Shown in pieces: positions 1-64,000 of a stretch of DNA of 64,000 nucleotides. The stretch is from Bdellovibrio sp. GTDB taxonomy: Bacteria > Bdellovibrionota > Bdellovibrionia > Bdellovibrionales > Bdellovibrionaceae. A program made the position numbers and the translations under genes. The stretch is from NCBI GenBank assembly GCA_036676395.1, contig JAKFCY010000002.1:768001-832000 (forward strand), read 5' to 3'. The notes below the pieces were generated by a model that saw only the letters and a program-made list of their open reading frames with translations, was not told the DNA's origin and ran no database searches. Positions within the stretch are counted from its first letter, which is position 1. Each line of letters begins with the position of its first letter.

Positions 1-31
1 GGATCGCCAATCGCACAAAACAATTGTCGGC

Positions 32-1801
32 ATGCAAGAACAGTCTTCAATGGCAAGTGAGCCAGTTGAAGATCTTTATTCATTTGATGAAAATCAAAGT
101 GAATTAGCCAATGTCAGCGATGAACAGCTTTTGCAAGTTTTAGAGCTATCGACAGACGAGTATGAGCAGTCGGGTTCAGCTAACCCTTATGCTATTTCTC
201 CGGCGCAATTAGATTCTTATGACCTGGCTTTACGTGAAAGCTCGGGCTTAAATAATAATTCACCTTTTGATTTTGCAACAATTGCCGGTGAAGAAGCTGC
301 TGTAAATTATGAAGAAGTAGCAGTCTGCACCAGTAAAAATAAAAACCGTGGAAATATCGAAGCGGTTATTCTTAAAGCCGCTAAGCAAAGCTCTATGATG
401 GCCAATGCTATCGCAGAACGCAGTCATGAAAGTAAAACTATCCCCCGTAAATGTATAACTCATGTTATGAATAAATTTAACCCAAGCCCTAAATCATTGG
501 CTCGCTGTCCGGGTGGAATGGGAACAGGACCGGCGCGTGGTGGTGCTAAGCCATGTATTTCTAAAAATTTAGTGAATTTAACATATAACCATTTTACCGA
601 TGTGGCCGAGTGTTTAAATATCGAAGCCAAAGATCTGTTGCCAAAACTTTCAAATGAATCTGGAGTAATTATCAACACTCTAGGTGCTGGTTGGGATGCC
701 GGAGTCGGGCAGTTAACTCAATCTGCAATTGAAGAAGTAAATAAACATTACGATCGCTATGTTGCAGAAATGGAAAAAGCGTCGATTAAAAAACCTTCTT
801 GTATGCGTGTGATGCAGTATAAACCTTATTTAAAAAAGGCCAAAGATGCATTGGCAACACGTTGTTCATTTATCGTTCCGCCAGAAAATCCGATGAAAAA
901 TATCGTTTACATGGCTGTTTACAATAGAATGAATTTAGATCATTTATTAGGAATCAAATATATCGCCGGTGAATCATTTATTGATAACAATGGTCAAATG
1001 ATTGCCTACACGGGCACACCTTCTGATCGTGTTATAAATGGTAAATTTGGTAATAACCAAATCCAGGAAAAATTCGCCCAGCTGGGTATTTCAGATGTGA
1101 ATTTAGATAATTTAGCAACTATGGTGGCATTTAACGGTTATAATGCGGGGCCAAGTACTGCGTTTAATATGTTAAATGAATATTTAACTAAACGTATTTC
1201 TGCTAAAAAACCACTAACTGAGCGTGATTTCGATTTTCATACGCCAAAAACAGCAACTGATATTGATGGCAAAGTAAAATCTGTAACTGAAATAGCGCGG
1301 TTGAATGTGCGGTCTGCCTTTATTAAAAAGAATGATCCAGATGCAAAAATTAAAGTAAAGCGCGCAAAGGTTTTGCCAGAGAAAATCAGAAAATCACATT
1401 TGCTGACGTTTCCAGAATTTTTAATTTATAATCAAAATAACTTCGATTCTTCAATTTTAAATCCGGCAAATCTGGCAAAAGTAGAAGCTATTCAAGATGC
1501 AGCTGCAAAAGCTAAAGAACGTAATAAATACGAACGTTTTTCATCTTATGGTTCTCCGGGGTATTTATCATCTTTAGCGGCTAAAGATACAGCGCTTAGA
1601 GCAGCTTTTGAAAATTCAGGAGCGGATAAGTATTACTGTTCAAATCCGAATTTCTTAAAAATCAGAGATCATAAAGCTAAGCCACTGGAACCCGAGTTTG
1701 ATGAACCGGTTCCGGCAGCGGTGCAGGATAATGTAAAGGTCGTTAGACCAAGAGTAGAAGCCGTTAATAAAATTAAAGCAGTTCCTAATAAAACTAAATA
1801 A
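32..1801 (+). CDS. Divergent SLT-type lytic transglycosylase-like protein (frame is open upstream to the window edge, probably 5'-truncated)
   Basis: Motifs NESG (candidate catalytic Glu), DAGVGQLT and GYNAGP occur in SLT order; no in-frame stop between 2 and 32. Confidence 0.6.
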   Translation: MQEQSSMASEPVEDLYSFDENQSELANVSDEQLLQVLELSTDEYEQSGSANPYAISPAQLDSYDLALRESSGLNNNSPFDFATIAGEEAAVNYEEVAVCTSKNKNRGNIEAVILKAAKQSSMMANAIAERSHESKTIPRKCITHVMNKFNPSPKSLARCPGGMGTGPARGGAKPCISKNLVNLTYNHFTDVAECLNIEAKDLLPKLSNESGVIINTLGAGWDAGVGQLTQSAIEEVNKHYDRYVAEMEKASIKKPSCMRVMQYKPYLKKAKDALATRCSFIVPPENPMKNIVYMAVYNRMNLDHLLGIKYIAGESFIDNNGQMIAYTGTPSDRVINGKFGNNQIQEKFAQLGISDVNLDNLATMVAFNGYNAGPSTAFNMLNEYLTKRISAKKPLTERDFDFHTPKTATDIDGKVKSVTEIARLNVRSAFIKKNDPDAKIKVKRAKVLPEKIRKSHLLTFPEFLIYNQNNFDSSILNPANLAKVEAIQDAAAKAKERNKYERFSSYGSPGYLSSLAAKDTALRAAFENSGADKYYCSNPNFLKIRDHKAKPLEPEFDEPVPAAVQDNVKVVRPRVEAVNKIKAVPNKTK

Positions 1802-1806
1802 TTCTA

Positions 1807-3210
1807 TTAACTTTGGCGCTGGCGTTTATCAACAGCTAGTGCCGCTTCGCGAATCACTTCAGACATGGTTGGATGCGAGTGAAAAGATCTTGCCAGGTCT
1901 TCACTTGATCCACCAAATTCCATAGCTACCGTAATTTCACCTAACATTTCAGATGCACCAGCGCCCACGATGTGGCCACCTAAGATGCGATCGGTGTGCT
2001 TGTCGGCGATGATTTTTACAAAGCCTTCAGTAGCGCCGCGCGCTTTAGCGCGACCATTAGCAGCGAACAAGAATTTACCCACATTAACTTCAAGACCCTT
2101 AGCTTGAGCTTCTTCGGCAGTCATGCCGACAGATGCAATCTCTGGGTGAGTGTAAACAACAGAAGGAACCGTGTTGTAATTCACATGTCCGTGTCCTGTC
2201 GCAATTAGTTCAGCTACGGCTACGCCTTCTTCTTCTGATTTATGAGCTAACATTGGGCCAACAATCACGTCACCTACAGCAAAAATATTTGCAACATTTG
2301 TTTGGTAGTGTGAATTTGTTATTACGCGGCCACGATCATCTTTTTCAATGCCTACAGTTTCAAGACCTAACCCATCTGTGAATGGTTTGCGTCCTGTAGA
2401 AACTAAAACCACATCGCCTTGGATTGTGCCTTTGTTGCCATCTGGCATTGTTTCAAAATCTAATTCAACACGGCCACCGGCAGAGCGTGAACCAGTCACT
2501 TTCGTTGAAGTCTTAAATGTTACGCCCATTTTCTTCATTGAACGTACTAATGTATTTACGCAATCAGTGTCCATCATTGATAAGATTTTATCAGCATATT
2601 CGATCACAGTTACTTTTGAACCTAAACGCGCCCAAACAGAACCTAATTCAAGGCCAATGACCCCGCCACCGACAACTAACATTTCTTTAGGGATTGAGTC
2701 TAAAGCCAGAGCGCCAGTTGATGAAACGATTTTTTTCTCGTCGTATTTTAAGAAAGGTAATTCAACAGGAACCGAACCCGTCGCGATACAAATATTTTTT
2801 GCATTTAATGTTTGTTTTGCGCCATCGTCAGAAGTGATTTCAACCGTATTAGCTGAAGTGATTTTTCCTTTACCAAGAATACGGGTGATTTTATTTTTCT
2901 TAAATAAAAACTCAATACCGCCGGTTAAATCACTAACGATTTTATTTTTACGAGACATCATCGCATCAAGATTCATTTTCACGTCAGTGAATAAAATCCC
3001 GTGTTTATCAAAGTCATGTAAGGCTTCGTGATAAAATTCAGAGCTTTGTAATAAGGCTTTCGAAGGGATACAACCCACGTTTAAACAGGTTCCACCTAAG
3101 GTTTTATCTTTTTCAACAACAGCTGTTTTAAGACCTAACTGGGCTGCGCGAATGGCTCCCGTGTATCCACCAGGTCCGCCACCGATAATAACTAAATCAA
3201 ATTCTTCCAT
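1807..3210 (-). CDS. lpdA: Dihydrolipoyl dehydrogenase (E3)
   Basis: GGGPGGY FAD motif, GGTCLNVGCIPSK redox disulfide, C-terminal HPTMSE; in sucAB operon. Confidence 0.98.
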   Translation of the reverse strand: MEEFDLVIIGGGPGGYTGAIRAAQLGLKTAVVEKDKTLGGTCLNVGCIPSKALLQSSEFYHEALHDFDKHGILFTDVKMNLDAMMSRKNKIVSDLTGGIEFLFKKNKITRILGKGKITSANTVEITSDDGAKQTLNAKNICIATGSVPVELPFLKYDEKKIVSSTGALALDSIPKEMLVVGGGVIGLELGSVWARLGSKVTVIEYADKILSMMDTDCVNTLVRSMKKMGVTFKTSTKVTGSRSAGGRVELDFETMPDGNKGTIQGDVVLVSTGRKPFTDGLGLETVGIEKDDRGRVITNSHYQTNVANIFAVGDVIVGPMLAHKSEEEGVAVAELIATGHGHVNYNTVPSVVYTHPEIASVGMTAEEAQAKGLEVNVGKFLFAANGRAKARGATEGFVKIIADKHTDRILGGHIVGAGASEMLGEITVAMEFGGSSEDLARSFHSHPTMSEVIREAALAVDKRQRQS

Positions 3211-3244
3211 TTTAAATATCTTTCTCGTTCAAAAAAACTAAGTA

Positions 3245-4492
3245 TTAAACTTCAATTAATAATCTTTCAGGATCTTCAATGCCTTCTTTAATTTTCACTA
3301 AGAAAGTGACGGCTTCTTTGCCATCAATAATTCTATGATCGTAGCTAAGTGCTAAGTACATCATTGAGCGAATTTCAACTTTGCCGTTAATCGCCATCGG
3401 ACGCTCTTGGATTTTATGTAAACCTAAGATCGCAGATTGCGGCGCATTTAAAATCGGCGTCGATAATAATGAACCAAATACACCACCGTTAGTGATCGAG
3501 AATGTTCCGCCAGATAAATCATCTATAGAGATTTTTCCATCACGGCCCTTATTAGCTAAATCGCGAATAGCTAATTCAACACCAGCCACTGATAAGTTAT
3601 CAGCATCTTTAACATTCGGAACCATTAAGCCGCGTTCAGTTGATACTGCAATACCGATATTGAAGTAATTGTGGTATTCGATCTCATCACCAACAATCGA
3701 AGCATTTACTGCAGGTAATGCTTTTAAAGCTTCAATTGCAGCTTTAACGAAGAATCCGTTGAAGCCTAAGTTCACGCCGTATTTTTCTTTGAATTTATCT
3801 TTATATTTATTTCTGATCTCGATCACTTTGGTCATATCAACTTCGTTGAAAGTTGTAAGGATCGCAGCCGTGTGTTGAGCCGCAACTAATTTTTCAGCGA
3901 TTTTTTTACGGATGTTTGTCATTTTCACACGTTGAATGTCACCTTGCTTAGAAGGGCCGCGTGGAACCGGAGTTACCGTTGGCGCTGCTGGCGCTTTTGC
4001 TTGCGCAGGAGCTGCTGGAGCAGAAGTTGGAGCGTTTAGCACGTCACCTTTAGTAAGTCTGCCGCCAAGACCAGTGCCTTGTACGTTTGATGTATCTAAA
4101 CCACGTTCGTTAACTACACGTTGAACTGCGGGGGATTGGTGAGCTTGCAATTCCGGATGAGTTGTTTTTCCGCCACCACCGCCAGAAGACGCACCTGCTG
4201 CAGCTTCAGCTTTTGGAGCTGATGACTGAGGCGTCGCCGCGCCTGCAGGAGCTTTTGCATCTGTATCGATCGAACCAACTGTTGCACCAATTTTTACGGT
4301 GTCGCCAGCTTGTGCATTAATAGTAAGTACACCATCTTTTTCTGCGACAACTTCAACTGATGCTTTATCTGTATCTAGCAGCATGATGACTTCATTCATT
4401 TTTACGAATTCGCCAGATTTTTTTGTCCAGCTTCCGATAACTGCTTCTGTAATTGATTCACCAACCGCAGGAACCTTTACTTCTAATTTCAT
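3245..4492 (-). CDS. sucB: 2-oxoglutarate dehydrogenase E2 (dihydrolipoyl succinyltransferase)
   Basis: Lipoyl domain TDKAS, E3-binding [10 protein letters not shown], catalytic DHRIIDG. Confidence 0.97.
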
Positions 4493-4519
4493 TCTAAACC
4501 TCGTGTTTCTTTATTAAAT

Positions 4520-7231
4520 CTAAACTTTAAATACTTTTTCAATAATTTCTGTTTGTTCAATCTTATGACGGTAGATTGAACCAGTTGCAGGACTTGCACG
4601 ATCTGGGCGACCGACATAACCAAACTGAGCTTTTGAACCGATCTCAGTTAACAGTGTCGCAAACTTGAAATACACATAACTGAAAGCACCCATGTTTTGT
4701 GGCTCTTCTTGTGCCCAAATAACTTTTTTAGCATTCGGGTATGATTTCATGATCTTATTCACCTTCCAGTGAGGAAACGGAGAAATCTGTTCTAAGCGAA
4801 CAAGTGCAGTTTTTGTGTCGTTCAATTTTTCGCGTTGTTCTAATAATTCGTAATATAATTTACCAGATACGAACACGACTTTTTCAACTTTAGAATTATC
4901 AGTTAACAGGGTGTCTGCTAATACTTCTTCGAAAGTGCCATTGGCGATTTCGCTGATCATGCTTGTCGCACGCGGGTGACGAAGTAAAGATTTCGGAGAC
5001 ATAACCACTAATGGTTTTCTGAAATCACGTTTCACTTGGCGGCGTAATGCGTGGAAAATTTGTGACGGCGTTGTTAAGTTCACAACTGTCATATTGTTTT
5101 GTGCAGACAATTGTAAAAAGCGCTCTAGTTTTGCAGAACTGTGTTCAGGGCCTTGGCCTTCATAACCGTGAGGTAATAAAAGAACTAAGCCTGACATTTG
5201 TTGCCATTTAGATTCGCCAGCCGCTAAAAATTGATCGATGATAATTTGGGCGCCGTTGGCGAAATCGCCGAACTGGGCTTCCCAGATCGTTAAGAAAGAC
5301 GGGTCAGTGATTGAATTGCCGTATTCAAAACCCATGACGGCGTATTCAGATAAAATAGAATCATAAACGCAGAAATTTGTTTTTTCAGAATTTAATTGTT
5401 TTAACGGAAAGTAAGACTCATTTGTTTTTGTATCGTAAAAACCGGCATGACGGTGAGTGAATGTGCCGCGCACGCAATCTTGCCCCGTTAAGCGCACTGA
5501 TTGGCCTTCGTTAATTAAACTTCCGTAAGCTAAAAGTTCTGCCATGCCCCAGTCGCAAGGTTCTTTGCCTGCGGCTTGTTGTTTACGTTGTTCAATAAGC
5601 TTAGGTAATTTCGGGTGAAGATTAAATCCAGCAGGAACAGTTGCGATTTGTTCGCCGACTTTTTGTAAAGTCGCAAGATCAACTGAAGTCTTTGTTGGTT
5701 TTTCCATGTCTTCGGTTAAACCTTTTTTTAGCCCAGCCCAAGCGCCTTCAAATTTAAAAGTTTTAACTTTCGGAGCTTGTTGTTTTGCAGAGTCGTAAAT
5801 TTTTTGCAGATCGTTCATGCGATCAGTTAATAGAGAATCTGTAAAATTTTGATCGGCAACGTTTGTTGAGACTAATTGTTTCGCGTAGATCTCTCGTAAT
5901 GTCGGATGTTTTTTGATGATATCGTACATTAGCGGCTGAGTGAATGCAGGTTCATCACCTTCATTGTGACCAAATCTACGGTAACACGTTAATGTGATCA
6001 CGATATCGCGACCCCATTCTTGGCGGTAACGAACAGCGATATCCATTGCGCGAACACATGATTCAACATCATCACCATTACAGTGTAATACCGGAATCGC
6101 TAAAGCTTTAGCGACATCAGATGAATAATGGGCGGAACGTGCATTTTCAGGATTAGTGGTAAAGCCGACTTGATTGTCGATAATTAAATGAATTGATCCA
6201 CCCACAGCGTAACCACGAACATGCGCCATTTGTAGAGATTCCATCACAACACCTTGGCCTGCAAAGGCAGCGTCACCGTGAATGATTAATGGAATTACTT
6301 TTTTGCGATCTTTAGTGTCTAGGCGTTTTCTTTGTGAAGCACGAGCCATACCAAGCACAACCGGGCCAACAGCTTCTAAGTGCGAAGGGTTAAATGCTAA
6401 ATGACACTCAACTTTACCAGTTGGTGTGTCTTTAGTTTTTGAATAACCTAAGTGATACTTCACATCGCCGTCGTAATCTTCTAATGGTTTTTCTAATTCA
6501 GTAGGGCCATTGAAATCAGCAAACATAGTGCCGACATCTTTACCCATGAAATTCGCTAATACATTTACGCGACCACGATGGGCCATGCCGACAACGATCT
6601 CTTCAGTTCCCAAAGCTGATGCGCTTGTTACTAAATGATCCATCATCGGAAGCGTGGCATCAGCGCCCTCTACAGAGAAACGTTTTGTGCCAACGTAACG
6701 AGTATGGATAAATTTTTCTAAACTCTCCGCGCGAGTGACTGACTTAAGAATTTCTTTTTTCTGATCGGCAGATAATTTGAAAGTTGGAGAATTTTGTTCA
6801 AATTCTTTGATAAACCAATTTCTAACTTCGGGTAAGGCTTCAGCAAACTGGGCTGTCAATTTACCGCAGTAAGCAGAACGCAAGTGTGCGATAATTTCTT
6901 TTAAAGTTGAATTTGGTTTGCCAACGATAGAGCCGATTTGAAAAGTTTGCTCTAAATCTTTGTCAGATAAATTAAATTTATTTAATTTTAGCTGGTCATT
7001 GTGTGCCGGAGTATTTGTTAACGGATCAATATCAGCTTCGTAATGACCGTAAGTGCGGTAAGCATTAATTAAATTGTAAACATCTAATTCTTTTTCAGAG
7101 ACGCCAAAGGCGCCATCCTTCATGAATTCAACGCCTTCAAAAAAACGTTTCCACTCAAGATCTACAGAATCCGGAGATTTTTTAAATTGGTTGTATAATG
7201 ATTCGATATATTCAAGGTTCAAATGATTCAT
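4520..7231 (-). CDS. sucA: 2-oxoglutarate dehydrogenase E1
   Basis: GMAHRGR, HGDAAFAGQG (TPP motif), GHNEGDEP, LPHGYEGQGPEHSS. Confidence 0.98.
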   Translation of the reverse strand: MNHLNLEYIESLYNQFKKSPDSVDLEWKRFFEGVEFMKDGAFGVSEKELDVYNLINAYRTYGHYEADIDPLTNTPAHNDQLKLNKFNLSDKDLEQTFQIGSIVGKPNSTLKEIIAHLRSAYCGKLTAQFAEALPEVRNWFIKEFEQNSPTFKLSADQKKEILKSVTRAESLEKFIHTRYVGTKRFSVEGADATLPMMDHLVTSASALGTEEIVVGMAHRGRVNVLANFMGKDVGTMFADFNGPTELEKPLEDYDGDVKYHLGYSKTKDTPTGKVECHLAFNPSHLEAVGPVVLGMARASQRKRLDTKDRKKVIPLIIHGDAAFAGQGVVMESLQMAHVRGYAVGGSIHLIIDNQVGFTTNPENARSAHYSSDVAKALAIPVLHCNGDDVESCVRAMDIAVRYRQEWGRDIVITLTCYRRFGHNEGDEPAFTQPLMYDIIKKHPTLREIYAKQLVSTNVADQNFTDSLLTDRMNDLQKIYDSAKQQAPKVKTFKFEGAWAGLKKGLTEDMEKPTKTSVDLATLQKVGEQIATVPAGFNLHPKLPKLIEQRKQQAAGKEPCDWGMAELLAYGSLINEGQSVRLTGQDCVRGTFTHRHAGFYDTKTNESYFPLKQLNSEKTNFCVYDSILSEYAVMGFEYGNSITDPSFLTIWEAQFGDFANGAQIIIDQFLAAGESKWQQMSGLVLLLPHGYEGQGPEHSSAKLERFLQLSAQNNMTVVNLTTPSQIFHALRRQVKRDFRKPLVVMSPKSLLRHPRATSMISEIANGTFEEVLADTLLTDNSKVEKVVFVSGKLYYELLEQREKLNDTKTALVRLEQISPFPHWKVNKIMKSYPNAKKVIWAQEEPQNMGAFSYVYFKFATLLTEIGSKAQFGYVGRPDRASPATGSIYRHKIEQTEIIEKVFKV

Positions 7232-7356
7232 GAATTAGCCTCTCAAAACTTTTGCATGATATTTTATGTTTTCGCTCTTGATTGTGTCATAAAGATCAGA
7301 CAAACTTAAGCCAATTTTTCATATATTTTTTCAATTATTTAGAGAGGAAATTTCTC

Positions 7357-8124
7357 ATGAGTAACCCAACAGCTAAAACACACAAATTAGTCATCGTTCG
7401 TCATGGAGAGTCTCAATGGAATCAAGAAAATCGTTTTACTGGTTGGAAAGACGTCGATCTGTCTGAAAAAGGTCGCACAGAAGCGCAAAAAGCTGGCAGA
7501 TCATTGCTAGAGCAAAAGTTCGAATTCGATGTTGCTTACACAAGCTCTTTGACACGAGCTATCAAAACTCTAAATTCAATCCTTTCAGAAATGGATTTGA
7601 ATTGGTTACCGGTGATTAAAGATTGGCGCCTAAACGAACGTCACTATGGCGATTTACAAGGCCTTGATAAAGCAGAAACAGCAGCAAAACATGGTGAAGA
7701 CCAAGTCAAAATCTGGCGCAGAAGTTACGATACTCCTCCTCCGATGATGGCAAAAACAAATCCTGAACATCCGATTCACGATCAACGTTATAAAAACATT
7801 AATCCAGAATTATTGCCTTCGGGCGAATCGTTAAAAGATACCGTGGCAAGATTTTTACCACTCTGGAATGATCAGATTTCTAAAGATGTGTTAGCAGGTA
7901 AAAAAGTTTTAATCGCCGCTCACGGAAATTCACTGCGTGCATTGATCCAACATTTAGAAAAAATGACGCCTGAACAGATTATGGAAGTCAACATGCCAAC
8001 GGGTATTCCGATGATGTATGAACTTGATGACAAATTAAACGTCATTTCTAAAAAATTCATCGGCGATGCTGATGAAGTCGCAAAAGCAATGGAAAGCGTT
8101 GCTAATCAAGGAAAGAAAAAATAG
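7357..8124 (+). CDS. gpmA: 2,3-bisphosphoglycerate-dependent phosphoglycerate mutase
   Basis: RHGESQWN, LNERHYG, AHGNSLR; start moved from 7282 to ATG 7357, which follows a GAGAGG RBS. Confidence 0.97.
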   Translation: MSNPTAKTHKLVIVRHGESQWNQENRFTGWKDVDLSEKGRTEAQKAGRSLLEQKFEFDVAYTSSLTRAIKTLNSILSEMDLNWLPVIKDWRLNERHYGDLQGLDKAETAAKHGEDQVKIWRRSYDTPPPMMAKTNPEHPIHDQRYKNINPELLPSGESLKDTVARFLPLWNDQISKDVLAGKKVLIAAHGNSLRALIQHLEKMTPEQIMEVNMPTGIPMMYELDDKLNVISKKFIGDADEVAKAMESVANQGKKK

Positions 8125-8126
8125 TT

Positions 8127-9068
8127 ATGAAAAATTTCATCTTCTTAGCGATTTTTGTAGCTTCAGTTCAGTCGCATGCCCAGATCAAAGAGGCTTATCA
8201 AAAAATCAGTCAAGCGGTAACTGGTTCAGCGAAAATTTCGCAGCCTCATTACTTTCCTGCGCAATGGGAAGTTTTAGCTCAAGCTGGAGCAACTTTAGCA
8301 AATAGAGAATTTAAACCGAACGATTCAGCAAGTTTTGATGCAAAGACTGCGGCGCAAACCATCAATGCGGCAGTCACAGTGGGAGTTTTAGATTTTCTTT
8401 CAGTCGGAATCAATTGGGACTACGACCTTAAAAATCGTGCTACGTATGAAAGTCCACTTCCGGCAGAAAATTCTAAAGGACCAAATGATCCGATCATCAA
8501 TTTAACCGGTCGTGCGGGTGATTTTGATTCTGCGAAGATCGATGTGAAGTTAGCCTACCAGCCCAAAACAGGCGACGCAAAATTTCCAGCTCCGGACAAA
8601 GATGGAAACGCTCTAAACGGTTACAGAACAACAACTTTAGGCTTAGAGTTAGACTTTTTAGTGACCAATACTTCTCAAGTGTTTTTATTAGCTGAGTACA
8701 GCATGCTGGGTGAAAGAACGGCTATTGATCAGACAACCGACGATGTTCTTAATGTCAAAGAGCTCAAATCGAATTTTATAAAAGTAGGAACTCTAACTGA
8801 AATCGTCAACGACACTTTTTTTGGAATTGCGTTTTCAAACCTTCATCAAGATGGCGGTCGCACTCTACAAAACGATGGTTTATCAACAGTTGAAGCTTCA
8901 GAAATCAATGCGACAGCTCTGACAGTAACAGGTAAGCATGAATTCACGCCTAATTCGGCTTTAAATATTGAGCTAGAATATGTTCTTAATGGAAGCCTTA
9001 AAAGTTCTACTTCGGAAACGAAGTTTGACGGCCATGTCCTTTCTGTAAGTTACCTAGTACGTTTCTAA
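8127..9068 (+). CDS. Putative outer-membrane beta-barrel protein
   Basis: Signal peptide, alternating amphipathic strands, C-terminal VSYLVRF (Bam-type terminal Phe). Confidence 0.65.
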   Translation: MKNFIFLAIFVASVQSHAQIKEAYQKISQAVTGSAKISQPHYFPAQWEVLAQAGATLANREFKPNDSASFDAKTAAQTINAAVTVGVLDFLSVGINWDYDLKNRATYESPLPAENSKGPNDPIINLTGRAGDFDSAKIDVKLAYQPKTGDAKFPAPDKDGNALNGYRTTTLGLELDFLVTNTSQVFLLAEYSMLGERTAIDQTTDDVLNVKELKSNFIKVGTLTEIVNDTFFGIAFSNLHQDGGRTLQNDGLSTVEASEINATALTVTGKHEFTPNSALNIELEYVLNGSLKSSTSETKFDGHVLSVSYLVRF

Positions 9069-9124
9069 ACTGGTCCATACGTTGCTCTTAAATTCTATGT
9101 CATAGCAAAGCGTAAGAAAAGTAA

Positions 9125-9155
9125 GGCTTAAAACAAATTTACCTTGTTTTAAGCC
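9125..9155. terminator. 12-bp inverted repeat, possible terminator or regulatory hairpin
   Basis: GGCTTAAAACAA-N7-TTGTTTTAAGCC; no U-tract. Confidence 0.4.
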
Positions 9156-9219
9156 CTGAATCTAACGCTCGCGAAGTGACTAATTTGAGACACTGTCAAT
9201 TTGGTTGACGGAGGAACGT

Positions 9220-11463
9220 ATGCTGAAAAAAGTCGGAATGTCATTATTAGTAATACCACTGGTTATGGGAAACCTTGCCCATGCGGCTGATGGTATTTCA
9301 GGTCCTGGGCCGCAAGCTCAGCAAGCCGTAAATTTCGATCATGCAACTGATGCTAAGACTTCGATTTCACAGCAAATGGTTCTTTTTGAAATGCCACCTG
9401 AATATGAGTGTCCGCTATTTTCAAATTCTCCTTATACTGAAATTTTAAGTTCGTTAGATAGAATGCAAGAAAATTTAAATTCGACGTTTCCTCAGTGCGA
9501 TATGAAAGCGCAAAACGAAAAGGTCGCGCAAAAAGCGGTGGCTTTAAGAAATTCAGTATTTGAAGCTAAAAAATTACAAGAATCGGGTCAGACTTTTAAA
9601 TTAGAAATGACGGCGCAAACGATGGTGGATGCCGCTCAAAAAATTCAAGAGACGTTGGCTTTGGCTGCACAATCACAAACGAAGGTTTGTTACCGAAGCA
9701 ACCAACAATTTAGAAATGTAGTTTTCTCGATTAATGAAACGTTTCAAGGTATTGCTCCCGTTGTTCTTGATATGATTGCAAAAAATCCAGTTTTAGGGGC
9801 TAAGCTTGGCCCAGCAGTCAAAATTTTAGCTGGTGCTGATGCGCTTTCTAAAGGTTTAGGTTTTGTCGAGCAAATCGCTCAAGATTCAATTATGTTTGAT
9901 ATGACTGATCAAAATAATCGTGTAAACACTTTGAAAAACGTTTGTCAGTACATGAAGCTTTACCGTCGTCTTGATTACATGCGCAGTCTTAAACTTGGAC
10001 AAATTCAATCAGTGTACGCCGGCTACCAAAGTCGGATTCGTGATTTAAATCAAAATATCACAGATTACCGCCGTAAAAACAGCATGTCTGTATCGCCAAC
10101 CAACGCAGCTGCTGTAAAACAACAGGCCTTTGAATTGGCAGGTATTGATGAATCTGATCCAAATTATCAGTTATTCAAGAGCTTGAAAACTTTATTGCCG
10201 GATGAGCTTAATAAATTACAAAAAGCACAATACGATCTTGAGCTAGCGGCAAAAGATCTTCAGCGTCCTGAAGTGGCTCAGTGCCAACTTATTCAGTCAT
10301 CTAAGCTTTCAGTGACTTACAAAAAGACCTTAGAAAAACTTATTGAATTTAGCATGACTTGGGCTGACCAAATGGGTGGATCGCCAGATTCAGCGGCGGC
10401 CATTGAAGTTTTAAAAAGCCAGTTAGATGCTTATGATGAATACTTCGCTGAAGCAAAAGCATCTAAAAATCTTATTGAGTGTGTGAAGCTTGGCCAAGAC
10501 TGGATTAAAATTTCTTTAGAATTATTAAGTACAGGTCAAAAGATCGTTCACATGTTTGCGCAAGAGCAGGCTGAATTACAAACTGAAAAAGATTCTATTA
10601 AAGAAAAAAGTTTATCTAAAAAAGAACGTGAAAAACAAAACGTACAAACTAACTTAGCTAGTTTAAAATCTATGATGCAATATGCGGCTTTTGAATCTAG
10701 CGAGATTGAAAAGCGCGCTAAAGATATGCACCGTTATTTCTTTCGCGGTCCATTTTACAATGAAGTTAAATCGGCTTGTTCGGATGATCCAAATTGTGGC
10801 TGGTGGCAAAAAACTGTGGGCGGAGTAAAAGCCGCTTACCAGTGGCAGCGTAATAATGGTCCAATTTACGAATTACTTCGTAACAATGACCAACATTTTA
10901 ATAATGCCTACAATCAGATGAATGAAGCGCGCGCGAAACTAAATGTGTTTGAATATCAATTCGCTAAAGCTGACTACAAAGGTGTAACTAAAATGGGAAC
11001 GATGGAGGCCATTTTAGCTCGTGGAAAATTATACGGTCAGCGGTTAACGCATTTATCTTTGAAATATATTAAAAAAGGAAGTCCTACGCATCAAAATCTT
11101 TGTATGAATGCGCGCCAAGTGTTGGATAAATACTTAGTAGCTTCGACCCACATGATGAGCAGCCAAGCGCTTTGTAATATGGTGTATCCGGCTTTAAAAG
11201 AAAATAATGTCGCATCAGCTTTGCGTGACTATTGTATTCCGCGTGCAGGACGTACTGAGGCCACTGATAAGGCTTCAAAACTGCAACAGTTAATTTACAC
11301 TTTAATTGGTGAGGGTGAAGGCAAAACACGTTGGGTAGTCTACTTTGGCGATACTCAGGCGCGCCAAATTGATGTCAGCAATGAAAATTCACCGAAAGCT
11401 CTAGTTGATAAACTGATCGAAAAATACGACAATCTTGAGTGTGAACAAAAATCTGGTTTTTAA
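9220..11463 (+). CDS. Large secreted helical/coiled-coil hypothetical protein
   Basis: GGAGG RBS before ATG 9220; signal peptide ending in AHA; spaced Cys; helical composition. Confidence 0.8.
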   Translation: MLKKVGMSLLVIPLVMGNLAHAADGISGPGPQAQQAVNFDHATDAKTSISQQMVLFEMPPEYECPLFSNSPYTEILSSLDRMQENLNSTFPQCDMKAQNEKVAQKAVALRNSVFEAKKLQESGQTFKLEMTAQTMVDAAQKIQETLALAAQSQTKVCYRSNQQFRNVVFSINETFQGIAPVVLDMIAKNPVLGAKLGPAVKILAGADALSKGLGFVEQIAQDSIMFDMTDQNNRVNTLKNVCQYMKLYRRLDYMRSLKLGQIQSVYAGYQSRIRDLNQNITDYRRKNSMSVSPTNAAAVKQQAFELAGIDESDPNYQLFKSLKTLLPDELNKLQKAQYDLELAAKDLQRPEVAQCQLIQSSKLSVTYKKTLEKLIEFSMTWADQMGGSPDSAAAIEVLKSQLDAYDEYFAEAKASKNLIECVKLGQDWIKISLELLSTGQKIVHMFAQEQAELQTEKDSIKEKSLSKKEREKQNVQTNLASLKSMMQYAAFESSEIEKRAKDMHRYFFRGPFYNEVKSACSDDPNCGWWQKTVGGVKAAYQWQRNNGPIYELLRNNDQHFNNAYNQMNEARAKLNVFEYQFAKADYKGVTKMGTMEAILARGKLYGQRLTHLSLKYIKKGSPTHQNLCMNARQVLDKYLVASTHMMSSQALCNMVYPALKENNVASALRDYCIPRAGRTEATDKASKLQQLIYTLIGEGEGKTRWVVYFGDTQARQIDVSNENSPKALVDKLIEKYDNLECEQKSGF

Positions 11464-12631
11464 TTTTAGTTTAGTGAATGAAAATTTCGATGGTCATACA
11501 CCGAAAATGGCGATGATCATCGAAAATGGTTTGATCGCATGGCTTGGTCCGCAAAATAAAATCCCTAAAAAAAATAAATTCAAAAAAGAAATCGATTTGA
11601 AAAAGAAAAAGGTTTTGCCGGCCTTTATCGAATGCCACACGCATTCACTGTTTGCCGGCTCACGTGCAGATGAATTCGAGCTGCGCAATAACGGTGTAAG
11701 TTACTTAGAAATTGCTAAAAAGGGTGGGGGAATCCTATCCACCATGAAAAAGACCAGAACAGCTTCTGCTAAAGAGCTCTTAGCCAGCACGCAAGAGCGT
11801 GTGAATAACTTTATCAGACAAGGTGTGGCTACTGTCGAGATTAAATCTGGCTATGCTCTGGATTTGAAAAATGAAATCAAGTCTTTAGAGGTTATTAACA
11901 AAATTAAAACGGCGCGGGTGATTCCTACTTTTTTAGGAGCACACGCGAAGCCTCCTGAGTATGATTCTTACAGAAAATATTTAGAGTATTTAGCTAAAGA
12001 AGTTTTACCTATCGTAAAAAAGAAAAAGCTTTCAAACCGCGTTGATATTTTTATTGAGAAAAATTTTTTCGAAGTTCCAGAAGCGCAAACTTATTTAGCT
12101 GCGGCAAAAAGACTTGGCTTTGAAGTTACGATTCACGCCAATCAGTTATCGTTATCTGGCGGGGCAGAGCTGGCATTAGAATTACAGGCTCAATCTGCAG
12201 ATCATGTGATTCACTTAACCGATGAAACGATTCAATACTTTGCGCGCGGTAAAACTGTGGCCGTATTATTACCAGCGGCCGACTTATATATGAAGTGTCC
12301 GTATCCACCAGCGCGCAATTTAATAGATAGTGGTGCGACAGTTGCACTGGCTACAGATTATAACCCTGGGAGTTGCCCGACGCAGGATCTATCTTTGGTG
12401 GGATTACTTGCGCGTTTAGAAATGAAGATGACCTTGTCTGAAGTTTTTAAAGCTTACACAATCAATGCCGCATGCGCTTTAGGGATTGACCATGAAGAAG
12501 GGTCATTGGCTGTTGGTAAAAGAGCTAATTTTATTTGCACTGATGCAGAGCTTTCTGACTTTTTCTATTCAGCAGGTGCAATGCCAAGTCATCAACTTTT
12601 CATTCGTGGAAAGCCAACTTTAGTCGAGTAA
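11435..12631 (+). CDS. hutI: Imidazolonepropionase
   Basis: PAFIECHTH, EIKSGY, TFLGAH, HANQL, ATDYNPGS amidohydrolase motifs. Confidence 0.93.
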   Translation: MSVNKNLVFNFSLVNENFDGHTPKMAMIIENGLIAWLGPQNKIPKKNKFKKEIDLKKKKVLPAFIECHTHSLFAGSRADEFELRNNGVSYLEIAKKGGGILSTMKKTRTASAKELLASTQERVNNFIRQGVATVEIKSGYALDLKNEIKSLEVINKIKTARVIPTFLGAHAKPPEYDSYRKYLEYLAKEVLPIVKKKKLSNRVDIFIEKNFFEVPEAQTYLAAAKRLGFEVTIHANQLSLSGGAELALELQAQSADHVIHLTDETIQYFARGKTVAVLLPAADLYMKCPYPPARNLIDSGATVALATDYNPGSCPTQDLSLVGLLARLEMKMTLSEVFKAYTINAACALGIDHEEGSLAVGKRANFICTDAELSDFFYSAGAMPSHQLFIRGKPTLVE

Positions 12632-12719
12632 TTCCTCTTCAAATTACACGTGGCGTCTTAAAATTTAAGATTCTTACATTTTTGTTGTATAAGGGGTGCA
12701 GTCTTTCTAGGCTCACGTT

Positions 12720-13139
12720 ATGGCAGCAAGTTATTCTTCTTTTTTAACGACGCAATATTATAGTCCGGTATTTAATACCGCTTTATTCGATGGCCCTTTT
12801 CGAATTTATTTTTCGCAAAGTTATGAGTCTGTCGCTTTAAAGATTTATCACTTACTGCAAACCCAGGATTTAGGGCTTTGGACTGAATATAAAAAATGGT
12901 CTGAAAAAACTAAAAAGCACGCTTTCATTTTAATTTACCCATCGTCTCAAGACTTAGCTGTCGCTTTTGATGGTGAAGCACAAGCTCCTTTAATGAATCG
13001 TCTTTGGGATGAAGGCTTGATTCTGGGCTTTGCCAATTCTCACTCAGATGATGCTTTTTCGGTAATTTACCAAAGCATTCTGACTCAACTTAAGAATTTT
13101 ATCGCTACAGAAAAAACCAATCTGAATTTACAATTCTAA
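12720..13139 (+). CDS. Hypothetical protein
   Basis: 139-aa ORF with TTGTAT-N17-TAGGCT immediately upstream. Confidence 0.7.
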   Translation: MAASYSSFLTTQYYSPVFNTALFDGPFRIYFSQSYESVALKIYHLLQTQDLGLWTEYKKWSEKTKKHAFILIYPSSQDLAVAFDGEAQAPLMNRLWDEGLILGFANSHSDDAFSVIYQSILTQLKNFIATEKTNLNLQF

Positions 13140-13190
13140 AACGTCACATTAATCCTGTTGTTTTCGAAAATTTGTTCTTATACTTAGAGT

Positions 13191-13415
13191 ATGCGCTTTA
13201 ATAGTCGTGGACAGGTTATTGTCGAATATTTATTAATCATGGTTCTTATGGTGGCGATCGCCGCGACAGTGACTAAAAATTTAGTGGGCCGCGGTGATGA
13301 TGGCAATCAAGGTGTTATCGTCAAAGCTTGGAGCCGCATGGTTAAAGCTATCGGAAATGATTTACCAGATTGCGCCAAACAGCAGAACTTCAACACAGCG
13401 AATTGTCCTAATTAG
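13191..13415 (+). CDS. Flp/Tad-like (type IVb) prepilin
   Basis: Class III signal RG|QVIVEY (Glu +5, Tyr +6), hydrophobic helix, C-terminal Cys pair. Confidence 0.75.
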   Translation: MRFNSRGQVIVEYLLIMVLMVAIAATVTKNLVGRGDDGNQGVIVKAWSRMVKAIGNDLPDCAKQQNFNTANCPN

Positions 13416-13426
13416 GTAGGCCGTCC

Positions 13427-13455
13427 CTTTTTCGGGAGCAGCGCTTCCCAAAAAG
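13427..13455. terminator. Hairpin between convergent genes
   Basis: CTTTTTCGGGAG...CTTCCCAAAAAG imperfect stem. Confidence 0.45.
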
Positions 13456-13465
13456 TAACGCCTTA

Positions 13466-14236
13466 CTAAATAAAGCCGAAACCGCGTTTTTTAACTTCGA
13501 TGTTTATTCTTTTTTGCAGATTCTCTTGAATCTCGGTGGCTAATTCATGACAAAGTTCAGAATCACTCATTTTGTCTGGGCCAAATGGCAAAGTGACTGG
13601 TTTTTCGAAAATAATTTTCCACTTTGCAGGCAGGGGAATCACATTCAGAGGAAGCGGTAATACTAAACCACGTAAAAATTTTGAAAACTTAAGCTGGCGC
13701 AAATTAATATTTGTCTCTTCGGCGCCTAAGATCACCGTCGGAACAATCGTCGCATCGGTGGCTAGAGCCATGCGAATAAAGCCGCGTTTGAATTCTTGCA
13801 GCTGATAGCGCTTCGAAGTGGGTTTGAAATTACCATGTTCACCTTCAGGAAAAATCACGATCATTTGTTTTTTCTTTAGATAATTCACGCCGTTTTCAAA
13901 AGTCGCCTCGAAAAAACCAAGTTTTTGCGCAGGGAGTGCTGTGGTTTCAGTTAAAAACCATAAATGATGGGTAAGAACTCTCGGAACCCGCTGAGTTTTT
14001 TCTTGAATAATGTAAGCTAGTACCATGGCATCCATTGCGGTAAAGCCTGAATGATTTGGGGCTATGATTATTGGTCCGCTGGTGGGGATATTTTCTACGC
14101 CTTCAACTTGAATGCGAAAATATTTTTTTAAAATCTCCATGAAAAGGCGCGGAAAAACTTTATATAGCAACTCGTCAGCACCGAGTGACTTTAAATTGAA
14201 TACTTTTTCGTTGGGTTTTTTTAAAAAATTGATCAT
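13466..14236 (-). CDS. Lysophospholipid acyltransferase (PlsC-like)
   Basis: NHSGFTAMD (HxxxxxD-type), FPEG motif; start set at 14236 to avoid overlapping glpK. Confidence 0.85.
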   Translation of the reverse strand: MINFLKKPNEKVFNLKSLGADELLYKVFPRLFMEILKKYFRIQVEGVENIPTSGPIIIAPNHSGFTAMDAMVLAYIIQEKTQRVPRVLTHHLWFLTETTALPAQKLGFFEATFENGVNYLKKKQMIVIFPEGEHGNFKPTSKRYQLQEFKRGFIRMALATDATIVPTVILGAEETNINLRQLKFSKFLRGLVLPLPLNVIPLPAKWKIIFEKPVTLPFGPDKMSDSELCHELATEIQENLQKRINIEVKKRGFGFI

Positions 14237-14245
14237 GATATTTCT

Positions 14246-15730
14246 ATGAAAAAATATATCATGGCCATCGATCAAGGAACAACCGGTTCAACAGTCATTT
14301 TAGTGGATCAAGGCGGAGGTCTGGTCGCATCTAGTGATCAGGATTTTCCGCAACACTATCCGAAACCTGGTTGGGTTGAGCATGATCCTCGTGATATTTG
14401 GGAATCTGTCTCTCAATCGGCGCGTAAAGCATTAAGTAAGATTCAGGCGAGCCCCGGTGATGTTTTAACAATAGGTATCACGAATCAACGTGAAACCGTT
14501 GTGGCTTGGCGTAAATCAAATTCTGAAGTGTTACACAATGCCATTGTGTGGCAATGTCGTAGAACTACCGAGATGTGCAATAAGCTTCGTCCAACGTGGC
14601 AGAAAAAAATCAAAGATAAAACAGGTCTGGTGCTGGATCCTTATTTTTCGGCCAGCAAAATGCGTTGGTTAATTGAAAATGTTCCAGCGGTTAAAAAAGC
14701 TTTAAATGATGATGATTTAGCCTTCGGTAACATGGACACATTTTTAATGTGGAAATTAACTTCAGGAAAAACTTTCGCCACAGATGTAAGTAATGCCTCT
14801 CGCACGATGTTAATGAATTTAAAAACCTTAGCTTGGGATAAAGATTTATTAAAATTATTTAAAGTTCCTCTTTCTGCATTACCAGAAATTAAATCATCAG
14901 CCGGAGCTTTTGGTGTTACCCAAAATGCTGGTTTTGTTGTTGATGGCACTCTGATTTCTGGAGTTGCCGGAGACCAGCAGGCAGCTCTTTTTGGTCAGGC
15001 TTGTTACACGGCTGGTGAAAGTAAATGCACGTTTGGAACCGGCAGTTTTATCTTGATGAATTCAGGAACGAAAATTTTAAAATCAAAATCAAACTTACTG
15101 ACAACGGTAGCGTGGAAAATTAAAGATCAACCCGCGCAGTACGCTCTTGAGGGTGGAGCCTTTATTTGTGGCGCTGCAGTTCAATGGTTACGTGATGGTT
15201 TAGGATTAATTGAATCAAGTGCTGAAGTCGAAAAACTAGCTGCCGAAGTTCCGAACACGAACGGTGTTGAATTTGTTCCAGCGCTTACAGGCCTTGGCGC
15301 GCCTCACTGGAAGCCAGAGGCTCGCGGCGAATTAACTGGTTTAACCCGCGGGACGACAAAGTCTCACATTGCCCGCGCCACCTTAGAGGCAATGGCCTTA
15401 CAAAATGCAGATATTTTGATAGCGATGCAAAAAGATTTAGGTAAAAAAATTAAAAAATTACGCGTTGATGGCGGGGCCTCGGCAAATAATTTATTAATGC
15501 AACTACAGGCTGATTATTTACAAACACAAGTTGATCGGCCTCAACAAATCGAAACCACTTCAATGGGAGCTGCTTACTTAGCTGGAATAGGCGCGGGGGT
15601 TTGGAATTCGACGGCCGAAATTAATAAAATCTGGAAAATCGATCGTTCGTTTAATGCGACGATTAAGAAAAAAGACTTAACGGCACGACAAAAATCGTGG
15701 GCTAAGGCGATAAAAAAAGTGTTAGTTTAA
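14246..15730 (+). CDS. glpK: Glycerol kinase
   Basis: IDQGTTG, TNQRET, GDQQAALFGQ, RVDGG. Confidence 0.97.
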   Translation: MKKYIMAIDQGTTGSTVILVDQGGGLVASSDQDFPQHYPKPGWVEHDPRDIWESVSQSARKALSKIQASPGDVLTIGITNQRETVVAWRKSNSEVLHNAIVWQCRRTTEMCNKLRPTWQKKIKDKTGLVLDPYFSASKMRWLIENVPAVKKALNDDDLAFGNMDTFLMWKLTSGKTFATDVSNASRTMLMNLKTLAWDKDLLKLFKVPLSALPEIKSSAGAFGVTQNAGFVVDGTLISGVAGDQQAALFGQACYTAGESKCTFGTGSFILMNSGTKILKSKSNLLTTVAWKIKDQPAQYALEGGAFICGAAVQWLRDGLGLIESSAEVEKLAAEVPNTNGVEFVPALTGLGAPHWKPEARGELTGLTRGTTKSHIARATLEAMALQNADILIAMQKDLGKKIKKLRVDGGASANNLLMQLQADYLQTQVDRPQQIETTSMGAAYLAGIGAGVWNSTAEINKIWKIDRSFNATIKKKDLTARQKSWAKAIKKVLV

Positions 15731-15864
15731 AGTCACTATATCGTCCAAGATCAAAACAATACGTATTGAAATCTAGTTTTGAAACATTCCATTCTGGACC
15801 TGTCCTATAAAGTCGTAGCCGGACAGGTGGCCCTTCTTTTAAAATTAAGTAAAAGGAAGTTTTT

Positions 15865-16761
15865 ATGAAAAAATGGATGTTCATTATTATATCGTTAAGT
15901 TTAATTTCTTTTTCTTGTAAGAAAAAAATTGAAGACGAGGCGGCGACGGCTTCACTAGAGACTGAAGAGATTGCGCAGCAAGTCGGTGAAACTATGGCAG
16001 CAATTGATGAAGCCGGTGGTTCATCGGGCCAATTTGCATTTATGAAATCGCAGTTAAGAACTTTTGCGCGTGTTACGCCAAATGCATTAGAAAAACCAAG
16101 TTTAATGTCTTTAATTATGCCCACAGCAGAAGCGGCTACGTGTGCTGTAGGACAGACTTTTTCTGGTTGTGTTAGTAATGTAGTTACCCGTAATTTTAAT
16201 AACTGCACGATTGGTACAGCAACAGTGAGCGGCTCTGTAACCTTAACCTATTACGATGCAGGTGTTGATAACACTTGTTCTATGGCTGTTGCGCCAGATC
16301 AAGTTCATCGTAATCCAAATTTTACAGTTTCAACTCCAAGTGGAGCTGTTTTAAGTGTTACAAAAACTTCTACGTGGGGGCAATCAGTTGCTAAGGTATC
16401 TTCTCACTTATTTCGTATCGACAACGATGGTATCAATCGTAAGTTAACATTCAACGGTGCTACATTAATTGATATTACAACGACAATTCCAAACCATATC
16501 ACGGTTTCTGGCGTAGCGCGTGCTGGCCGTACAATGAATGGCGGAGAGGTTTTTACAACTAACAATCTGACTGGTAAAACATGCAGTTTGGTTCCGACAA
16601 ATGTGACATGGAACGGAAGCTGTAACTGTGCGATTTCGGGTAGCTGGTCAGGAAGCTGCAGCGACGGAAACATGGCGACAGTTGATATCACAGGTTGCGG
16701 AACTGCCGATATCACTATCAACGGCGAAGGTAAATCAATTACATTCGATCGTTGCTACTAA
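15865..16761 (+). CDS. Cys-rich, beta-rich lipoprotein
   Basis: AAGGA RBS; lipobox SFS|C at residue 18; Thr/Gly/Cys-rich C-terminal domain. Confidence 0.8.
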   Translation: MKKWMFIIISLSLISFSCKKKIEDEAATASLETEEIAQQVGETMAAIDEAGGSSGQFAFMKSQLRTFARVTPNALEKPSLMSLIMPTAEAATCAVGQTFSGCVSNVVTRNFNNCTIGTATVSGSVTLTYYDAGVDNTCSMAVAPDQVHRNPNFTVSTPSGAVLSVTKTSTWGQSVAKVSSHLFRIDNDGINRKLTFNGATLIDITTTIPNHITVSGVARAGRTMNGGEVFTTNNLTGKTCSLVPTNVTWNGSCNCAISGSWSGSCSDGNMATVDITGCGTADITINGEGKSITFDRCY

Positions 16762-16822
16762 AATAAAAAAATGGCCATCAAGTATTCATGACGGCCATAT
16801 AGTTCTATTAAATAGTTCTAAT

Positions 16823-16848
16823 AATCGCGGGAGGGGCCCGCGATTTTT
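16823..16848 (+). terminator. Intrinsic terminator
   Basis: AATCGCGGG-N5-CCCGCGATT followed by T tract. Confidence 0.7.
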
Positions 16849-16858
16849 GTTTTTAAAA

Positions 16859-18601
16859 CTATTGAATATATAAATCTGTAGAAACAGCAAACGGTGTTGG
16901 GTTGCTCAAGTTTGAAGAGCTGACCGAACGTTTAACGTCTACTTGTACGCGAATTTGCGCTCCAGCTTTTAAAATTGAAGAAGCTTTGCTTCCTAATAAT
17001 TTAGCTAAGGTCACTTCACCGTTAGCTGCTTGTGCTTGTTCGCGGCTTACAGTTTGTGGCGTGTTGATTGCGCGTAATTTACCGTTTTTCACTTCGAATA
17101 AGCTTAATACGTACTTAGTACTTACTTCGCTAAATTGTTCAGTGCTGTCAGATAATTTGATGTATGCATTTACACCTTGTTGGTTTGGAGCAGTTAATTC
17201 TACTTTAGAAGAATCAGATAAAATCTGAATATCTTCAGAAGTTAAAACACGGCGGTCATAAACTGCTGTGCTAGAAAAAGATAACTGACCATTAGCAATC
17301 ACAGAACCGATACGAGTTGTTTTAACAACGGCCTTGATTTTTGTGTGAGCGCCAATTTGAGCTTGTACGATTAAACCAGTTTTTCCGTTAGCTAATGAAG
17401 TAGCAATACCTTGCTCGATTAAAGCATCAGTCGCTAAATCACGAACTTCAATCTCTGAAGTTGTTTGAACTTTAGAGTGAGTTATTGAATCCGAAAAGCT
17501 GACTACGAATTGATTTAAAAGCGGTGAGTACACAACTTGTAAACCTTTAAGTGATGAAGTTCCAGCATTTGCAGAATCAAATAGTGGTGTTAAACCTAAT
17601 TGCACGTTGATCACTTCGCCAGATTGCGATTGAGAAATCACTTTGTATCCATATAATGAATTCACAGTGGCAACAGTTACTTGGCCCGGTTGAGCTGAAG
17701 TTAAAGTTACTTTTAAAGTTTCAGATTCGTGTGAAGCAAGAACAGCGTCTTGTGGAAAAGAAACTACAACTTGGAATTGTAACTGACGGTCAAACACAGT
17801 TTGTGTTTCAGTTTTGCAACATTTTGTTTCTTCACGGTATTTAGTTACAGTGCGAGTGCGGGTCTCATCACGGTATTTAGTTTCGTCACGGTAACGAGTC
17901 ACTTCTTTTTGGTAAGGTACGCGCACGTTTCCGCACTGTTGTTCAGAGTATGGAACTTGAACGTTACGGCATTCTCTATCAGTGTATGGAACTTGGTGGT
18001 CGCGGCATTCTTGACGAGTGTAAGGAACGTTATTGCAAACTTGTTGGTTTTCGCAACGCTGAGTTGGACCAGTTCCGCTATCACATACGCGACGAGTTTT
18101 ACAAACTTGTTGCCCGTGAGCATTTGTACCACATTCAGTCACATCACGGCATTGGCCCGGTTCGCCAGGAACTAAGTAACATTTTTGTTCGTTACGGCAT
18201 TCTCTGCGGTAGTCAGTTACATTTTGGCAACGGCGTTCATTGCGGTAACGAGTTACGTTTTCACAACGTTGTTCGTTGCGGTAACGTGTTACAGTTTCAC
18301 AGCGATATTCATCGCGGTATTCAGTTACATAATCAGTATAAGGAACTTGAACAGTGTACGGAACTTGAACTGTGTAAGTTTCTTCGACCTGATAAGGTAC
18401 CTGAACTGTGTACGGCACTTGCACTTGTTCTTGGCGAAATAAATTTTTCGACAAGAGTACAGTGGCTTGGTGAGCGCTCGTTGCCGTGCGCGTAATAACT
18501 TGAGCTGTTTGCTCAGACGGTGCCGAATTGGCTGTAGCACTCACGCTTAATGCGGTGATGGCTGCAACAAATAAAGGCAAAAACTTTTTAAACTGGATCA
18601 T
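16859..18601 (-). CDS. Secreted protein with VPY/TxYR repeats and a mirror-symmetric Cys ladder (YTV-like), followed by beta-rich C-terminal domains
   Basis: Signal peptide; VQVPYT and TRYRNE/TKYRDE repeats; 14 symmetric Cys. Confidence 0.85.
   Translation of the reverse strand: MIQFKKFLPLFVAAITALSVSATANSAPSEQTAQVITRTATSAHQATVLLSKNLFRQEQVQVPYTVQVPYQVEETYTVQVPYTVQVPYTDYVTEYRDEYRCETVTRYRNEQRCENVTRYRNERRCQNVTDYRRECRNEQKCYLVPGEPGQCRDVTECGTNAHGQQVCKTRRVCDSGTGPTQRCENQQVCNNVPYTRQECRDHQVPYTDRECRNVQVPYSEQQCGNVRVPYQKEVTRYRDETKYRDETRTRTVTKYREETKCCKTETQTVFDRQLQFQVVVSFPQDAVLASHESETLKVTLTSAQPGQVTVATVNSLYGYKVISQSQSGEVINVQLGLTPLFDSANAGTSSLKGLQVVYSPLLNQFVVSFSDSITHSKVQTTSEIEVRDLATDALIEQGIATSLANGKTGLIVQAQIGAHTKIKAVVKTTRIGSVIANGQLSFSSTAVYDRRVLTSEDIQILSDSSKVELTAPNQQGVNAYIKLSDSTEQFSEVSTKYVLSLFEVKNGKLRAINTPQTVSREQAQAANGEVTLAKLLGSKASSILKAGAQIRVQVDVKRSVSSSNLSNPTPFAVSTDLYIQ
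17810..18424 (-). repeat. Imperfect coding repeats (6- and 12-residue units) forming the putative hairpin
   Basis: VQVPYT repeats, RCENVTRYRNE-type 12-mers and TKYRDE repeats. Confidence 0.85.
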
Positions 18602-18634
18602 TGTGTCCCCCTTTTATTGAACGGGAGACTTAAG

Positions 18635-18650
18635 AGCAACAAGAGTGCCG
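18635..18650 (-). promoter_or_regulatory. Sigma-54-type -24/-12 promoter
   Basis: CGGCACTCTTGTTGCT (GG-N10-GC), 34 bp upstream of the 18601 start. Confidence 0.65.
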
Positions 18651-18682
18651 AAAATTGTCGTCACTAAATGGTGATAAAGTGA

Positions 18683-19591
18683 CTATTCTTCACGATAAGC
18701 TTCGGGGATTTGAACTTCTTCAAGATCGTCAATATCGCCCTGAAATTCGCGTTGAGATGCCATTTCGATTTTTTGTGAGAGTTTGGAATCAAGTGTTCCA
18801 TCAGCGTAAGCAGCGATGATCTTAGAATATTTTGTTGTCGCTGCGATGATTGTTGGTGGGTTTGCAACTAAGACAATGCAAATGAAGGTAAAGCAGACAA
18901 TAGCTAACATTGATCCATTAATAACTTGAATATTTTTACTACGAGCTACTGAATTGTATATTCTCTTAAAAAAGAACACTGGAATTAAAGAGGCGATTAT
19001 AAATACTACCCCGTAAAACCACCACAAGCTTGTCGACCATAGCATTTCAGCGCAGCGCACGTTGCAACTAGCTTTGATCAAAAATTGGTACTTTTGAATC
19101 ATGAGGGAGCCGAAGTATTTGAATTGATAAAACATAAAGGCAATAGCAAACATTCCAAGAATGAATTTTTCACAGTATGCACCGTATTTAAAGTGCAGTT
19201 TCAAACGAGAGAAAAAATGATCTTCATGCCAGAATCTGTTCTTGATCACTTTGTCTGGGTTCTCTAATGCAAACTTTTGTAGCGCTTCAGGATCGTTTGC
19301 TTCTTCAGCCTTGAATCCAATAACGGTGTCGTAGCCATTGGCTGAATAATAAACGAGGAAATAATCCTTTTCAGGTTGTTTGGGTATATGGACTCTGGAA
19401 ATGTTAGTCCAATCAATTGGAATAGGCTCGTTGCGATAGGCTGATTTAAGGTTCTCCCAGGTGTAGAGGCGGCATTGTAAAGCCGCTAATTTAGATTTAG
19501 GCCTGATTATCAATCCCATAGCATTACTTATCGGATTTTTGAGCAAAAACTTGAAATAATTCCCGGCACCTGTCAAAGCTTTGGACAGCAT
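18683..19591 (-). CDS. Membrane protein of unknown function
   Basis: 302-aa ORF, soluble N-terminal part, about 3 hydrophobic segments; start uncertain. Confidence 0.7.
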   Translation of the reverse strand: MLSKALTGAGNYFKFLLKNPISNAMGLIIRPKSKLAALQCRLYTWENLKSAYRNEPIPIDWTNISRVHIPKQPEKDYFLVYYSANGYDTVIGFKAEEANDPEALQKFALENPDKVIKNRFWHEDHFFSRLKLHFKYGAYCEKFILGMFAIAFMFYQFKYFGSLMIQKYQFLIKASCNVRCAEMLWSTSLWWFYGVVFIIASLIPVFFFKRIYNSVARSKNIQVINGSMLAIVCFTFICIVLVANPPTIIAATTKYSKIIAAYADGTLDSKLSQKIEMASQREFQGDIDDLEEVQIPEAYREE

Positions 19592-19700
19592 TTTTTCACT
19601 CTAATCTCATACCGTAACGCTCACGATTGGCGCACATTTCGTATTATAGAAAAGAGTCAGGCATCTTCAAAAATGACTGGTAGCCTCTTGCGTTTGAGCC

Positions 19701-19723
19701 CCTCTTGAACCAAGAGGTTTTTT
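19701..19723 (+). terminator. Orphan intrinsic terminator
   Basis: CCTCTTG-AAC-CAAGAGG-TTTTTT; no annotated + strand gene upstream. Confidence 0.7.
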
Positions 19724-19748
19724 ATTTTTTGCCTAAAAAAATACATTC

Positions 19749-19803
19749 AGGTAACAGTTCCCTTTTTGATATGCGCTGTGACGCATAAAGGAAACTGTTA
19801 CCT
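19749..19803. promoter_or_regulatory. Long imperfect hairpin upstream of glyQS
   Basis: AGGTAACAGTT...TATGCG-CTGTGA-CGCATA...AACTGTTACCT. Confidence 0.5.
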
Positions 19804-19865
19804 CTTCTTTTCGCACACGATACCGTTATAGCTATCGTATTTTGATTCGCGAAAGGATTCCGAAC

Positions 19866-21233
19866 GTGACTGCACCAATTCCTGAAATTAAACGTCTAAA
19901 AGATTTAAGTACTCTTGTGAGTTTATCAAAACGCCGTGGCTTTGTTTTTCAAAGTTCTGAAATTTATGGCGGCCTTGGTAGCTGTTGGGATTATGGTCCT
20001 TTAGGTTCATTAATGAAATTGAATGTTAAACGTGCGTGGTGGAATGCCATGACTCGTAGATCAGACATTGTTGGTCTTGATGCCGCGATTCTTATGCACC
20101 CAACTGTCTGGAAAGCTTCGGGCCATGTTGATGGATTCTCTGATCCGTTAGTTGATTGTAAAGATTGTAAAACACGCTTTCGCGCAGATAACACTGATTC
20201 TTATATTAATAAAAAACAGTGCCCTGTGTGTGGCAGCAAAAACTTATCAGAAGAGCGTCAGTTTAACTTAATGTTTAAAACTCACATGGGTCCTTTAGAA
20301 GACTCTGGTTCTGTAGTTTATCTTCGTCCAGAGACGGCTCAAGGCCATTTCGTGAATTTTCAAAACTGCCAACAATCGTCGCGTTATAAAATTCCTTTTG
20401 GGATTGCTGCGATTGGTAAATCTTTTCGTAATGAAATTACTCCGGGTAATTTTATTTTTCGTACGCGTGAATTTGAACAAATGGAAATGCAATATTTTGT
20501 AAAGCCAGGAACCGATGAGCAGTTTTTTAATGAGTGGAAAGACCGCCGTTGGAAATTCTATTTAAAATTCGGGATTCGTGAAGAAAACTTAAATTTTAAA
20601 CCGCATGATAAATTAGCTCACTACGCGCGTGCTGCCGTAGACATTGAGTATAAATTTCCGATGGGTTTTTCTGAATTAGAAGGTATTCATAACCGTTCTG
20701 ATTTCGATTTAACCCAGCATGCGAAATTCTCTGGAAAAAACTTAGAATATTTTAATGAAGCTGAAAAAGAAAAATTTATTCCTTACGTGATCGAAACAGC
20801 TGTGGGTTGTGATCGTTTATTCTTGGCATTCATGTGTGATGCTTACCGTGAAGAAGTAACGACAACAAAAGATGAAACAGGTAAAACTTCTGAAGACGTA
20901 CGTGTGGTGTTGGGATTACATCCTGAGATTGCTCCGTTTAAAGTTGCGGTATTACCACTATCTAAAAAAGATGAATTATCTCTTCCTGCAGAAGGTTTAC
21001 GTGACCAATTAGCCGAAGATTTTGATGTGACTTACGATGAGACTGCATCAATCGGTAAACGTTACCGTCGCCAAGATGAAATCGGAACACCGTTTTGTGT
21101 GACTTACGATTTTGAATCAGTCACTGATGGCGCAGTGACTGTTCGTCATCGTGATAAAATGACTCAAGAGCGTATTAAAATTAAAGAATTAAATGCTTAT
21201 ATTGCTGTTCAATTGAAACAGTTTAACCAATAA
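19866..21233 (+). CDS. glyQS: Glycine--tRNA ligase, homodimeric (eukaryote/archaea-like) type
   Basis: [61 protein letters not shown] 19866 follows AAGGA. Confidence 0.96.
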
Positions 21234-21252
21234 CAAAAAAGAATAGGACTGT

Positions 21253-23919
21253 GTGATGGAGACTACAAACACAAAGACTTATACAAGACCTGAAAAGTTT
21301 GTTTATTACTTCGCGGCGGGTGAAGCCGAAGGTAATGCAAGCATGAAAAATACCTTAGGTGGTAAAGGAGCTAATCTAGCTGAAATGACAGCTATTGGTC
21401 TTCCGGTGCCTCCAGGGTTTACGCTTTCAACTGACATCTGTACGGCTTATTATGCCGAAGGTGGAAAACTTCCTGACTGGGTTAAACCTGAAGTCTTAAA
21501 AGCGTTATCACGAGTTGAAGCTAAAATCGGTAAAAAATTTGGTGATACTACAAATCCATTATTGGTGAGCGTTCGCTCAGGTGCTCGCGCCTCGATGCCT
21601 GGTATGATGGATACGATTCTTAATTTAGGTCTGAATGATCAAACAGTTGAAGGCTTAGCAAAGTCTTCGAATAATCCACGTTTTGCCTGGGATTCTTACC
21701 GCCGCTTTATTCAAATGTACTCTGATGTGGTGATGGGAATGAATTCATCATTATTAGAGGTTACTCTTGAAGATCTAAAAGCCGAAAAAGGTCTGCACTT
21801 AGATACAGATTTAACAACAGATGATTTAAAAAAATTAGTTAAAAAATTTAAAGACCTGGTTCAACAAATGACAGGTCAAAGCTTTCCGGCTGACCCAATG
21901 GAACAACTTTGGGGAGCAATTAACGCCGTATTCAAAAGTTGGAACACAGCTCGTGCGATCACTTATCGTGAATTACATGATATTCCGGCAGCATGGGGAA
22001 CAGCGGTAAATGTTCAGTCGATGGTGTTTGGTAATTTAGGTGATGATTCAGCAACGGGTGTTGCGTTCACACGTGATCCTTCAACGGGGGCAAAAAAATT
22101 CTACGGAGAATTTTTAGTAAATGCGCAAGGTGAAGATGTGGTTGCCGGAATCCGCACGCCGCAGCCAATTTCGTTGTTGGCTGAAATTATGCCTGAGCCT
22201 TACAAAGACCTAGAAATAATCTATAAAAAATTAGAAACGTATTTCAAAGATATGCAAGATATCGAATTCACAATTGAAAAAAATAAATTGTGGATGTTGC
22301 AAACACGTAACGGTAAACGCACGGCAAAAGCCGCGTTACAAATCGCGTGCGATATGATTGATGAAAAAATGATTACTGAAGAGGAAGCGATCTTACGTTT
22401 AGATCCTTCATCACTTGATCAATTATTACATCCGACACTTGATCCTAAAGCCTCAAAAACTATTCTAGCAAAAGGTTTACCAGCAAGCCCAGGTGGCGTT
22501 TGCGGACAAATCGTATTTACTCCGGAAGATGCTGTTGAATGGAAAGAGCAAGGCAAAAAAGTCATCTTAGTTCGTGTTGAAACTTCTCCTGAAGACATTG
22601 CGGGTATGGTTGCAGCCCAAGGGATTCTAACAGCTCGCGGTGGTATGACATCACATGCAGCCGTCGTAGCTCGTGGTATGGGTAAATGTTGCGTAGCTGG
22701 TTGTTCAGAAGTTGAAGTGGATTACACCAATGAAGTCATGCGCGCTAAAGGTTACAACCTTAAAAAAGGTGATGTAATTACTTTAGATGGCAGCACTGGT
22801 GAAATTTATCTAGGTGAAGTTAAAACTATCGAACCAAAATTAGACGGCGTTTTTGATCGTTTAATGAAAATGGCTGATGGCGTTCGTCGTTTAAAAGTGC
22901 GCGCTAATGCTGACACGCCAAAAGATGCTATGACAGCCCGTAATTTCGGGGCTGAAGGTATCGGTCTTTGCCGTACAGAGCATATGTTCTTTGGTGCTGA
23001 TCGTATTGATGCCGTTCGTGAAATGATTATTTCTGACACCAAAGCTGAACGTGAACGTGCTTTAGAAAAATTATTACCAATGCAAAGAGATGATTTTTAT
23101 CAGTTGTTTAAAATCATGGAAGGCTATCCGGTAACAATTCGTTTATTAGACCCCCCATTGCATGAATTTGTTCCGCACTCTGATGAAGAGATTCAAATTT
23201 TTGCAAAACGTGTAAACCTTGATGCTAATCGCGTAAAAGCAAAAATCCAAGCGCTTCACGAATTTAACCCGATGTTAGGTCATCGTGGTTGTCGTTTAGC
23301 AGTCACTTTTCCTGAAATCTATCAAATGCAATCGCGTGCCATTGCAGAAGCTGCAGCAAAGCTAACTCAAGAAGGCATGAAGCTTGTTCCTGAAATTATG
23401 ATTCCACTTATTGCTACGGCGAAAGAATTAGAAATTCTTCGCGCGCAAACTATCGAAGTGGTTGATAAGGTGATGAAAGAAACTAAAACTAAATTTGATT
23501 ACCAAGTCGGTACGATGATTGAACTTCCTCGTGCAGCAGTAACAGCTCATGAGATTGCAAAACATGCTGACTTTTTTAGTTTCGGAACAAATGACTTAAC
23601 ACAAACGACGTTAGGTCTTTCGCGTGATGATTCTGGAAGATTTTTAGGAAGCTACGTCAGCCAGGGAATCTTTGCCAAAGATCCATTCGTAAGTATTGAT
23701 CAAATCGGTGTAGGCACATTAGTTAAGACCGGTGTTGATTTAGGTCGTCAAACTAAAGGCCAACTTAAAGTGGGCGTGTGCGGTGAGCACGGTGGTGATC
23801 CAGAGTCGATCGAGTTTTTTGAAAATGTAAATTTAGATTACGTCAGTTGTTCGCCGTTTCGAGTGCCGATAGCACGCTTAGCCGCTGCTAAGGCTCACTT
23901 AAAAAGGAAGAAAAAATAA
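21253..23919 (+). CDS. ppdK: Pyruvate, phosphate dikinase
   Basis: GGKGANLAEM, GGMTSHAAVVARG phospho-His motif, GVCGEHGGDP. Confidence 0.98.
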   Translation: MMETTNTKTYTRPEKFVYYFAAGEAEGNASMKNTLGGKGANLAEMTAIGLPVPPGFTLSTDICTAYYAEGGKLPDWVKPEVLKALSRVEAKIGKKFGDTTNPLLVSVRSGARASMPGMMDTILNLGLNDQTVEGLAKSSNNPRFAWDSYRRFIQMYSDVVMGMNSSLLEVTLEDLKAEKGLHLDTDLTTDDLKKLVKKFKDLVQQMTGQSFPADPMEQLWGAINAVFKSWNTARAITYRELHDIPAAWGTAVNVQSMVFGNLGDDSATGVAFTRDPSTGAKKFYGEFLVNAQGEDVVAGIRTPQPISLLAEIMPEPYKDLEIIYKKLETYFKDMQDIEFTIEKNKLWMLQTRNGKRTAKAALQIACDMIDEKMITEEEAILRLDPSSLDQLLHPTLDPKASKTILAKGLPASPGGVCGQIVFTPEDAVEWKEQGKKVILVRVETSPEDIAGMVAAQGILTARGGMTSHAAVVARGMGKCCVAGCSEVEVDYTNEVMRAKGYNLKKGDVITLDGSTGEIYLGEVKTIEPKLDGVFDRLMKMADGVRRLKVRANADTPKDAMTARNFGAEGIGLCRTEHMFFGADRIDAVREMIISDTKAERERALEKLLPMQRDDFYQLFKIMEGYPVTIRLLDPPLHEFVPHSDEEIQIFAKRVNLDANRVKAKIQALHEFNPMLGHRGCRLAVTFPEIYQMQSRAIAEAAAKLTQEGMKLVPEIMIPLIATAKELEILRAQTIEVVDKVMKETKTKFDYQVGTMIELPRAAVTAHEIAKHADFFSFGTNDLTQTTLGLSRDDSGRFLGSYVSQGIFAKDPFVSIDQIGVGTLVKTGVDLGRQTKGQLKVGVCGEHGGDPESIEFFENVNLDYVSCSPFRVPIARLAAAKAHLKRKKK

Positions 23920-23921
23920 GC

Positions 23922-24611
23922 ATGCAAAGATTATTGTTAGTTGAAGATAATGAAGTTATGCGGGTGTTGGCCGCTAACACATTGAAAGAGTTTTCTCTTT
24001 CAATGGCTTCAACTTTAAAAGAAGCCCAGGCTTTAATGCAAACAAACACGTTTGACTTAATTCTTCTGGATATCGGATTGCCAGACGGTGATGGGCTTAC
24101 TTTTTTAAATCACTTAAGCAATGCATCTGGTGCGCAAACGCCAGTGATTATTATTAGCGGTAAAACTGATATTGCCAGTAAGGTGACTGCATTTTCTTTC
24201 GGGGCTGAAGATTTTATTTCTAAACCTTTCGATCCGATTGAATTAAAAGCGCGCGTGTCGGCTAAGCTTAGAAAAATTGAACAGGCTAAAACTAGCTCTG
24301 ACCAGTTAAAAATTGGCGATTTAATCATTACAGTCAGCAAACAAAAAGTAGTGATTCAATCCGGCGGCAATGATCAGATGCCGATTGATTTAACGACCTT
24401 AGAATTTAAATTGTTATTATCGCTGGCAAAATATCCGGAGCGCGTTTACACACGCGAGCATTTGCTTTCAGAAGTTTGGGGTAATGACCTATCTGTCACT
24501 TTACGAAGTGTTGATACGCATGTGGCACATTTGCGTAAAAAGATTCATAAATCGACGGTAAAAATCGACACCGTCATTCGCAGCGGTTATCGTTTATTAA
24601 TTAATACATAA
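23922..24611 (+). CDS. OmpR-family response regulator (no adjacent kinase)
   Basis: VEDN, LLDIGLPDGDG, KPF; winged helix RSVDTHVAHLRKK. Confidence 0.92.
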   Translation: MQRLLLVEDNEVMRVLAANTLKEFSLSMASTLKEAQALMQTNTFDLILLDIGLPDGDGLTFLNHLSNASGAQTPVIIISGKTDIASKVTAFSFGAEDFISKPFDPIELKARVSAKLRKIEQAKTSSDQLKIGDLIITVSKQKVVIQSGGNDQMPIDLTTLEFKLLLSLAKYPERVYTREHLLSEVWGNDLSVTLRSVDTHVAHLRKKIHKSTVKIDTVIRSGYRLLINT

Positions 24612-24854
24612 TTTTTGCGCTAAAAATCTGCAGCTAAATTTGTAGGCTCTGTCTTAGGATAAGAAATGTGCAGCCTCATATATATAGACATGCAGCGTTG
24701 CGGCAAGGCCGACCAAAACTCTCAAAAGCAATTGTTTCATCGTTGACTCACTATCCCGACCAAAGGACAGTTATAGAGTAGTTATAAGCTCTATATGGTG
24801 TCTTATGGAATTCATAAGACTATAAACCATTTTCTTCGCAAAAGGAGTTTTGCT

Positions 24855-27800
24855 TTGAGAATTAAAAAACTAGAACTAATTGGTTTTAAATCATTTAAAG
24901 ATCGCACAGTCATTCAATTCGATGCTGGTATTACTGGTATCGTAGGCCCGAATGGTTGCGGTAAATCTAATATCGTCGATGCTTTAATGTGGGTAATGGG
25001 CGATCAATCGGCCAAAGACTTACGTGCATCGCAAATGACAGATGTTATCTTTGCCGGCGCAGAAAACTATGCTCCGCATGGTATGTGCGAAGTTTCACTT
25101 ACATTAGAAAATGATGGCGGACCATTCCCAGCTAAGTATTTAAAACATTCTGAAATCATGGTGACTCGTCGTTTACACAGAAATGGTGAAGGCGAATACT
25201 TTATCAATAAAGAAGCAGCTCGTTTAAAAGACGTGCAAGAAATCTTTATGGATACTGGTGCCGGATCAAAAGGTTTCTCGATTATCGCTCAGGGTATGAT
25301 CGGTAAGATCATTACATCTAAGCCAGAAGATCGCCGCATGTTAATCGAAGAAGCCGCGGGTATTACGAAGTTCAAGGCTCGTAAAAAAGAATCGCAACGT
25401 AAATTACAATCTACAGATCAAAACTTAGTGCGTTTACAAGACATCATCGGCGAATTAAAACGCCAGATCGATTCTTTACAGCGTCAGGCGCAGCGTGCTG
25501 AACGTTACCGTAATATCAAAAATCAAATTGAAGATCTTGAATTATGGTTATCATCAGCTCAATACATAGAGCTTGCGCGTGCTGCTAACGAAGCACAAAA
25601 AATCTTTGATGAAGCGCAATCTTTAGAAGTTGGTTCTGAAGCTGACCTTGCAGGAATGCAGGCGCAATTAGAAACTTTAAAACTTTCTGTGTTAGAACAA
25701 GAAAAAGCAGTTGAAGATCGCCAACAAGAATTCTTCAATCACCAGGGTTCTGTACAAAAGAAAGAATTAGAAATTCAGGAATTACGCTTTACGCTTGAAC
25801 AAGCTAAACGCAATGAGCAAATGACGGGTTCGATCTTAAACGAACAACAAGCCCGTTATGATTTATTATCTCGTGATCAAACGACACTTCAGGCTCAAGC
25901 TGATGAATTAAAAGAAGAATCAGAATATTTAGCTGAAGAATCAATTACAAAAGCTCAGGCTTTCAGTGAAAACCAAAAACGTTTTGCTGAAATCGACGAA
26001 GATTTAACTGTTAAACGCCGTGAACAATTTGCCGTAGGCCAATCTGAATCAGCGTTAGATGCAAAATTAAATTCTTTCACAGGTCAGCGTTCTGAAGTTG
26101 CTGATCGTGTAGCTAATGAAGAATTAAAACTTTCTGAATTGCGTGAAACACACCACGGGTTTGAAACTCGTCGTCGTAAAATCACAAATGAATTAGACAG
26201 CCAACGCCAACTTCAATTAGACCTTTCAAATGATGCTGAATCTTTTGAAGCGAATAAAAAGATTTTGACTGAATCTGTTCAACGTAAACAAATTGAAGTT
26301 CAGGAATTTAAAGATAATTTAAATGAAACGGCTTCACGCCTTTACGGTTTAGAAAATTTAGCGCAAAACTTCGAAGGTTTCGAAGAGGGCGTTAAGCAAG
26401 TTATGCTTTGGTCAAAAGCCAGAACTGAACAATCATTAAATGCTGATGGCACGGTGAATGAAACATTCCACCCAGTATCTGAAGTGATCGAAGTGCCAAG
26501 CGAATTCGAAATCGCTATGGAAGCAGCTCTTGGTTCTAAATTACAGATGCTTTTATCTAATAAAAAAGAAACAGCTTTAGAGGCTGTTGATTATTTAAAA
26601 GAACAAAACACAGGCCGTTCTTCTTTCTTTGCGGCTCAGGGCGAAAAAGCTCACATGCCTGCAGGAAACCCTGAAGCTGAAGCCGGTGTTCTTGGTTTAT
26701 TAAATAAAGTCGTTCGTTCTGACGCTCAATTCTCTGACTCGGTAGAAAATATTCTATCTGGTGTGGCGATTGTTGATTCAATCCGTACGGCATTATCATT
26801 ACGTCCGAACTACTCAGGTTGGACTTTTGTAACTCCGGATGGTGATACGTTATCAGCTGATGGCGTAATGACTGGCGGATCAAAAGATTCTGCTGAATCA
26901 GGCGTATTAAAACGTCGTCGTGAAATTAAAGAATTAACTGATAAGAAAAACGAATGGTCTGGTAAGACGGCTTTAGCAACGGCTGCTTTAAAGAAAACTG
27001 AAGAGCAATTAGCTAACGTATTAAATGACTTTGAAGGCGCGCAAAAACGCCGTATCGAACAAGAAATCAAAGTTACAGAACTTCGTAAAGACTTAGAACG
27101 TGCTGATAATGAATTACAACAAGCGGGCAACGCGGTTGAAAGACAGGATAAAGAAGTTCGTCGTTTAACTGAAAACTTAGCTATGCTTGATGAAAAGATT
27201 TCTGAAATGTCAGAAAATCTAGTGAACTTACGCACGAATAAAGCCGAGTTAGAAACATCTATCGAATCATTAACAAATGAATTTGATTCAATGAAAGATG
27301 GTTTCGATGCGCAGCAAGCTGAAGTGACTGATTTACAAATCAGATCAGCTTCTAAATCTCAGGAATACCAAGGTTTAATTCGCCAATTAGAAATGGTGAC
27401 TAGACAGGTTAATGAATTATCGCACCAATTAAACCGTATGTCTGAAGAGGCCGAAGGTTACAATTCGCAAATGACTGAAGGCTCTTATGCTTTAGAACAG
27501 GCGAAAATCGATTTCGAAAGAATGGTTGCTGATATTGAAGTTAAACGTTTAGATTTGGCTCAATTCAAAAATCAATTCGAAATTGAAACTGCTGATATTC
27601 GTGAATTAGAAAATAAAACGATCACAATGCAACGTGAACGTAACGAACGTTTACAGCGTATGTCTGAGTCTCAATTGAAATTAGAATCAGCTAAAATGAA
27701 AGAACAAAACTTGATCGAGCAAACTCGTGAAAAATATATGTTAAATCTTCCAGACGTTGTTGAAAAATACATCGGTCGCGAAGGTGATCCCGTTGCGGCT

Positions 27801-28442
27801 GTTGAAGAATTAAAAGAATTACGCGAAAAATTAGCTAAAATTGGCGAAGTAAATCTTTCAGCTATTGCTGAGTACTCTGAAACGCAAGAGCGTTACGAAT
27901 TTTTAACTAAACAGCACGCTGATCTTACAGAGGCGAAAGAGCATTTACGCAAAGTGATCGAGCGTATTAACAAAATCTGTTCTAAACGTTTCAAAGAAAC
28001 TTTTGATCTTGTTAATGAGCGTTTCCAAAAAGTATTTCCAGTTCTTTTCGGCGGTGGTGAGGCGATGTTACAAATCGTCGAAAACGAAGAAAAAGGCGAA
28101 ATGGGTATCGAGATCATCGCTAAACCTCCAGGTAAGAAAATGCAGAACGTAACCCTAATGTCAGGGGGCGAAAAAGCCCTTACGGCCGTAGCGTTAGTGT
28201 TCTCGATCTTCTTAGTTAAACCGTCTCCGTACTGTTTACTGGATGAGGTTGATGCTCCGCTTGATGATGCCAATGTTTTCCGTTTCAACGATCTAGTCAG
28301 AGAAATGGCAAAACGTTCGCAAATTATCGTGGTGACTCATAATAAGCACACGATGGAAGTCGCTCAGAAGCTTTACGGTGTAACAATGCAAGAACGCGGT
28401 GTTTCAACGATGGTATCTGTGAGCCTTGCTGATATTAAGTAG
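24855..28442 (+). CDS. smc: Chromosome segregation protein SMC
   Basis: GFKSF, Walker A GPNGCGKSN, coiled coils and hinge, SGGEKAL, LDEVDAPLD; TTG 24855 follows AAGGAG. Confidence 0.97.
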   Translation: MRIKKLELIGFKSFKDRTVIQFDAGITGIVGPNGCGKSNIVDALMWVMGDQSAKDLRASQMTDVIFAGAENYAPHGMCEVSLTLENDGGPFPAKYLKHSEIMVTRRLHRNGEGEYFINKEAARLKDVQEIFMDTGAGSKGFSIIAQGMIGKIITSKPEDRRMLIEEAAGITKFKARKKESQRKLQSTDQNLVRLQDIIGELKRQIDSLQRQAQRAERYRNIKNQIEDLELWLSSAQYIELARAANEAQKIFDEAQSLEVGSEADLAGMQAQLETLKLSVLEQEKAVEDRQQEFFNHQGSVQKKELEIQELRFTLEQAKRNEQMTGSILNEQQARYDLLSRDQTTLQAQADELKEESEYLAEESITKAQAFSENQKRFAEIDEDLTVKRREQFAVGQSESALDAKLNSFTGQRSEVADRVANEELKLSELRETHHGFETRRRKITNELDSQRQLQLDLSNDAESFEANKKILTESVQRKQIEVQEFKDNLNETASRLYGLENLAQNFEGFEEGVKQVMLWSKARTEQSLNADGTVNETFHPVSEVIEVPSEFEIAMEAALGSKLQMLLSNKKETALEAVDYLKEQNTGRSSFFAAQGEKAHMPAGNPEAEAGVLGLLNKVVRSDAQFSDSVENILSGVAIVDSIRTALSLRPNYSGWTFVTPDGDTLSADGVMTGGSKDSAESGVLKRRREIKELTDKKNEWSGKTALATAALKKTEEQLANVLNDFEGAQKRRIEQEIKVTELRKDLERADNELQQAGNAVERQDKEVRRLTENLAMLDEKISEMSENLVNLRTNKAELETSIESLTNEFDSMKDGFDAQQAEVTDLQIRSASKSQEYQGLIRQLEMVTRQVNELSHQLNRMSEEAEGYNSQMTEGSYALEQAKIDFERMVADIEVKRLDLAQFKNQFEIETADIRELENKTITMQRERNERLQRMSESQLKLESAKMKEQNLIEQTREKYMLNLPDVVEKYIGREGDPVAAVEELKELREKLAKIGEVNLSAIAEYSETQERYEFLTKQHADLTEAKEHLRKVIERINKICSKRFKETFDLVNERFQKVFPVLFGGGEAMLQIVENEEKGEMGIEIIAKPPGKKMQNVTLMSGGEKALTAVALVFSIFLVKPSPYCLLDEVDAPLDDANVFRFNDLVREMAKRSQIIVVTHNKHTMEVAQKLYGVTMQERGVSTMVSVSLADIK

Positions 28443-28558
28443 TTTTTTAATAAGTATGTTTATCGCCCGCAGCTAATAAGCGTCTGTCTTGTTAGCGGGG
28501 TCATAGATAGAAAATATTTGGTTGTTGACCGATATTTTTAAAATATTAACATCATGCT

Positions 28559-28954
28559 ATGTTTAAAAATCCAGTTCCCGTCGCTGTTTGCTTATTGCCG
28601 GTAGATAAAAAATTAATAGGTATTCGTAGAGGTATCGAGCCGCGAAAAGGATTTATTGCTTTACCTGGTGGGTATGTGAACGCTGGTGAAACTTGGCAAG
28701 AAGCTTGTTGTAGAGAGCTATACGAAGAAACTGGGATCAAATGCGATCCTGTGCAGATTAATTTATTTTCAGTTGAAAGTGCTATCGATTCAAATCGAAT
28801 TTTAATATTTGGATTGGCTCCTGAAATTACTAAAGAACAATTAAATATCGAGTTTAAAAACGAAGAAACATTAGAAATAAGCTTCATTGAAAAAGATCAA
28901 GAGCTTGCATTTCCGCTTCATACCACCGCAGCACGCAATTTTTTTGAATTATAA
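28559..28954 (+). CDS. NUDIX hydrolase
   Basis: Nudix box PGGYVNAGETWQEACCRELYEETG. Confidence 0.9.
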   Translation: MFKNPVPVAVCLLPVDKKLIGIRRGIEPRKGFIALPGGYVNAGETWQEACCRELYEETGIKCDPVQINLFSVESAIDSNRILIFGLAPEITKEQLNIEFKNEETLEISFIEKDQELAFPLHTTAARNFFEL

Positions 28955-28982
28955 CACTAATTTAAATTACAAACCATGATCA

Positions 28983-29019
28983 TAAAAGCTCTGACTAAAA
29001 ATCAGAGCTTTTATTTTTT
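28983..29019 (+). terminator. Intrinsic terminator
   Basis: TAAAAGCTCTGA-N7-TCAGAGCTTTTA followed by T tract. Confidence 0.75.
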
Positions 29020-29561
29020 AACGCATTAAGATCTGAAACATGACCTGGCACCGATGAGGTTTTGGGCATCAAAAAACTAGACTATGAGTTTTGCAAGGAG
29101 GGGAGGTTTTCTAAGTAAAGAGAATGGAGTTGTTGTTTATGAGAAAATATTTTTTAATTCCTTTTATTTTAGGAACGTAGTATTTGCGTGGTTACTATTC
29201 TCATAGGTGAAACAACTTATTTTGCAGCTCTCGCCTATATCAAAAAAGTATAGGCTTTTTGTCTCTCATCTAAAAAATATTCTAGCGCTAGCTTTTTAAA
29301 ATATACTTCGTAGCGGTGAAGACATGCGTCAGAGAAATAATTCTTGCCAGGGTTTTTAAGGCTTTAATATTTGCTCTGTATTCACGGAATATCTTTTTTG
29401 CGGTCCGCCTCGCGAATGAAAAACAAATTCCGCATAGCTGTGATAGCGAATCTACATCGGGATTGTTGTTGTAGTGGTATCTTTCAAGCTTGATGCAATA
29501 AAAGTCGAAAAAGTTGATTTTAAAAATCGTGGTACTGTCTTTTTGAAAAGGAAAGTACTTT

Positions 29562-30413
29562 ATGAATTTATCACAATTAGCTAATTCTGAATTGTTACTG
29601 CGGCTTGAAAAATTGTCTCGTACTGAAAGAAAAATCACGCATGTGATTCTTTGGCATATCTTAGAAGTTGAAGCTAGAAAGCTTTATGCTGATCGCGGCT
29701 TTGCTAGTTGCTTTGAATATTTGACTAAGGGATTAGGTTATTCAGAGGGCAGTGCTTATCGAAGGCTGCAATCCGCACGATTACTTAAAAAGATGCCCGA
29801 AAAACTAAGCGCTAGTATTGCCGTGAAGATAGAAAATGGTTCACTTAATTTGTCGCAATTAACACAAGTTCAAAAATGTTTAAAAAATGAAGAGAAGTCG
29901 AAAGCACAAAAGTGCTCTACCGTGCCAGTTCGTACGGAACACATCCTTGAACTTATCGAAAATCAAAATACTTTCGAAACGCAAAAAATTTTAGCCAAGC
30001 AATTTAATCAACCTGTGCAAACAGCAGAAAAAATAATTTCACAGCGAAATGATTCGGTTAAAGTAGAGATTATTCTAACCAAAGAACAGATGAAAAATCT
30101 TGAGCAGGCTCAAAGTTTATTAAGCCATGTTTGCCCGGATGGGAGTATCGCAGCCTTGGTTGATTATTTAGTGACTCAACATATTTCAAAGTCGAAGAAA
30201 AGAAATAACATTAAAGCCTGCTGTGAATATATCGACCCTGTGACTGCTAGAAAATGTGATTCTGATTATCAACTGCAAAAAGATCATATTATTCCTAAAG
30301 CTAAGGGTGGAGGTAATGATACGCGCAATTTGCGTACATTGTGCCGTACCCATAATTTATCTGAAGCCCGTCGATGGGGATTGTTGAACAGGGCGGACCT
30401 GGTTGAAAAATAG
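29562..30413 (+). CDS. HNH endonuclease with long helical N-terminal domain
   Basis: C-terminal CCEY..C..DHIIPKAKGGGNDTRNLRTLCRTHN; N-terminal GYSEGSAYRR helix-turn-helix-like segment. Confidence 0.85.
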   Translation: MNLSQLANSELLLRLEKLSRTERKITHVILWHILEVEARKLYADRGFASCFEYLTKGLGYSEGSAYRRLQSARLLKKMPEKLSASIAVKIENGSLNLSQLTQVQKCLKNEEKSKAQKCSTVPVRTEHILELIENQNTFETQKILAKQFNQPVQTAEKIISQRNDSVKVEIILTKEQMKNLEQAQSLLSHVCPDGSIAALVDYLVTQHISKSKKRNNIKACCEYIDPVTARKCDSDYQLQKDHIIPKAKGGGNDTRNLRTLCRTHNLSEARRWGLLNRADLVEK

Positions 30414-30504
30414 CCAAATTGACGCAGGTCTTCATCGCATCGAAAGTAAATAGGACAAGAATCCGTTTTGAACTCGCCCGAATTAGTGTACTAATGTTTT
30501 TCTT

Positions 30505-31677
30505 ATGTCAGAGTCGCATTCTTATCAAATGAATCTTTTGTTAATAGTCATCGCAGTTCTTGCGCTGGCTATTTTTATTCCAGTCATACTTTCAATCTTA
30601 AAAAAGAAAAAGAAATATACCCCTCCGCCATTAGATAACGCGCAGGCGGATCTTGAGCCGTTACATAAATCAGAGCCAACTCCACAGACTGAACTTCCTG
30701 AACTTTTAGCGGATACTCAGCCAAAAGTTGAAGAAGATCTATCGTCAACAGCCACTATCGGCAAAGCGATGGAAAAAACTAAAGATAGTTTTTTCGGTCG
30801 CATTAAAAATGCCTTCACAAATACCGATAAGAAAAAAGTTTTAGAAGAAATCGAAGAAGTTCTATATACGAGCGATTTAGGCCCAAAAACTGTTCAAAAA
30901 CTTTTAGATAAAGTTTCATCAAGTGATATGTCAGATATTTCGAAAGTGAAAGAATCTTTGTCATTGCAGATGCAAGAAATCCTTTTAGATATTCATGCTT
31001 CACAAAAAGATTCAAAATTGGTTTCTGATTTAATTCCCAAGCGCAGTGATGGCCCAATGGTGTTAATGGTTGTTGGCGTAAATGGCGCAGGTAAAACTAC
31101 GTCAATCGGTAAAATTACAGCGCAATTAGCTCATCAGGGATTTAAAATTCTGGTGGCAGCAGGTGATACTTTCCGCGCGGCAGCCGGCGGACAATTAAAA
31201 GTTTGGACAGAGCGCGCGCAAAATGCCAATGGCCATGTTGAAATTTTCTGGCCAGATAATGTGACAGATCCGGCGGCAGTGGCGTTCGATGCAGTAAGCA
31301 AGGGTAAAGCTGGTCAGTATGATTTTGTGATCTTAGATACAGCAGGACGTTTACATACTCAGGGTCATTTAATGGACGAGCTTAAAAAAGTTAAACGTGT
31401 AATGGCGAAAGTTATTCCGGATGCGCCTCATGAAACATGGATCGTGCTCGATGCAAATTCGGGACAAAATGCCCTTAATCAAGCGGTTGAATTTAATAAA
31501 GCCCTTGAAGTGACTGGCGTAATTTTAACTAAAATGGATGGCACAGCCAAAGGTGGCGTAGCCCTGGGAGTTGTTGATCAACTAGCAAAACCAATTCGTT
31601 TAGTCGGTCTAGGTGAGAAAATCGGTGATCTAAAAGTCTTTGAACCAAAAGAGTACATTGATTCCATCTTAGGATAA
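30505..31677 (+). CDS. ftsY: SRP receptor FtsY with N-terminal transmembrane helix
   Basis: GVNGAGKTT, DTFRAAA, DTAGR, TKMDGTAKGG. Confidence 0.96.
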   Translation: MSESHSYQMNLLLIVIAVLALAIFIPVILSILKKKKKYTPPPLDNAQADLEPLHKSEPTPQTELPELLADTQPKVEEDLSSTATIGKAMEKTKDSFFGRIKNAFTNTDKKKVLEEIEEVLYTSDLGPKTVQKLLDKVSSSDMSDISKVKESLSLQMQEILLDIHASQKDSKLVSDLIPKRSDGPMVLMVVGVNGAGKTTSIGKITAQLAHQGFKILVAAGDTFRAAAGGQLKVWTERAQNANGHVEIFWPDNVTDPAAVAFDAVSKGKAGQYDFVILDTAGRLHTQGHLMDELKKVKRVMAKVIPDAPHETWIVLDANSGQNALNQAVEFNKALEVTGVILTKMDGTAKGGVALGVVDQLAKPIRLVGLGEKIGDLKVFEPKEYIDSILG

Positions 31678-31696
31678 GGGTTTAATAGAACCTTAG

Positions 31697-32260
31697 ATGT
31701 TCAAACTTTTTTGCTCCGTTTTTTTATTCAGCTTTTGTACGTTCGCGCAAAACGTGTCGCCAAAATTAAACGTGATTCAAACCCAAATCAGCAAATGCGG
31801 TTTGAGTTTTCCGAATATGAACAAAATCACAAATTACAACCAGCTGTACGCAGCCATGGATAAAAAATATCTTTTATACGCTGAAAAAACTATGGAGCGT
31901 GAAGTTTTATACAAGTCTCGCGGTGTAGAGTATAAATTAAAAGTGATCAACGATGTCATGTCTCTATTTCGTTTCGGCGAAGAAGGTCGCGTGATTGCGA
32001 CCAATATTGATATCCCGAAACCAGTTGATGCGAAGCAGAAAATCACTACAGTTAAGGGTAAGGTCAAACAGCTTACCTTAAATGCAAAGATTCAAGAAGA
32101 CTGGGGCCAGTATTCTGAGCAACGTGAGAACGGTGTTCAAATCGAATACAGTATCCGTAACTCTAAAATCAGTCAGATGAAAATTGATCTGACGAAAACT
32201 AAGCAAGTTCTAGATTGCAAAGTGAAGAACGAATCTGAAGTTTGTTATTGTCTAAAATAG
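31697..32260 (+). CDS. Secreted hypothetical protein
   Basis: Signal peptide ending in TFA; Cys residues. Confidence 0.75.
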   Translation: MFKLFCSVFLFSFCTFAQNVSPKLNVIQTQISKCGLSFPNMNKITNYNQLYAAMDKKYLLYAEKTMEREVLYKSRGVEYKLKVINDVMSLFRFGEEGRVIATNIDIPKPVDAKQKITTVKGKVKQLTLNAKIQEDWGQYSEQRENGVQIEYSIRNSKISQMKIDLTKTKQVLDCKVKNESEVCYCLK

Positions 32261-32389
32261 TGCCTTAAAAAACACCTTGCATGCGTTGTTTGAATCCTTA
32301 TACTTATTTATGTAAGTCATTGTTAACTTTGGAATTTTTCAGATTTTTAAAGAGATTTTCAAGCAACGGATGATATTAGGAAATACAGC

Positions 32390-32740
32390 ATGAAGCACGA
32401 CGCAAAAAAGGACACAGTTAAGGAAACAGTTAAAGTTTCTAGTAAGCCCACTTTCGATTTTAGAATCGCAGGTGTTTCTTATAAAATTAAAACTTCTCAC
32501 GACGAACAAACTCTGCAAACTCTTGTTGAGTACGTTAACGGTAAAGTTACTGAAGCCATGAAAGCGACAAAAAATTCTTCTTTTCAAAATGCAGCTGTTT
32601 TAGCATCCCTAAATATCGCCGAAGAAATGATTCTTCTAAAACGCAGAGCCCAAGCCGAACTAGAAAAACTAGAACAAAAAGCTCTAAAGCTTGCTCAAGA
32701 AATCGAAAATACCAAAGCGAACAAGTCCTTGCACTTGTAA
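32390..32740 (+). CDS. zapA: Cell division protein ZapA
   Basis: IAGVSYKI, AAVLASLNIAEE, C-terminal coiled coil; upstream of ygfA. Confidence 0.88.
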   Translation: MKHDAKKDTVKETVKVSSKPTFDFRIAGVSYKIKTSHDEQTLQTLVEYVNGKVTEAMKATKNSSFQNAAVLASLNIAEEMILLKRRAQAELEKLEQKALKLAQEIENTKANKSLHL

Positions 32741-32763
32741 CTTAACGCTTTGAGGTTTTATAA

Positions 32764-33345
32764 ATGTCGCATCCGACTAAATCTTTAAAAAAAGATTTAC
32801 GAACTGCTGTTATAGCAGAGACGCTTTCACACAGTGAAGGTGAGCGTGCGCAACTATCAAAGCAAATCCAAAATAATTTATCTCAGTTCATGCAAAGTCA
32901 ATCTGGATACTGGGGAGCTTTCAAACCTTTACATTCAGAGCCGCAAATTAACTTCGATCAAATTGGTGTTAAATGCTGTTACCCAAAAGTCGTGGGTGAT
33001 GATTTAGAGTTTTACGCTGATGTCGATCAATGGGCTGATTCTAGTTTAAAAGTACAAGAACCAGTTTCCGGAACCAAAGTAAACCTTTCTGACCTATCGG
33101 GAATTTTTGTCCCAGCTTTGGCCTTTCATGCCGATGGCCACCGCCTAGGTCGCGGCAAAGGTTATTACGATCGCACACTAGCTGATTTTATCGGCCTTAA
33201 AGTGGGCATGTGTTTTCAATTTAATATTTTAAATTCTGTACCGACTGAAAGTCATGATGTGGGTATGGATTATATAATAACTGATGAAAAAGTTATTCAA
33301 CCTAATAAGCAAAATAATAGTGGAGATCAAAGATCATGGAATTAA
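32764..33345 (+). CDS. ygfA: 5-formyltetrahydrofolate cyclo-ligase
   Basis: VPALAF..GHRLGRGKGYYDR, ESHDVGMD. Confidence 0.93.
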   Translation: MSHPTKSLKKDLRTAVIAETLSHSEGERAQLSKQIQNNLSQFMQSQSGYWGAFKPLHSEPQINFDQIGVKCCYPKVVGDDLEFYADVDQWADSSLKVQEPVSGTKVNLSDLSGIFVPALAFHADGHRLGRGKGYYDRTLADFIGLKVGMCFQFNILNSVPTESHDVGMDYIITDEKVIQPNKQNNSGDQRSWN

Positions 33346-34898
33346 TAGTAGCCGCCGTTGTCGGATTAGTGATTGGCGCATTCGTAGTGTTTGCGGCAAT
33401 TCGCATGCACGAACAAAGCACCAAAAAAACCGCACAAGGCGAAGCTGATAAAATCATTAACAAAGCAAAATCAGAAGCTTCTAAAATCAAAAAAGATTCT
33501 GAAACAAAATCTAAAGATTTTGAAACTAAAGCTCGCAAAACTGTTGAGACAGAAATCAACAAACAAAAAGCGCAGTTGAAAAACAAAGAAACGCAATTTG
33601 AGCGTCGTCTTAAAGAAATCGAAGACCAGCACAAACACAGAAACGACGAGAACGAAAAATTCGCTCAAAGTTTAAAAGACCGCCAAGAAAAAATTCATAT
33701 CGCTGAAGCTCGTTTACGTGAGTCTGAAAAAACAACCCAAGATCAAATTCAGTTCGTGCAAAAGAAATTAGAAAACGTTGCCGGCATGTCACAAGAACAA
33801 GCTAAACGTGAATTGTTTCAAGTGTTAGAAGAAACAGCTAAAAAAGAAGCGGCTGCAAAAATTGCTGAAATCGAAGAACAAGCTATGAAAGATTCTGATC
33901 GCAAGACCAGAAACATTATTGCGCGCGCATTGGCTCGTTTTGCTTCAGAGTACACTTCTGAGCGTACTGTGACGGTAATGCAATTAACTTCAGACGAGAT
34001 GAAGGGTAAAATCATCGGTCGTGAAGGTCGTAACATCAGAACTCTAGAAGCTATGTGTGGTGTGGATTTAATCGTTGATGATACTCCAGAAACAATTGTG
34101 ATCTCTGGATTTGATCCGGTTCGCCGTGAATTAGCCCGCAGAACAATTGATAAACTAATGGAAGACGGCCGCGTTCATCCGGCACGTATTGAAGAAGTTG
34201 TTGAAAAACAAAAATCTGAATTACAAAAATCGATGAAAGAAGAAGGCGATAAAGTAATTAATGAGTTAGGCCTTGCAGGTATGCACGGCGAACTTGTGAA
34301 ATACGTTGGCGCTTTAAAATACAGAAACTTACATGCACAAAATGCTTTGAACCATTCATTAGAAGTCGCTCATATCTCTGGGTTATTAGCTGCAGAACTT
34401 GGTTACAATGTGAAGCTGGCAAAACGCGCCGGTGTATTACACGGTATCGGTTTAGCGGCAGATCACTCTATGGAAGGCAGCTATTCTCAAGTAGGTGCTG
34501 AGATCGCAAAAAAATTAGGTGAAAATGAAGAAGTATGTCACGCCATTGGCGCGCACAATGATGATAAACATCAATCAGTGTTAGCTTGGATTGTACATGC
34601 GGCAAATATCTTATCAAATGCTCGCCCAGGTGCTCGTCGTCCACAAATGGATAGCTTTATTAACCGCTTAAAAGAATTAGAAAGTATTTCAAATTCTTTT
34701 GATGGCGTTATTAAATCTGTGGCTTTACAAGCTGGCCGTGAAGTGCGCGTGTTAGTTGAAAGTTCACGTGTAACGGATGATCAATCAGTGATGTTAGCTC
34801 GTGATATTATTAAAAAAATCGAACGCGAAATGCCTCATGCCGGTGGCGTAAAAGTAACTGTAGTTCGTGAATCACGTGCGGTTGAGATTGCGAGATAA
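33336..34898 (+). CDS. rny: Ribonuclease Y homolog with a degenerate HD domain
   Basis: N-terminal TM, coiled coil, KH domain MKGKIIGREGRNIR, HPARIEE, QAGREVRV; HD reads HG. Confidence 0.93.
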   Translation: MELIVAAVVGLVIGAFVVFAAIRMHEQSTKKTAQGEADKIINKAKSEASKIKKDSETKSKDFETKARKTVETEINKQKAQLKNKETQFERRLKEIEDQHKHRNDENEKFAQSLKDRQEKIHIAEARLRESEKTTQDQIQFVQKKLENVAGMSQEQAKRELFQVLEETAKKEAAAKIAEIEEQAMKDSDRKTRNIIARALARFASEYTSERTVTVMQLTSDEMKGKIIGREGRNIRTLEAMCGVDLIVDDTPETIVISGFDPVRRELARRTIDKLMEDGRVHPARIEEVVEKQKSELQKSMKEEGDKVINELGLAGMHGELVKYVGALKYRNLHAQNALNHSLEVAHISGLLAAELGYNVKLAKRAGVLHGIGLAADHSMEGSYSQVGAEIAKKLGENEEVCHAIGAHNDDKHQSVLAWIVHAANILSNARPGARRPQMDSFINRLKELESISNSFDGVIKSVALQAGREVRVLVESSRVTDDQSVMLARDIIKKIEREMPHAGGVKVTVVRESRAVEIAR

Positions 34899-34901
34899 TT
34901 A

Positions 34902-36122
34902 ATGTCTTTCTTGCCTGCACAGGAACAGTTAGAAATTATCAAACACGGCACCGTGGATTTTATTTCTGATGCTGATTTCTTAAAAAAACTAAGAAAAAGC
35001 GTTGAGACCAAAAAGCCATTGCGTATTAAATTAGGCGCTGATCCAAATCGCGCGGATATTCATTTGGGTCACACGGTGGTAATTAACAAACTTAAAATCT
35101 TACAAGATCTAGGTCACCACGTTCAGTTTTTAATCGGTGATTTTACGGCGTTGATCGGCGATCCGACGGGCAAAAACACAACTCGCCCGATTTTATCCCG
35201 TGAAGAGATCGAAGAAAATGCAAAATCATACGCGACTCAGATTTTTAAAATCTTAGATCCTGATAAAACAGAAATCGTTTATAACTCAAGTTGGTTGTTA
35301 AAATTAACTTCGATTGATTTTATTAAGCTAGCAGCCCAGTGTACTGTGGCTCGCATGCTTGAAAGAGACGATTTTACAAAGCGTTATAAATCAGGAACTG
35401 CAATTTCATTGCATGAGTTTATGTATCCACTTTGCCAAGGTTATGATTCGGTCGCCATGCGCACAGATTTAGAACTTGGTGGAACAGATCAAAAATTTAA
35501 TTTATTAATGGGCAGAGACCTGCAAGGGTCGTACGGTCAAGAGCCGCAATGTATTTTAACAATGCCTATTCTTGAAGGCTTAGACGGTGTTAATAAAATG
35601 TCTAAGTCTTTAGATAACTACATTGGTGTGAATGAATCACCGAAAGACATGTTTGGTAAAACCATGCGCGTGTCTGATCAGTTAATGTTTAGATATTACG
35701 AGTTATTAACTGACCTTCGCCCAAGTGAAGTTGCGCAGTTAAAAGCGGATGTTGAATCTAAGAAAAAACACCCTCGTGAAGTGAAAGTGAATCTAGCTAA
35801 ATTTTTAGTGGCACGTTTTCATTCACAAGCGGCAGCCCAGAATGCTGAAGATGAGTTCAACCGTATTTTTGTCGACAAAGGTCTTCCGGATCAAATCGAT
35901 GATTTTAAAATCACGGCGCAAAATATTGGCTTGGCCCAGTTAATGACTTTATCAGCATTGACGGTTTCAAACGGTGAAGCTGCGCGCTTAATTACTGGCG
36001 GTGGTGTTAGTATTGATCAAGAAAAAGTTTCTGATAGTAAACTTAAGCTTGATCTGAAATCGGGAAGCGCATTTGTGCTTCGTGCCGGTAAGAAAAAATT
36101 TATTAAGATTGTGGTGGAATAA
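34902..36122 (+). CDS. tyrS: Tyrosine--tRNA ligase
   Basis: [18 protein letters not shown]-terminal S4-like domain. Confidence 0.97.
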
Positions 36123-36123
36123 C

Positions 36124-36519
36124 ATGCGTATCAAGTTTTTACCTTCGGGTGTAGAGATTCCAGTTGATCCAACGAAAAGTTTGTTAAAACTTGCGACTGA
36201 AAACGGCGTAAAAATTAAATCTGTTTGTGGCGGCGTAGCTTCTTGCTCAGAGTGTCGTATCAAAATTATTGAAGGTGCGCACTGTGTACCAGAACCTTCA
36301 AAAGCAGAATTAAATCTGATCGGCACATCCTATTACTTAGACGGGCGCAGACTGGCCTGTCAGGTTAAGTGTTTTGGTTCGATCACTGTTGATTTAACTG
36401 AGCAGTTAAATAAAGCCGACACGCAAAAGAAAATCAAAGGCATGAGAGTTAAAGATCAAAAAGAAATTCATGCAAAACAAGACACGATGATTTTGACCGA
36501 GACAAAGGATAAAAAATAG
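36124..36519 (+). CDS. 2Fe-2S ferredoxin
   Basis: CGGVASCSEC...RLACQ; start at ATG 36124 just after the tyrS stop. Confidence 0.9.
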   Translation: MRIKFLPSGVEIPVDPTKSLLKLATENGVKIKSVCGGVASCSECRIKIIEGAHCVPEPSKAELNLIGTSYYLDGRRLACQVKCFGSITVDLTEQLNKADTQKKIKGMRVKDQKEIHAKQDTMILTETKDKK

Positions 36520-36531
36520 CTAATGTCTAAC

Positions 36532-36723
36532 CTACCCATACGCTTTGTCGATGGTGAAACTTTTGATTTTGCCATCGATCACTTCATAAGTTAATTGAAT
36601 GGGGTTGCAACAGACTTCACAGTCTTCAACATAGGTCTGAGCCCCGGCTTCAGAGACATCTAAAAGCATCGATATTTTCTCTAAACAGTAGGGACATTTA
36701 AAAAACTTTTCGATCTCTTCCAT
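36532..36723 (-). CDS. CPXCG-motif small cysteine-rich protein
   Basis: CPYCLE...YVEDCEVCCNPI. Confidence 0.85.
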   Translation of the reverse strand: MEEIEKFFKCPYCLEKISMLLDVSEAGAQTYVEDCEVCCNPIQLTYEVIDGKIKSFTIDKAYG

Positions 36724-36837
36724 ACGGTATTATAGCGACATTTAACGCCGCATTATCAACCCCTAAACAATTTTTTGGCTTATAAAGCATTTTATGCGGT
36801 TTAGGATGGTCGACGGATTGCTCTAATGTATGATCCT

Positions 36838-38184
36838 ATGAGCAAATTATCACTATTATCAATTATTTCATTGTTTATGCTTACGTTCACTTTGGCGAAC
36901 CAATCGCAGGCACAAGGCATGTGCCATGAGATGTTTCAAGAAGACAGCATTAACTTCAATTTCGATAAAATGTCAGAAATTGAACGTAGTGAAGCTACGG
37001 CCGAATTTAAAAAATTTGATGCAAAAATTCGTGGCTTAGAAAAACGTATCCGCATGTACAGCGAACTAACTGGTTCAGAGACAAATCGTACCTTAGTCGA
37101 AGCTGAAAGTTATGCAGTAAAAATTAAAGACCAGGTTCGTTTAGGCTTAACAACAAAAGTCGTTGAAAAAATCGGGCCTTTATTTAAACGCTACGAAGTA
37201 GATATTCGTGCCGCCGAAAAATTAAAAATCGAAATTTCTTTATTAAGTGAATACCTGATGCGTGAAGCTTCAATCGAGAAAAAACCCGAGATCGAAAAAA
37301 TGATCAAAGGCAAACAGGCTGAAAAAAATGTTTTAGATAAACATATCGGGCAAAACTATTACCGTTATATTACTCTTAAAGAAGCCTTAAACCAAATGTC
37401 TATCTCAAAAGTACAGGTGGTTTCTGAGCGCGCAAATACGGTAGTCACTGAACTTGAAGCTTTAGCCACTAATCATGCGGCAACTTATGGTTTAGAGTTT
37501 AAAAGATTTACGACCACTGATGTAAAGCGTTACGTACAGTCAAATATCAAAACACAGCATGCTCTATTAAAAAAAGCTGCAGTGGATGAGTTTTTCTTAA
37601 TGTTACGTTTAATGACGTTCAGTGGCCCGATTGTGAACGGGTTAAAATCAGTACTTTATAAAATTCCAGAAAAAATAGTTATGGGGCCCTTTATGGTTCC
37701 GGCGCGTAAAGTGATTACTGAGGCCTTTAATGTGGGCTACAATAAACATTTACGCAGCACTTATTTAGAAGACATCGAAATGATCATCGAAGCTAAATCT
37801 CCTGCTGAACAGTTCGAATTATTACGCTCATTAAATGTGAAGTCTGAAAAACCAGATGAATTAATCGAGCTATTTTCTCGTGTGGTTGAGAACACTGAAG
37901 AATGGGAAGCGATCAAGTCAGTATCAGCTTCAAAAGCCTCTGAAAATGAGCGTTATAGATTATTCAATGAACGACTTTTAGAAGCAGATAAAAGAGCTTT
38001 AGCCAAAGATGCATTTCCGCTTTATTACCAAGAATCAGGTGCGAATGCTTTTGGTAAAATTATTTTAGGTTCTTATGTAGGCGCATATATGGGTAATAAA
38101 TATTTACAAGCTCATCCTGAAGTGACGCAGTCATTTTTTGAGGGCCTAAATACTTTTACGACATCGATTCAAAGTTTATTCTAA
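36838..38184 (+). CDS. Secreted helical hypothetical protein
   Basis: Signal peptide ending in AQA followed by GMCHEMF; C-terminal hydrophobic helix; start could be 36826. Confidence 0.78.
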   Translation: MSKLSLLSIISLFMLTFTLANQSQAQGMCHEMFQEDSINFNFDKMSEIERSEATAEFKKFDAKIRGLEKRIRMYSELTGSETNRTLVEAESYAVKIKDQVRLGLTTKVVEKIGPLFKRYEVDIRAAEKLKIEISLLSEYLMREASIEKKPEIEKMIKGKQAEKNVLDKHIGQNYYRYITLKEALNQMSISKVQVVSERANTVVTELEALATNHAATYGLEFKRFTTTDVKRYVQSNIKTQHALLKKAAVDEFFLMLRLMTFSGPIVNGLKSVLYKIPEKIVMGPFMVPARKVITEAFNVGYNKHLRSTYLEDIEMIIEAKSPAEQFELLRSLNVKSEKPDELIELFSRVVENTEEWEAIKSVSASKASENERYRLFNERLLEADKRALAKDAFPLYYQESGANAFGKIILGSYVGAYMGNKYLQAHPEVTQSFFEGLNTFTTSIQSLF

Positions 38185-38206
38185 ATTTCAATAATAAATT
38201 AAAATG

Positions 38207-38236
38207 AAAAGGGAGCTTGTTAAGCTCCCTTTTTTT
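38207..38236. terminator. Bidirectional intrinsic terminator
   Basis: AAAAGGGAGCTT-GTT-AAGCTCCCTTTT between convergent genes. Confidence 0.85.
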
Positions 38237-38537
38237 ATTCTTCGCCGGCTTCAGTTTCGCCAGTTTGTTCTGGCGGCACACCGCTGTGACCGCAACCTTT
38301 ACCACCGTGTTCGGGAGGGGTAAAGCCTTTACCTTGTAAGCAAGTTTTCATGGCTTCACGCTGTTCTTTGGTAGGACGTTCTCCTGATTTGCGTTCAGGC
38401 ATACCTGCTTCTTCATGGCATGCAGCAAAAGCTGCTTTCATTTCGCCTGACATCTGCGGACGTTCACCGCCTTGGGCGCGCGCATAAGCCATAGATAAAG
38501 AAGAGATCACTAAAATTTGAGTGATGAATGTTTTCAT
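38235..38537 (-). CDS. Small secreted helical Cys/Gly/Pro protein
   Basis: AAGGAG RBS; signal peptide; helices MKAAFAAC and REAMKTC. Confidence 0.8.
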   Translation of the reverse strand: MKTFITQILVISSLSMAYARAQGGERPQMSGEMKAAFAACHEEAGMPERKSGERPTKEQREAMKTCLQGKGFTPPEHGGKGCGHSGVPPEQTGETEAGEE

Positions 38538-38578
38538 CGGTTAGCTCCTTTGTTTGTAGGTCTAGAATAGAAGCCGAA

Positions 38579-38667
38579 TATTGAATAAATATGGAAGAAA
38601 CAAATAAACTTTAGTCTTGTTTTGATACGAATTATAATAATCGGCCAGAATTCACAATTCTTCCACA
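38579..38667. promoter_or_regulatory. Putative OmpR-family binding sites in a divergent promoter
   Basis: TTCTTCCAYA occurs once per strand (38590-38599 minus, 38658-38667 plus), each part of an 11-bp-period direct repeat. Confidence 0.45.
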
Positions 38668-38711
38668 CTGTTTAACTAATCTAAGAGTGAACAAAAACGA
38701 TGGGAAGATTT

Positions 38712-40373
38712 ATGAAACATTGGCTCTTATATACAGTTGTAGTTTTCACGCCTCTTACAAGTGTTGCACAGTATGGTTATGCAAATATGAACTTGCAAGG
38801 CAGCGGCTACTGGGGCGGCCAGCAAAACTGTGGTTATCAGCAAACCCAAAATACCGGAAGCATGCAAGCCCAAGGCAGATCTCAAACTGCTGAAAAATCT
38901 GAAGAAGAAAAAACGGCAACTAGCCGTATCAGTGATTTAAAAAAACAACTCGCCAGTAAACAATTAGAAAAAAAGCGTGCTGAAAGCGAAATGCAAATGG
39001 CAGCTCGCAAGTTAGAGCGAGTTTTTGATTCTGAGATTCTAGATTTCTTATTAGAAGTCCATATCGAAAAAGGTAATGAGTGCAAAAACTATAAAACTTT
39101 TCCGGCAAATCACTGCGTGGATCAGGCAATTACTGGAAGAACAGCGGTAGCTGAAGGAACAGTCGATGCTAACGGTTCGCAAGTTATTAGCAGTGAAGTT
39201 GTTAAATTTGATTGCGATGGCAAAGACGAAGTGCCGGATAAATTAAAAAATAAATGGACCATGGCCGGATCGGGCAGTTACTGTACGGCGAATTCTCGCA
39301 GCAGCGGTGGATCAATTTCGGCAAGTATTTGTAAAGATCAAACCTTACGAAGTGATGAACGTAAAAGTAGCGCCTCAAGTTCAGATTGTGGTCAGCAATT
39401 AACTAGCTATCGTAAAAACAGAATTAAGCGCGATGATGTTCAAAGTAAAATCGAAAGAATTGAAGATGACATTGAAAATCAACAAATGGCTATCGCTGAT
39501 GCCAAAGAGCGCCAAGCTCTCGAAAAATCATACCGTATGAGCAATTCGACAGAGGCAGCCTGTGAAGAGTGCGGTGACATGTCACGCGATGGCGGGCAAA
39601 AACAAAAATCAAACCGCGATTGGGGAAGCATTTTAGGAAACATCGGTGTGGGATTAGGCTTAGCCTATGTTGGTAAACAATACGATGAATTGAATGCCGA
39701 ATACTCAGCGCAATTGGGTTATCCTCCTCAGAGCGGTTATCCAACCGCGGTATCAATGGGTGCGCCTTATATCTTGAATGGAGTTTACGGCGCGGTGAAT
39801 GGATCAAGCGGCCAAGGATCGTTTGGTTGTGGTAATGGCGCCTCAATGGCAAGTGGAATGTCAGGACAAATGAATGCATTCGGCTATCCGCAAAGCATGT
39901 TAGGCCAACAAACGAACGGCGGTGGTATGTACACCATGGGTTACAATCCTTATAACTCAATGTACGGCAATACGACAAACCCTTATGCAAGTGCATATGG
40001 TAATGCAAATCTTGGCGGAAACAATTACCAAAGTCAGTTATTAGCCCTGCAATATCAACAGCAAATGGCGCAGTACCAATCGCAGTATTATCAGCAACAG
40101 TATCAACAACAATTGCAATCCTATCAGCAGCAACAACAAACTTCGCAGCAATCACAACAGATTCAGCAAGAGATTTATAATTTACAACTGCGTTTGCAAA
40201 ATATTAATACCGGAAACTACAATTATGGCACAACCACCAGCGGTTTAACTTACAGTGGTGGCTATTATGGGACCACAGGCAGCACTTCTACGCCGCCAAC
40301 TTGGATTCCGGGGTCAACTAACACGATTTACACGGTGCCAACCACCTATTCAACGACAACAAATGGGCGGTAA
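38712..40373 (+). CDS. Secreted coiled-coil/Cys protein with Q/Y/G/N low-complexity C-terminus
   Basis: Signal peptide MKHWLL..SVA; coiled coil interrupted by a Cys-rich insert; QYQQQ tract; start could be 38700. Confidence 0.8.
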   Translation: MKHWLLYTVVVFTPLTSVAQYGYANMNLQGSGYWGGQQNCGYQQTQNTGSMQAQGRSQTAEKSEEEKTATSRISDLKKQLASKQLEKKRAESEMQMAARKLERVFDSEILDFLLEVHIEKGNECKNYKTFPANHCVDQAITGRTAVAEGTVDANGSQVISSEVVKFDCDGKDEVPDKLKNKWTMAGSGSYCTANSRSSGGSISASICKDQTLRSDERKSSASSSDCGQQLTSYRKNRIKRDDVQSKIERIEDDIENQQMAIADAKERQALEKSYRMSNSTEAACEECGDMSRDGGQKQKSNRDWGSILGNIGVGLGLAYVGKQYDELNAEYSAQLGYPPQSGYPTAVSMGAPYILNGVYGAVNGSSGQGSFGCGNGASMASGMSGQMNAFGYPQSMLGQQTNGGGMYTMGYNPYNSMYGNTTNPYASAYGNANLGGNNYQSQLLALQYQQQMAQYQSQYYQQQYQQQLQSYQQQQQTSQQSQQIQQEIYNLQLRLQNINTGNYNYGTTTSGLTYSGGYYGTTGSTSTPPTWIPGSTNTIYTVPTTYSTTTNGR

Positions 40374-40381
40374 GATACATC

Positions 40382-41059
40382 ATGTTTATCCAAATAGTTG
40401 AAGATGATCCCATTTTAGCCCGTGCACTGCAAGTAAACCTTGAGCTTGAATCTCATAAGGTTGTGATTAACTCAAATTTAGAAAGTGCGAACAAACAGTT
40501 GCAGTCATCAACAATTGATTTCGTGATTTTAGATTTAGGTTTACCTGATGGCTCAGGTTTTAATTATTTAGAAAAAGTTAGAAAAGATTTTTCACATTTA
40601 CCGGTGATCATTCTATCGGCACAGTCTGATGAAGACTCTGTCGTTAAAGGTTTAATGCTTGGTGCGAATGATTTTGTTAAAAAGCCTTATAGTTACAAAG
40701 AACTTTCGGCTCGCATGCAGGTGATTGTTAAAAAACCAATCACAAAAGCTGCTGTAGTTGAATTTGCCGGCGTAAAAGTATATGAAGACGACCGGTTAGT
40801 TAAATACAACGAAACTACAATAGATTTTAATCGTCGTGAATTTGATATTTTCTTTTATTTAATCAAAAATGCAGAACGCATTGTCTCGCGCGATTCGTTA
40901 TTACAGTTTTTGGATAAAGAATCTGAAATTTTTGATCGCACCATTGATTCGCATATTAGTCATTTGCGTAAAAATTTGAAAAAACATGAAGTAGGTTCTT
41001 TAAAAATTTCATCAGTTTATGGCTTAGGCTACAGATTGGAAAAAAATGATCAAGCATAG
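40382..41059 (+). CDS. OmpR-family response regulator
   Basis: VEDD, LDLGLPDGSG, KPY, DRTIDSHISHLRK. Confidence 0.93.
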   Translation: MFIQIVEDDPILARALQVNLELESHKVVINSNLESANKQLQSSTIDFVILDLGLPDGSGFNYLEKVRKDFSHLPVIILSAQSDEDSVVKGLMLGANDFVKKPYSYKELSARMQVIVKKPITKAAVVEFAGVKVYEDDRLVKYNETTIDFNRREFDIFFYLIKNAERIVSRDSLLQFLDKESEIFDRTIDSHISHLRKNLKKHEVGSLKISSVYGLGYRLEKNDQA

Positions 41060-42572
41060 ATTGTTTCGCGATTATTTTTTATTAGCGTCGGTAATTATTA
41101 TTTTAACTATCGTATTAGGTTTTTTTGTTTCACGTCTTGTCAGCGAAAGTTTTAGACCCGAGCGCGTTCAGCGCCAAATGTTGCCGCCGATTTTTTTAGC
41201 TAAAACGATAGATAATTTAAATTACCCAACAAAACTTGAAGCGATTAGAGCCTTGGAGTCTTTTCATGATCGTCAAGGTCCGAAACCATCTCTTGTTCTT
41301 ATTAATCAAGATCGGCAGATTCTATATTCTGAGGCAGAACTTTCAGACAAAGATATTCCAACTATCGAAGTTTTAACTTCAATTGTTAATGATTATGATT
41401 TTAAATTTTATGGTGAAAAGCAAGAACGTCCAGGCCCACCAATGCCGGGACCAGGTGGTCCTCCTCCGGGTGGTCCTGGTGGCCCCCCGCCAATGCCAGT
41501 GCAAAAATCGGTGATTAAATTAAAAGATGCGCAAAACGATCCCCAGAAATATTATTTAGTAATTTTGCCGCCCAAAATGTTTGAACCGCAAGGTATGGCG
41601 AAATTAATGCCTGTTTTAGGTATTGGTTCATTAGTATTATCACTATTGATCGGTGTGGGGCTTACGCTATTTGTAATTTACTTATCAGTGCGCAAAAAAG
41701 TTAAGGATGCCGATTACGTAATTTCAGAATTACATAAAGGTAATCTTAAAGCGCGCTTTGCCGTAGACCGTAATGATGAATTCGGCCAAGCGATGCTTCG
41801 CTTTAATCAAATGGCCGACCAGATCGAACATTTAGTCAGCCATTTAAAAAGTGTAGAAGTCAGCCGCCGTAAACTTTTACAAGAATTAGCTCATGATTTG
41901 CGAACGCCAATTGCTTCGTTAAAAACCTTACTTGAGACCTTAGAAACAAATAATGAAAAACTTGATTCTAAAACTAAATCAGAACTTCTTTCGCTTTCAA
42001 ACAAAGAAATAAATTATTTTGCTCGTTTAGTTGAAGATTTATTAGTGTTATCTCAGGTCGATGATCCCAAATACAGCAGCGAAAATTCTGGTGTCGCCAT
42101 TTCACAACTTCTTCAGGATGAAATCTATGATGTCGAAGTTAAAAACGCGACAAAACAAATAGAATTTAAGTCTGATTTCAGCGAAGGTCTGCCGCTAATT
42201 GATGGAGATCGAAATTTATTAAAACGTATGTTGCGCAATGCTCTCGAAAACTCTGTTTCATTTACGAAAAACAAATTATGGATTTCGATTCGTGATATTA
42301 GCCCAACAACATTCAGTATTGTGATCTCTGACGATGGTTCGGGGTTTAATCCAGATAGTTTATCTGAATTTGGCGAGCGCCGTATGACTAGAAAAATTCA
42401 ATACAATGGAAACGACAATTCACGTGTATCGGTAGGATTAGGCTCTGTGATTATGAAAAAGATCTGCGAAATTCATGGTGGAAAACTAAAAGCCGAAAAT
42501 CGCACGAACGAACGGGGAGTCATAGAGGGTGCGATTGTCACCTTCACTTTACCGAAATCAAAAAGCGCATAA
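41046..42572 (+). CDS. HAMP sensor histidine kinase
   Basis: 2 TM helices, HAMP, H-box AHDLRTP, DDGSGF, GLG; Gly/Pro tract in the periplasmic loop. Confidence 0.93.
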   Translation: MIKHRLFRDYFLLASVIIILTIVLGFFVSRLVSESFRPERVQRQMLPPIFLAKTIDNLNYPTKLEAIRALESFHDRQGPKPSLVLINQDRQILYSEAELSDKDIPTIEVLTSIVNDYDFKFYGEKQERPGPPMPGPGGPPPGGPGGPPPMPVQKSVIKLKDAQNDPQKYYLVILPPKMFEPQGMAKLMPVLGIGSLVLSLLIGVGLTLFVIYLSVRKKVKDADYVISELHKGNLKARFAVDRNDEFGQAMLRFNQMADQIEHLVSHLKSVEVSRRKLLQELAHDLRTPIASLKTLLETLETNNEKLDSKTKSELLSLSNKEINYFARLVEDLLVLSQVDDPKYSSENSGVAISQLLQDEIYDVEVKNATKQIEFKSDFSEGLPLIDGDRNLLKRMLRNALENSVSFTKNKLWISIRDISPTTFSIVISDDGSGFNPDSLSEFGERRMTRKIQYNGNDNSRVSVGLGSVIMKKICEIHGGKLKAENRTNERGVIEGAIVTFTLPKSKSA

Positions 42573-42603
42573 AAAAAGGAGAGTTATTAGACTCTCCTTT
42601 TTT
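42571..42603. terminator. Bidirectional intrinsic terminator (second hairpin at 42612-42636)
   Basis: AAAAAAAGGAGAGT-N6-ACTCTCCTTTTTT. Confidence 0.85.
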
Positions 42604-42663
42604 GCTCGTGTTTTCGGTTTACAATGTAAACCGAAATACAGAGTGATGAAATAGAACTATTAA

Positions 42664-44616
42664 CTAGTCACGTGAACGAGGTGGGCCTGATGGACGACCA
42701 CCGCGTGATCCTCCGCCGCCGAAACTGCGTCCGCCACCAGATGATGGACGACCAGGTCCGCCGCCACGACCACCACGGAAACCGCGTGCGTCGCCGCCAC
42801 CTTCAGCACGTGGCGCATCGCCATCGAAACTGCGTTGAGGGCGGTCACCACCGAAAGATGGACGATCGCCGCCGAAGCTAGGACGATCTTCACGAGGACG
42901 ATCGAATGAACGTTGTGGACGATCGGCGCCAGCGCCGAATCCACCGCGGTCATTACCACGGAAACCCCATGGACGGCCTTCGCCAGAAGAACGTTCTGGA
43001 CGATCACCACCACCGAAATCACGAGGACCACGATCACGAGAGAATCCACCACGAGAACCGCCGCGGTCATTACCACGGAATCCGCCGCCGCCGAAACCAC
43101 GACGCTCGCCACGGCCTTCGCCGCCACGGTCATCATAATTTCCTTCAGAACGGTGACCAGTTGATTCGCCACGCTCACGTAATTCTAATGAACGAGGTTG
43201 TTTCATGCGAAGTTCTTCGCCTTGGCCAATGTAGTTTAAAGCTTTTGCTAACCACTGTTTTGTTTCAGAAGTAAGATCAGCCATGCCATCTAATTGATCG
43301 ATCGCTTTTTCAAATTTAGAAGTGTCTTTTTCATGCATCTTCATAGCCGCGATCTGTTTTAACCAATTTAATTTCATATTGATTTGAACATCTTCAACTA
43401 AAGGAATTTTTAAACCTTTGAATTTGAAATTTAACGCGCGTTCAAAGCGTGATAATTTTCCAGATTCTTTTGGTTTAACCATTGTCCATACGATACCGGC
43501 TTTACCAGCACGTGCTGTACGACCAATACGGTGAGTGTAAGTTTCTGTATCCCAAGGGATTTCGAAATTCACAACGTGAGTTAAATCCTGGATATCTAAT
43601 CCGCGGGCTGCAACGTCAGTTGCCACTAAGATTTTAGTGCGTTTAGATTTCATGCGCTCAATCGTACGCGTACGGTCGGCTTGCACCTTATCACCGTGAA
43701 GTGAATCAACGTCTAAGCCTAAAGAGCGTAAGCGTAATTCTAATTCTGCAACTTGTTTTTTAGTCGTTGCGAAGATGATACCGTAGAAATCCTGAGTGTT
43801 TTTGATTAATAATGATAAAGCATCTTCTTTATCTTCTTCAAAAATCACGCAGGCAAATGATTCAACATTTGATTTTTCAGCGTGCGTATTTAAAGTTACT
43901 TCTTCAGCGTCTTTTAAATATTTAGACGATAAAGATTTAATTGCGCGAGACATAGTTGCAGAGAACAACCATGTTTTTAAATCTGTTTTAGCAGAAGCTT
44001 TCCAGATTGTTTCTAAAGCTTCTTCGAAACCAAAAGATAACATTTCATCGGCTTCATCTAAAACTAAGTATTTCACGTCTTTAAGATCAACGATTTTTTG
44101 TTCCATAAGATCGACTAAACGACCTGGCGTAGAAACTAATACTTCTGGATTAGCGCGGATGTTTTTGATTTGGCGTTCGTAAGATTCACCACCAACAACT
44201 GTTGTTACTTTGATTTTTTTAAATTCACCAAAGTTACGGATGTGGGCTGCTACTTGCTGAGCTAACTCTCGCGTTGGGCAAAGAACTAAGGCTTGAAGAC
44301 CAGCTCCTGCAGTGATTTTTTCGATAACCGGTAAACCGAACGCTGCGGTTTTTCCAGTTCCTGTTTTAGCTAAAGCCACGATGTCTGTGTCTTTTTCTAA
44401 TAAAAGCGGGATACAGGCTTTTTGAACCGGTGTCGCTTTCGTAAAGTTTAATTTAGTTAAAGCCTTATGAACTTCAGCAGATAAGGCAAATTCCAAGAAA
44501 TCAGATGCGATTTCGTTACCTTCTTGTGCGTCCATTTCAATAATTGGCTCAACTGTTTTTTTCGGTGCTTCTACTGCTAATTCAGCCGTAGGCTCCATGT
44601 TTTCTGTGTTATTCAC
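42664..44616 (-). CDS. DEAD-box RNA helicase with RGG/RGF-rich C-terminal tail
   Basis: AKTGTGKT, PTRELA, DEAD, SAT, HRIGRTAR; GTG 44616 follows AAAGGGA (start uncertain). Confidence 0.95.
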   Translation of the reverse strand: MNNTENMEPTAELAVEAPKKTVEPIIEMDAQEGNEIASDFLEFALSAEVHKALTKLNFTKATPVQKACIPLLLEKDTDIVALAKTGTGKTAAFGLPVIEKITAGAGLQALVLCPTRELAQQVAAHIRNFGEFKKIKVTTVVGGESYERQIKNIRANPEVLVSTPGRLVDLMEQKIVDLKDVKYLVLDEADEMLSFGFEEALETIWKASAKTDLKTWLFSATMSRAIKSLSSKYLKDAEEVTLNTHAEKSNVESFACVIFEEDKEDALSLLIKNTQDFYGIIFATTKKQVAELELRLRSLGLDVDSLHGDKVQADRTRTIERMKSKRTKILVATDVAARGLDIQDLTHVVNFEIPWDTETYTHRIGRTARAGKAGIVWTMVKPKESGKLSRFERALNFKFKGLKIPLVEDVQINMKLNWLKQIAAMKMHEKDTSKFEKAIDQLDGMADLTSETKQWLAKALNYIGQGEELRMKQPRSLELRERGESTGHRSEGNYDDRGGEGRGERRGFGGGGFRGNDRGGSRGGFSRDRGPRDFGGGDRPERSSGEGRPWGFRGNDRGGFGAGADRPQRSFDRPREDRPSFGGDRPSFGGDRPQRSFDGDAPRAEGGGDARGFRGGRGGGPGRPSSGGGRSFGGGGSRGGRPSGPPRSRD

Positions 44617-44853
44617 GATCGTCCCTTTTGGTGTGTCGTCGACACTACCTATGTGCATATATTTGCCCGCGTTATTTCACGGATCTATCTGCTGTTTATT
44701 GAGGGCATAAAGTCGCACCGGATTGCCTACTAGTAAAGCATTTTACTGCCTTATGGTAACAAAGCCATCCTGGTGAATTATTTATATGTTTTGGACTGCG
44801 TAATTTAGAACCGTTAGAAAGAGTCAGCAGGGCTGAACAACACTAGGATACCG

Positions 44854-45180
44854 TTATACGTTGAAGCTTGAACCGCAACCACAATTCTTCGTGGCGTTCG
44901 GGTTATTGAAAACAAAGCCTTTTCCGTTTAGTCCGCCAGAAAAATCCAGCGTCATCCCAATTAAATACAGAAGACTTTGGCCATCAACAATGAGTTTTTG
45001 TCCGTTAGATTCAAAGACTTGGTCGCCCTCTTTGGCCTCAGAACCGAAATCCATTTTATACGATAAACCAGAACAACCACCTTTTTTTACTTCGACTCTC
45101 AAAGCGGCTGTTTCGGGTTTGCCTTCCTCAGATTTGAGGGAAGCTAATTTGGATGCTGCGGATTCTGAAATTTGAATCAT
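44854..45180 (-). CDS. erpA: A-type Fe-S cluster carrier (IscA/ErpA/HesB)
   Basis: GGCSG and CGCGSSF; start set at ATG 45180. Confidence 0.9.
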   Translation of the reverse strand: MIQISESAASKLASLKSEEGKPETAALRVEVKKGGCSGLSYKMDFGSEAKEGDQVFESNGQKLIVDGQSLLYLIGMTLDFSGGLNGKGFVFNNPNATKNCGCGSSFNV

Positions 45181-45249
45181 GGGCCCACTATACCCCAAGA
45201 AATGGAGATTGGCTAGGGCCCATTACGACTTTAAATAGATTATAGGGTA

Positions 45250-45654
45250 CTAGAAGCGTTTAACCGCTTCGCCCCATAAGTGAATTTGAATAGCATCCTG
45301 TTTGAAGTTAAGCACAAAGTCACCCGAATCATGACCTTCGAATGATGGCCAATAAACGACTTCGATTTGGCAACGTTGTCCCGGTAATAAAGTTCCTGTG
45401 CAGCTATGACGACCTCTGAAGTCAAAACTTCCGTACATATTAGCGCTGACGTAATCAAGATTTTCGTCACCTGTGTTCGTGATCGTCCAACGAACGGCGT
45501 TGTGTGAGTTTACAAACACACGGCCAAACCAGTGCGAAGTGTAATCTTGTGCAGATACAGATTCTAACTCTGGAGTTACTTCGATTTGGGCGGCTGCATG
45601 AACGGCTTGGGTCAAGCTAAGTGTAGCTGCTAAAGCTAAGAAAAATTTTGTCAT
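45250..45654 (-). CDS. Secreted single Ig-like (ASH/PapD-like) domain protein
   Basis: Signal peptide; ITNTG, CTGTLLPGQRCQIEV pattern. Confidence 0.7.
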   Translation of the reverse strand: MTKFFLALAATLSLTQAVHAAAQIEVTPELESVSAQDYTSHWFGRVFVNSHNAVRWTITNTGDENLDYVSANMYGSFDFRGRHSCTGTLLPGQRCQIEVVYWPSFEGHDSGDFVLNFKQDAIQIHLWGEAVKRF

Positions 45655-45679
45655 ATGAAATCCCTTTCACAAATGGTGA

Positions 45680-45695
45680 TGCGGTAATTGCACCA
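45680..45695 (-). promoter_or_regulatory. Sigma-54-like promoter
   Basis: TGGTGCAATTACCGCA (GG-N10-GC) upstream of the 45654 start. Confidence 0.4.
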
Positions 45696-45714
45696 ATATT
45701 TTTTAACTTTGTCC

Positions 45715-45730
45715 AACAAAGATATTGTGC
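45715..45730 (+). promoter_or_regulatory. Possible NrdR box
   Basis: AACAAAGATATTGTGC resembles the NrdR palindrome; directly upstream of nrdJ. Confidence 0.35.
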
Positions 45731-45742
45731 TTCAATTAATTC

Positions 45743-48004
45743 ATGGCAAAAACCACTCCGTTTTTTCAACCGTATTTCACTGCTGATCGTAAACCTCCGT
45801 ATTTTAAGGTGAAAACTTTCGAAGCGGTGATTAAAGACTCCCAAAATCGAATTTATTTTGAAAAGCATGGCGTGAATGCCCCAGAACACTGGTCGCAGAC
45901 GGCCGTCGATATTGCCGCTAGTAAGTATTTTCGTAAAAGCGAGAAAAAAGAAAATTCAATTTTTGCTTTAGTGAATCGTATCGCATCAGGTCTTAAAACT
46001 GCGGCAACCAGTTCAAAATTATTTAGCGGTGCAAAAGAAATTGACTCGTTTATCAATGAGATTACCTTTCACTTATTGAACCAATCAGCGGCTTTTAATT
46101 CGCCGGTGTGGTTTAACTGTGGTTTGCATGAAACCTATAAAATTTCATCGACCAGCCATCACTTTGCCTGGGATTATAAGAATAAAAAAGTCAGCGAAAT
46201 CACCGATGCTTTTAAAAGACCGCAATGTTCAGCGTGTTTTATTCAATCAGTCGATGATTCTTTAGAGTCGATTTTTGATTTAGTTAAAACTGAGGCTAAA
46301 CTTTTTAAATATGGTTCAGGCTCTGGTACTAATTTTTCAAGTTTACGCAGTAAATATGAAACTTTAAATTCAGGTGGCACAAGTTCTGGCTTAATTTCAT
46401 TTTTAGAAATTTTAGATAAATCAGCTGGTGCCATAAAATCTGGCGGAACAACTCGCAGAGCCGCAAAAATGGTTTGTGTTGATATGGATCATCCTGAAAT
46501 TTCAGAATTTATTTCCTGGAAGATGAAAGAAGAAAAAAAAGCTCACGCCTTAATAGCTCAAGGATATTCAGCAGAACTTGACGGTGAATCTTATCACACA
46601 GTTTCTGGCCAAAATGCGAATAACTCGGTTCGTATTTCGGATAAGTTTATGCACGCTTTAGAAAAGAACACACAGTGGACTTTGAAATCGCGTATAAACG
46701 GCAAAACGGTTTCTGAAGTCACCGCTGATGCCCTTTGGACAAAACTTTGTCAGGCCGCCTGGCATTGCGCTGACCCTGGCGTGCAATTTAGCGATACGAT
46801 TAATAAGTTTCACACCTGTAAAGAAACAGCGCCAATCAATGCCAGCAATCCTTGCTCTGAGTATATGTTTTTAGATGATTCGGCCTGTAATTTAGCTTCG
46901 TTAAATTTAGTAAAATTTTTTGATAATGCAAAACCGGGTGATGAGAAATTTAAAATTCATGAGTTTTTATTAACCGTTAAAACTTTTATTTTAGCGCAAG
47001 AATTTTTTGTCGATTATTCAAGTTATCCGACTGAAGAAATTGCGCAAAACTCGCATGACTATCGCCCCTTAGGTTTAGGCTATGCCAACCTGGGAAGTCT
47101 GCTTATGCAAATGGGCTTAGCTTATGATAGCGACCATGCCAGAGCTTTCGCAGGTGCCATGACGGCGATGATGACAGGCATGGCTTATTACACCAGCAGT
47201 GAATTAGCCACCAAACTAAAACCTTTTGCTGGCTTTAAGAAAAACAAAAAATCAATGATGGCTGTTATGAAGCTGCATCAAAAAGCTTTAAAAAATATCC
47301 AGTGGGACTTGCTGCCTGCGGTGTACAAAGACATTTGCCAAAATATCTGGAGTGAAGTTCTAGTAATGGGTGAAAAGCACGGATTTAGAAATGCGCAAGT
47401 GAGTGTGATCGCGCCAACTGGAACCATTGGGCTTGTGATGGATTGTGACACTACGGGCATTGAACCAGATTTTTCACTCATCAAACGTAAAAAATTATCT
47501 GGTGGCGGACAAATCAAGATCGTTAATCAGTCGGCGAAAGTGGCTTTAGATAATTTAGGTTACTCTGTTGTTGATCGTGATAAAATTTTATTTCAAATCG
47601 AAAATGGTGAAGATTTTATTGCGGGCCCTGTTTTGCGAAAAGAACACAGAAAAATATTTTTTACCGCTGCAGGAACTACGCAAACCGGAGACGATGTGCT
47701 ATCGCCAGACGCCCACATTTTGATGATGGCGGCGGTACAACCTTTTATCTCTGGCGCTATTTCTAAGACTGTAAATTTGCCAAACAGTGCAACTGAAGCT
47801 GACATCGCCGAGGTTTATCATAAAGCGTGGCGCTTAAATTTAAAAGCGGTGGCTGTATACCGAGATGGCAGCAAATTTGTACAGCCCTTGAATCGCAATA
47901 AACCTGAATTTCCTGCTTGCACCGAGTGTGGTAGCCCCACAGTTCTAGAATCAGGCTGTTATCGCTGTTTGAATTGTGGAACCACAACAGCCTGTTCGAG
48001 TTAA
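45743..48004 (+). CDS. nrdJ: Class II (adenosylcobalamin-dependent) ribonucleotide reductase
   Basis: [37 protein letters not shown]-terminal CxxC/CxxC zinc ribbon. Confidence 0.93.
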
Positions 48005-48089
48005 ACAAGCGGTCAAGATTCGGTTAAAATACGTTATAGCTAAGAGCTATCTCTAGGAATCATCTTTGATCTGTGATATTCAAGCATCC

Positions 48090-48476
48090 ATGCAGGCACA
48101 AGCTACGATTCTAGTAATGGATGATGATATTGATCTTCTCGATGTTCTTAAAGAGACATTAATTACATTGTGCAAAATCGATAAAGTCATTACAGCCACT
48201 TCACTATCTGCAGTTCAACAACAAAAAGAAGCTATTCTAAAATGCCAAATAGCTATTTTAGATGTGAACTTAGGTGCCGGCCACCCATCTGGCGTTGATG
48301 TGGCTGAATGGCTTCGCACAAATAATTTTACAGGTAAAATTGTTTTTCTAACAGGACATGCTGTTTCAGATCCAGAAGTTTTAGCCGCAACGAAAATGCC
48401 TGACACTAAAGTGGTTGCAAAGCCAATTGGCCTAAGCCAGTTACTTAGTTTTGTCGAAGGTGTAGCACGTACGTGA
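48090..48476 (+). CDS. Single-domain response regulator
   Basis: MDDD, ILDVNLG, FLTG, KP; start uncertain (48066 or 48090). Confidence 0.88.
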   Translation: MQAQATILVMDDDIDLLDVLKETLITLCKIDKVITATSLSAVQQQKEAILKCQIAILDVNLGAGHPSGVDVAEWLRTNNFTGKIVFLTGHAVSDPEVLAATKMPDTKVVAKPIGLSQLLSFVEGVART

Positions 48477-49309
48477 ATAACCGCACCGCTGAATCGCATA
48501 TGGAAGCCTATCGCACGCTGGTGTTTGCCTGCGTGGCCTCAATTGTGGTGCAGACGATTTTTATTTTCATCGATGGCGCAACTTTAGGAATATTTATGGC
48601 TTGGCTTAATGGGGCACATGTATTCATAGCAGCGGTCATCGGTTATTGGCTGTTTAGGCATCGCGAAAATGTGCCTTCGATAAAATCTTTAGAGGTCGGA
48701 TTTTTTATTTTATCCGCTCCGTATTTAGTCACAACCTGGATGGGTGAAGCTAAGGGTATCGAGCTTGGACAAATTCGGCAACCGTTTGTTCCCTTTCAGT
48801 TTCTTTGTGTTTACATTGCCGTGTTATCGCCTGGACGCATAGTCGTTGCGGTCGCTGAAATTTTTGTAAGTCTTGTGGTTGCTGTTGCTTTCTGGTTTGT
48901 TTTAAAGAGCCAGTATCCATTAACAGGTATACCTGGTGAGCCTTGGGCGACTTTAACTTTTGGTCTTATCGCCTTGATGATGTTAGCAGCTAGAGCTTAT
49001 CGTAAAGGTATAATTCAGAAATTAGAAAAAACGCGTGCAGAAGCTGAAGCCTTCGAGCGTGCGGCTCGTTTATTCTTAGCAGTACGTGATCGGGCTAATT
49101 CTCCGTTACAAGTCATTAACCTGTGCGCAACTTTAATCATGGCGCGTAATCCTGCCGAAGTAGAAACAGTTGAACGTTTGCAGCGCTCCTTGGTCAAACT
49201 GCAAGAGCTGACAGATATTTTAGCCGAAACTGAAATTTGGCGCGAAACTTATAAGGCTGGCGGCGATATTTCTGCAGAAATCGACAAAACTTTTAATAAG
49301 CTGGTTTAA
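48473..49309 (+). CDS. Multi-TM membrane protein with a degenerate HisKA-like tail and no HATPase domain
   Basis: About 6 TM helices, then VRDRANSPLQVI; GTGA overlap with the receiver gene. Confidence 0.7.
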   Translation: MNNRTAESHMEAYRTLVFACVASIVVQTIFIFIDGATLGIFMAWLNGAHVFIAAVIGYWLFRHRENVPSIKSLEVGFFILSAPYLVTTWMGEAKGIELGQIRQPFVPFQFLCVYIAVLSPGRIVVAVAEIFVSLVVAVAFWFVLKSQYPLTGIPGEPWATLTFGLIALMMLAARAYRKGIIQKLEKTRAEAEAFERAARLFLAVRDRANSPLQVINLCATLIMARNPAEVETVERLQRSLVKLQELTDILAETEIWRETYKAGGDISAEIDKTFNKLV

Positions 49310-49329
49310 TTATTGCTGAACAATTTCTA

Positions 49330-50394
49330 ATGAAATTGATGCGCAAAATATTAATTATCGTTTTAATTCTTGGTGCAATTCGGTTACTGCTTCCAGTCGC
49401 TGCGTTGGCAGCTATAAATTACGCCTTACGCAACAAAATCCAAGATTACGTGGGGCATATTGATGATCTTCATCTTGCGATCTTAAGAGGTGCTGTAGAG
49501 TTTAAAGACCTGCATCTTGAAAAAAGAGATAAACCAGAGGTGCTACAAGCGAATGTCGAAAGTATTAAATTCAATCTTTCATGGCAAGACCTATGGGATA
49601 AGAAAGCAATTGCTGAAGTTTATGTAAATAAGGTTGAAGTTGTTTTGACTGAAATCCCTAAACCAAAACCACCAAAGCCCGAAGATTTAACATTTAAAGA
49701 AATCAGAAAAATATTAGCTGAATCAAAATGGTCTTCAGAGATCAATAAATTTGAAGTTAAAAATTCGTCGGTTAAATTTATAGTTCCTGAAGCTAAAACT
49801 CCGCTCGTGGTTTCAAATATTAACGTTGATATTTATAATTTACATTTTTCGCCAGCTAAAGAATGGCAGCTAGCTGATTTTGCAGTAAAGGGTTTGTTGC
49901 AGGGGCAGGGCGAGGTCAATCTAAGCGGCAAACTTCAACCGCTGGCCTTGCCGCCGATGGCTGATCTTAATTTTTCATTAGTTGATTTCGATTTAAAAAC
50001 TTTGAATGGACTATTACTTAAAATCTTACCAATGGATATTACGCGCGGTAAATTAAGCGCTTATATCGAAACAGCTACAGAAAAAGGTTATTCAAATGGC
50101 TATGCTAAAATATTTTTTGACGAAATAGATGTGATTGCTAGTCCGCAAAAAATCAAATCAGGGCGGCATTTTTTAATTGAAGCAAGTGCAGCCCTTGGAT
50201 ATTGGATTTTGAAAAATGATAAAGAAAAATCCTTAGCGGTCAATCTGCCGTTTAAAATTAAGCATGATAGCGTGGCAGTTAATACTTCTGAAGCCTTCTG
50301 GTCAACGATTGAAAATAAACGTGATGAGCTTGATCGTAAATTAGAAAACTCAGTCAGTTTTGCACAAAATCGCGATGAAAATAAATTGGAATAA
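49330..50394 (+). CDS. DUF748/AsmA-like protein
   Basis: N-terminal TM anchor, YVGHIDDLHLAILRG, beta-rich body. Confidence 0.7.
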   Translation: MKLMRKILIIVLILGAIRLLLPVAALAAINYALRNKIQDYVGHIDDLHLAILRGAVEFKDLHLEKRDKPEVLQANVESIKFNLSWQDLWDKKAIAEVYVNKVEVVLTEIPKPKPPKPEDLTFKEIRKILAESKWSSEINKFEVKNSSVKFIVPEAKTPLVVSNINVDIYNLHFSPAKEWQLADFAVKGLLQGQGEVNLSGKLQPLALPPMADLNFSLVDFDLKTLNGLLLKILPMDITRGKLSAYIETATEKGYSNGYAKIFFDEIDVIASPQKIKSGRHFLIEASAALGYWILKNDKEKSLAVNLPFKIKHDSVAVNTSEAFWSTIENKRDELDRKLENSVSFAQNRDENKLE

Positions 50395-50554
50395 GCCAAA
50401 GTGATCGGCACTAAGACTGCGCTTTTCATTAAAAGTGAAGCCTTCATAAATATTCCTTTTTGCCTCATTTTTTTGTCTATGGGGCGATATTGCCAATTGA
50501 TAATTTAAATTCAGCTTTACGTGCCATTAAATGCAATTTGTATGTCGTTAACTC

Positions 50555-50570
50555 TGGCGCCAGGTTTGCT
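50555..50570 (+). promoter_or_regulatory. Sigma-54-type promoter
   Basis: TGGCGCCAGGTTTGCT (GG-N10-GC) upstream of the 50618 start. Confidence 0.6.
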
Positions 50571-50617
50571 TTAGTCGATGCAAACTACATTACAGACATT
50601 GTCAGAAGAAGGACAAC

Positions 50618-50848
50618 ATGGCTCAACACCAAACCAGCAAGAATCAAGTCACGCGCAGTGGCCAAATGAATAAAAACGACATGGCAAAAACCACTCCTGC
50701 TAGCAGACCTCGTGATGATTTGCGAACAGCCTACGGTGGCGATGAAAACCGCGGCCCAGCTGGCGATCAAAAGGCCACAACATCTAAAAGTGGCAGGGTT
50801 AAAGGTCGCAGGCTTCCTGCCGATTCGGCGAAAACGCCAGTTCGTTAG
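50618..50848 (+). CDS. Small basic hydrophilic, probably disordered protein
   Basis: GAAGGA RBS; 76 aa with very few hydrophobic residues. Confidence 0.7.
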   Translation: MAQHQTSKNQVTRSGQMNKNDMAKTTPASRPRDDLRTAYGGDENRGPAGDQKATTSKSGRVKGRRLPADSAKTPVR

Positions 50849-51054
50849 ATGCGGTCGGCTCGGCGCCCCCGGCTAGACCCAGATTGGAACTCATTTATTT
50901 TATCTGAATTATAACTGAGTCCGAAATGGAACTGGTGCGATAAAAAATTCCTTTACCAAAAATTGATCAACAAAAAAATGGACTATGTTCATAGGGATGA
51001 ACTACAAACAGCTCATCAATTTATTTTTATTTACTAATTATTTTTAGGAGATTT

Positions 51055-51594
51055 ATGAAACAGTTATTAATGGTTATCGCGGTGATCTGCTTAGCACAAA
51101 CTGCAAAAGCGCAATCTTGGCAGTATATGCCTGAAAATCTTTCTTTAGTTCACGAACACTTAAATAAAGATCTTTATAAATTCGACAACAAAATCGTTAA
51201 TTTTTCGATATCTAAAAACAGAGAAGTAGCGCGCTTACAAATTTTAAATAACCTGTGCCCTTCGGCTAATGGCGGCTTTTCTTGTTTAGCAATGCCTTCA
51301 GTTGTTTTAAACGCAACATATACAATCAAGCAGGTGACTACTGATGACTGCGGCATTCAAGTTCTAATCAGCAATAACGTTGATGTCGGCAGTAAATTTA
51401 TGAGAAATGTAAAACGTTATGCGCAAGTTCGCATTACTGATTACACTCACTCAGTATGTGAAATGGTTTACCCGGCTGATGTGAAGGTAGAATTAAAAGA
51501 AACTACTAAAGATTCTGAATTAGACAAAGTTGAAATTCACTATTCGACATTATTATTCAATTACGAAAAAATTAGTGGTCCTGTGTCTCAGTAG
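51055..51594 (+). CDS. Secreted hypothetical protein with 4 Cys in the mature part
   Basis: AGGAGA RBS; signal peptide ending in AKA; CPSANGGFSCLAMP. Confidence 0.8.
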   Translation: MKQLLMVIAVICLAQTAKAQSWQYMPENLSLVHEHLNKDLYKFDNKIVNFSISKNREVARLQILNNLCPSANGGFSCLAMPSVVLNATYTIKQVTTDDCGIQVLISNNVDVGSKFMRNVKRYAQVRITDYTHSVCEMVYPADVKVELKETTKDSELDKVEIHYSTLLFNYEKISGPVSQ

Positions 51595-51622
51595 TTGTTG
51601 ATTGAAATACGGTACTCAAATT

Positions 51623-51654
51623 AAAAGAGGCGACTTATGTCGCCTCTTTTTTTT
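51623..51654. terminator. Bidirectional intrinsic terminator
   Basis: AAAAGAGGCGAC-TTAT-GTCGCCTCTTTTTTTT. Confidence 0.85.
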
Positions 51655-51657
51655 GGT

Positions 51658-53901
51658 TTAAGCTAGTGTATTAGCTAGTAACATTTCACGGTACTTCGGT
51701 AATGGCCAGAATTCATCTGATACGATAAGTTCTGCTTCATCACAAGCGGCGCGCAGTTTAAAGCTTAACGGCTGCAAAGTATTTACGATTTCATGCATAC
51801 GTTTTTCTTCGTCATGAGACTTTTTAGATTTCTCAACTAACGTTTTCATTTTTTCTAGCTCAGTTAATACGCGAGCTAAAACGCCATCTAAAGTGGTTAA
51901 ACGACTTTCGTGTAACTTAGCTGTAGCTTTGGAAGGAATCGCTGCGTGAGCCTGGGCCATGGCGCCGAATTGTTTTTCGATTGCAGGCACAATGTAAGTC
52001 TCAGCTAATTCGATTAAAGCTAAATGTTCGATGTCTAAAGTTTTCACGTAACGTTCAACCGCGATATGGTAACGCGAATTGATCTCTTCTTGCGATAATA
52101 CATTTGTATCAACTAAGAATTGAGTTTTCTTTTTGTCTTTAAACATCTCTAAAGCTGCAGGCGTCGTGTTTAAGATTGGTAAACCACGCTTTTTAGCTTC
52201 AGCTTTCCATTCATCAGAATAGCCATTACCGCTGAAACGGATATTTTTAGTTTCTTTAACAACCTGACGAACTAATTCCATAACAGCTTCATCGCGCTTT
52301 TTCTTTTTCAATAGGTCTTTTAAACGGGCAGAGCACTCTTTGAACGAGTTCGCTACAGCTGCATTTAAGATCGACATAGGCACGGCTACGTTTTGCGTAG
52401 AGCCTACAGCGCGAAATTCAAATTTGTTTCCGGTAAAAGCAAACGGTGAAGTGCGGTTGCGATCTGTGTAGTCTTTAGAAACTGTTGGAATTTTATTAAC
52501 ACCTAAATCAATGATTGATTGTTCGGTGGCTTTTAAAACTTTACCAGCTTCAATTGTATTTAAGATGTCTTCTAATAAACTTCCTAAGAAAGCAGAGATG
52601 ATCGCAGGTGGCGCTTCGTTAGCCCCTAAACGGTGATCGTTGCCAGGTGAGGCAATGGCTGCACGTAAGATCGCTGCATTGTCATGAACCGCTTTTAATA
52701 CCACAGCTAAACACGCTAAGAAACGTAAGTTTTGGTGCGGAGTGTTTCCTGGTTCAAGTAAGTTTTCACCTTTGTCGTTAGCCATTGACCAGTTGTTGTG
52801 TTTTCCTGATCCGTTAACGCCGGCAAAAGGTTTTTCGTGGAGTAAGCACACTAAACCATGTTTTAAAGCTGTGCGTTTTAAAACTTCCATAGTTAATAAG
52901 TTGTGATCTGAAGCGATATTCATATCTTCAAAGATCGGTGCCAATTCGAATTGGCTTGGTGCCACTTCGTTATGGCGAGTTTTAATCGGTACGCCTAATT
53001 TGTATAATTCAAATTCACACTCCTGCATGTACTGGGTAATACGAGAGGGGATAGCTCCGAAATAGTGATCTTCTAATTGTTGGCCGCGGGCTGCCGCAGA
53101 TCCAACCAATGTGCGACCAGTCATGATTAAGTCAGGGCGTAACGCGACAAAGTTTTTATCCACTAAGAAATACTCTTGTTCAGCACCTAATGTTGTAGAA
53201 ATCTTTTTAACATCCACATCGCCTAACATTTTTAAAAATTCGCAACCAGCATTCGAGACTGATTCAATCGAACGTAATAGGGGAGTCTTATTATCTAATG
53301 CTTGGCCGTGATAACCGAAAAACACTGTAGGAATACATAATGTTTTACCGTTGCCTTCTTCTAAGATGAATAACGGAGAAGAAGGATCCCAAGCCGTGTA
53401 ACCACGTGCTTCAAAAGTTGAACGCATGCCGCCTGAAGGAAATGACGAAGCATCTGGTTCACCTTGAATTAATTGCGAACCCGTGAATCTTTCGATAACA
53501 CGAAGTTCAGAGTGGTTTGAATGTTGAATAGTGATAAAGGCATCATGCTTTTCAGCTGTTGAGCCAGTCATTGGTTGAAACCAGTGACAATAATGAGTCA
53601 CACCTTTTGTGATCGCCCATTCTTTCATTGCCGAAGCAATCGCTTCAGCAGTTTCTTTAGGAAGTTTTTTTCCCTGATCCAAAGTTTTGATTAAATTGTT
53701 ATAGGCATCTTTCGGAAGTTTTTCGCGCATCTGCGCAAGACCGAACGTCGAGCAGCCAAAGTATTCAGATATCGGAGATTCTTTTCCGAACTGATCTTTG
53801 ATTTTTACGATTGAGGTAGTTTTTGTTTCGATGGCCGCTTTAAAAGCGCCGTGACGTGCGGTTACAGCAGTGCCTGCTGCAGTCTCGTTAGTCGAGTGCA
53901 T
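51658..53901 (-). CDS. glnN: Glutamine synthetase type III
   Basis: HWFQPMTG, EPDASSFPSGG, HEKPFAGVNGSGKHNNWS, DRNRTSPFAFTGNKFEFR. Confidence 0.96.
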   Translation of the reverse strand: MHSTNETAAGTAVTARHGAFKAAIETKTTSIVKIKDQFGKESPISEYFGCSTFGLAQMREKLPKDAYNNLIKTLDQGKKLPKETAEAIASAMKEWAITKGVTHYCHWFQPMTGSTAEKHDAFITIQHSNHSELRVIERFTGSQLIQGEPDASSFPSGGMRSTFEARGYTAWDPSSPLFILEEGNGKTLCIPTVFFGYHGQALDNKTPLLRSIESVSNAGCEFLKMLGDVDVKKISTTLGAEQEYFLVDKNFVALRPDLIMTGRTLVGSAAARGQQLEDHYFGAIPSRITQYMQECEFELYKLGVPIKTRHNEVAPSQFELAPIFEDMNIASDHNLLTMEVLKRTALKHGLVCLLHEKPFAGVNGSGKHNNWSMANDKGENLLEPGNTPHQNLRFLACLAVVLKAVHDNAAILRAAIASPGNDHRLGANEAPPAIISAFLGSLLEDILNTIEAGKVLKATEQSIIDLGVNKIPTVSKDYTDRNRTSPFAFTGNKFEFRAVGSTQNVAVPMSILNAAVANSFKECSARLKDLLKKKKRDEAVMELVRQVVKETKNIRFSGNGYSDEWKAEAKKRGLPILNTTPAALEMFKDKKKTQFLVDTNVLSQEEINSRYHIAVERYVKTLDIEHLALIELAETYIVPAIEKQFGAMAQAHAAIPSKATAKLHESRLTTLDGVLARVLTELEKMKTLVEKSKKSHDEEKRMHEIVNTLQPLSFKLRAACDEAELIVSDEFWPLPKYREMLLANTLA

Positions 53902-54076
53902 ATTTGCTCCTTCAGTCTCTAAGAATGCGTAACTCTTAGAAAGTTAAAATTTTGCTTGGGAAAGCTTACAGAAATATAAATCTATGTAAAACAGTCCACG
54001 AGACATAGGCTATCGTGCCCGTGAAAAGTTCGCAAGTGGGTCTGGTAAATAATTTAGAGCGTTAGGTTTGGTCTGA

Positions 54077-54409
54077 TTACTTGGCTGCGACTTTAGCGCA
54101 CTTATAGGCGACACCTAGGGCTTTGCCGCCGAAGAATCCGCCTTGAGCTAGCGTCCAAACGATATGAGTGGCGCCCATATTGGCAGCGTCGTTCATAGCT
54201 TGGTTTTTAGCGTAGTTTTTACCAGCTTCTTGCATGAATAAGCCGCCGTATGAAGAGTTACCCACAACTTCACCCATAGTCTTGCAATCTTTAACTTGGC
54301 TTCTTTCGTTATCGTTAACTTGTGTAATACGAGTAGCTTCGTGGGTTAAAGCTGTTGCGCAGCCAGAAAGAGATATAGCTAATAATCCTAATACTAAAAA
54401 ATTTTTCAT
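54077..54409 (-). CDS. Small lipoprotein (DUF4156-like)
   Basis: Lipobox LSG|C; A.NMGATHIVW; AYKC. Confidence 0.8.
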   Translation of the reverse strand: MKNFLVLGLLAISLSGCATALTHEATRITQVNDNERSQVKDCKTMGEVVGNSSYGGLFMQEAGKNYAKNQAMNDAANMGATHIVWTLAQGGFFGGKALGVAYKCAKVAAK

Positions 54410-54434
54410 TATGTAATCCTTTACGTGTGAAAAT

Positions 54435-55574
54435 TTATTTTACGTGTTTAACAAAAGCGATCAAGGCCATTTCGGCAAAGTACTGCTTACGTCGCTCGAT
54501 CATTAGCGGGGAATTTGACGTAGCTTCAAGTTCTTGCGTGAAGCTGTGGCCGTTGAGGCTTCCCATGACCACGGCGCGCTCTAGATTTTCGTCCTGCGGA
54601 AATAAAGCAATAAAGTTTTCTTCATGTGTGAAAAAATCTGTATCTAAGGGCTCAAGTGATTGTTTCCACATCCAGTTTTTATATTTTTTTAATTCAGTTG
54701 ACAGTCGGTGGTTTAAAAAGCCACTGCTCACAAAATCATAAAATGCAAATTCTGAATTCGCTGTAAGCTGTGAAAACACTTTTGTGATATCAGTAAAGTT
54801 TTTTAACGCCGTAATATTTTCTAAAGCTTTATCAATTTTATCGACGATAGGTTTGGCTAAATTTTCTTGTGATTTGTGATACGTGAATTTCACTTCGACG
54901 TAGGGGTGGTGAACGCGGTAGCCAATATCAAATTTTAAATCTGGCCAGCGGCCTTCAAGACAAGCTTCTGTTAGAGCAGCGACTTCTGATTCTGGAGTTC
55001 CTAGGGTATCCCAAGCTTTGGTGAGTTTTTTATCGAACAACTGGGTTTCGACAAATAACCATTTAGTAATTGATTCATTCCAGACAGCTTCAATTTCTGC
55101 TGGCGGGCCAGGAAGTACAAAAACATCTTTTAATCCATAAGTGGTTTGCACTTCCATTTGAAAACCATTTGCTGTTCCTTGTGAATTATTTAAAATCACA
55201 GCGCCTTCAGGAAAATAACATTGTTGTTTTTGAATGTCTCTGACGACAAGATTTCGGCTGTTCATACGAACAACAATAGATTGCCAAGATTTATCATCAA
55301 ATTTTAATTCTTTTTTTGACCACTCCGAAATTAACTCGCGGGTGAAATCATCACTCGTTGGGCCAAGGCCGCCAGTTACAAAAATATAATCAGAATTTTG
55401 GGCGCAAAAATCTAAAGATTTCAAAATAGAAGGGCGATCATCCGGCACAGTCAGCTGTAGAGCGGTTTCTAAACCAAAAGGGATAAGTTTGTCTGAAATC
55501 CATGCTGCGTTCTTATTGAAGATTTGTCCGGTGGTTAATTCAGTGCCAACGCCTAAAATAGTGGCTTTTTTCAT
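54435..55574 (-). CDS. cinA: CinA-like protein (MoCF-binding-like N-terminal domain, degenerate C-terminus)
   Basis: VGTELTTG, TGGLGPTSDD, LPGPPAE. Confidence 0.85.
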   Translation of the reverse strand: MKKATILGVGTELTTGQIFNKNAAWISDKLIPFGLETALQLTVPDDRPSILKSLDFCAQNSDYIFVTGGLGPTSDDFTRELISEWSKKELKFDDKSWQSIVVRMNSRNLVVRDIQKQQCYFPEGAVILNNSQGTANGFQMEVQTTYGLKDVFVLPGPPAEIEAVWNESITKWLFVETQLFDKKLTKAWDTLGTPESEVAALTEACLEGRWPDLKFDIGYRVHHPYVEVKFTYHKSQENLAKPIVDKIDKALENITALKNFTDITKVFSQLTANSEFAFYDFVSSGFLNHRLSTELKKYKNWMWKQSLEPLDTDFFTHEENFIALFPQDENLERAVVMGSLNGHSFTQELEATSNSPLMIERRKQYFAEMALIAFVKHVK

Positions 55575-55660
55575 AGCTAAATCCTTATTTTGACCTTTAT
55601 CAAGCCTGATACCTTTGTTACAGTCAAGCCATTCAAAAACCAGCTTTCCGAGGTGAAACC

Positions 55661-56860
55661 ATGAACACAGTTGATTTAAAAACTTTTGATTTAGCTAATC
55701 CTACTGAAACGCACCAAATGTTGCGCGACACTTTAAAATCTTTTGTTCAAGCCGAAGTTGAACCACAAGCTCATGAGCACGACAAAAAAGAAAAATTCAA
55801 TTTACCTCTGTTTAGAAAATTAGGCGAACTTGGTTTATTAGGAATCACGGTTCCAGAACAATACGGTGGTTCGGGGCTTGATGCGACTGCAGTTGTATTA
55901 GTGCATGAAGAATTATCTGCAAGTGATCCAGGCTTTGCGCTAGCTTATTTGGCGCATGCATTACTTTGCGTAAATAACTTAGCTGTTAATGGTTCTGATG
56001 CGCAAAGAGAAAAATACTTACCAAAACTTTGCTCTGGTGAATTTGTTGGTGCCATGGCGATGTCTGAACCAGATTACGGCACAGACGTGATGGGCATGCA
56101 AACTACCGCAACTAAAAAAGGCGACAAGTACGTTCTTAACGGTCGCAAAATGTGGATCACTAACGGCGCAATCGATGATAATAAAACTGCGTGTGACATG
56201 GTTTGGGTTTACGCAAAAACTGGCGAAAAAAATGGCCGCGCCCAATTATCAACATTCATTGTTGAAAAAGGGGATTTAGGTTTCTACGTTGGTCAAAAAA
56301 TCCACGATAAATTAGGAATGCGCGCTTCAAACACAGCAGAATTAGTTTTTGAAAACTGCGAAATTCCAGCAGACCGTTTAGTGGGCCACGAAGGTGATTC
56401 TATGCTTCATATGATGCGTAACCTTGAATTAGAACGCATTGGTTTAGCGGCGATGTCTTTAGGTATCGCTCGTCGTTCAATTGAAATTATGAATAAATAT
56501 GCAACTGATCGTAAGGCTTTCGGAAAGCCTTTAAATTTCTACGGCCAAATCCAAAAGTATGTTGCAGATTCTTACGCTGAATACAAAGCTAGCTCTGCGT
56601 ATGTGTACGATACAGCACGTAAACATGATCTGCATAAAGAAGGTAATCGTTTAGATTCAGATGGCGTAAAGCTTGTAGCTACGACTATGGCTAAAAACGT
56701 AGCTGACCGTGCAATCCAGGTTCTTGGTGGTTTTGGTTATGTGGGTGAGTATGTTGTTGAGCGCCTATGGAGAGATTCTAAATTATTAGAAATCGGCGGC
56801 GGTACATTAGAGGCGCACCAAAAAAATATCACGCGTGATCTTGCACGTTTAGGTTTCTAA
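55661..56860 (+). CDS. Acyl-CoA dehydrogenase (isovaleryl-CoA DH-like)
   Basis: MSEPDYGTD, KMWITNG, KLGMRASNT, LEIGGGT. Confidence 0.92.
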   Translation: MNTVDLKTFDLANPTETHQMLRDTLKSFVQAEVEPQAHEHDKKEKFNLPLFRKLGELGLLGITVPEQYGGSGLDATAVVLVHEELSASDPGFALAYLAHALLCVNNLAVNGSDAQREKYLPKLCSGEFVGAMAMSEPDYGTDVMGMQTTATKKGDKYVLNGRKMWITNGAIDDNKTACDMVWVYAKTGEKNGRAQLSTFIVEKGDLGFYVGQKIHDKLGMRASNTAELVFENCEIPADRLVGHEGDSMLHMMRNLELERIGLAAMSLGIARRSIEIMNKYATDRKAFGKPLNFYGQIQKYVADSYAEYKASSAYVYDTARKHDLHKEGNRLDSDGVKLVATTMAKNVADRAIQVLGGFGYVGEYVVERLWRDSKLLEIGGGTLEAHQKNITRDLARLGF

Positions 56861-57574
56861 TTGGCGTCTAATCATTTTCCACTAAAGTCTGATCTTGAAA
56901 TCACACCCGGGCGTTTTGTTTCGGCTGATACGGTTATGGAAAAAATCTGGCCGATTTTAACTCCCGAGCGCCAGCGAAAAATTGAAGCCGTTACTTCAAA
57001 AAGATGTTTTTCAATTCCGGTGGTTTTAGAAAGTATTTATGACCGCGGTAATATCAGCGCGGTTATGCGTACAGCCGAAGGCTTAGGTTTTGCTAACTTT
57101 CACATTATCGAAACGGCCGAGAAATTTAAAAATTCTCAGCGTGTGACCCAAGGTGCTGATAAGTGGATTGAAGCTAAAAAGTGGAAATCCTCTGCTGAAG
57201 CGATTAAGTATTTTAAAGATAATAAAATCCGTATATGCGTGACTTCACTAGAGGCAGCTAAACCCCTGCATGAAGTCGATTTTTCTACGCCTTTAGCTTT
57301 AGTGCTGGGTAATGAAAAAGACGGAGTATCAAAAGAAATGTTAGAGGCCGCCGATGAACGGGTGATTATCCCGATGCCTGGCTTTGTACAAAGTTTTAAC
57401 ATCTCGGTAGCCGGTGCTTTGTGCCTGTATCAAATCTTTCAAAGCCGATTACATCGATTAGGCCAAAATGAAGATGTAACCCCTGAGCAGATCTCGATTT
57501 TAAAGGCAGCCTATGCTTTACGAACCCTGGATTCGGCCGAAGACATTTTGCGCGCAGACACTGTAAAAAATTAA
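56861..57574 (+). CDS. TrmH/SpoU-family RNA 2'-O-methyltransferase
   Basis: GNISAVMRT, LGNEKDG, IPMPGFVQSFNISVA. Confidence 0.92.
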   Translation: MASNHFPLKSDLEITPGRFVSADTVMEKIWPILTPERQRKIEAVTSKRCFSIPVVLESIYDRGNISAVMRTAEGLGFANFHIIETAEKFKNSQRVTQGADKWIEAKKWKSSAEAIKYFKDNKIRICVTSLEAAKPLHEVDFSTPLALVLGNEKDGVSKEMLEAADERVIIPMPGFVQSFNISVAGALCLYQIFQSRLHRLGQNEDVTPEQISILKAAYALRTLDSAEDILRADTVKN

Positions 57575-57680
57575 CCTTATTTTCCAAAAACCTGCCTTAA
57601 CTGAATTCTAACCCGGTTATATACGATTTAATGGTATAACTGCTCCTGTTGATAAAAACCCAACCCTTCAGGAGATATGT

Positions 57681-58145
57681 ATGAAATACACTTTAGCTTT
57701 TTTAATCGCAACGATTGCGGCGTCTTCGGTATTCGCCGGTGAAACAGTCTGTTTAAACGCAAAACTAAAAGTAAACACGGTGCCATCTTTAAGTTGTGGC
57801 AGCGTTAAGCAAATTTGCGTGACTGGCTACGAACAACACGACGAAGCTCGTGTAGACGAAAGAATGACGGCTAAATCATTAGTGTTAACGAATGAAAGCG
57901 GTAAATCTTTAGAATTACGATTTGATGGACAAACGGTAAGTCACGATTCAGATGTCGACACTCATTTAGGTTTGGATTTTAGTAACAAAACGATTTCAGC
58001 TGCTTTAGAAATTGAAACTGATTATATGGATTACGATTCACGTGCACCAATTACTGGAACATTCATTTTGATGGATCTATACAGAGCTTATAAAGTTAAT
58101 GGTGATATCAAAGTTCAACGTTGTGAATACGAACTTTCAAAATAA
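57681..58145 (+). CDS. Secreted hypothetical protein
   Basis: AGGAGA RBS; signal peptide ending in VFA; 4 Cys. Confidence 0.78.
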   Translation: MKYTLAFLIATIAASSVFAGETVCLNAKLKVNTVPSLSCGSVKQICVTGYEQHDEARVDERMTAKSLVLTNESGKSLELRFDGQTVSHDSDVDTHLGLDFSNKTISAALEIETDYMDYDSRAPITGTFILMDLYRAYKVNGDIKVQRCEYELSK

Positions 58146-59726
58146 TTAAATTTTTCTGACGATGATGCCTTTGAGTAAATTATCAAAGGCATCAGGAAAC
58201 TCAAAATCCAAATCTGGTGTTGCTAATTCCTGAAATTTAAACTGACCTTTTGGTAAAGCCTTTTCAAATTGTTTTTGAATGTCATTCAAAGACCACTTTT
58301 CAAAGTTACACGTAAATAAAATTAAACCCTTACCATTTAAACAAGACCACATTAACTTAGCTAACGCGGGAAAGTCTTTATCTAACTTCCAGGTCGTGGT
58401 TTTCGTTCTGCCAAATGATGGGGGGTCACAAATGATCACATCCCACTTGCGGTTACGCTTAATCGAGCCTTCTAAGAAAAGCAGTGAATCTTGAGCGAAG
58501 AATTCGTGCTTTTCAGAATCTAAGTTATTTAATTTAAAATTGTCTTTAGACCAATCTAAGAAAGCGCGGCTGGCATCGACTGTGGTGATCTGTTTGGCGC
58601 CGCCAACTCCGGCAGCGACCGAAAACACCGACGTGTAAGAAAATAAATTAAGAACTGACTTACCCTTAGAGTTTTCTAAGATAAATTGGCGGTTATCACG
58701 CTGATCTAAAAATAATCCAGGTGAAAAACCCTGATCACGGCGAAGTTCGCATAACAGGTTATGTTCTTTCGCGGTCCATTTTTCAGGAGCCGTCGAATAG
58801 TACAAATCTTTTTGTTCTTTACCACCGACGCCAGTGCCACGATTGATCATATGGCGAACGACATAATCCAAATTATGCTTTTTGCAAAAATCAGCAAGGG
58901 TTGAAAGATCAAGATCAGTGGGTGGATCTTTTTTATACCAATACACCCAAATAATTGAACCGTACAAATCAGCGCGAATTTCTTGCTCTTGATTCGTGCG
59001 ATGATACAGGCGATATGTTTGATCTTTTTCGATCGTCATCATCGCATTTAAATCAGTGTATTCGCTGGTGACGAAATCACCTAAAGTGTTTACAGAATTT
59101 TCAAAACAATAAGGAAGCGGAGCTGTAAACGTTTGCATTTTACCATCGAAAGAAAAAGAAATTTCAGCCGCGTGCAGGGCAAGACGAAACCAAGGGCTTC
59201 CGCCATGTTCGGTGTCGCCTAATACAGGAATCCCTAATTTTTCTGCATGTAGTCTGATTTGGTGTGGCTTTCCGGTGATGGGTTCAGCTTTCCATAAATA
59301 CAATAAATCAGAAATTTTTTTAGAAAGCGTGAATTTGGTTTCAGAGTTATCTTCTTTGGCCGGAATGTTAGCGAATTTTTTATCTACTTTATCGATATGT
59401 GATTTTACGGTGTGTGCTTCGCCCGCGTTTTTTAAAGTTTGATCTGTTAGAAAGTAGTAAGTTTTTTTAACGTCGCGCGATTCAAATTGCTTGGCTAATT
59501 GTGCAGCAGCCTCTTTATTTTTGGCGAACACGATGAGGCCTGAAGTTTCTTTGTCAAGGCGGTGCACAACCAATAATTCTTGTTTAATTTTGCTCGATAA
59601 TACTTCAACTAACCCCAACTGGTTCTCATTCACTTTGTGAGTGCGAAAGCCTGATCTTTTGTTAAAAACGATATAATCAGGCTGATCAGTGTATCGTAGG
59701 TTGTAGGGGCTGCCAGACTGTTGCAT
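58146..59726 (-). CDS. Fusion of RluA-family pseudouridine synthase and RlmI/RlmK-type SAM methyltransferase
   Basis: HRLDKETSG, TGKPHQIRLH; GLFLDQRDNR, VLNLFSYT, DPPSF; start uncertain (59759 or 59726). Confidence 0.88.
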   Translation of the reverse strand: MQQSGSPYNLRYTDQPDYIVFNKRSGFRTHKVNENQLGLVEVLSSKIKQELLVVHRLDKETSGLIVFAKNKEAAAQLAKQFESRDVKKTYYFLTDQTLKNAGEAHTVKSHIDKVDKKFANIPAKEDNSETKFTLSKKISDLLYLWKAEPITGKPHQIRLHAEKLGIPVLGDTEHGGSPWFRLALHAAEISFSFDGKMQTFTAPLPYCFENSVNTLGDFVTSEYTDLNAMMTIEKDQTYRLYHRTNQEQEIRADLYGSIIWVYWYKKDPPTDLDLSTLADFCKKHNLDYVVRHMINRGTGVGGKEQKDLYYSTAPEKWTAKEHNLLCELRRDQGFSPGLFLDQRDNRQFILENSKGKSVLNLFSYTSVFSVAAGVGGAKQITTVDASRAFLDWSKDNFKLNNLDSEKHEFFAQDSLLFLEGSIKRNRKWDVIICDPPSFGRTKTTTWKLDKDFPALAKLMWSCLNGKGLILFTCNFEKWSLNDIQKQFEKALPKGQFKFQELATPDLDFEFPDAFDNLLKGIIVRKI

Positions 59727-59806
59727 AGAGTTACAAGGTAACTGTTTCCTTTTCTTCACGCAAGCAGGTTGATATATTTCAACTACTCAAAAGGAGTATA
59801 TTTCTT

Positions 59807-60388
59807 ATGAACAAAATCGTTTTATTAGCTATGGCTTTATTTCTTACAGGTTGTGGTATTCAAAGCATTCCGCAACAAAAAAATGAAGTTGATGCTTCAT
59901 TGGCTGAGATTACAAATCAATATAAACGCCGTGCGGATCTAATTCCAAACTTAGTCAATGTTGTAAAAGGTTACGCAGGTCATGAAAAAGACACATTACA
60001 AGGTGTTGTTGAAGCGCGCGCTAAAGCGACTTCGGTAAACATTGATCCAAAAAACATGTCAGCTGAAAAATTAGCTGAGTTTTCAAGAGCACAGGGCCAA
60101 TTATCACAAGCTTTAGGTAAGCTAATGATGATCACCGAAAATTACCCTAACTTAAAAGCCGATCAAAACTTTCGTGATCTACAAGCTCAGCTTGAGGGCA
60201 CTGAAAATCGTATCACTGTAGCGCGTAACCGTTACATCGAACAAATCAAAGGCTTTAATAATTTAGTGACTGTTCCGCCAACGAACATCACGAACATGAT
60301 TATTTATCGCTATGAAAAAATGCCTCAATGGGATGTTTCAGAAGCTGAAAAAGCAACTAACGAAAAAGCTCCAGAAGTTAAATTTTAG
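59807..60388 (+). CDS. lemA: LemA family protein (lipoprotein-type N-terminus)
   Basis: YKRRADLIPNLV, ENYPNLKA, LEGTENRI; LTG|C. Confidence 0.93.
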   Translation: MNKIVLLAMALFLTGCGIQSIPQQKNEVDASLAEITNQYKRRADLIPNLVNVVKGYAGHEKDTLQGVVEARAKATSVNIDPKNMSAEKLAEFSRAQGQLSQALGKLMMITENYPNLKADQNFRDLQAQLEGTENRITVARNRYIEQIKGFNNLVTVPPTNITNMIIYRYEKMPQWDVSEAEKATNEKAPEVKF

Positions 60389-60393
60389 TTTTA

Positions 60394-61191
60394 ATGTTTA
60401 ATAGAACTCTGTTCTTTATCTTAGGATTTCTTTGGCTAAGCGTAAGCTTAGCCTTTGAAGTGCCAAACCTAACCGGTCCGGTCGTTGATCAGGCAGGTGC
60501 TTTATCGCGCGAAGAAGCTAATCAAATTTCTGAACGCTTGCACGCGATTAAAAATCAGGGCGGCGCACAGATTCAAGTGTTAATTGTTTCTACGCTTCAA
60601 GGTGAAGCGATCGAGCAAGCTTCGATTCAGGTTTTTGATAAATGGAAACTGGGCGATGCAAAAAAAGACGATGGCATTTTATTTTTAGTGGCTCTTAATG
60701 ATCGAAAACTTCGAATCGAAGTTGGCCAAGGTTTAGAAGGTAATATTCCAGATATTATCGCTAAACGTATTATCAGCGAAATCACCAGACCCATTTTTAA
60801 ATCACGTAATTATTTTGCCGGTATTTATTTAACGACTGAAGCCATTAATCAGGCGGCAACGACTGCAGATGGTCAAATCTTTGATGTCTATGGTTTTAAA
60901 GAACAGGTGTTAGCAAACCCAAGTTTATTAACTGAACGAGAACGCAGTAATTTATCAGATCGCCAAGAACCCGCAACAAAAGGCAAAAAACTTTCAAGCA
61001 CTTTGGTGTTTTTAGTTTTAGGTGTGCTTTGGATCATTATTTTTATTTTTAGCCCATCAACGGCTCTGTGGATTTTGTTTTCGCTATTAAGTGGCGGCCG
61101 CGGCGGTGGTGGTGGACGTGGCGGCGGAGGCGGCGGTTGGTCTGGTGGTGGCGGAAGCTCATCAGGTGGCGGCGCTTCAGGAGATTGGTGA
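60394..61191 (+). CDS. TPM domain protein (YgcG-like) with Gly-rich tail
   Basis: VVDQAG, RIEVGQGLEG, GGGSSGGGASGDW. Confidence 0.9.
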   Translation: MFNRTLFFILGFLWLSVSLAFEVPNLTGPVVDQAGALSREEANQISERLHAIKNQGGAQIQVLIVSTLQGEAIEQASIQVFDKWKLGDAKKDDGILFLVALNDRKLRIEVGQGLEGNIPDIIAKRIISEITRPIFKSRNYFAGIYLTTEAINQAATTADGQIFDVYGFKEQVLANPSLLTERERSNLSDRQEPATKGKKLSSTLVFLVLGVLWIIIFIFSPSTALWILFSLLSGGRGGGGGRGGGGGGWSGGGGSSSGGGASGDW

Positions 61192-61841
61192 TGTCTAAAA
61201 TTAAAATCGATGCAGCAAAAATTGAAGCAGCCATCGCAGACTTTGAACAGTCTGTTGATTTTGAATTAGTTCCGGTGATTGCTAAAAGCTCGACACCAAC
61301 GCTACATGTTCCGTTCGTGATTAGTTCATTATTAATGATCTTTGTATTCTTTGGTTTTGAAGCCTATTACTTGGCCCAGTGGCACGATTGGGAAGCTTCG
61401 ACGATCATTCACTGGTTAGCGACGTTGTTTGCCATCACGCTAGGCGTAGGGTTTTTGCTGGCCCGTATAGATAGCGTTCGCAGATTATTAACGCCAAGTA
61501 AATACCGTCATCAGTTTGCCCAGCTTGAAGCTGAGCAAGTCTTTTTAAAAAAACGCCTCTATGAGACCCATGCTCATCAGGGTTTACTTTTGTTCATCTC
61601 TTTAATGGAGCATCGTATCGTGGTATTACCGGATATTCGTTCTGAATTTAGCGGTGCGCAAAAGCTCAGTGAAGAAGTGCTTAAAATTCTACAAGATGAT
61701 TTTAAAGCGGGCAGCTATGAGCAAGGTCTTTTAGACGCCATCGCGCATCTTAAACTGGTGTTAGCTCCGCAGTTTCCTAAAAAAGCAGATTCAAACCATG
61801 GAAATCAACTTCCGAACAAGTTGATTTGGTGGGACGAATAG
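61191..61841 (+). CDS. TPM-like membrane protein
   Basis: GLLLFISLMEHRIVVLPD, NQLPN; TGATG coupling to the upstream gene. Confidence 0.85.
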   Translation: MSKIKIDAAKIEAAIADFEQSVDFELVPVIAKSSTPTLHVPFVISSLLMIFVFFGFEAYYLAQWHDWEASTIIHWLATLFAITLGVGFLLARIDSVRRLLTPSKYRHQFAQLEAEQVFLKKRLYETHAHQGLLLFISLMEHRIVVLPDIRSEFSGAQKLSEEVLKILQDDFKAGSYEQGLLDAIAHLKLVLAPQFPKKADSNHGNQLPNKLIWWDE

Positions 61842-61873
61842 CCTAGTATTTTCTTAAATTAATTATCTACAGT

Positions 61874-61949
61874 GCGATCGTAGTTCAATGGATAGAATTC
61901 CCGGCTTCGAACCGGTAGGTTGCAGGTTCGAGTCCTGCCGATCGCACCA
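61874..61949 (+). tRNA. tRNA-Arg(UCG)
   Basis: Acceptor stem GCGATCG/CGATCGC, anticodon loop CT-TCG-AA (TCG at 61907-61909), T arm GCAGG-TTCGAGT-CCTGC, encoded CCA. Confidence 0.95.
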
Positions 61950-61991
61950 ATTCTAGATCTTCGTTTTTCAATTCGTTCTATGTGAAGAATG

Positions 61992-62801
61992 CTAGGGATT
62001 ACTACACCTACTATTGATAAGCCCAACAACAGATTGGGACCAATCATATCTATCCTCTCTGTTTTCGGAAGAGGGCGGAAAAGAATGGGAAAGTAATTTA
62101 ACACATTCTGGATTTTCGTACACCATACGAAGAGACTTTTTATCATTAAGACTAAGCATGTTTTTTGATCTTACAAATATTAATCCATTCATTGCTGAAT
62201 CTCTATCGTACTCACTCAAAAAAAGTGTAAACAGTGAATAAGGTTCATTTTCTTTAACATCTTTATCTTCAGGATGGATGAATTCATGTCTAAAGCCTGC
62301 GAGATGAAGAAATTCATGTAAAACAGTCTGTTTGGATGGCTCGTTAAAAGCGATTGCTGGAATTTCTCCGAGATCTTTTTTTGACCTTAAGCTTTCAGCG
62401 TCAATTATGCCTTGACCTATGGTTGAAAGCCCAAGCCAAGAAGGAGATTTGCTAAACCACATCTTTTTTTTAATTTTACCGGCCTTTACAATTATTACGT
62501 CATAATTATTCTCTTCAGAACATGGTCTCCACCCATCGAAATGAATGCCTGTTTCATCTTCCGAAAAACTTTGTTCAACAATTTTTTTTAATATAGTCTG
62601 AAAATTCGAAGAGTAGAATTCTGGGTTAAAGCTAAAATTTTCAATGGCATATTCTTTATTTTTAAATTGTGTCTTTTCTAGTTGTTTAAGATCATCTAGA
62701 AAACATACATTGACCTTGCGTTTATTCCACATCGCTTGAGGCTCAATTATCGCAGAAAATGCATTAAGCGATAATAAAATACAAATAAAAGCAATCTTCA
62801 T
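61992..62801 (-). CDS. Secreted metzincin-like zinc metallopeptidase
   Basis: Signal peptide; HEFLHLAGFRHE (HExxHxxGxxH); DSAM Met-turn candidate. Confidence 0.8.
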   Translation of the reverse strand: MKIAFICILLSLNAFSAIIEPQAMWNKRKVNVCFLDDLKQLEKTQFKNKEYAIENFSFNPEFYSSNFQTILKKIVEQSFSEDETGIHFDGWRPCSEENNYDVIIVKAGKIKKKMWFSKSPSWLGLSTIGQGIIDAESLRSKKDLGEIPAIAFNEPSKQTVLHEFLHLAGFRHEFIHPEDKDVKENEPYSLFTLFLSEYDRDSAMNGLIFVRSKNMLSLNDKKSLRMVYENPECVKLLSHSFPPSSENREDRYDWSQSVVGLINSRCSNP

Positions 62802-62864
62802 TTTTTACCACACGCTCATTCAATAAATTGTTTTAAGCCATCGTTTGTTATTAATAATTATAGA

Positions 62865-62880
62865 AGCAAGGTTCATACCT
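62865..62880 (-). promoter_or_regulatory. Sigma-54-like promoter
   Basis: AGGTATGAACCTTGCT (GG-N10-GC) upstream of the 62801 start. Confidence 0.45.
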
Positions 62881-63014
62881 TTCAGTAAGTAATAGAGCGG
62901 TCATAGCTTGCAGTAGCAATTGAAGGAGACGCAATTTGTGTCGTTTTTTAGATTTTTTGGATAAAAGGCAGGCTCATTATGAGATTTGTGGGTAAAAAGA
63001 GTATCTTAATTGGA

Positions 63015-63045
63015 CAGACGATTTTGGTTCTTCCAAAATCGTCTG
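63015..63045. terminator. 13-bp hairpin downstream of the 63089-63535 gene
   Basis: CAGACGATTTTGG-N5-CCAAAATCGTCTG. Confidence 0.5.
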
Positions 63046-63088
63046 CAATGGAGCGTGAGCTGTTAATTTTAATAAGGGGTTTTAATCC

Positions 63089-63535
63089 CTAGTATCGACA
63101 AGGTGTGATTGCGTATTTAACCGCACGAACTACAATGTGATTTACATATGAAGTTGATCTCAAGCCCGGAATTTTAAATAATTCTGTATCGGTGCTACCG
63201 TCTATATTTATGCTATACTTTTTGCGGTCAGAAACTCTTTTTTCAATATCTGTACTAATGATTTCACATTCATGATAGCCCGCATAAGACTGATTGTGCC
63301 ATCCTTTAGCGCTAACAAGACCTTCACAATAAGCTTTCGCTTCAACAGCGTCTTTCTGTAAAGAGTTTGTTGCATCTTTTCTTGAGTTATAGAACTGGTT
63401 TGCAACTTCAAGTGGAAGAGTAGAACTCGCAATTTTGCATTTAGCAACATCCGCATCAGCCGACCCTGTGTCACCAGTGCCTGCAAATGAATTTAAAGAC
63501 AGCATCACTAAAACCATTGTTAATACTTTTTTCAT
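63089..63535 (-). CDS. Secreted hypothetical protein
   Basis: GAGGAG RBS; signal peptide ending in SFA followed by GTGDTGS; 4 Cys. Confidence 0.8.
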   Translation of the reverse strand: MKKVLTMVLVMLSLNSFAGTGDTGSADADVAKCKIASSTLPLEVANQFYNSRKDATNSLQKDAVEAKAYCEGLVSAKGWHNQSYAGYHECEIISTDIEKRVSDRKKYSINIDGSTDTELFKIPGLRSTSYVNHIVVRAVKYAITPCRY

Positions 63536-63775
63536 AAAATCTCCTCGATTTTTTTGTTAGTGACATCGAGAATCAACCGTTATGGCGGCATCAATGTCTT
63601 TATAAAAGGTTAGTTTTGCATTTTCAAAGCCATGCAGGTCATGCCTAATATCCGTTTAAAGCAACCTTGGGTGTTAGCAATTTAGACAGCTTACACAAAG
63701 TGATTCATATGACCTTGGTAGGGAACATTTTTGTTCGCTTGTTGAAGCGCCCTCCCTCGTGGAAAAATTAGCTCG

Positions 63776-64000
63776 ATGGAAAAGCCTACAATTTTTGATT
63801 ATTTGGATGTTGTTCATTTTTTAAATGCCCACTTTAAATGGCGAAAATTCATTGAAGCTAATTTTACCTATACTTCATGGAGTCATGAACTCGATATTGG
63901 CAGCAAAACAATACTGCGGTTTATATTACAGCGGAAACGAAGAATTTCAGAAAAAACACGTCTGGCTATGCTAGCTAATTTAAAATTAACATATAAAGAA
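63776..64000 (+). CDS. TIGR02147/DUF4423-like HTH protein, runs off the window (not in ORF track)
   Basis: Manual translation MEKPTIFDYLDVVHFLNAHFKWRKFIEANFTYTSWSHELDIGSKTILRFILQRKRRISEK..., no stop before 64000. Confidence 0.75.
   Translation, partial: MEKPTIFDYLDVVHFLNAHFKWRKFIEANFTYTSWSHELDIGSKTILRFILQRKRRISEKTRLAMLANLKLTYKE

Follow-up and report, generated by a model that had tools for sequence, protein, structure and literature searches.

A secreted Bdellovibrio protein with a mirror-symmetric cysteine ladder that very probably folds into one long two-stranded ribbon

About 200 residues of a secreted Bdellovibrio protein very probably form a single, very long two-stranded ribbon with seven cross-links, as judged from its sequence and from structure models. 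The gene is located in a window of 64,000 nucleotides of Bdellovibrio sp. (assembly GCA_036676395.1, contig JAKFCY010000002.1, positions 768,001 to 832,000 of the forward strand). The rod-like hairpin design has no counterpart among solved structures. Taken together, the observations are likely to be explained by a Sec-exported, disulfide-stapled ribbon that is expressed in growth phase from a sigma-54 promoter and would serve as a stalk or spacer.

Gene and Coding Sequence

All features described here lie on the (-) strand, and their positions are those of the window. The coding sequence, read from the DNA, extends over 16859-18601 and is 580 amino acids in length plus a stop codon. The gene has one copy in the genome, and 227 homologs of the protein were found (E<=1e-3). 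A ribosome-binding site, aaGGGGG (18607-18613), lies 5-6 nucleotides ahead of the ATG, where aaaagggggacaaaATG is kept across homolog loci. A terminator-like stem-loop with a T run (16771-16798) is located 60 nucleotides past the stop codon. Each neighbor family is limited to at most 12 of 63 homolog loci, so the gene neighborhood offers no operon clue.

Residues 1-24 (18530-18601) read as a Sec-type signal peptide, MIQFKKFLPLFVAAITALSVSATA, with NS following the predicted cut. The n, h, and c regions are readable at the N-terminus, as is the A-T-A after which cleavage would occur by the AXA rule. The N-termini of homologs are equivalent, with an A-x-A/Q end and then "AP.E". The mature N-terminal segment (residues 25-44; 18470-18529) contains a conserved "ITRTA.S" strand at residues 33-39. 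This stretch is a strand with pLDDT of ~97 in the full-length AF2 model and a coil in the hairpin-only model, where the C-terminal domains are left out; the first beta-sandwich probably gains a strand from this segment.

Cysteine Ladder and Pro/Tyr Register

The 14 ladder cysteines are located at residues 101, 113, 125, 135, 141, 151, 157, 167, 173, 183, 189, 199, 211, and 223. They form seven nested pairs, every one of which sums to 324 and all of which are centered on GTNAHGQQV (residues 158-166); in this the first-pass annotation is exact. The position-to-position spacing is 12,12,10,6,10,6,10,6,10,6,10,12,12, and the gaps of 11,11,9,5 and so on given in that annotation count the intervening residues and agree. 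Likewise, all seven Pro/Tyr pairs that it placed opposite each other in this register (P69/Y255 through Y131/P193) are present. When all fold-back registers were scanned for P:Y or P:F pairs, 324 ranked first with seven pairs, and the runner-up had six.

Part of the ladder core, (10,6)n,10, is periodic, and this simple periodicity makes it palindromic trivially. The 12,12...12,12 flanks are beyond what the core periodicity explains, as are the conserved tip, which is unique, and the family data described below.

The N arm (residues 45-157; 18131-18469) and the C arm (residues 167-281; 17759-18103) were each delimited by sequence, AF2, register, and covariation. The N arm begins with VPYTVQ-type units (62-91), continues with T(R)YR..RC units that contain Cys 101, 113, 125, 135, 141, 151, and 157, and has an internal loop at 145-150. 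The C arm contains C..VPY units with Cys 167, 173, 183, 189, 199, 211, and 223, followed by T(R/K)YR(D/E)E units (233-260), and has an internal loop at 174-179. Between the arms is the tip loop (18104-18130), which the innermost rung, C157-C167, would shut.

The ladder cysteines and the arm prolines are all of one strand parity, and every Cys gap in this protein is even. Within beta-sheets, non-hydrogen-bonded cross-strand sites favor disulfides and tolerate proline, and the shared parity of Cys and Pro would fit such sites.

A vicinal pair, C261-C262 (17816-17821), is located at the hairpin base opposite P63/V62 and is invariant in both homolog alignments. This CC is absent from the first-pass annotation. 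Across homologs, its distance from the last rung varies in steps of 6 or 12 (26, 32, 38, 50, 56, 62, 74, 86).

Symmetric Variation among Homologs

A hairpin had been expected to show homolog indels symmetrically in both arms, and it does. The Cys spacing is exactly palindromic in 121 of 158 distinct homologs and within 2 residues of it in another 36, counts that overstate independence because of the common descent of the sequences. The rung number ranges from 3 to 12, the latter in homolog L061, and always varies evenly. Among 59 distinct Cys spacing patterns, 40 are exact palindromes, and 38 of these are not two-value alternation; they include 8..9..10..9..8 gradients, 12,12 flanks, and central inserts. 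Asymmetries in spacing are confined to the variable loop gap of 7-13 residues and never affect the C-x5-C gaps.

The outer arms are Cys-free and vary in length together. The N arm equals the C arm plus 10 residues in 100 of the 105 scorable sequences, over eight length classes, while the other five are off by 12-14 residues (52 of 157 sequences, which have no anchor motif, were left unscored). In a MAFFT alignment, 12-residue indels fall in both arms together.

Across the family, P:Y opposition is counted 498 times at the ladder-defined register, versus 204 at -6, 103 at +6, 73 at -7, and 0-9 at the remaining eleven shifts tried. APC-corrected mutual information peaks on the mirror diagonal (0.12-0.19), is lower at +/-2, and is ~0 at odd shifts.

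Tip loop residues G158, N160, and G163 are nearly invariant. Of 157 homologs, 140 have a central Cys gap of 10, and nine have insertions of 16-102 residues there. The near-palindromic homolog L050 has its geometric center shifted off the conserved tip motif. The apparent asymmetry of homolog L057 is an artefact of masked N bases and was rejected as an exception.

The family has been detected so far in Bdellovibrionota only. The gene is patchy: 301 genomes of the phylum were sampled and 29 have it, as do 21 of 37 from its own family, and the hairpin protein is thus not essential for predation as such.

Predicted Structure

The full-length AF2 model has a pLDDT of 83.3 and mirror-symmetric strands. 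The hairpin-only model has a pLDDT of 85.1 with no segment below 50, whereas the full-length run drops below 50 at residues 91-124 and 200-231; pTM is low in both models (0.53 and 0.31). Strands run over 45-144 / 180-281 and 151-159 / 165-173, with boundary sums of 324-326; the breaks between them are a single internal loop, symmetric at 145-150 / 174-179, and the tip loop. Structure prediction, which had been proposed as a check, thus returns one continuous two-stranded hairpin, neither a solenoid nor a globule. A single antiparallel hairpin of ~100 residues per arm is supported as first described; the limits of 60-264 are not, as AF2 gives ~45-281 with the symmetric internal loop inside. Antiparallel strands in a fixed register are supported by the AF2 secondary structure, the symmetric indels, and the mirror-diagonal covariation.

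In the proposed model, residues ~45-281 would double back into a single antiparallel two-stranded beta-ribbon of ~100 residues per arm. At the standard rise of ~3.3 A per residue, the ribbon may be up to ~30 nm long if straight. It would be composed of complementary 6-residue units, with V-P-Y-x-V-x strands always opposite T-x-Y-R-x-E strands, such that one face would set Pro against Tyr and the other Val/Tyr against Arg/Lys/Glu. Seven nested disulfides (101-223, 113-211, 125-199, 135-189, 141-183, 151-173, and 157-167) would staple the inner half, a putative connectivity drawn from the register and the even Cys gaps. At its base, the ribbon would leave and re-enter the first of the C-terminal tandem Ig-like domains.

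The genome, which is 99.3 % complete, encodes DsbB and DsbA-like genes, an oxidative folding system. No DsbC_N-type isomerase was found in it. Non-consecutive, nested disulfides normally require an isomerase, and the absence of the DsbC_N domain therefore counts against them.

The C-terminal tandem beta-sandwich (Ig/FnIII-like) domains (residues 282-580; 16862-17758), placed by AF2 and Foldseek, are all-beta with pLDDT of 90-98 in AF2. Foldseek pairs this region with multi-domain Ig-like proteins, including FnIII and complement MG arrays, at low TM (0.11-0.20). The best Foldseek E value (4e-5) belongs to Salmonella SiiE BIg (2yn3), whose consecutive beta-sandwiches resemble the C-terminal 300 residues. 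The TM for this pair is low (0.14 / 0.24) at 12 % identity, and the Pfam BIg model gives no match. A Pfam scan of the 580-residue protein gave no family at E<=10, a PDB sequence search gave 0 matches at E<=1, and the ESM Atlas gave no usable match. The only NCBIfam match, EntB at 19.7 bits against a cut-off of 780, was dismissed as compositional.

Alternative Explanations

Pairing could instead be intermolecular, such that an N arm would meet the C arm of a second chain and antiparallel dimers or polymers would result. This would include a CC-linked, disulfide-cross-linked wall or matrix, as in planctomycete YTV proteins. Covariation and symmetric indels fit intra-chain and swapped pairing equally well. 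In addition, the invariant CC is without an intramolecular partner, its side chains would point toward opposite strand faces, and the YTV relatives are reported as wall-fraction proteins. Pairing of this kind is nevertheless improbable. The tip is short and conserved, its predicted closing rung would join cysteines only 10 residues apart, and rungs running right up to so short a tip favor an intramolecular turn. AF2 also predicts the hairpin fold from one chain at good confidence. A homodimer prediction with two copies of residues 29-285 scored 0.00 and is neutral on self-association.

Insect antifreeze beta-helices and EGF/furin-like repeats are held by local disulfides. A Cys-rich repeat rod or solenoid of this type, in which each C-x5-C shuts its own small loop and the symmetry is a by-product of C-x5-C-x9 periodicity, would account for the invariant 6-residue C-x5-C gap and for a (10,6)n core that is periodic as well as palindromic. 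It is very improbable, since the AF2 strands are continuous over ~100 residues instead of being short, the Cys-free outer arms covary exactly too, and 38 palindromic patterns go beyond simple alternation. The arms are also of different sequence type and hence not tandem copies, the covariation maximum is on the mirror diagonal, and Cys i and i+6 within one strand should be too distant to bond.

The hairpin could also be the stem of an oligomeric beta-barrel, a pore-former or tube with many copies side by side. Long stems of this kind are the top Foldseek matches of the hairpin model and its only ones among solved structures: phi29 tail 6qz9, phage Andhra 8egr, lysenin 5ec5, aerolysin 9fm6, and PA pore 3j9c. 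Lysenin, aerolysin, the PA pore, and phi29 are the sole solved chains with comparably long hairpins. Their TM-scores are 0.09-0.15, a level of likeness that any long hairpin would show. These stems are hairpins only inside oligomeric barrels and have neither a disulfide ladder nor a sequence relation to this protein, the tip of which is not amphipathic. A barrel is highly unlikely here, as GTNAHGQQV has no hydrophobic membrane-spanning stretch, both faces are polar or charged, prolines spaced 6 residues apart along one edge of each section would disrupt hydrogen bonds to a neighboring strand, and the remainder of the protein is Ig-like with no pore-former head domain and no Pfam match. A single-chain, cross-linked ribbon is the preferred reading.

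Relation to Planctomycete YTV Proteins

The first-pass annotation had likened the VPYTV units to planctomycete YTV repeats (PF07639). The resemblance holds at the profile level and fails as Pfam membership. An hhalign alignment of the hairpin family with YTV has a probability of 97.9 % (E 4.2e-13, 78 columns, 42 % identity). In the reciprocal phmmer search, a YTV protein query found five hairpin-family members among the 120 matches listed (P0047 at 1.4e-15, plus P0043, P0028, P0041, and P0044); both searches involve biased, repetitive sequences on both sides. The Pfam YTV model gave one match in the whole genome, at residues 56-90 (18332-18436), which at 16.6 bits is below the gathering score of 21 (E 0.036). 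Positive controls L069, L072, and L074 scored 65-120 bits. By these alignments the repeats of the hairpin protein are distantly related to YTV repeats, below the Pfam threshold.

Both groups are secreted and Cys-rich and share Y-T-V-x-V-P type repeats. Like the hairpin protein, YTV proteins combine two repeat types: the half without the YTV repeats has an ETRTR/TKYR-type repeat, and at the ends the two types are exchanged. They differ in having Cys/Gly-rich N-terminal, central, and C-terminal blocks, which the hairpin protein lacks. The latter instead arranges its Cys in a regular, nested ladder within the arms; it also has C-terminal Ig-like domains and is from a different phylum. Reviews call the YTV domain exclusive to Planctomycetia, and YTV proteins are reported from planctomycete cell-wall preparations.

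A wider "zip-hairpin" class that would unite the Bdellovibrionota family, the planctomycete YTV wall proteins, and short Myxococcota versions, with a growth-phase nanorod in Bdellovibrionota, is a doubtful extension. Its common element would be a (V/T)P(Y)-type strand paired with a T-R/K-rich strand in a two-stranded ribbon that stands free and lacks a hydrophobic core. The Bdellovibrionota ribbon would then be a length-programmable nanorod with arms of 54-130 residues (roughly 18-43 nm) and 3-12 disulfide rungs, adjusted in exact 6/12-residue quanta in both arms at once, with a tip that is sometimes Gly/Pro/His-rich. Made under sigma-54 only during growth inside prey, it might act as a molecular ruler or strut; linked at the invariant CC, copies of it may polymerize to give a transient scaffold between predator and bdelloplast envelope. 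A giant hairpin in the YTV proteins themselves is kept as a lead: when the P:Y register scan was applied to YTV proteins, self-pairing of the YTV region dominated, and the correlation of motif counts was weak (Spearman 0.39, 115 heterogeneous proteins).

Promoter and Expression

A sigma-54 type -24/-12 promoter, cGGCAC-N5-TTGCt (18635-18650), is located 34 nucleotides upstream of the ATG. The first-pass annotation had noted this site. GG and GC are present at canonical spacing and at a fitting distance from the ATG, and the site is kept family-wide. Of 59 homolog genes, 57 have it in their upstream region, in most cases 48-50 nucleotides ahead of the ATG, at up to 2 mismatches with GG and GC fixed; the background expectation is 0.031 per 160 nucleotides. 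The genome encodes RpoN (one Sigma54_DBD match, 216 bits). No sigma-70-like site was found upstream of the gene on its strand. In the proposed model, the gene would be transcribed from the conserved sigma-54 promoter.

Directly upstream of the -24 box is a conserved element, gtGACGACAATTTT (18651-18664), possibly an extended promoter or a regulator contact. Many divergent homolog loci (examples, L002-L007, L009, L011, L018, L027, L029-31, and L034) have the form "ccGACAATTTT" immediately beside the GG box. The conserved GACAATTTT next to the -24 box precedes the hairpin-gene site only, out of 22 sigma-54-like sites with a downstream ORF in the genome, and it therefore defines no co-regulated set.

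The B. bacteriovorus ortholog, which has arms of 84 residues, is Bd1859, as identified by accession, length, and gene order rather than by sequence printed in papers. Its RPKM is 1.3 (7 reads) in attack phase and 40.1 (64 reads) in growth phase, and it was called "silent" by Karunker et al. under their own threshold. The protein has a log2FC of +2.16 at 3 h (FDR 1.8e-24, 35 peptides) and is again at the attack-phase level by 6-7 h. Stage-specific expression, which had been suggested from the promoter, thus holds for this ortholog, in growth phase rather than attack phase. Bd1859 would be made during intraperiplasmic growth, with a protein maximum at ~3 h in the bdelloplast and the attack-phase level after exit. 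In the literature texts searched, no mention was found of Bd1859, WP_011164314, CAE79712, Bb109J_c1672, Bdt_1827, or "Bdellovibrio beta-sandwich", and nothing relevant was found on Bdellovibrio disulfide hairpin repeats.

Discussion

Theta-defensins/retrocyclins, tachyplesin, protegrin, and gomesin are cystine-ladder beta-hairpin peptides of 17-25 residues with 2-3 rungs; they are membrane-active, and some are cyclic. Like the hairpin model, they have two antiparallel strands with parallel (nested) cross-strand disulfides, which in the model are predicted. By contrast, ~240 of the 580 residues of a multidomain protein make up the hairpin described here, with 7 predicted rungs (the family range is 3-12).

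The stalk of streptococcal antigen I/II, a Gram-positive, wall-anchored protein, is an A-region alpha-helix wound with a P-region polyproline-II helix, and it has no disulfides. The logic is shared: N-terminal repeats of one type associate with C-terminal repeats of another to give a long stalk, and the intervening part becomes the tip.

The first-pass annotation proposed a surface stalk, probe, or envelope-spanning ruler as possible roles. The best guess for the function is an extracytoplasmic stalk or spacer that would be rigid and hardened by oxidation. The analogy is with the planctomycete YTV wall proteins, which are rich in disulfides and whose repeats are distantly related. The length of the stalk would be set genetically in 6/12-residue quanta, and it would be deployed while the predator grows within the bdelloplast.

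If the fold is confirmed, no longer monomeric beta-hairpin would be known, and the cystine ladder would be the first at protein scale. The rod would have no hydrophobic core; cross-strand pairs of Pro with Tyr and of Tyr with Arg, together with disulfides, would hold it. The fold would also provide a structural reading for the enigmatic YTV repeats. The symmetric evolutionary editing of arm length is a rare, directly readable record of structural constraint, and the symmetric-arm hairpin is an attractive template for designed rigid spacers. For Bdellovibrio itself, Bd1859 would be an abundant, sigma-54-driven, growth-phase-specific secreted addition to the short list of uncharacterized factors of the intraperiplasmic stage.

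Cysteine Ladder and Mirror Register

The ORF at 16859-18601 (-) encodes a 580-aa product. Its 14 ladder cysteines lie at residues 101, 113, 125, 135, 141, 151, 157, 167, 173, 183, 189, 199, 211, and 223 and make up seven nested pairs (rungs), each with a sum of 324, centred on the tip loop GTNAHGQQV (158-166). Register 324 also brings all seven Pro/Tyr pairs into opposition, from P69/Y255 to Y131/P193. These positions, sums, centre, and oppositions had been proposed in the first-pass annotation, and each number was reproduced by script. A vicinal pair at 261-262 (CC), absent from that annotation, lies opposite P63/V62 in the same register. When every fold-back register was scanned blind for P:Y or P:F pairs, 324 ranked top, with 7 versus 6 in the second-best. 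The core spacing (10,6)n,10 is palindromic by construction because it is periodic; neither the 12,12 flanks nor the unique tip is.

Homolog Family

A Pfam scan of the protein returned no match at E<=10, and an NCBIfam match was rejected as compositional and far below threshold. A PDB sequence search gave 0 matches at E<=1, and hence no relative with a solved structure. A search of 5.8 billion proteins identified 227 homologs at E<=1e-3. Among the matches listed (120 of 227), all are annotated 'hypothetical', and the named sources are Bdellovibrio, Pseudobdellovibrio, or Bdellovibrionota; some homologs are named 'Bdellovibrio beta-sandwich domain-containing protein' in UniRef. The gene has one copy in the window's genome, and its locus has a near-identical (98 %) counterpart, L002. 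Distribution in the phylum is patchy. Of 301 sampled genomes, 29 match at E<=1e-10. The window's own family accounts for 21 of these (among its 37 genomes), and scattered matches occur in four other families. Family proteins are 379-790 aa long and differ in their count of C-terminal Ig/FnIII-like domains.

One MAG contains a second, shorter paralog (L066:2745-3590) in addition to its full-length copy (L007). In the paralog, a signal peptide is combined with a near-palindromic ladder of 16 Cys (the middle 14 exactly palindromic), a (PVDPT)n linker, and just one beta-sandwich; the outer arms and CC are lacking.

Symmetric Indels and Covariation

The 120 proteins were pooled with the ORFs of homolog loci L002-L064. 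ORFs under 350 aa, those with masked X or no CC landmark, and duplicates were excluded, leaving 158 distinct sequences. Cysteine spacing is exactly palindromic in 121 of the 158 and off by no more than 2 residues in 36; the last contains an extra odd cysteine outside an otherwise palindromic ladder. Ladders have 3 (9 sequences), 4 (2), 5 (69), 6 (32), 7 (36), 8 (2), 9 (4), 10 (2), or 12 (1) rungs. The spacings sort into 59 distinct patterns. Forty are exact palindromes, and all but two of them (38) are something other than a two-value alternation. Examples of palindromes are 6,8,6,9,6,9,6,9,6,10,6,9,6,9,6,9,6,8,6 and 10,6,9,6,49,6,9,6,10. All mismatches fall among values 7-13, in the one variable gap, while the C-x5-C gap is invariant and never affected. 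In an independent MAFFT alignment, sequences with a 12-residue gap in one arm have one in the other arm too. Homolog indels are thus symmetric in both arms, as the first-pass annotation had anticipated.

Most sequences (140 of 157) have a central gap of 10, and in nine homologs an insertion of 16-102 residues sits exactly at the ladder centre. Three-rung homologs with such tip insertions are L046, L049, L052, L053, L058, L062, and L063; the inserts of L046, L058, and L062 are Gly/Pro/His-rich and of low complexity, with runs such as GPGGPGG and HRPPP.

The Cys-free outer arms change length in lockstep. The distance from the last ladder cysteine to CC takes values of 26, 32, 38, 50, 56, 62, 74, and 86. 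On the N arm, the first ladder cysteine follows a conserved N-terminal anchor (L[ST][KR][ND]) at this distance plus 10 in 100 of 105 anchor-bearing sequences; five deviate by 12-14, and 52 sequences without an anchor match were left unscored. With the register set by the ladder alone, an N-arm proline lies opposite a C-arm tyrosine 498 times (7603 positions, 157 sequences). Shifted registers give 204 at -6, 103 at +6, 73 at -7, and 0-9 at each of the eleven remaining shifts tested. Because the sequences share descent, these homolog counts overstate independence, as does the inter-arm covariation (APC-corrected mutual information, three stretches aligned separately), which peaks on the mirror diagonal at 0.121, 0.189, and 0.143, is 0.01-0.10 at +/-2, and is approximately 0 at odd shifts. 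Antiparallel strand pairing would be expected to give such a pattern.

In L050:342-2132, the conserved tip motif (ECGTNALGEPIC) lies away from the geometric centre of an 18-Cys ladder. Here the next loop is the centre of a near-palindromic spacing, and N = C+10 still holds for the outer arms. The displaced tip could be a shifted hairpin or a MAG assembly artefact.

Predicted Structure

The full-length AF2 model (89 sequences) has a mean pLDDT of 83.3 and a pTM of 0.53. It contains paired strands at 45-93/231-281, 126-144/180-198, and 151-159/165-173 with a mirror sum of 324-326, and pLDDT is below 50 at residues 91-124 and 200-231. A hairpin-only model of residues 29-285, with the alignment limited to homologs with similar ladders, has a higher mean pLDDT, 85.1, and no segment below 50. 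It is composed of strands 45-144 (100 residues) and 180-281 (102 residues), a symmetric internal loop (145-150/174-179), short strands 151-159/165-173, and a tip loop (160-164). The predicted fold is a two-stranded hairpin, and neither a solenoid nor a globular fold.

Residues 282-580 have pLDDT values of 90-98 and match Ig/FnIII-like domain arrays at low TM, with structural matches to SiiE BIg (E 4e-5), complement MG, and FnIII repeats. A putative Sec signal peptide ending in A-T-A spans residues 1-24. Strand 33-39 is confident (pLDDT ~97) only with the C-terminal domains in the model, which suggests that the whole hairpin may be an excursion out of the first beta-sandwich.

We infer that the ladder cysteines are joined as nested disulfides because of cysteine parity, proline parity, and reach. 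All cysteine gaps are even, so all ladder cysteines lie on one face. Arm prolines share strand parity with them, as expected for non-hydrogen-bonded cross-strand sites, and cysteines i and i+6 of one strand are unable to reach each other. DsbA-like and DsbB genes are present in the window's genome. No DsbC_N-type isomerase was found there, which weighs as a caveat for a non-consecutive ladder.

The giant beta-hairpin proposed initially is supported by symmetric ladder indels, outer-arm lockstep with the P:Y register, covariation, and AF2, four lines that draw largely on the same homolog set. The antiparallel fold-back register of the arms is highly probable, and the full hairpin, nested disulfides included, is likely.

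Relation to YTV Repeat Proteins

Planctomycete proteins from the genome scan are true members of the Pfam YTV family (PF07639), at 65-120 bits. The window protein falls under the YTV threshold, with no hmmscan match and 16.6 bits versus a cut-off of 21 over residues 56-90. The resemblance to YTV repeats noted in the first-pass annotation therefore stops short of Pfam membership, and it holds in two other comparisons, both of biased, repetitive sequence: a profile-profile match between the families (probability 97.9 %, E 4e-13), and a search with a YTV protein as the query, which retrieves five ladder-family members among the matches listed.

YTV proteins follow the same logic as the ladder family. 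YTVxVP repeats occupy one half and ETRTR/TKYR the other; the middle is a Cys/Gly-rich block, and each far end has a short stretch of the opposite type. This layout was seen in L072:3560-6106, L074:3470-5716, L069:2606-4759, and two proteins of the protein search (P0157 and P0159). It is the layout expected if YTV proteins likewise zip into a giant hairpin. Reviews report YTV proteins from cell-wall preparations of planctomycetes and describe them as confined to Planctomycetia.

Three Myxococcota lipoproteins (L065:3083-4753, L067:2219-4678, and L070:1581-3182) contain a short VPY/TxYR hairpin version without the ladder. After a helical/TPR-like N-domain come 4-5 VPY units, a tip that one Cys pair closes (spacing 9 or 5 residues), and TRTVTKYR units.

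Promoter and Gene Surroundings

A sigma-54-type element, cGGCAC-N5-TTGCt, lies at 18650-18635 (-) with canonical -24/-12 spacing. Of 59 homolog genes, 57 are preceded by such an element (no more than 2 mismatches, GG and GC fixed), which starts mostly 48-50 nt before the ATG; four of 63 loci were without a scorable start. The background is 210 matches per 1.08 Mb, or 0.031 per 160 nt, true sites included. The motif ccGACAATTTT adjoins the -24 box in many lineages, and the ribosome-binding site is conserved across homolog loci. An RpoN gene is present in the window's genome. No sigma-70-like promoter was found upstream of the ladder gene on the same strand, and a terminator-like hairpin lies 3' of the gene.

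A scan of the window's genome identified 22 candidate sites, NGG(C/T)A(C/T)-N5-TTGC(A/T/C), with a downstream ORF (examples, C2:331273 +, C2:1323606 +, and C2:1908308 -). Among the genes downstream of these sites are one of flagellar rod type and many ORFs of signal-peptide or lipoprotein type.

The segment 15731-16858, which separates glpK from the ladder gene, contains ORF 15865-16761 (+), which encodes a 298-aa lipoprotein-like, Cys-containing product with a homolog in L005 only. In L002, which is 98 % identical, glpK lies only 46 nt past the ladder gene; this ~1.1-kb segment is therefore an insertion in the window or a deletion in L002. Long antisense ORFs at 17801-18175 (+) and 17950-18495 (+) cross the repeat region, with similar ones in 42 homolog loci. 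Most likely they are not genes and arise because the coding sequence is repetitive and has few stops.

Ortholog Expression During Predation

The B. bacteriovorus HD100 ortholog, CAE79712.1/WP_011164314.1 (537 aa), falls in the cluster of P0100, a protein-search match. In B. bacteriovorus loci, the ortholog is preceded by genes for phosphatidylserine decarboxylase and an FAD-dependent protein, the products given for Bd1861 and Bd1860 in published tables. Bd1859 is tabulated as a 1614-bp 'hypothetical protein' (Karunker et al. 2013), a length of 537 codons plus stop. In supplementary file 2 of that study, RPKM of Bd1859 rises from 1.3 in attack phase to 40.1 at 3 h of growth. The reads are 7 versus 64, the 'GP3 induced' value is 21-fold, and the gene is 'silent' under the study's threshold (Karunker et al. 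2013).

The data of a 2025 quantitative proteome (PMC12546842) list 35 unique peptides for Bd1859, with log2 abundances of 6.4 in attack phase, 6.0 at 30 min, 8.6 at 3 h, and 6.3 at 7 h, and a log2FC at 3 h of +2.16 (FDR 1.8e-24). The stage-specific expression suggested in the first-pass annotation is thus seen for the ortholog in both transcript and protein. From the 3-h peak and the 7-h fall, the protein is therefore made in intraperiplasmic growth and not kept high in released progeny. No mention of it was found in the running text of the searched literature.

Function

The main alternative to a stalk or spacer is intermolecular zippering or cross-linking through CC, at the base of the hairpin. 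A Foldseek search of the hairpin model against the PDB matched only very long stems of oligomeric barrels (TM 0.09-0.15), from phi29 and Andhra tail proteins and from lysenin, aerolysin, and protective-antigen pores; the likeness is generic, and a pore is argued against by the polar tip and faces, the one-edge periodic prolines, and the Ig-like remainder. The nearest known kinds are YTV-like repeat proteins and cystine-ladder hairpins, and the scale and regularity of this ladder hairpin are not previously described in the searched sources. The best guess for its function is an extracytoplasmic stalk or spacer, made rigid by its disulfides and with a length fixed genetically, that the predator would use while growing inside the bdelloplast.
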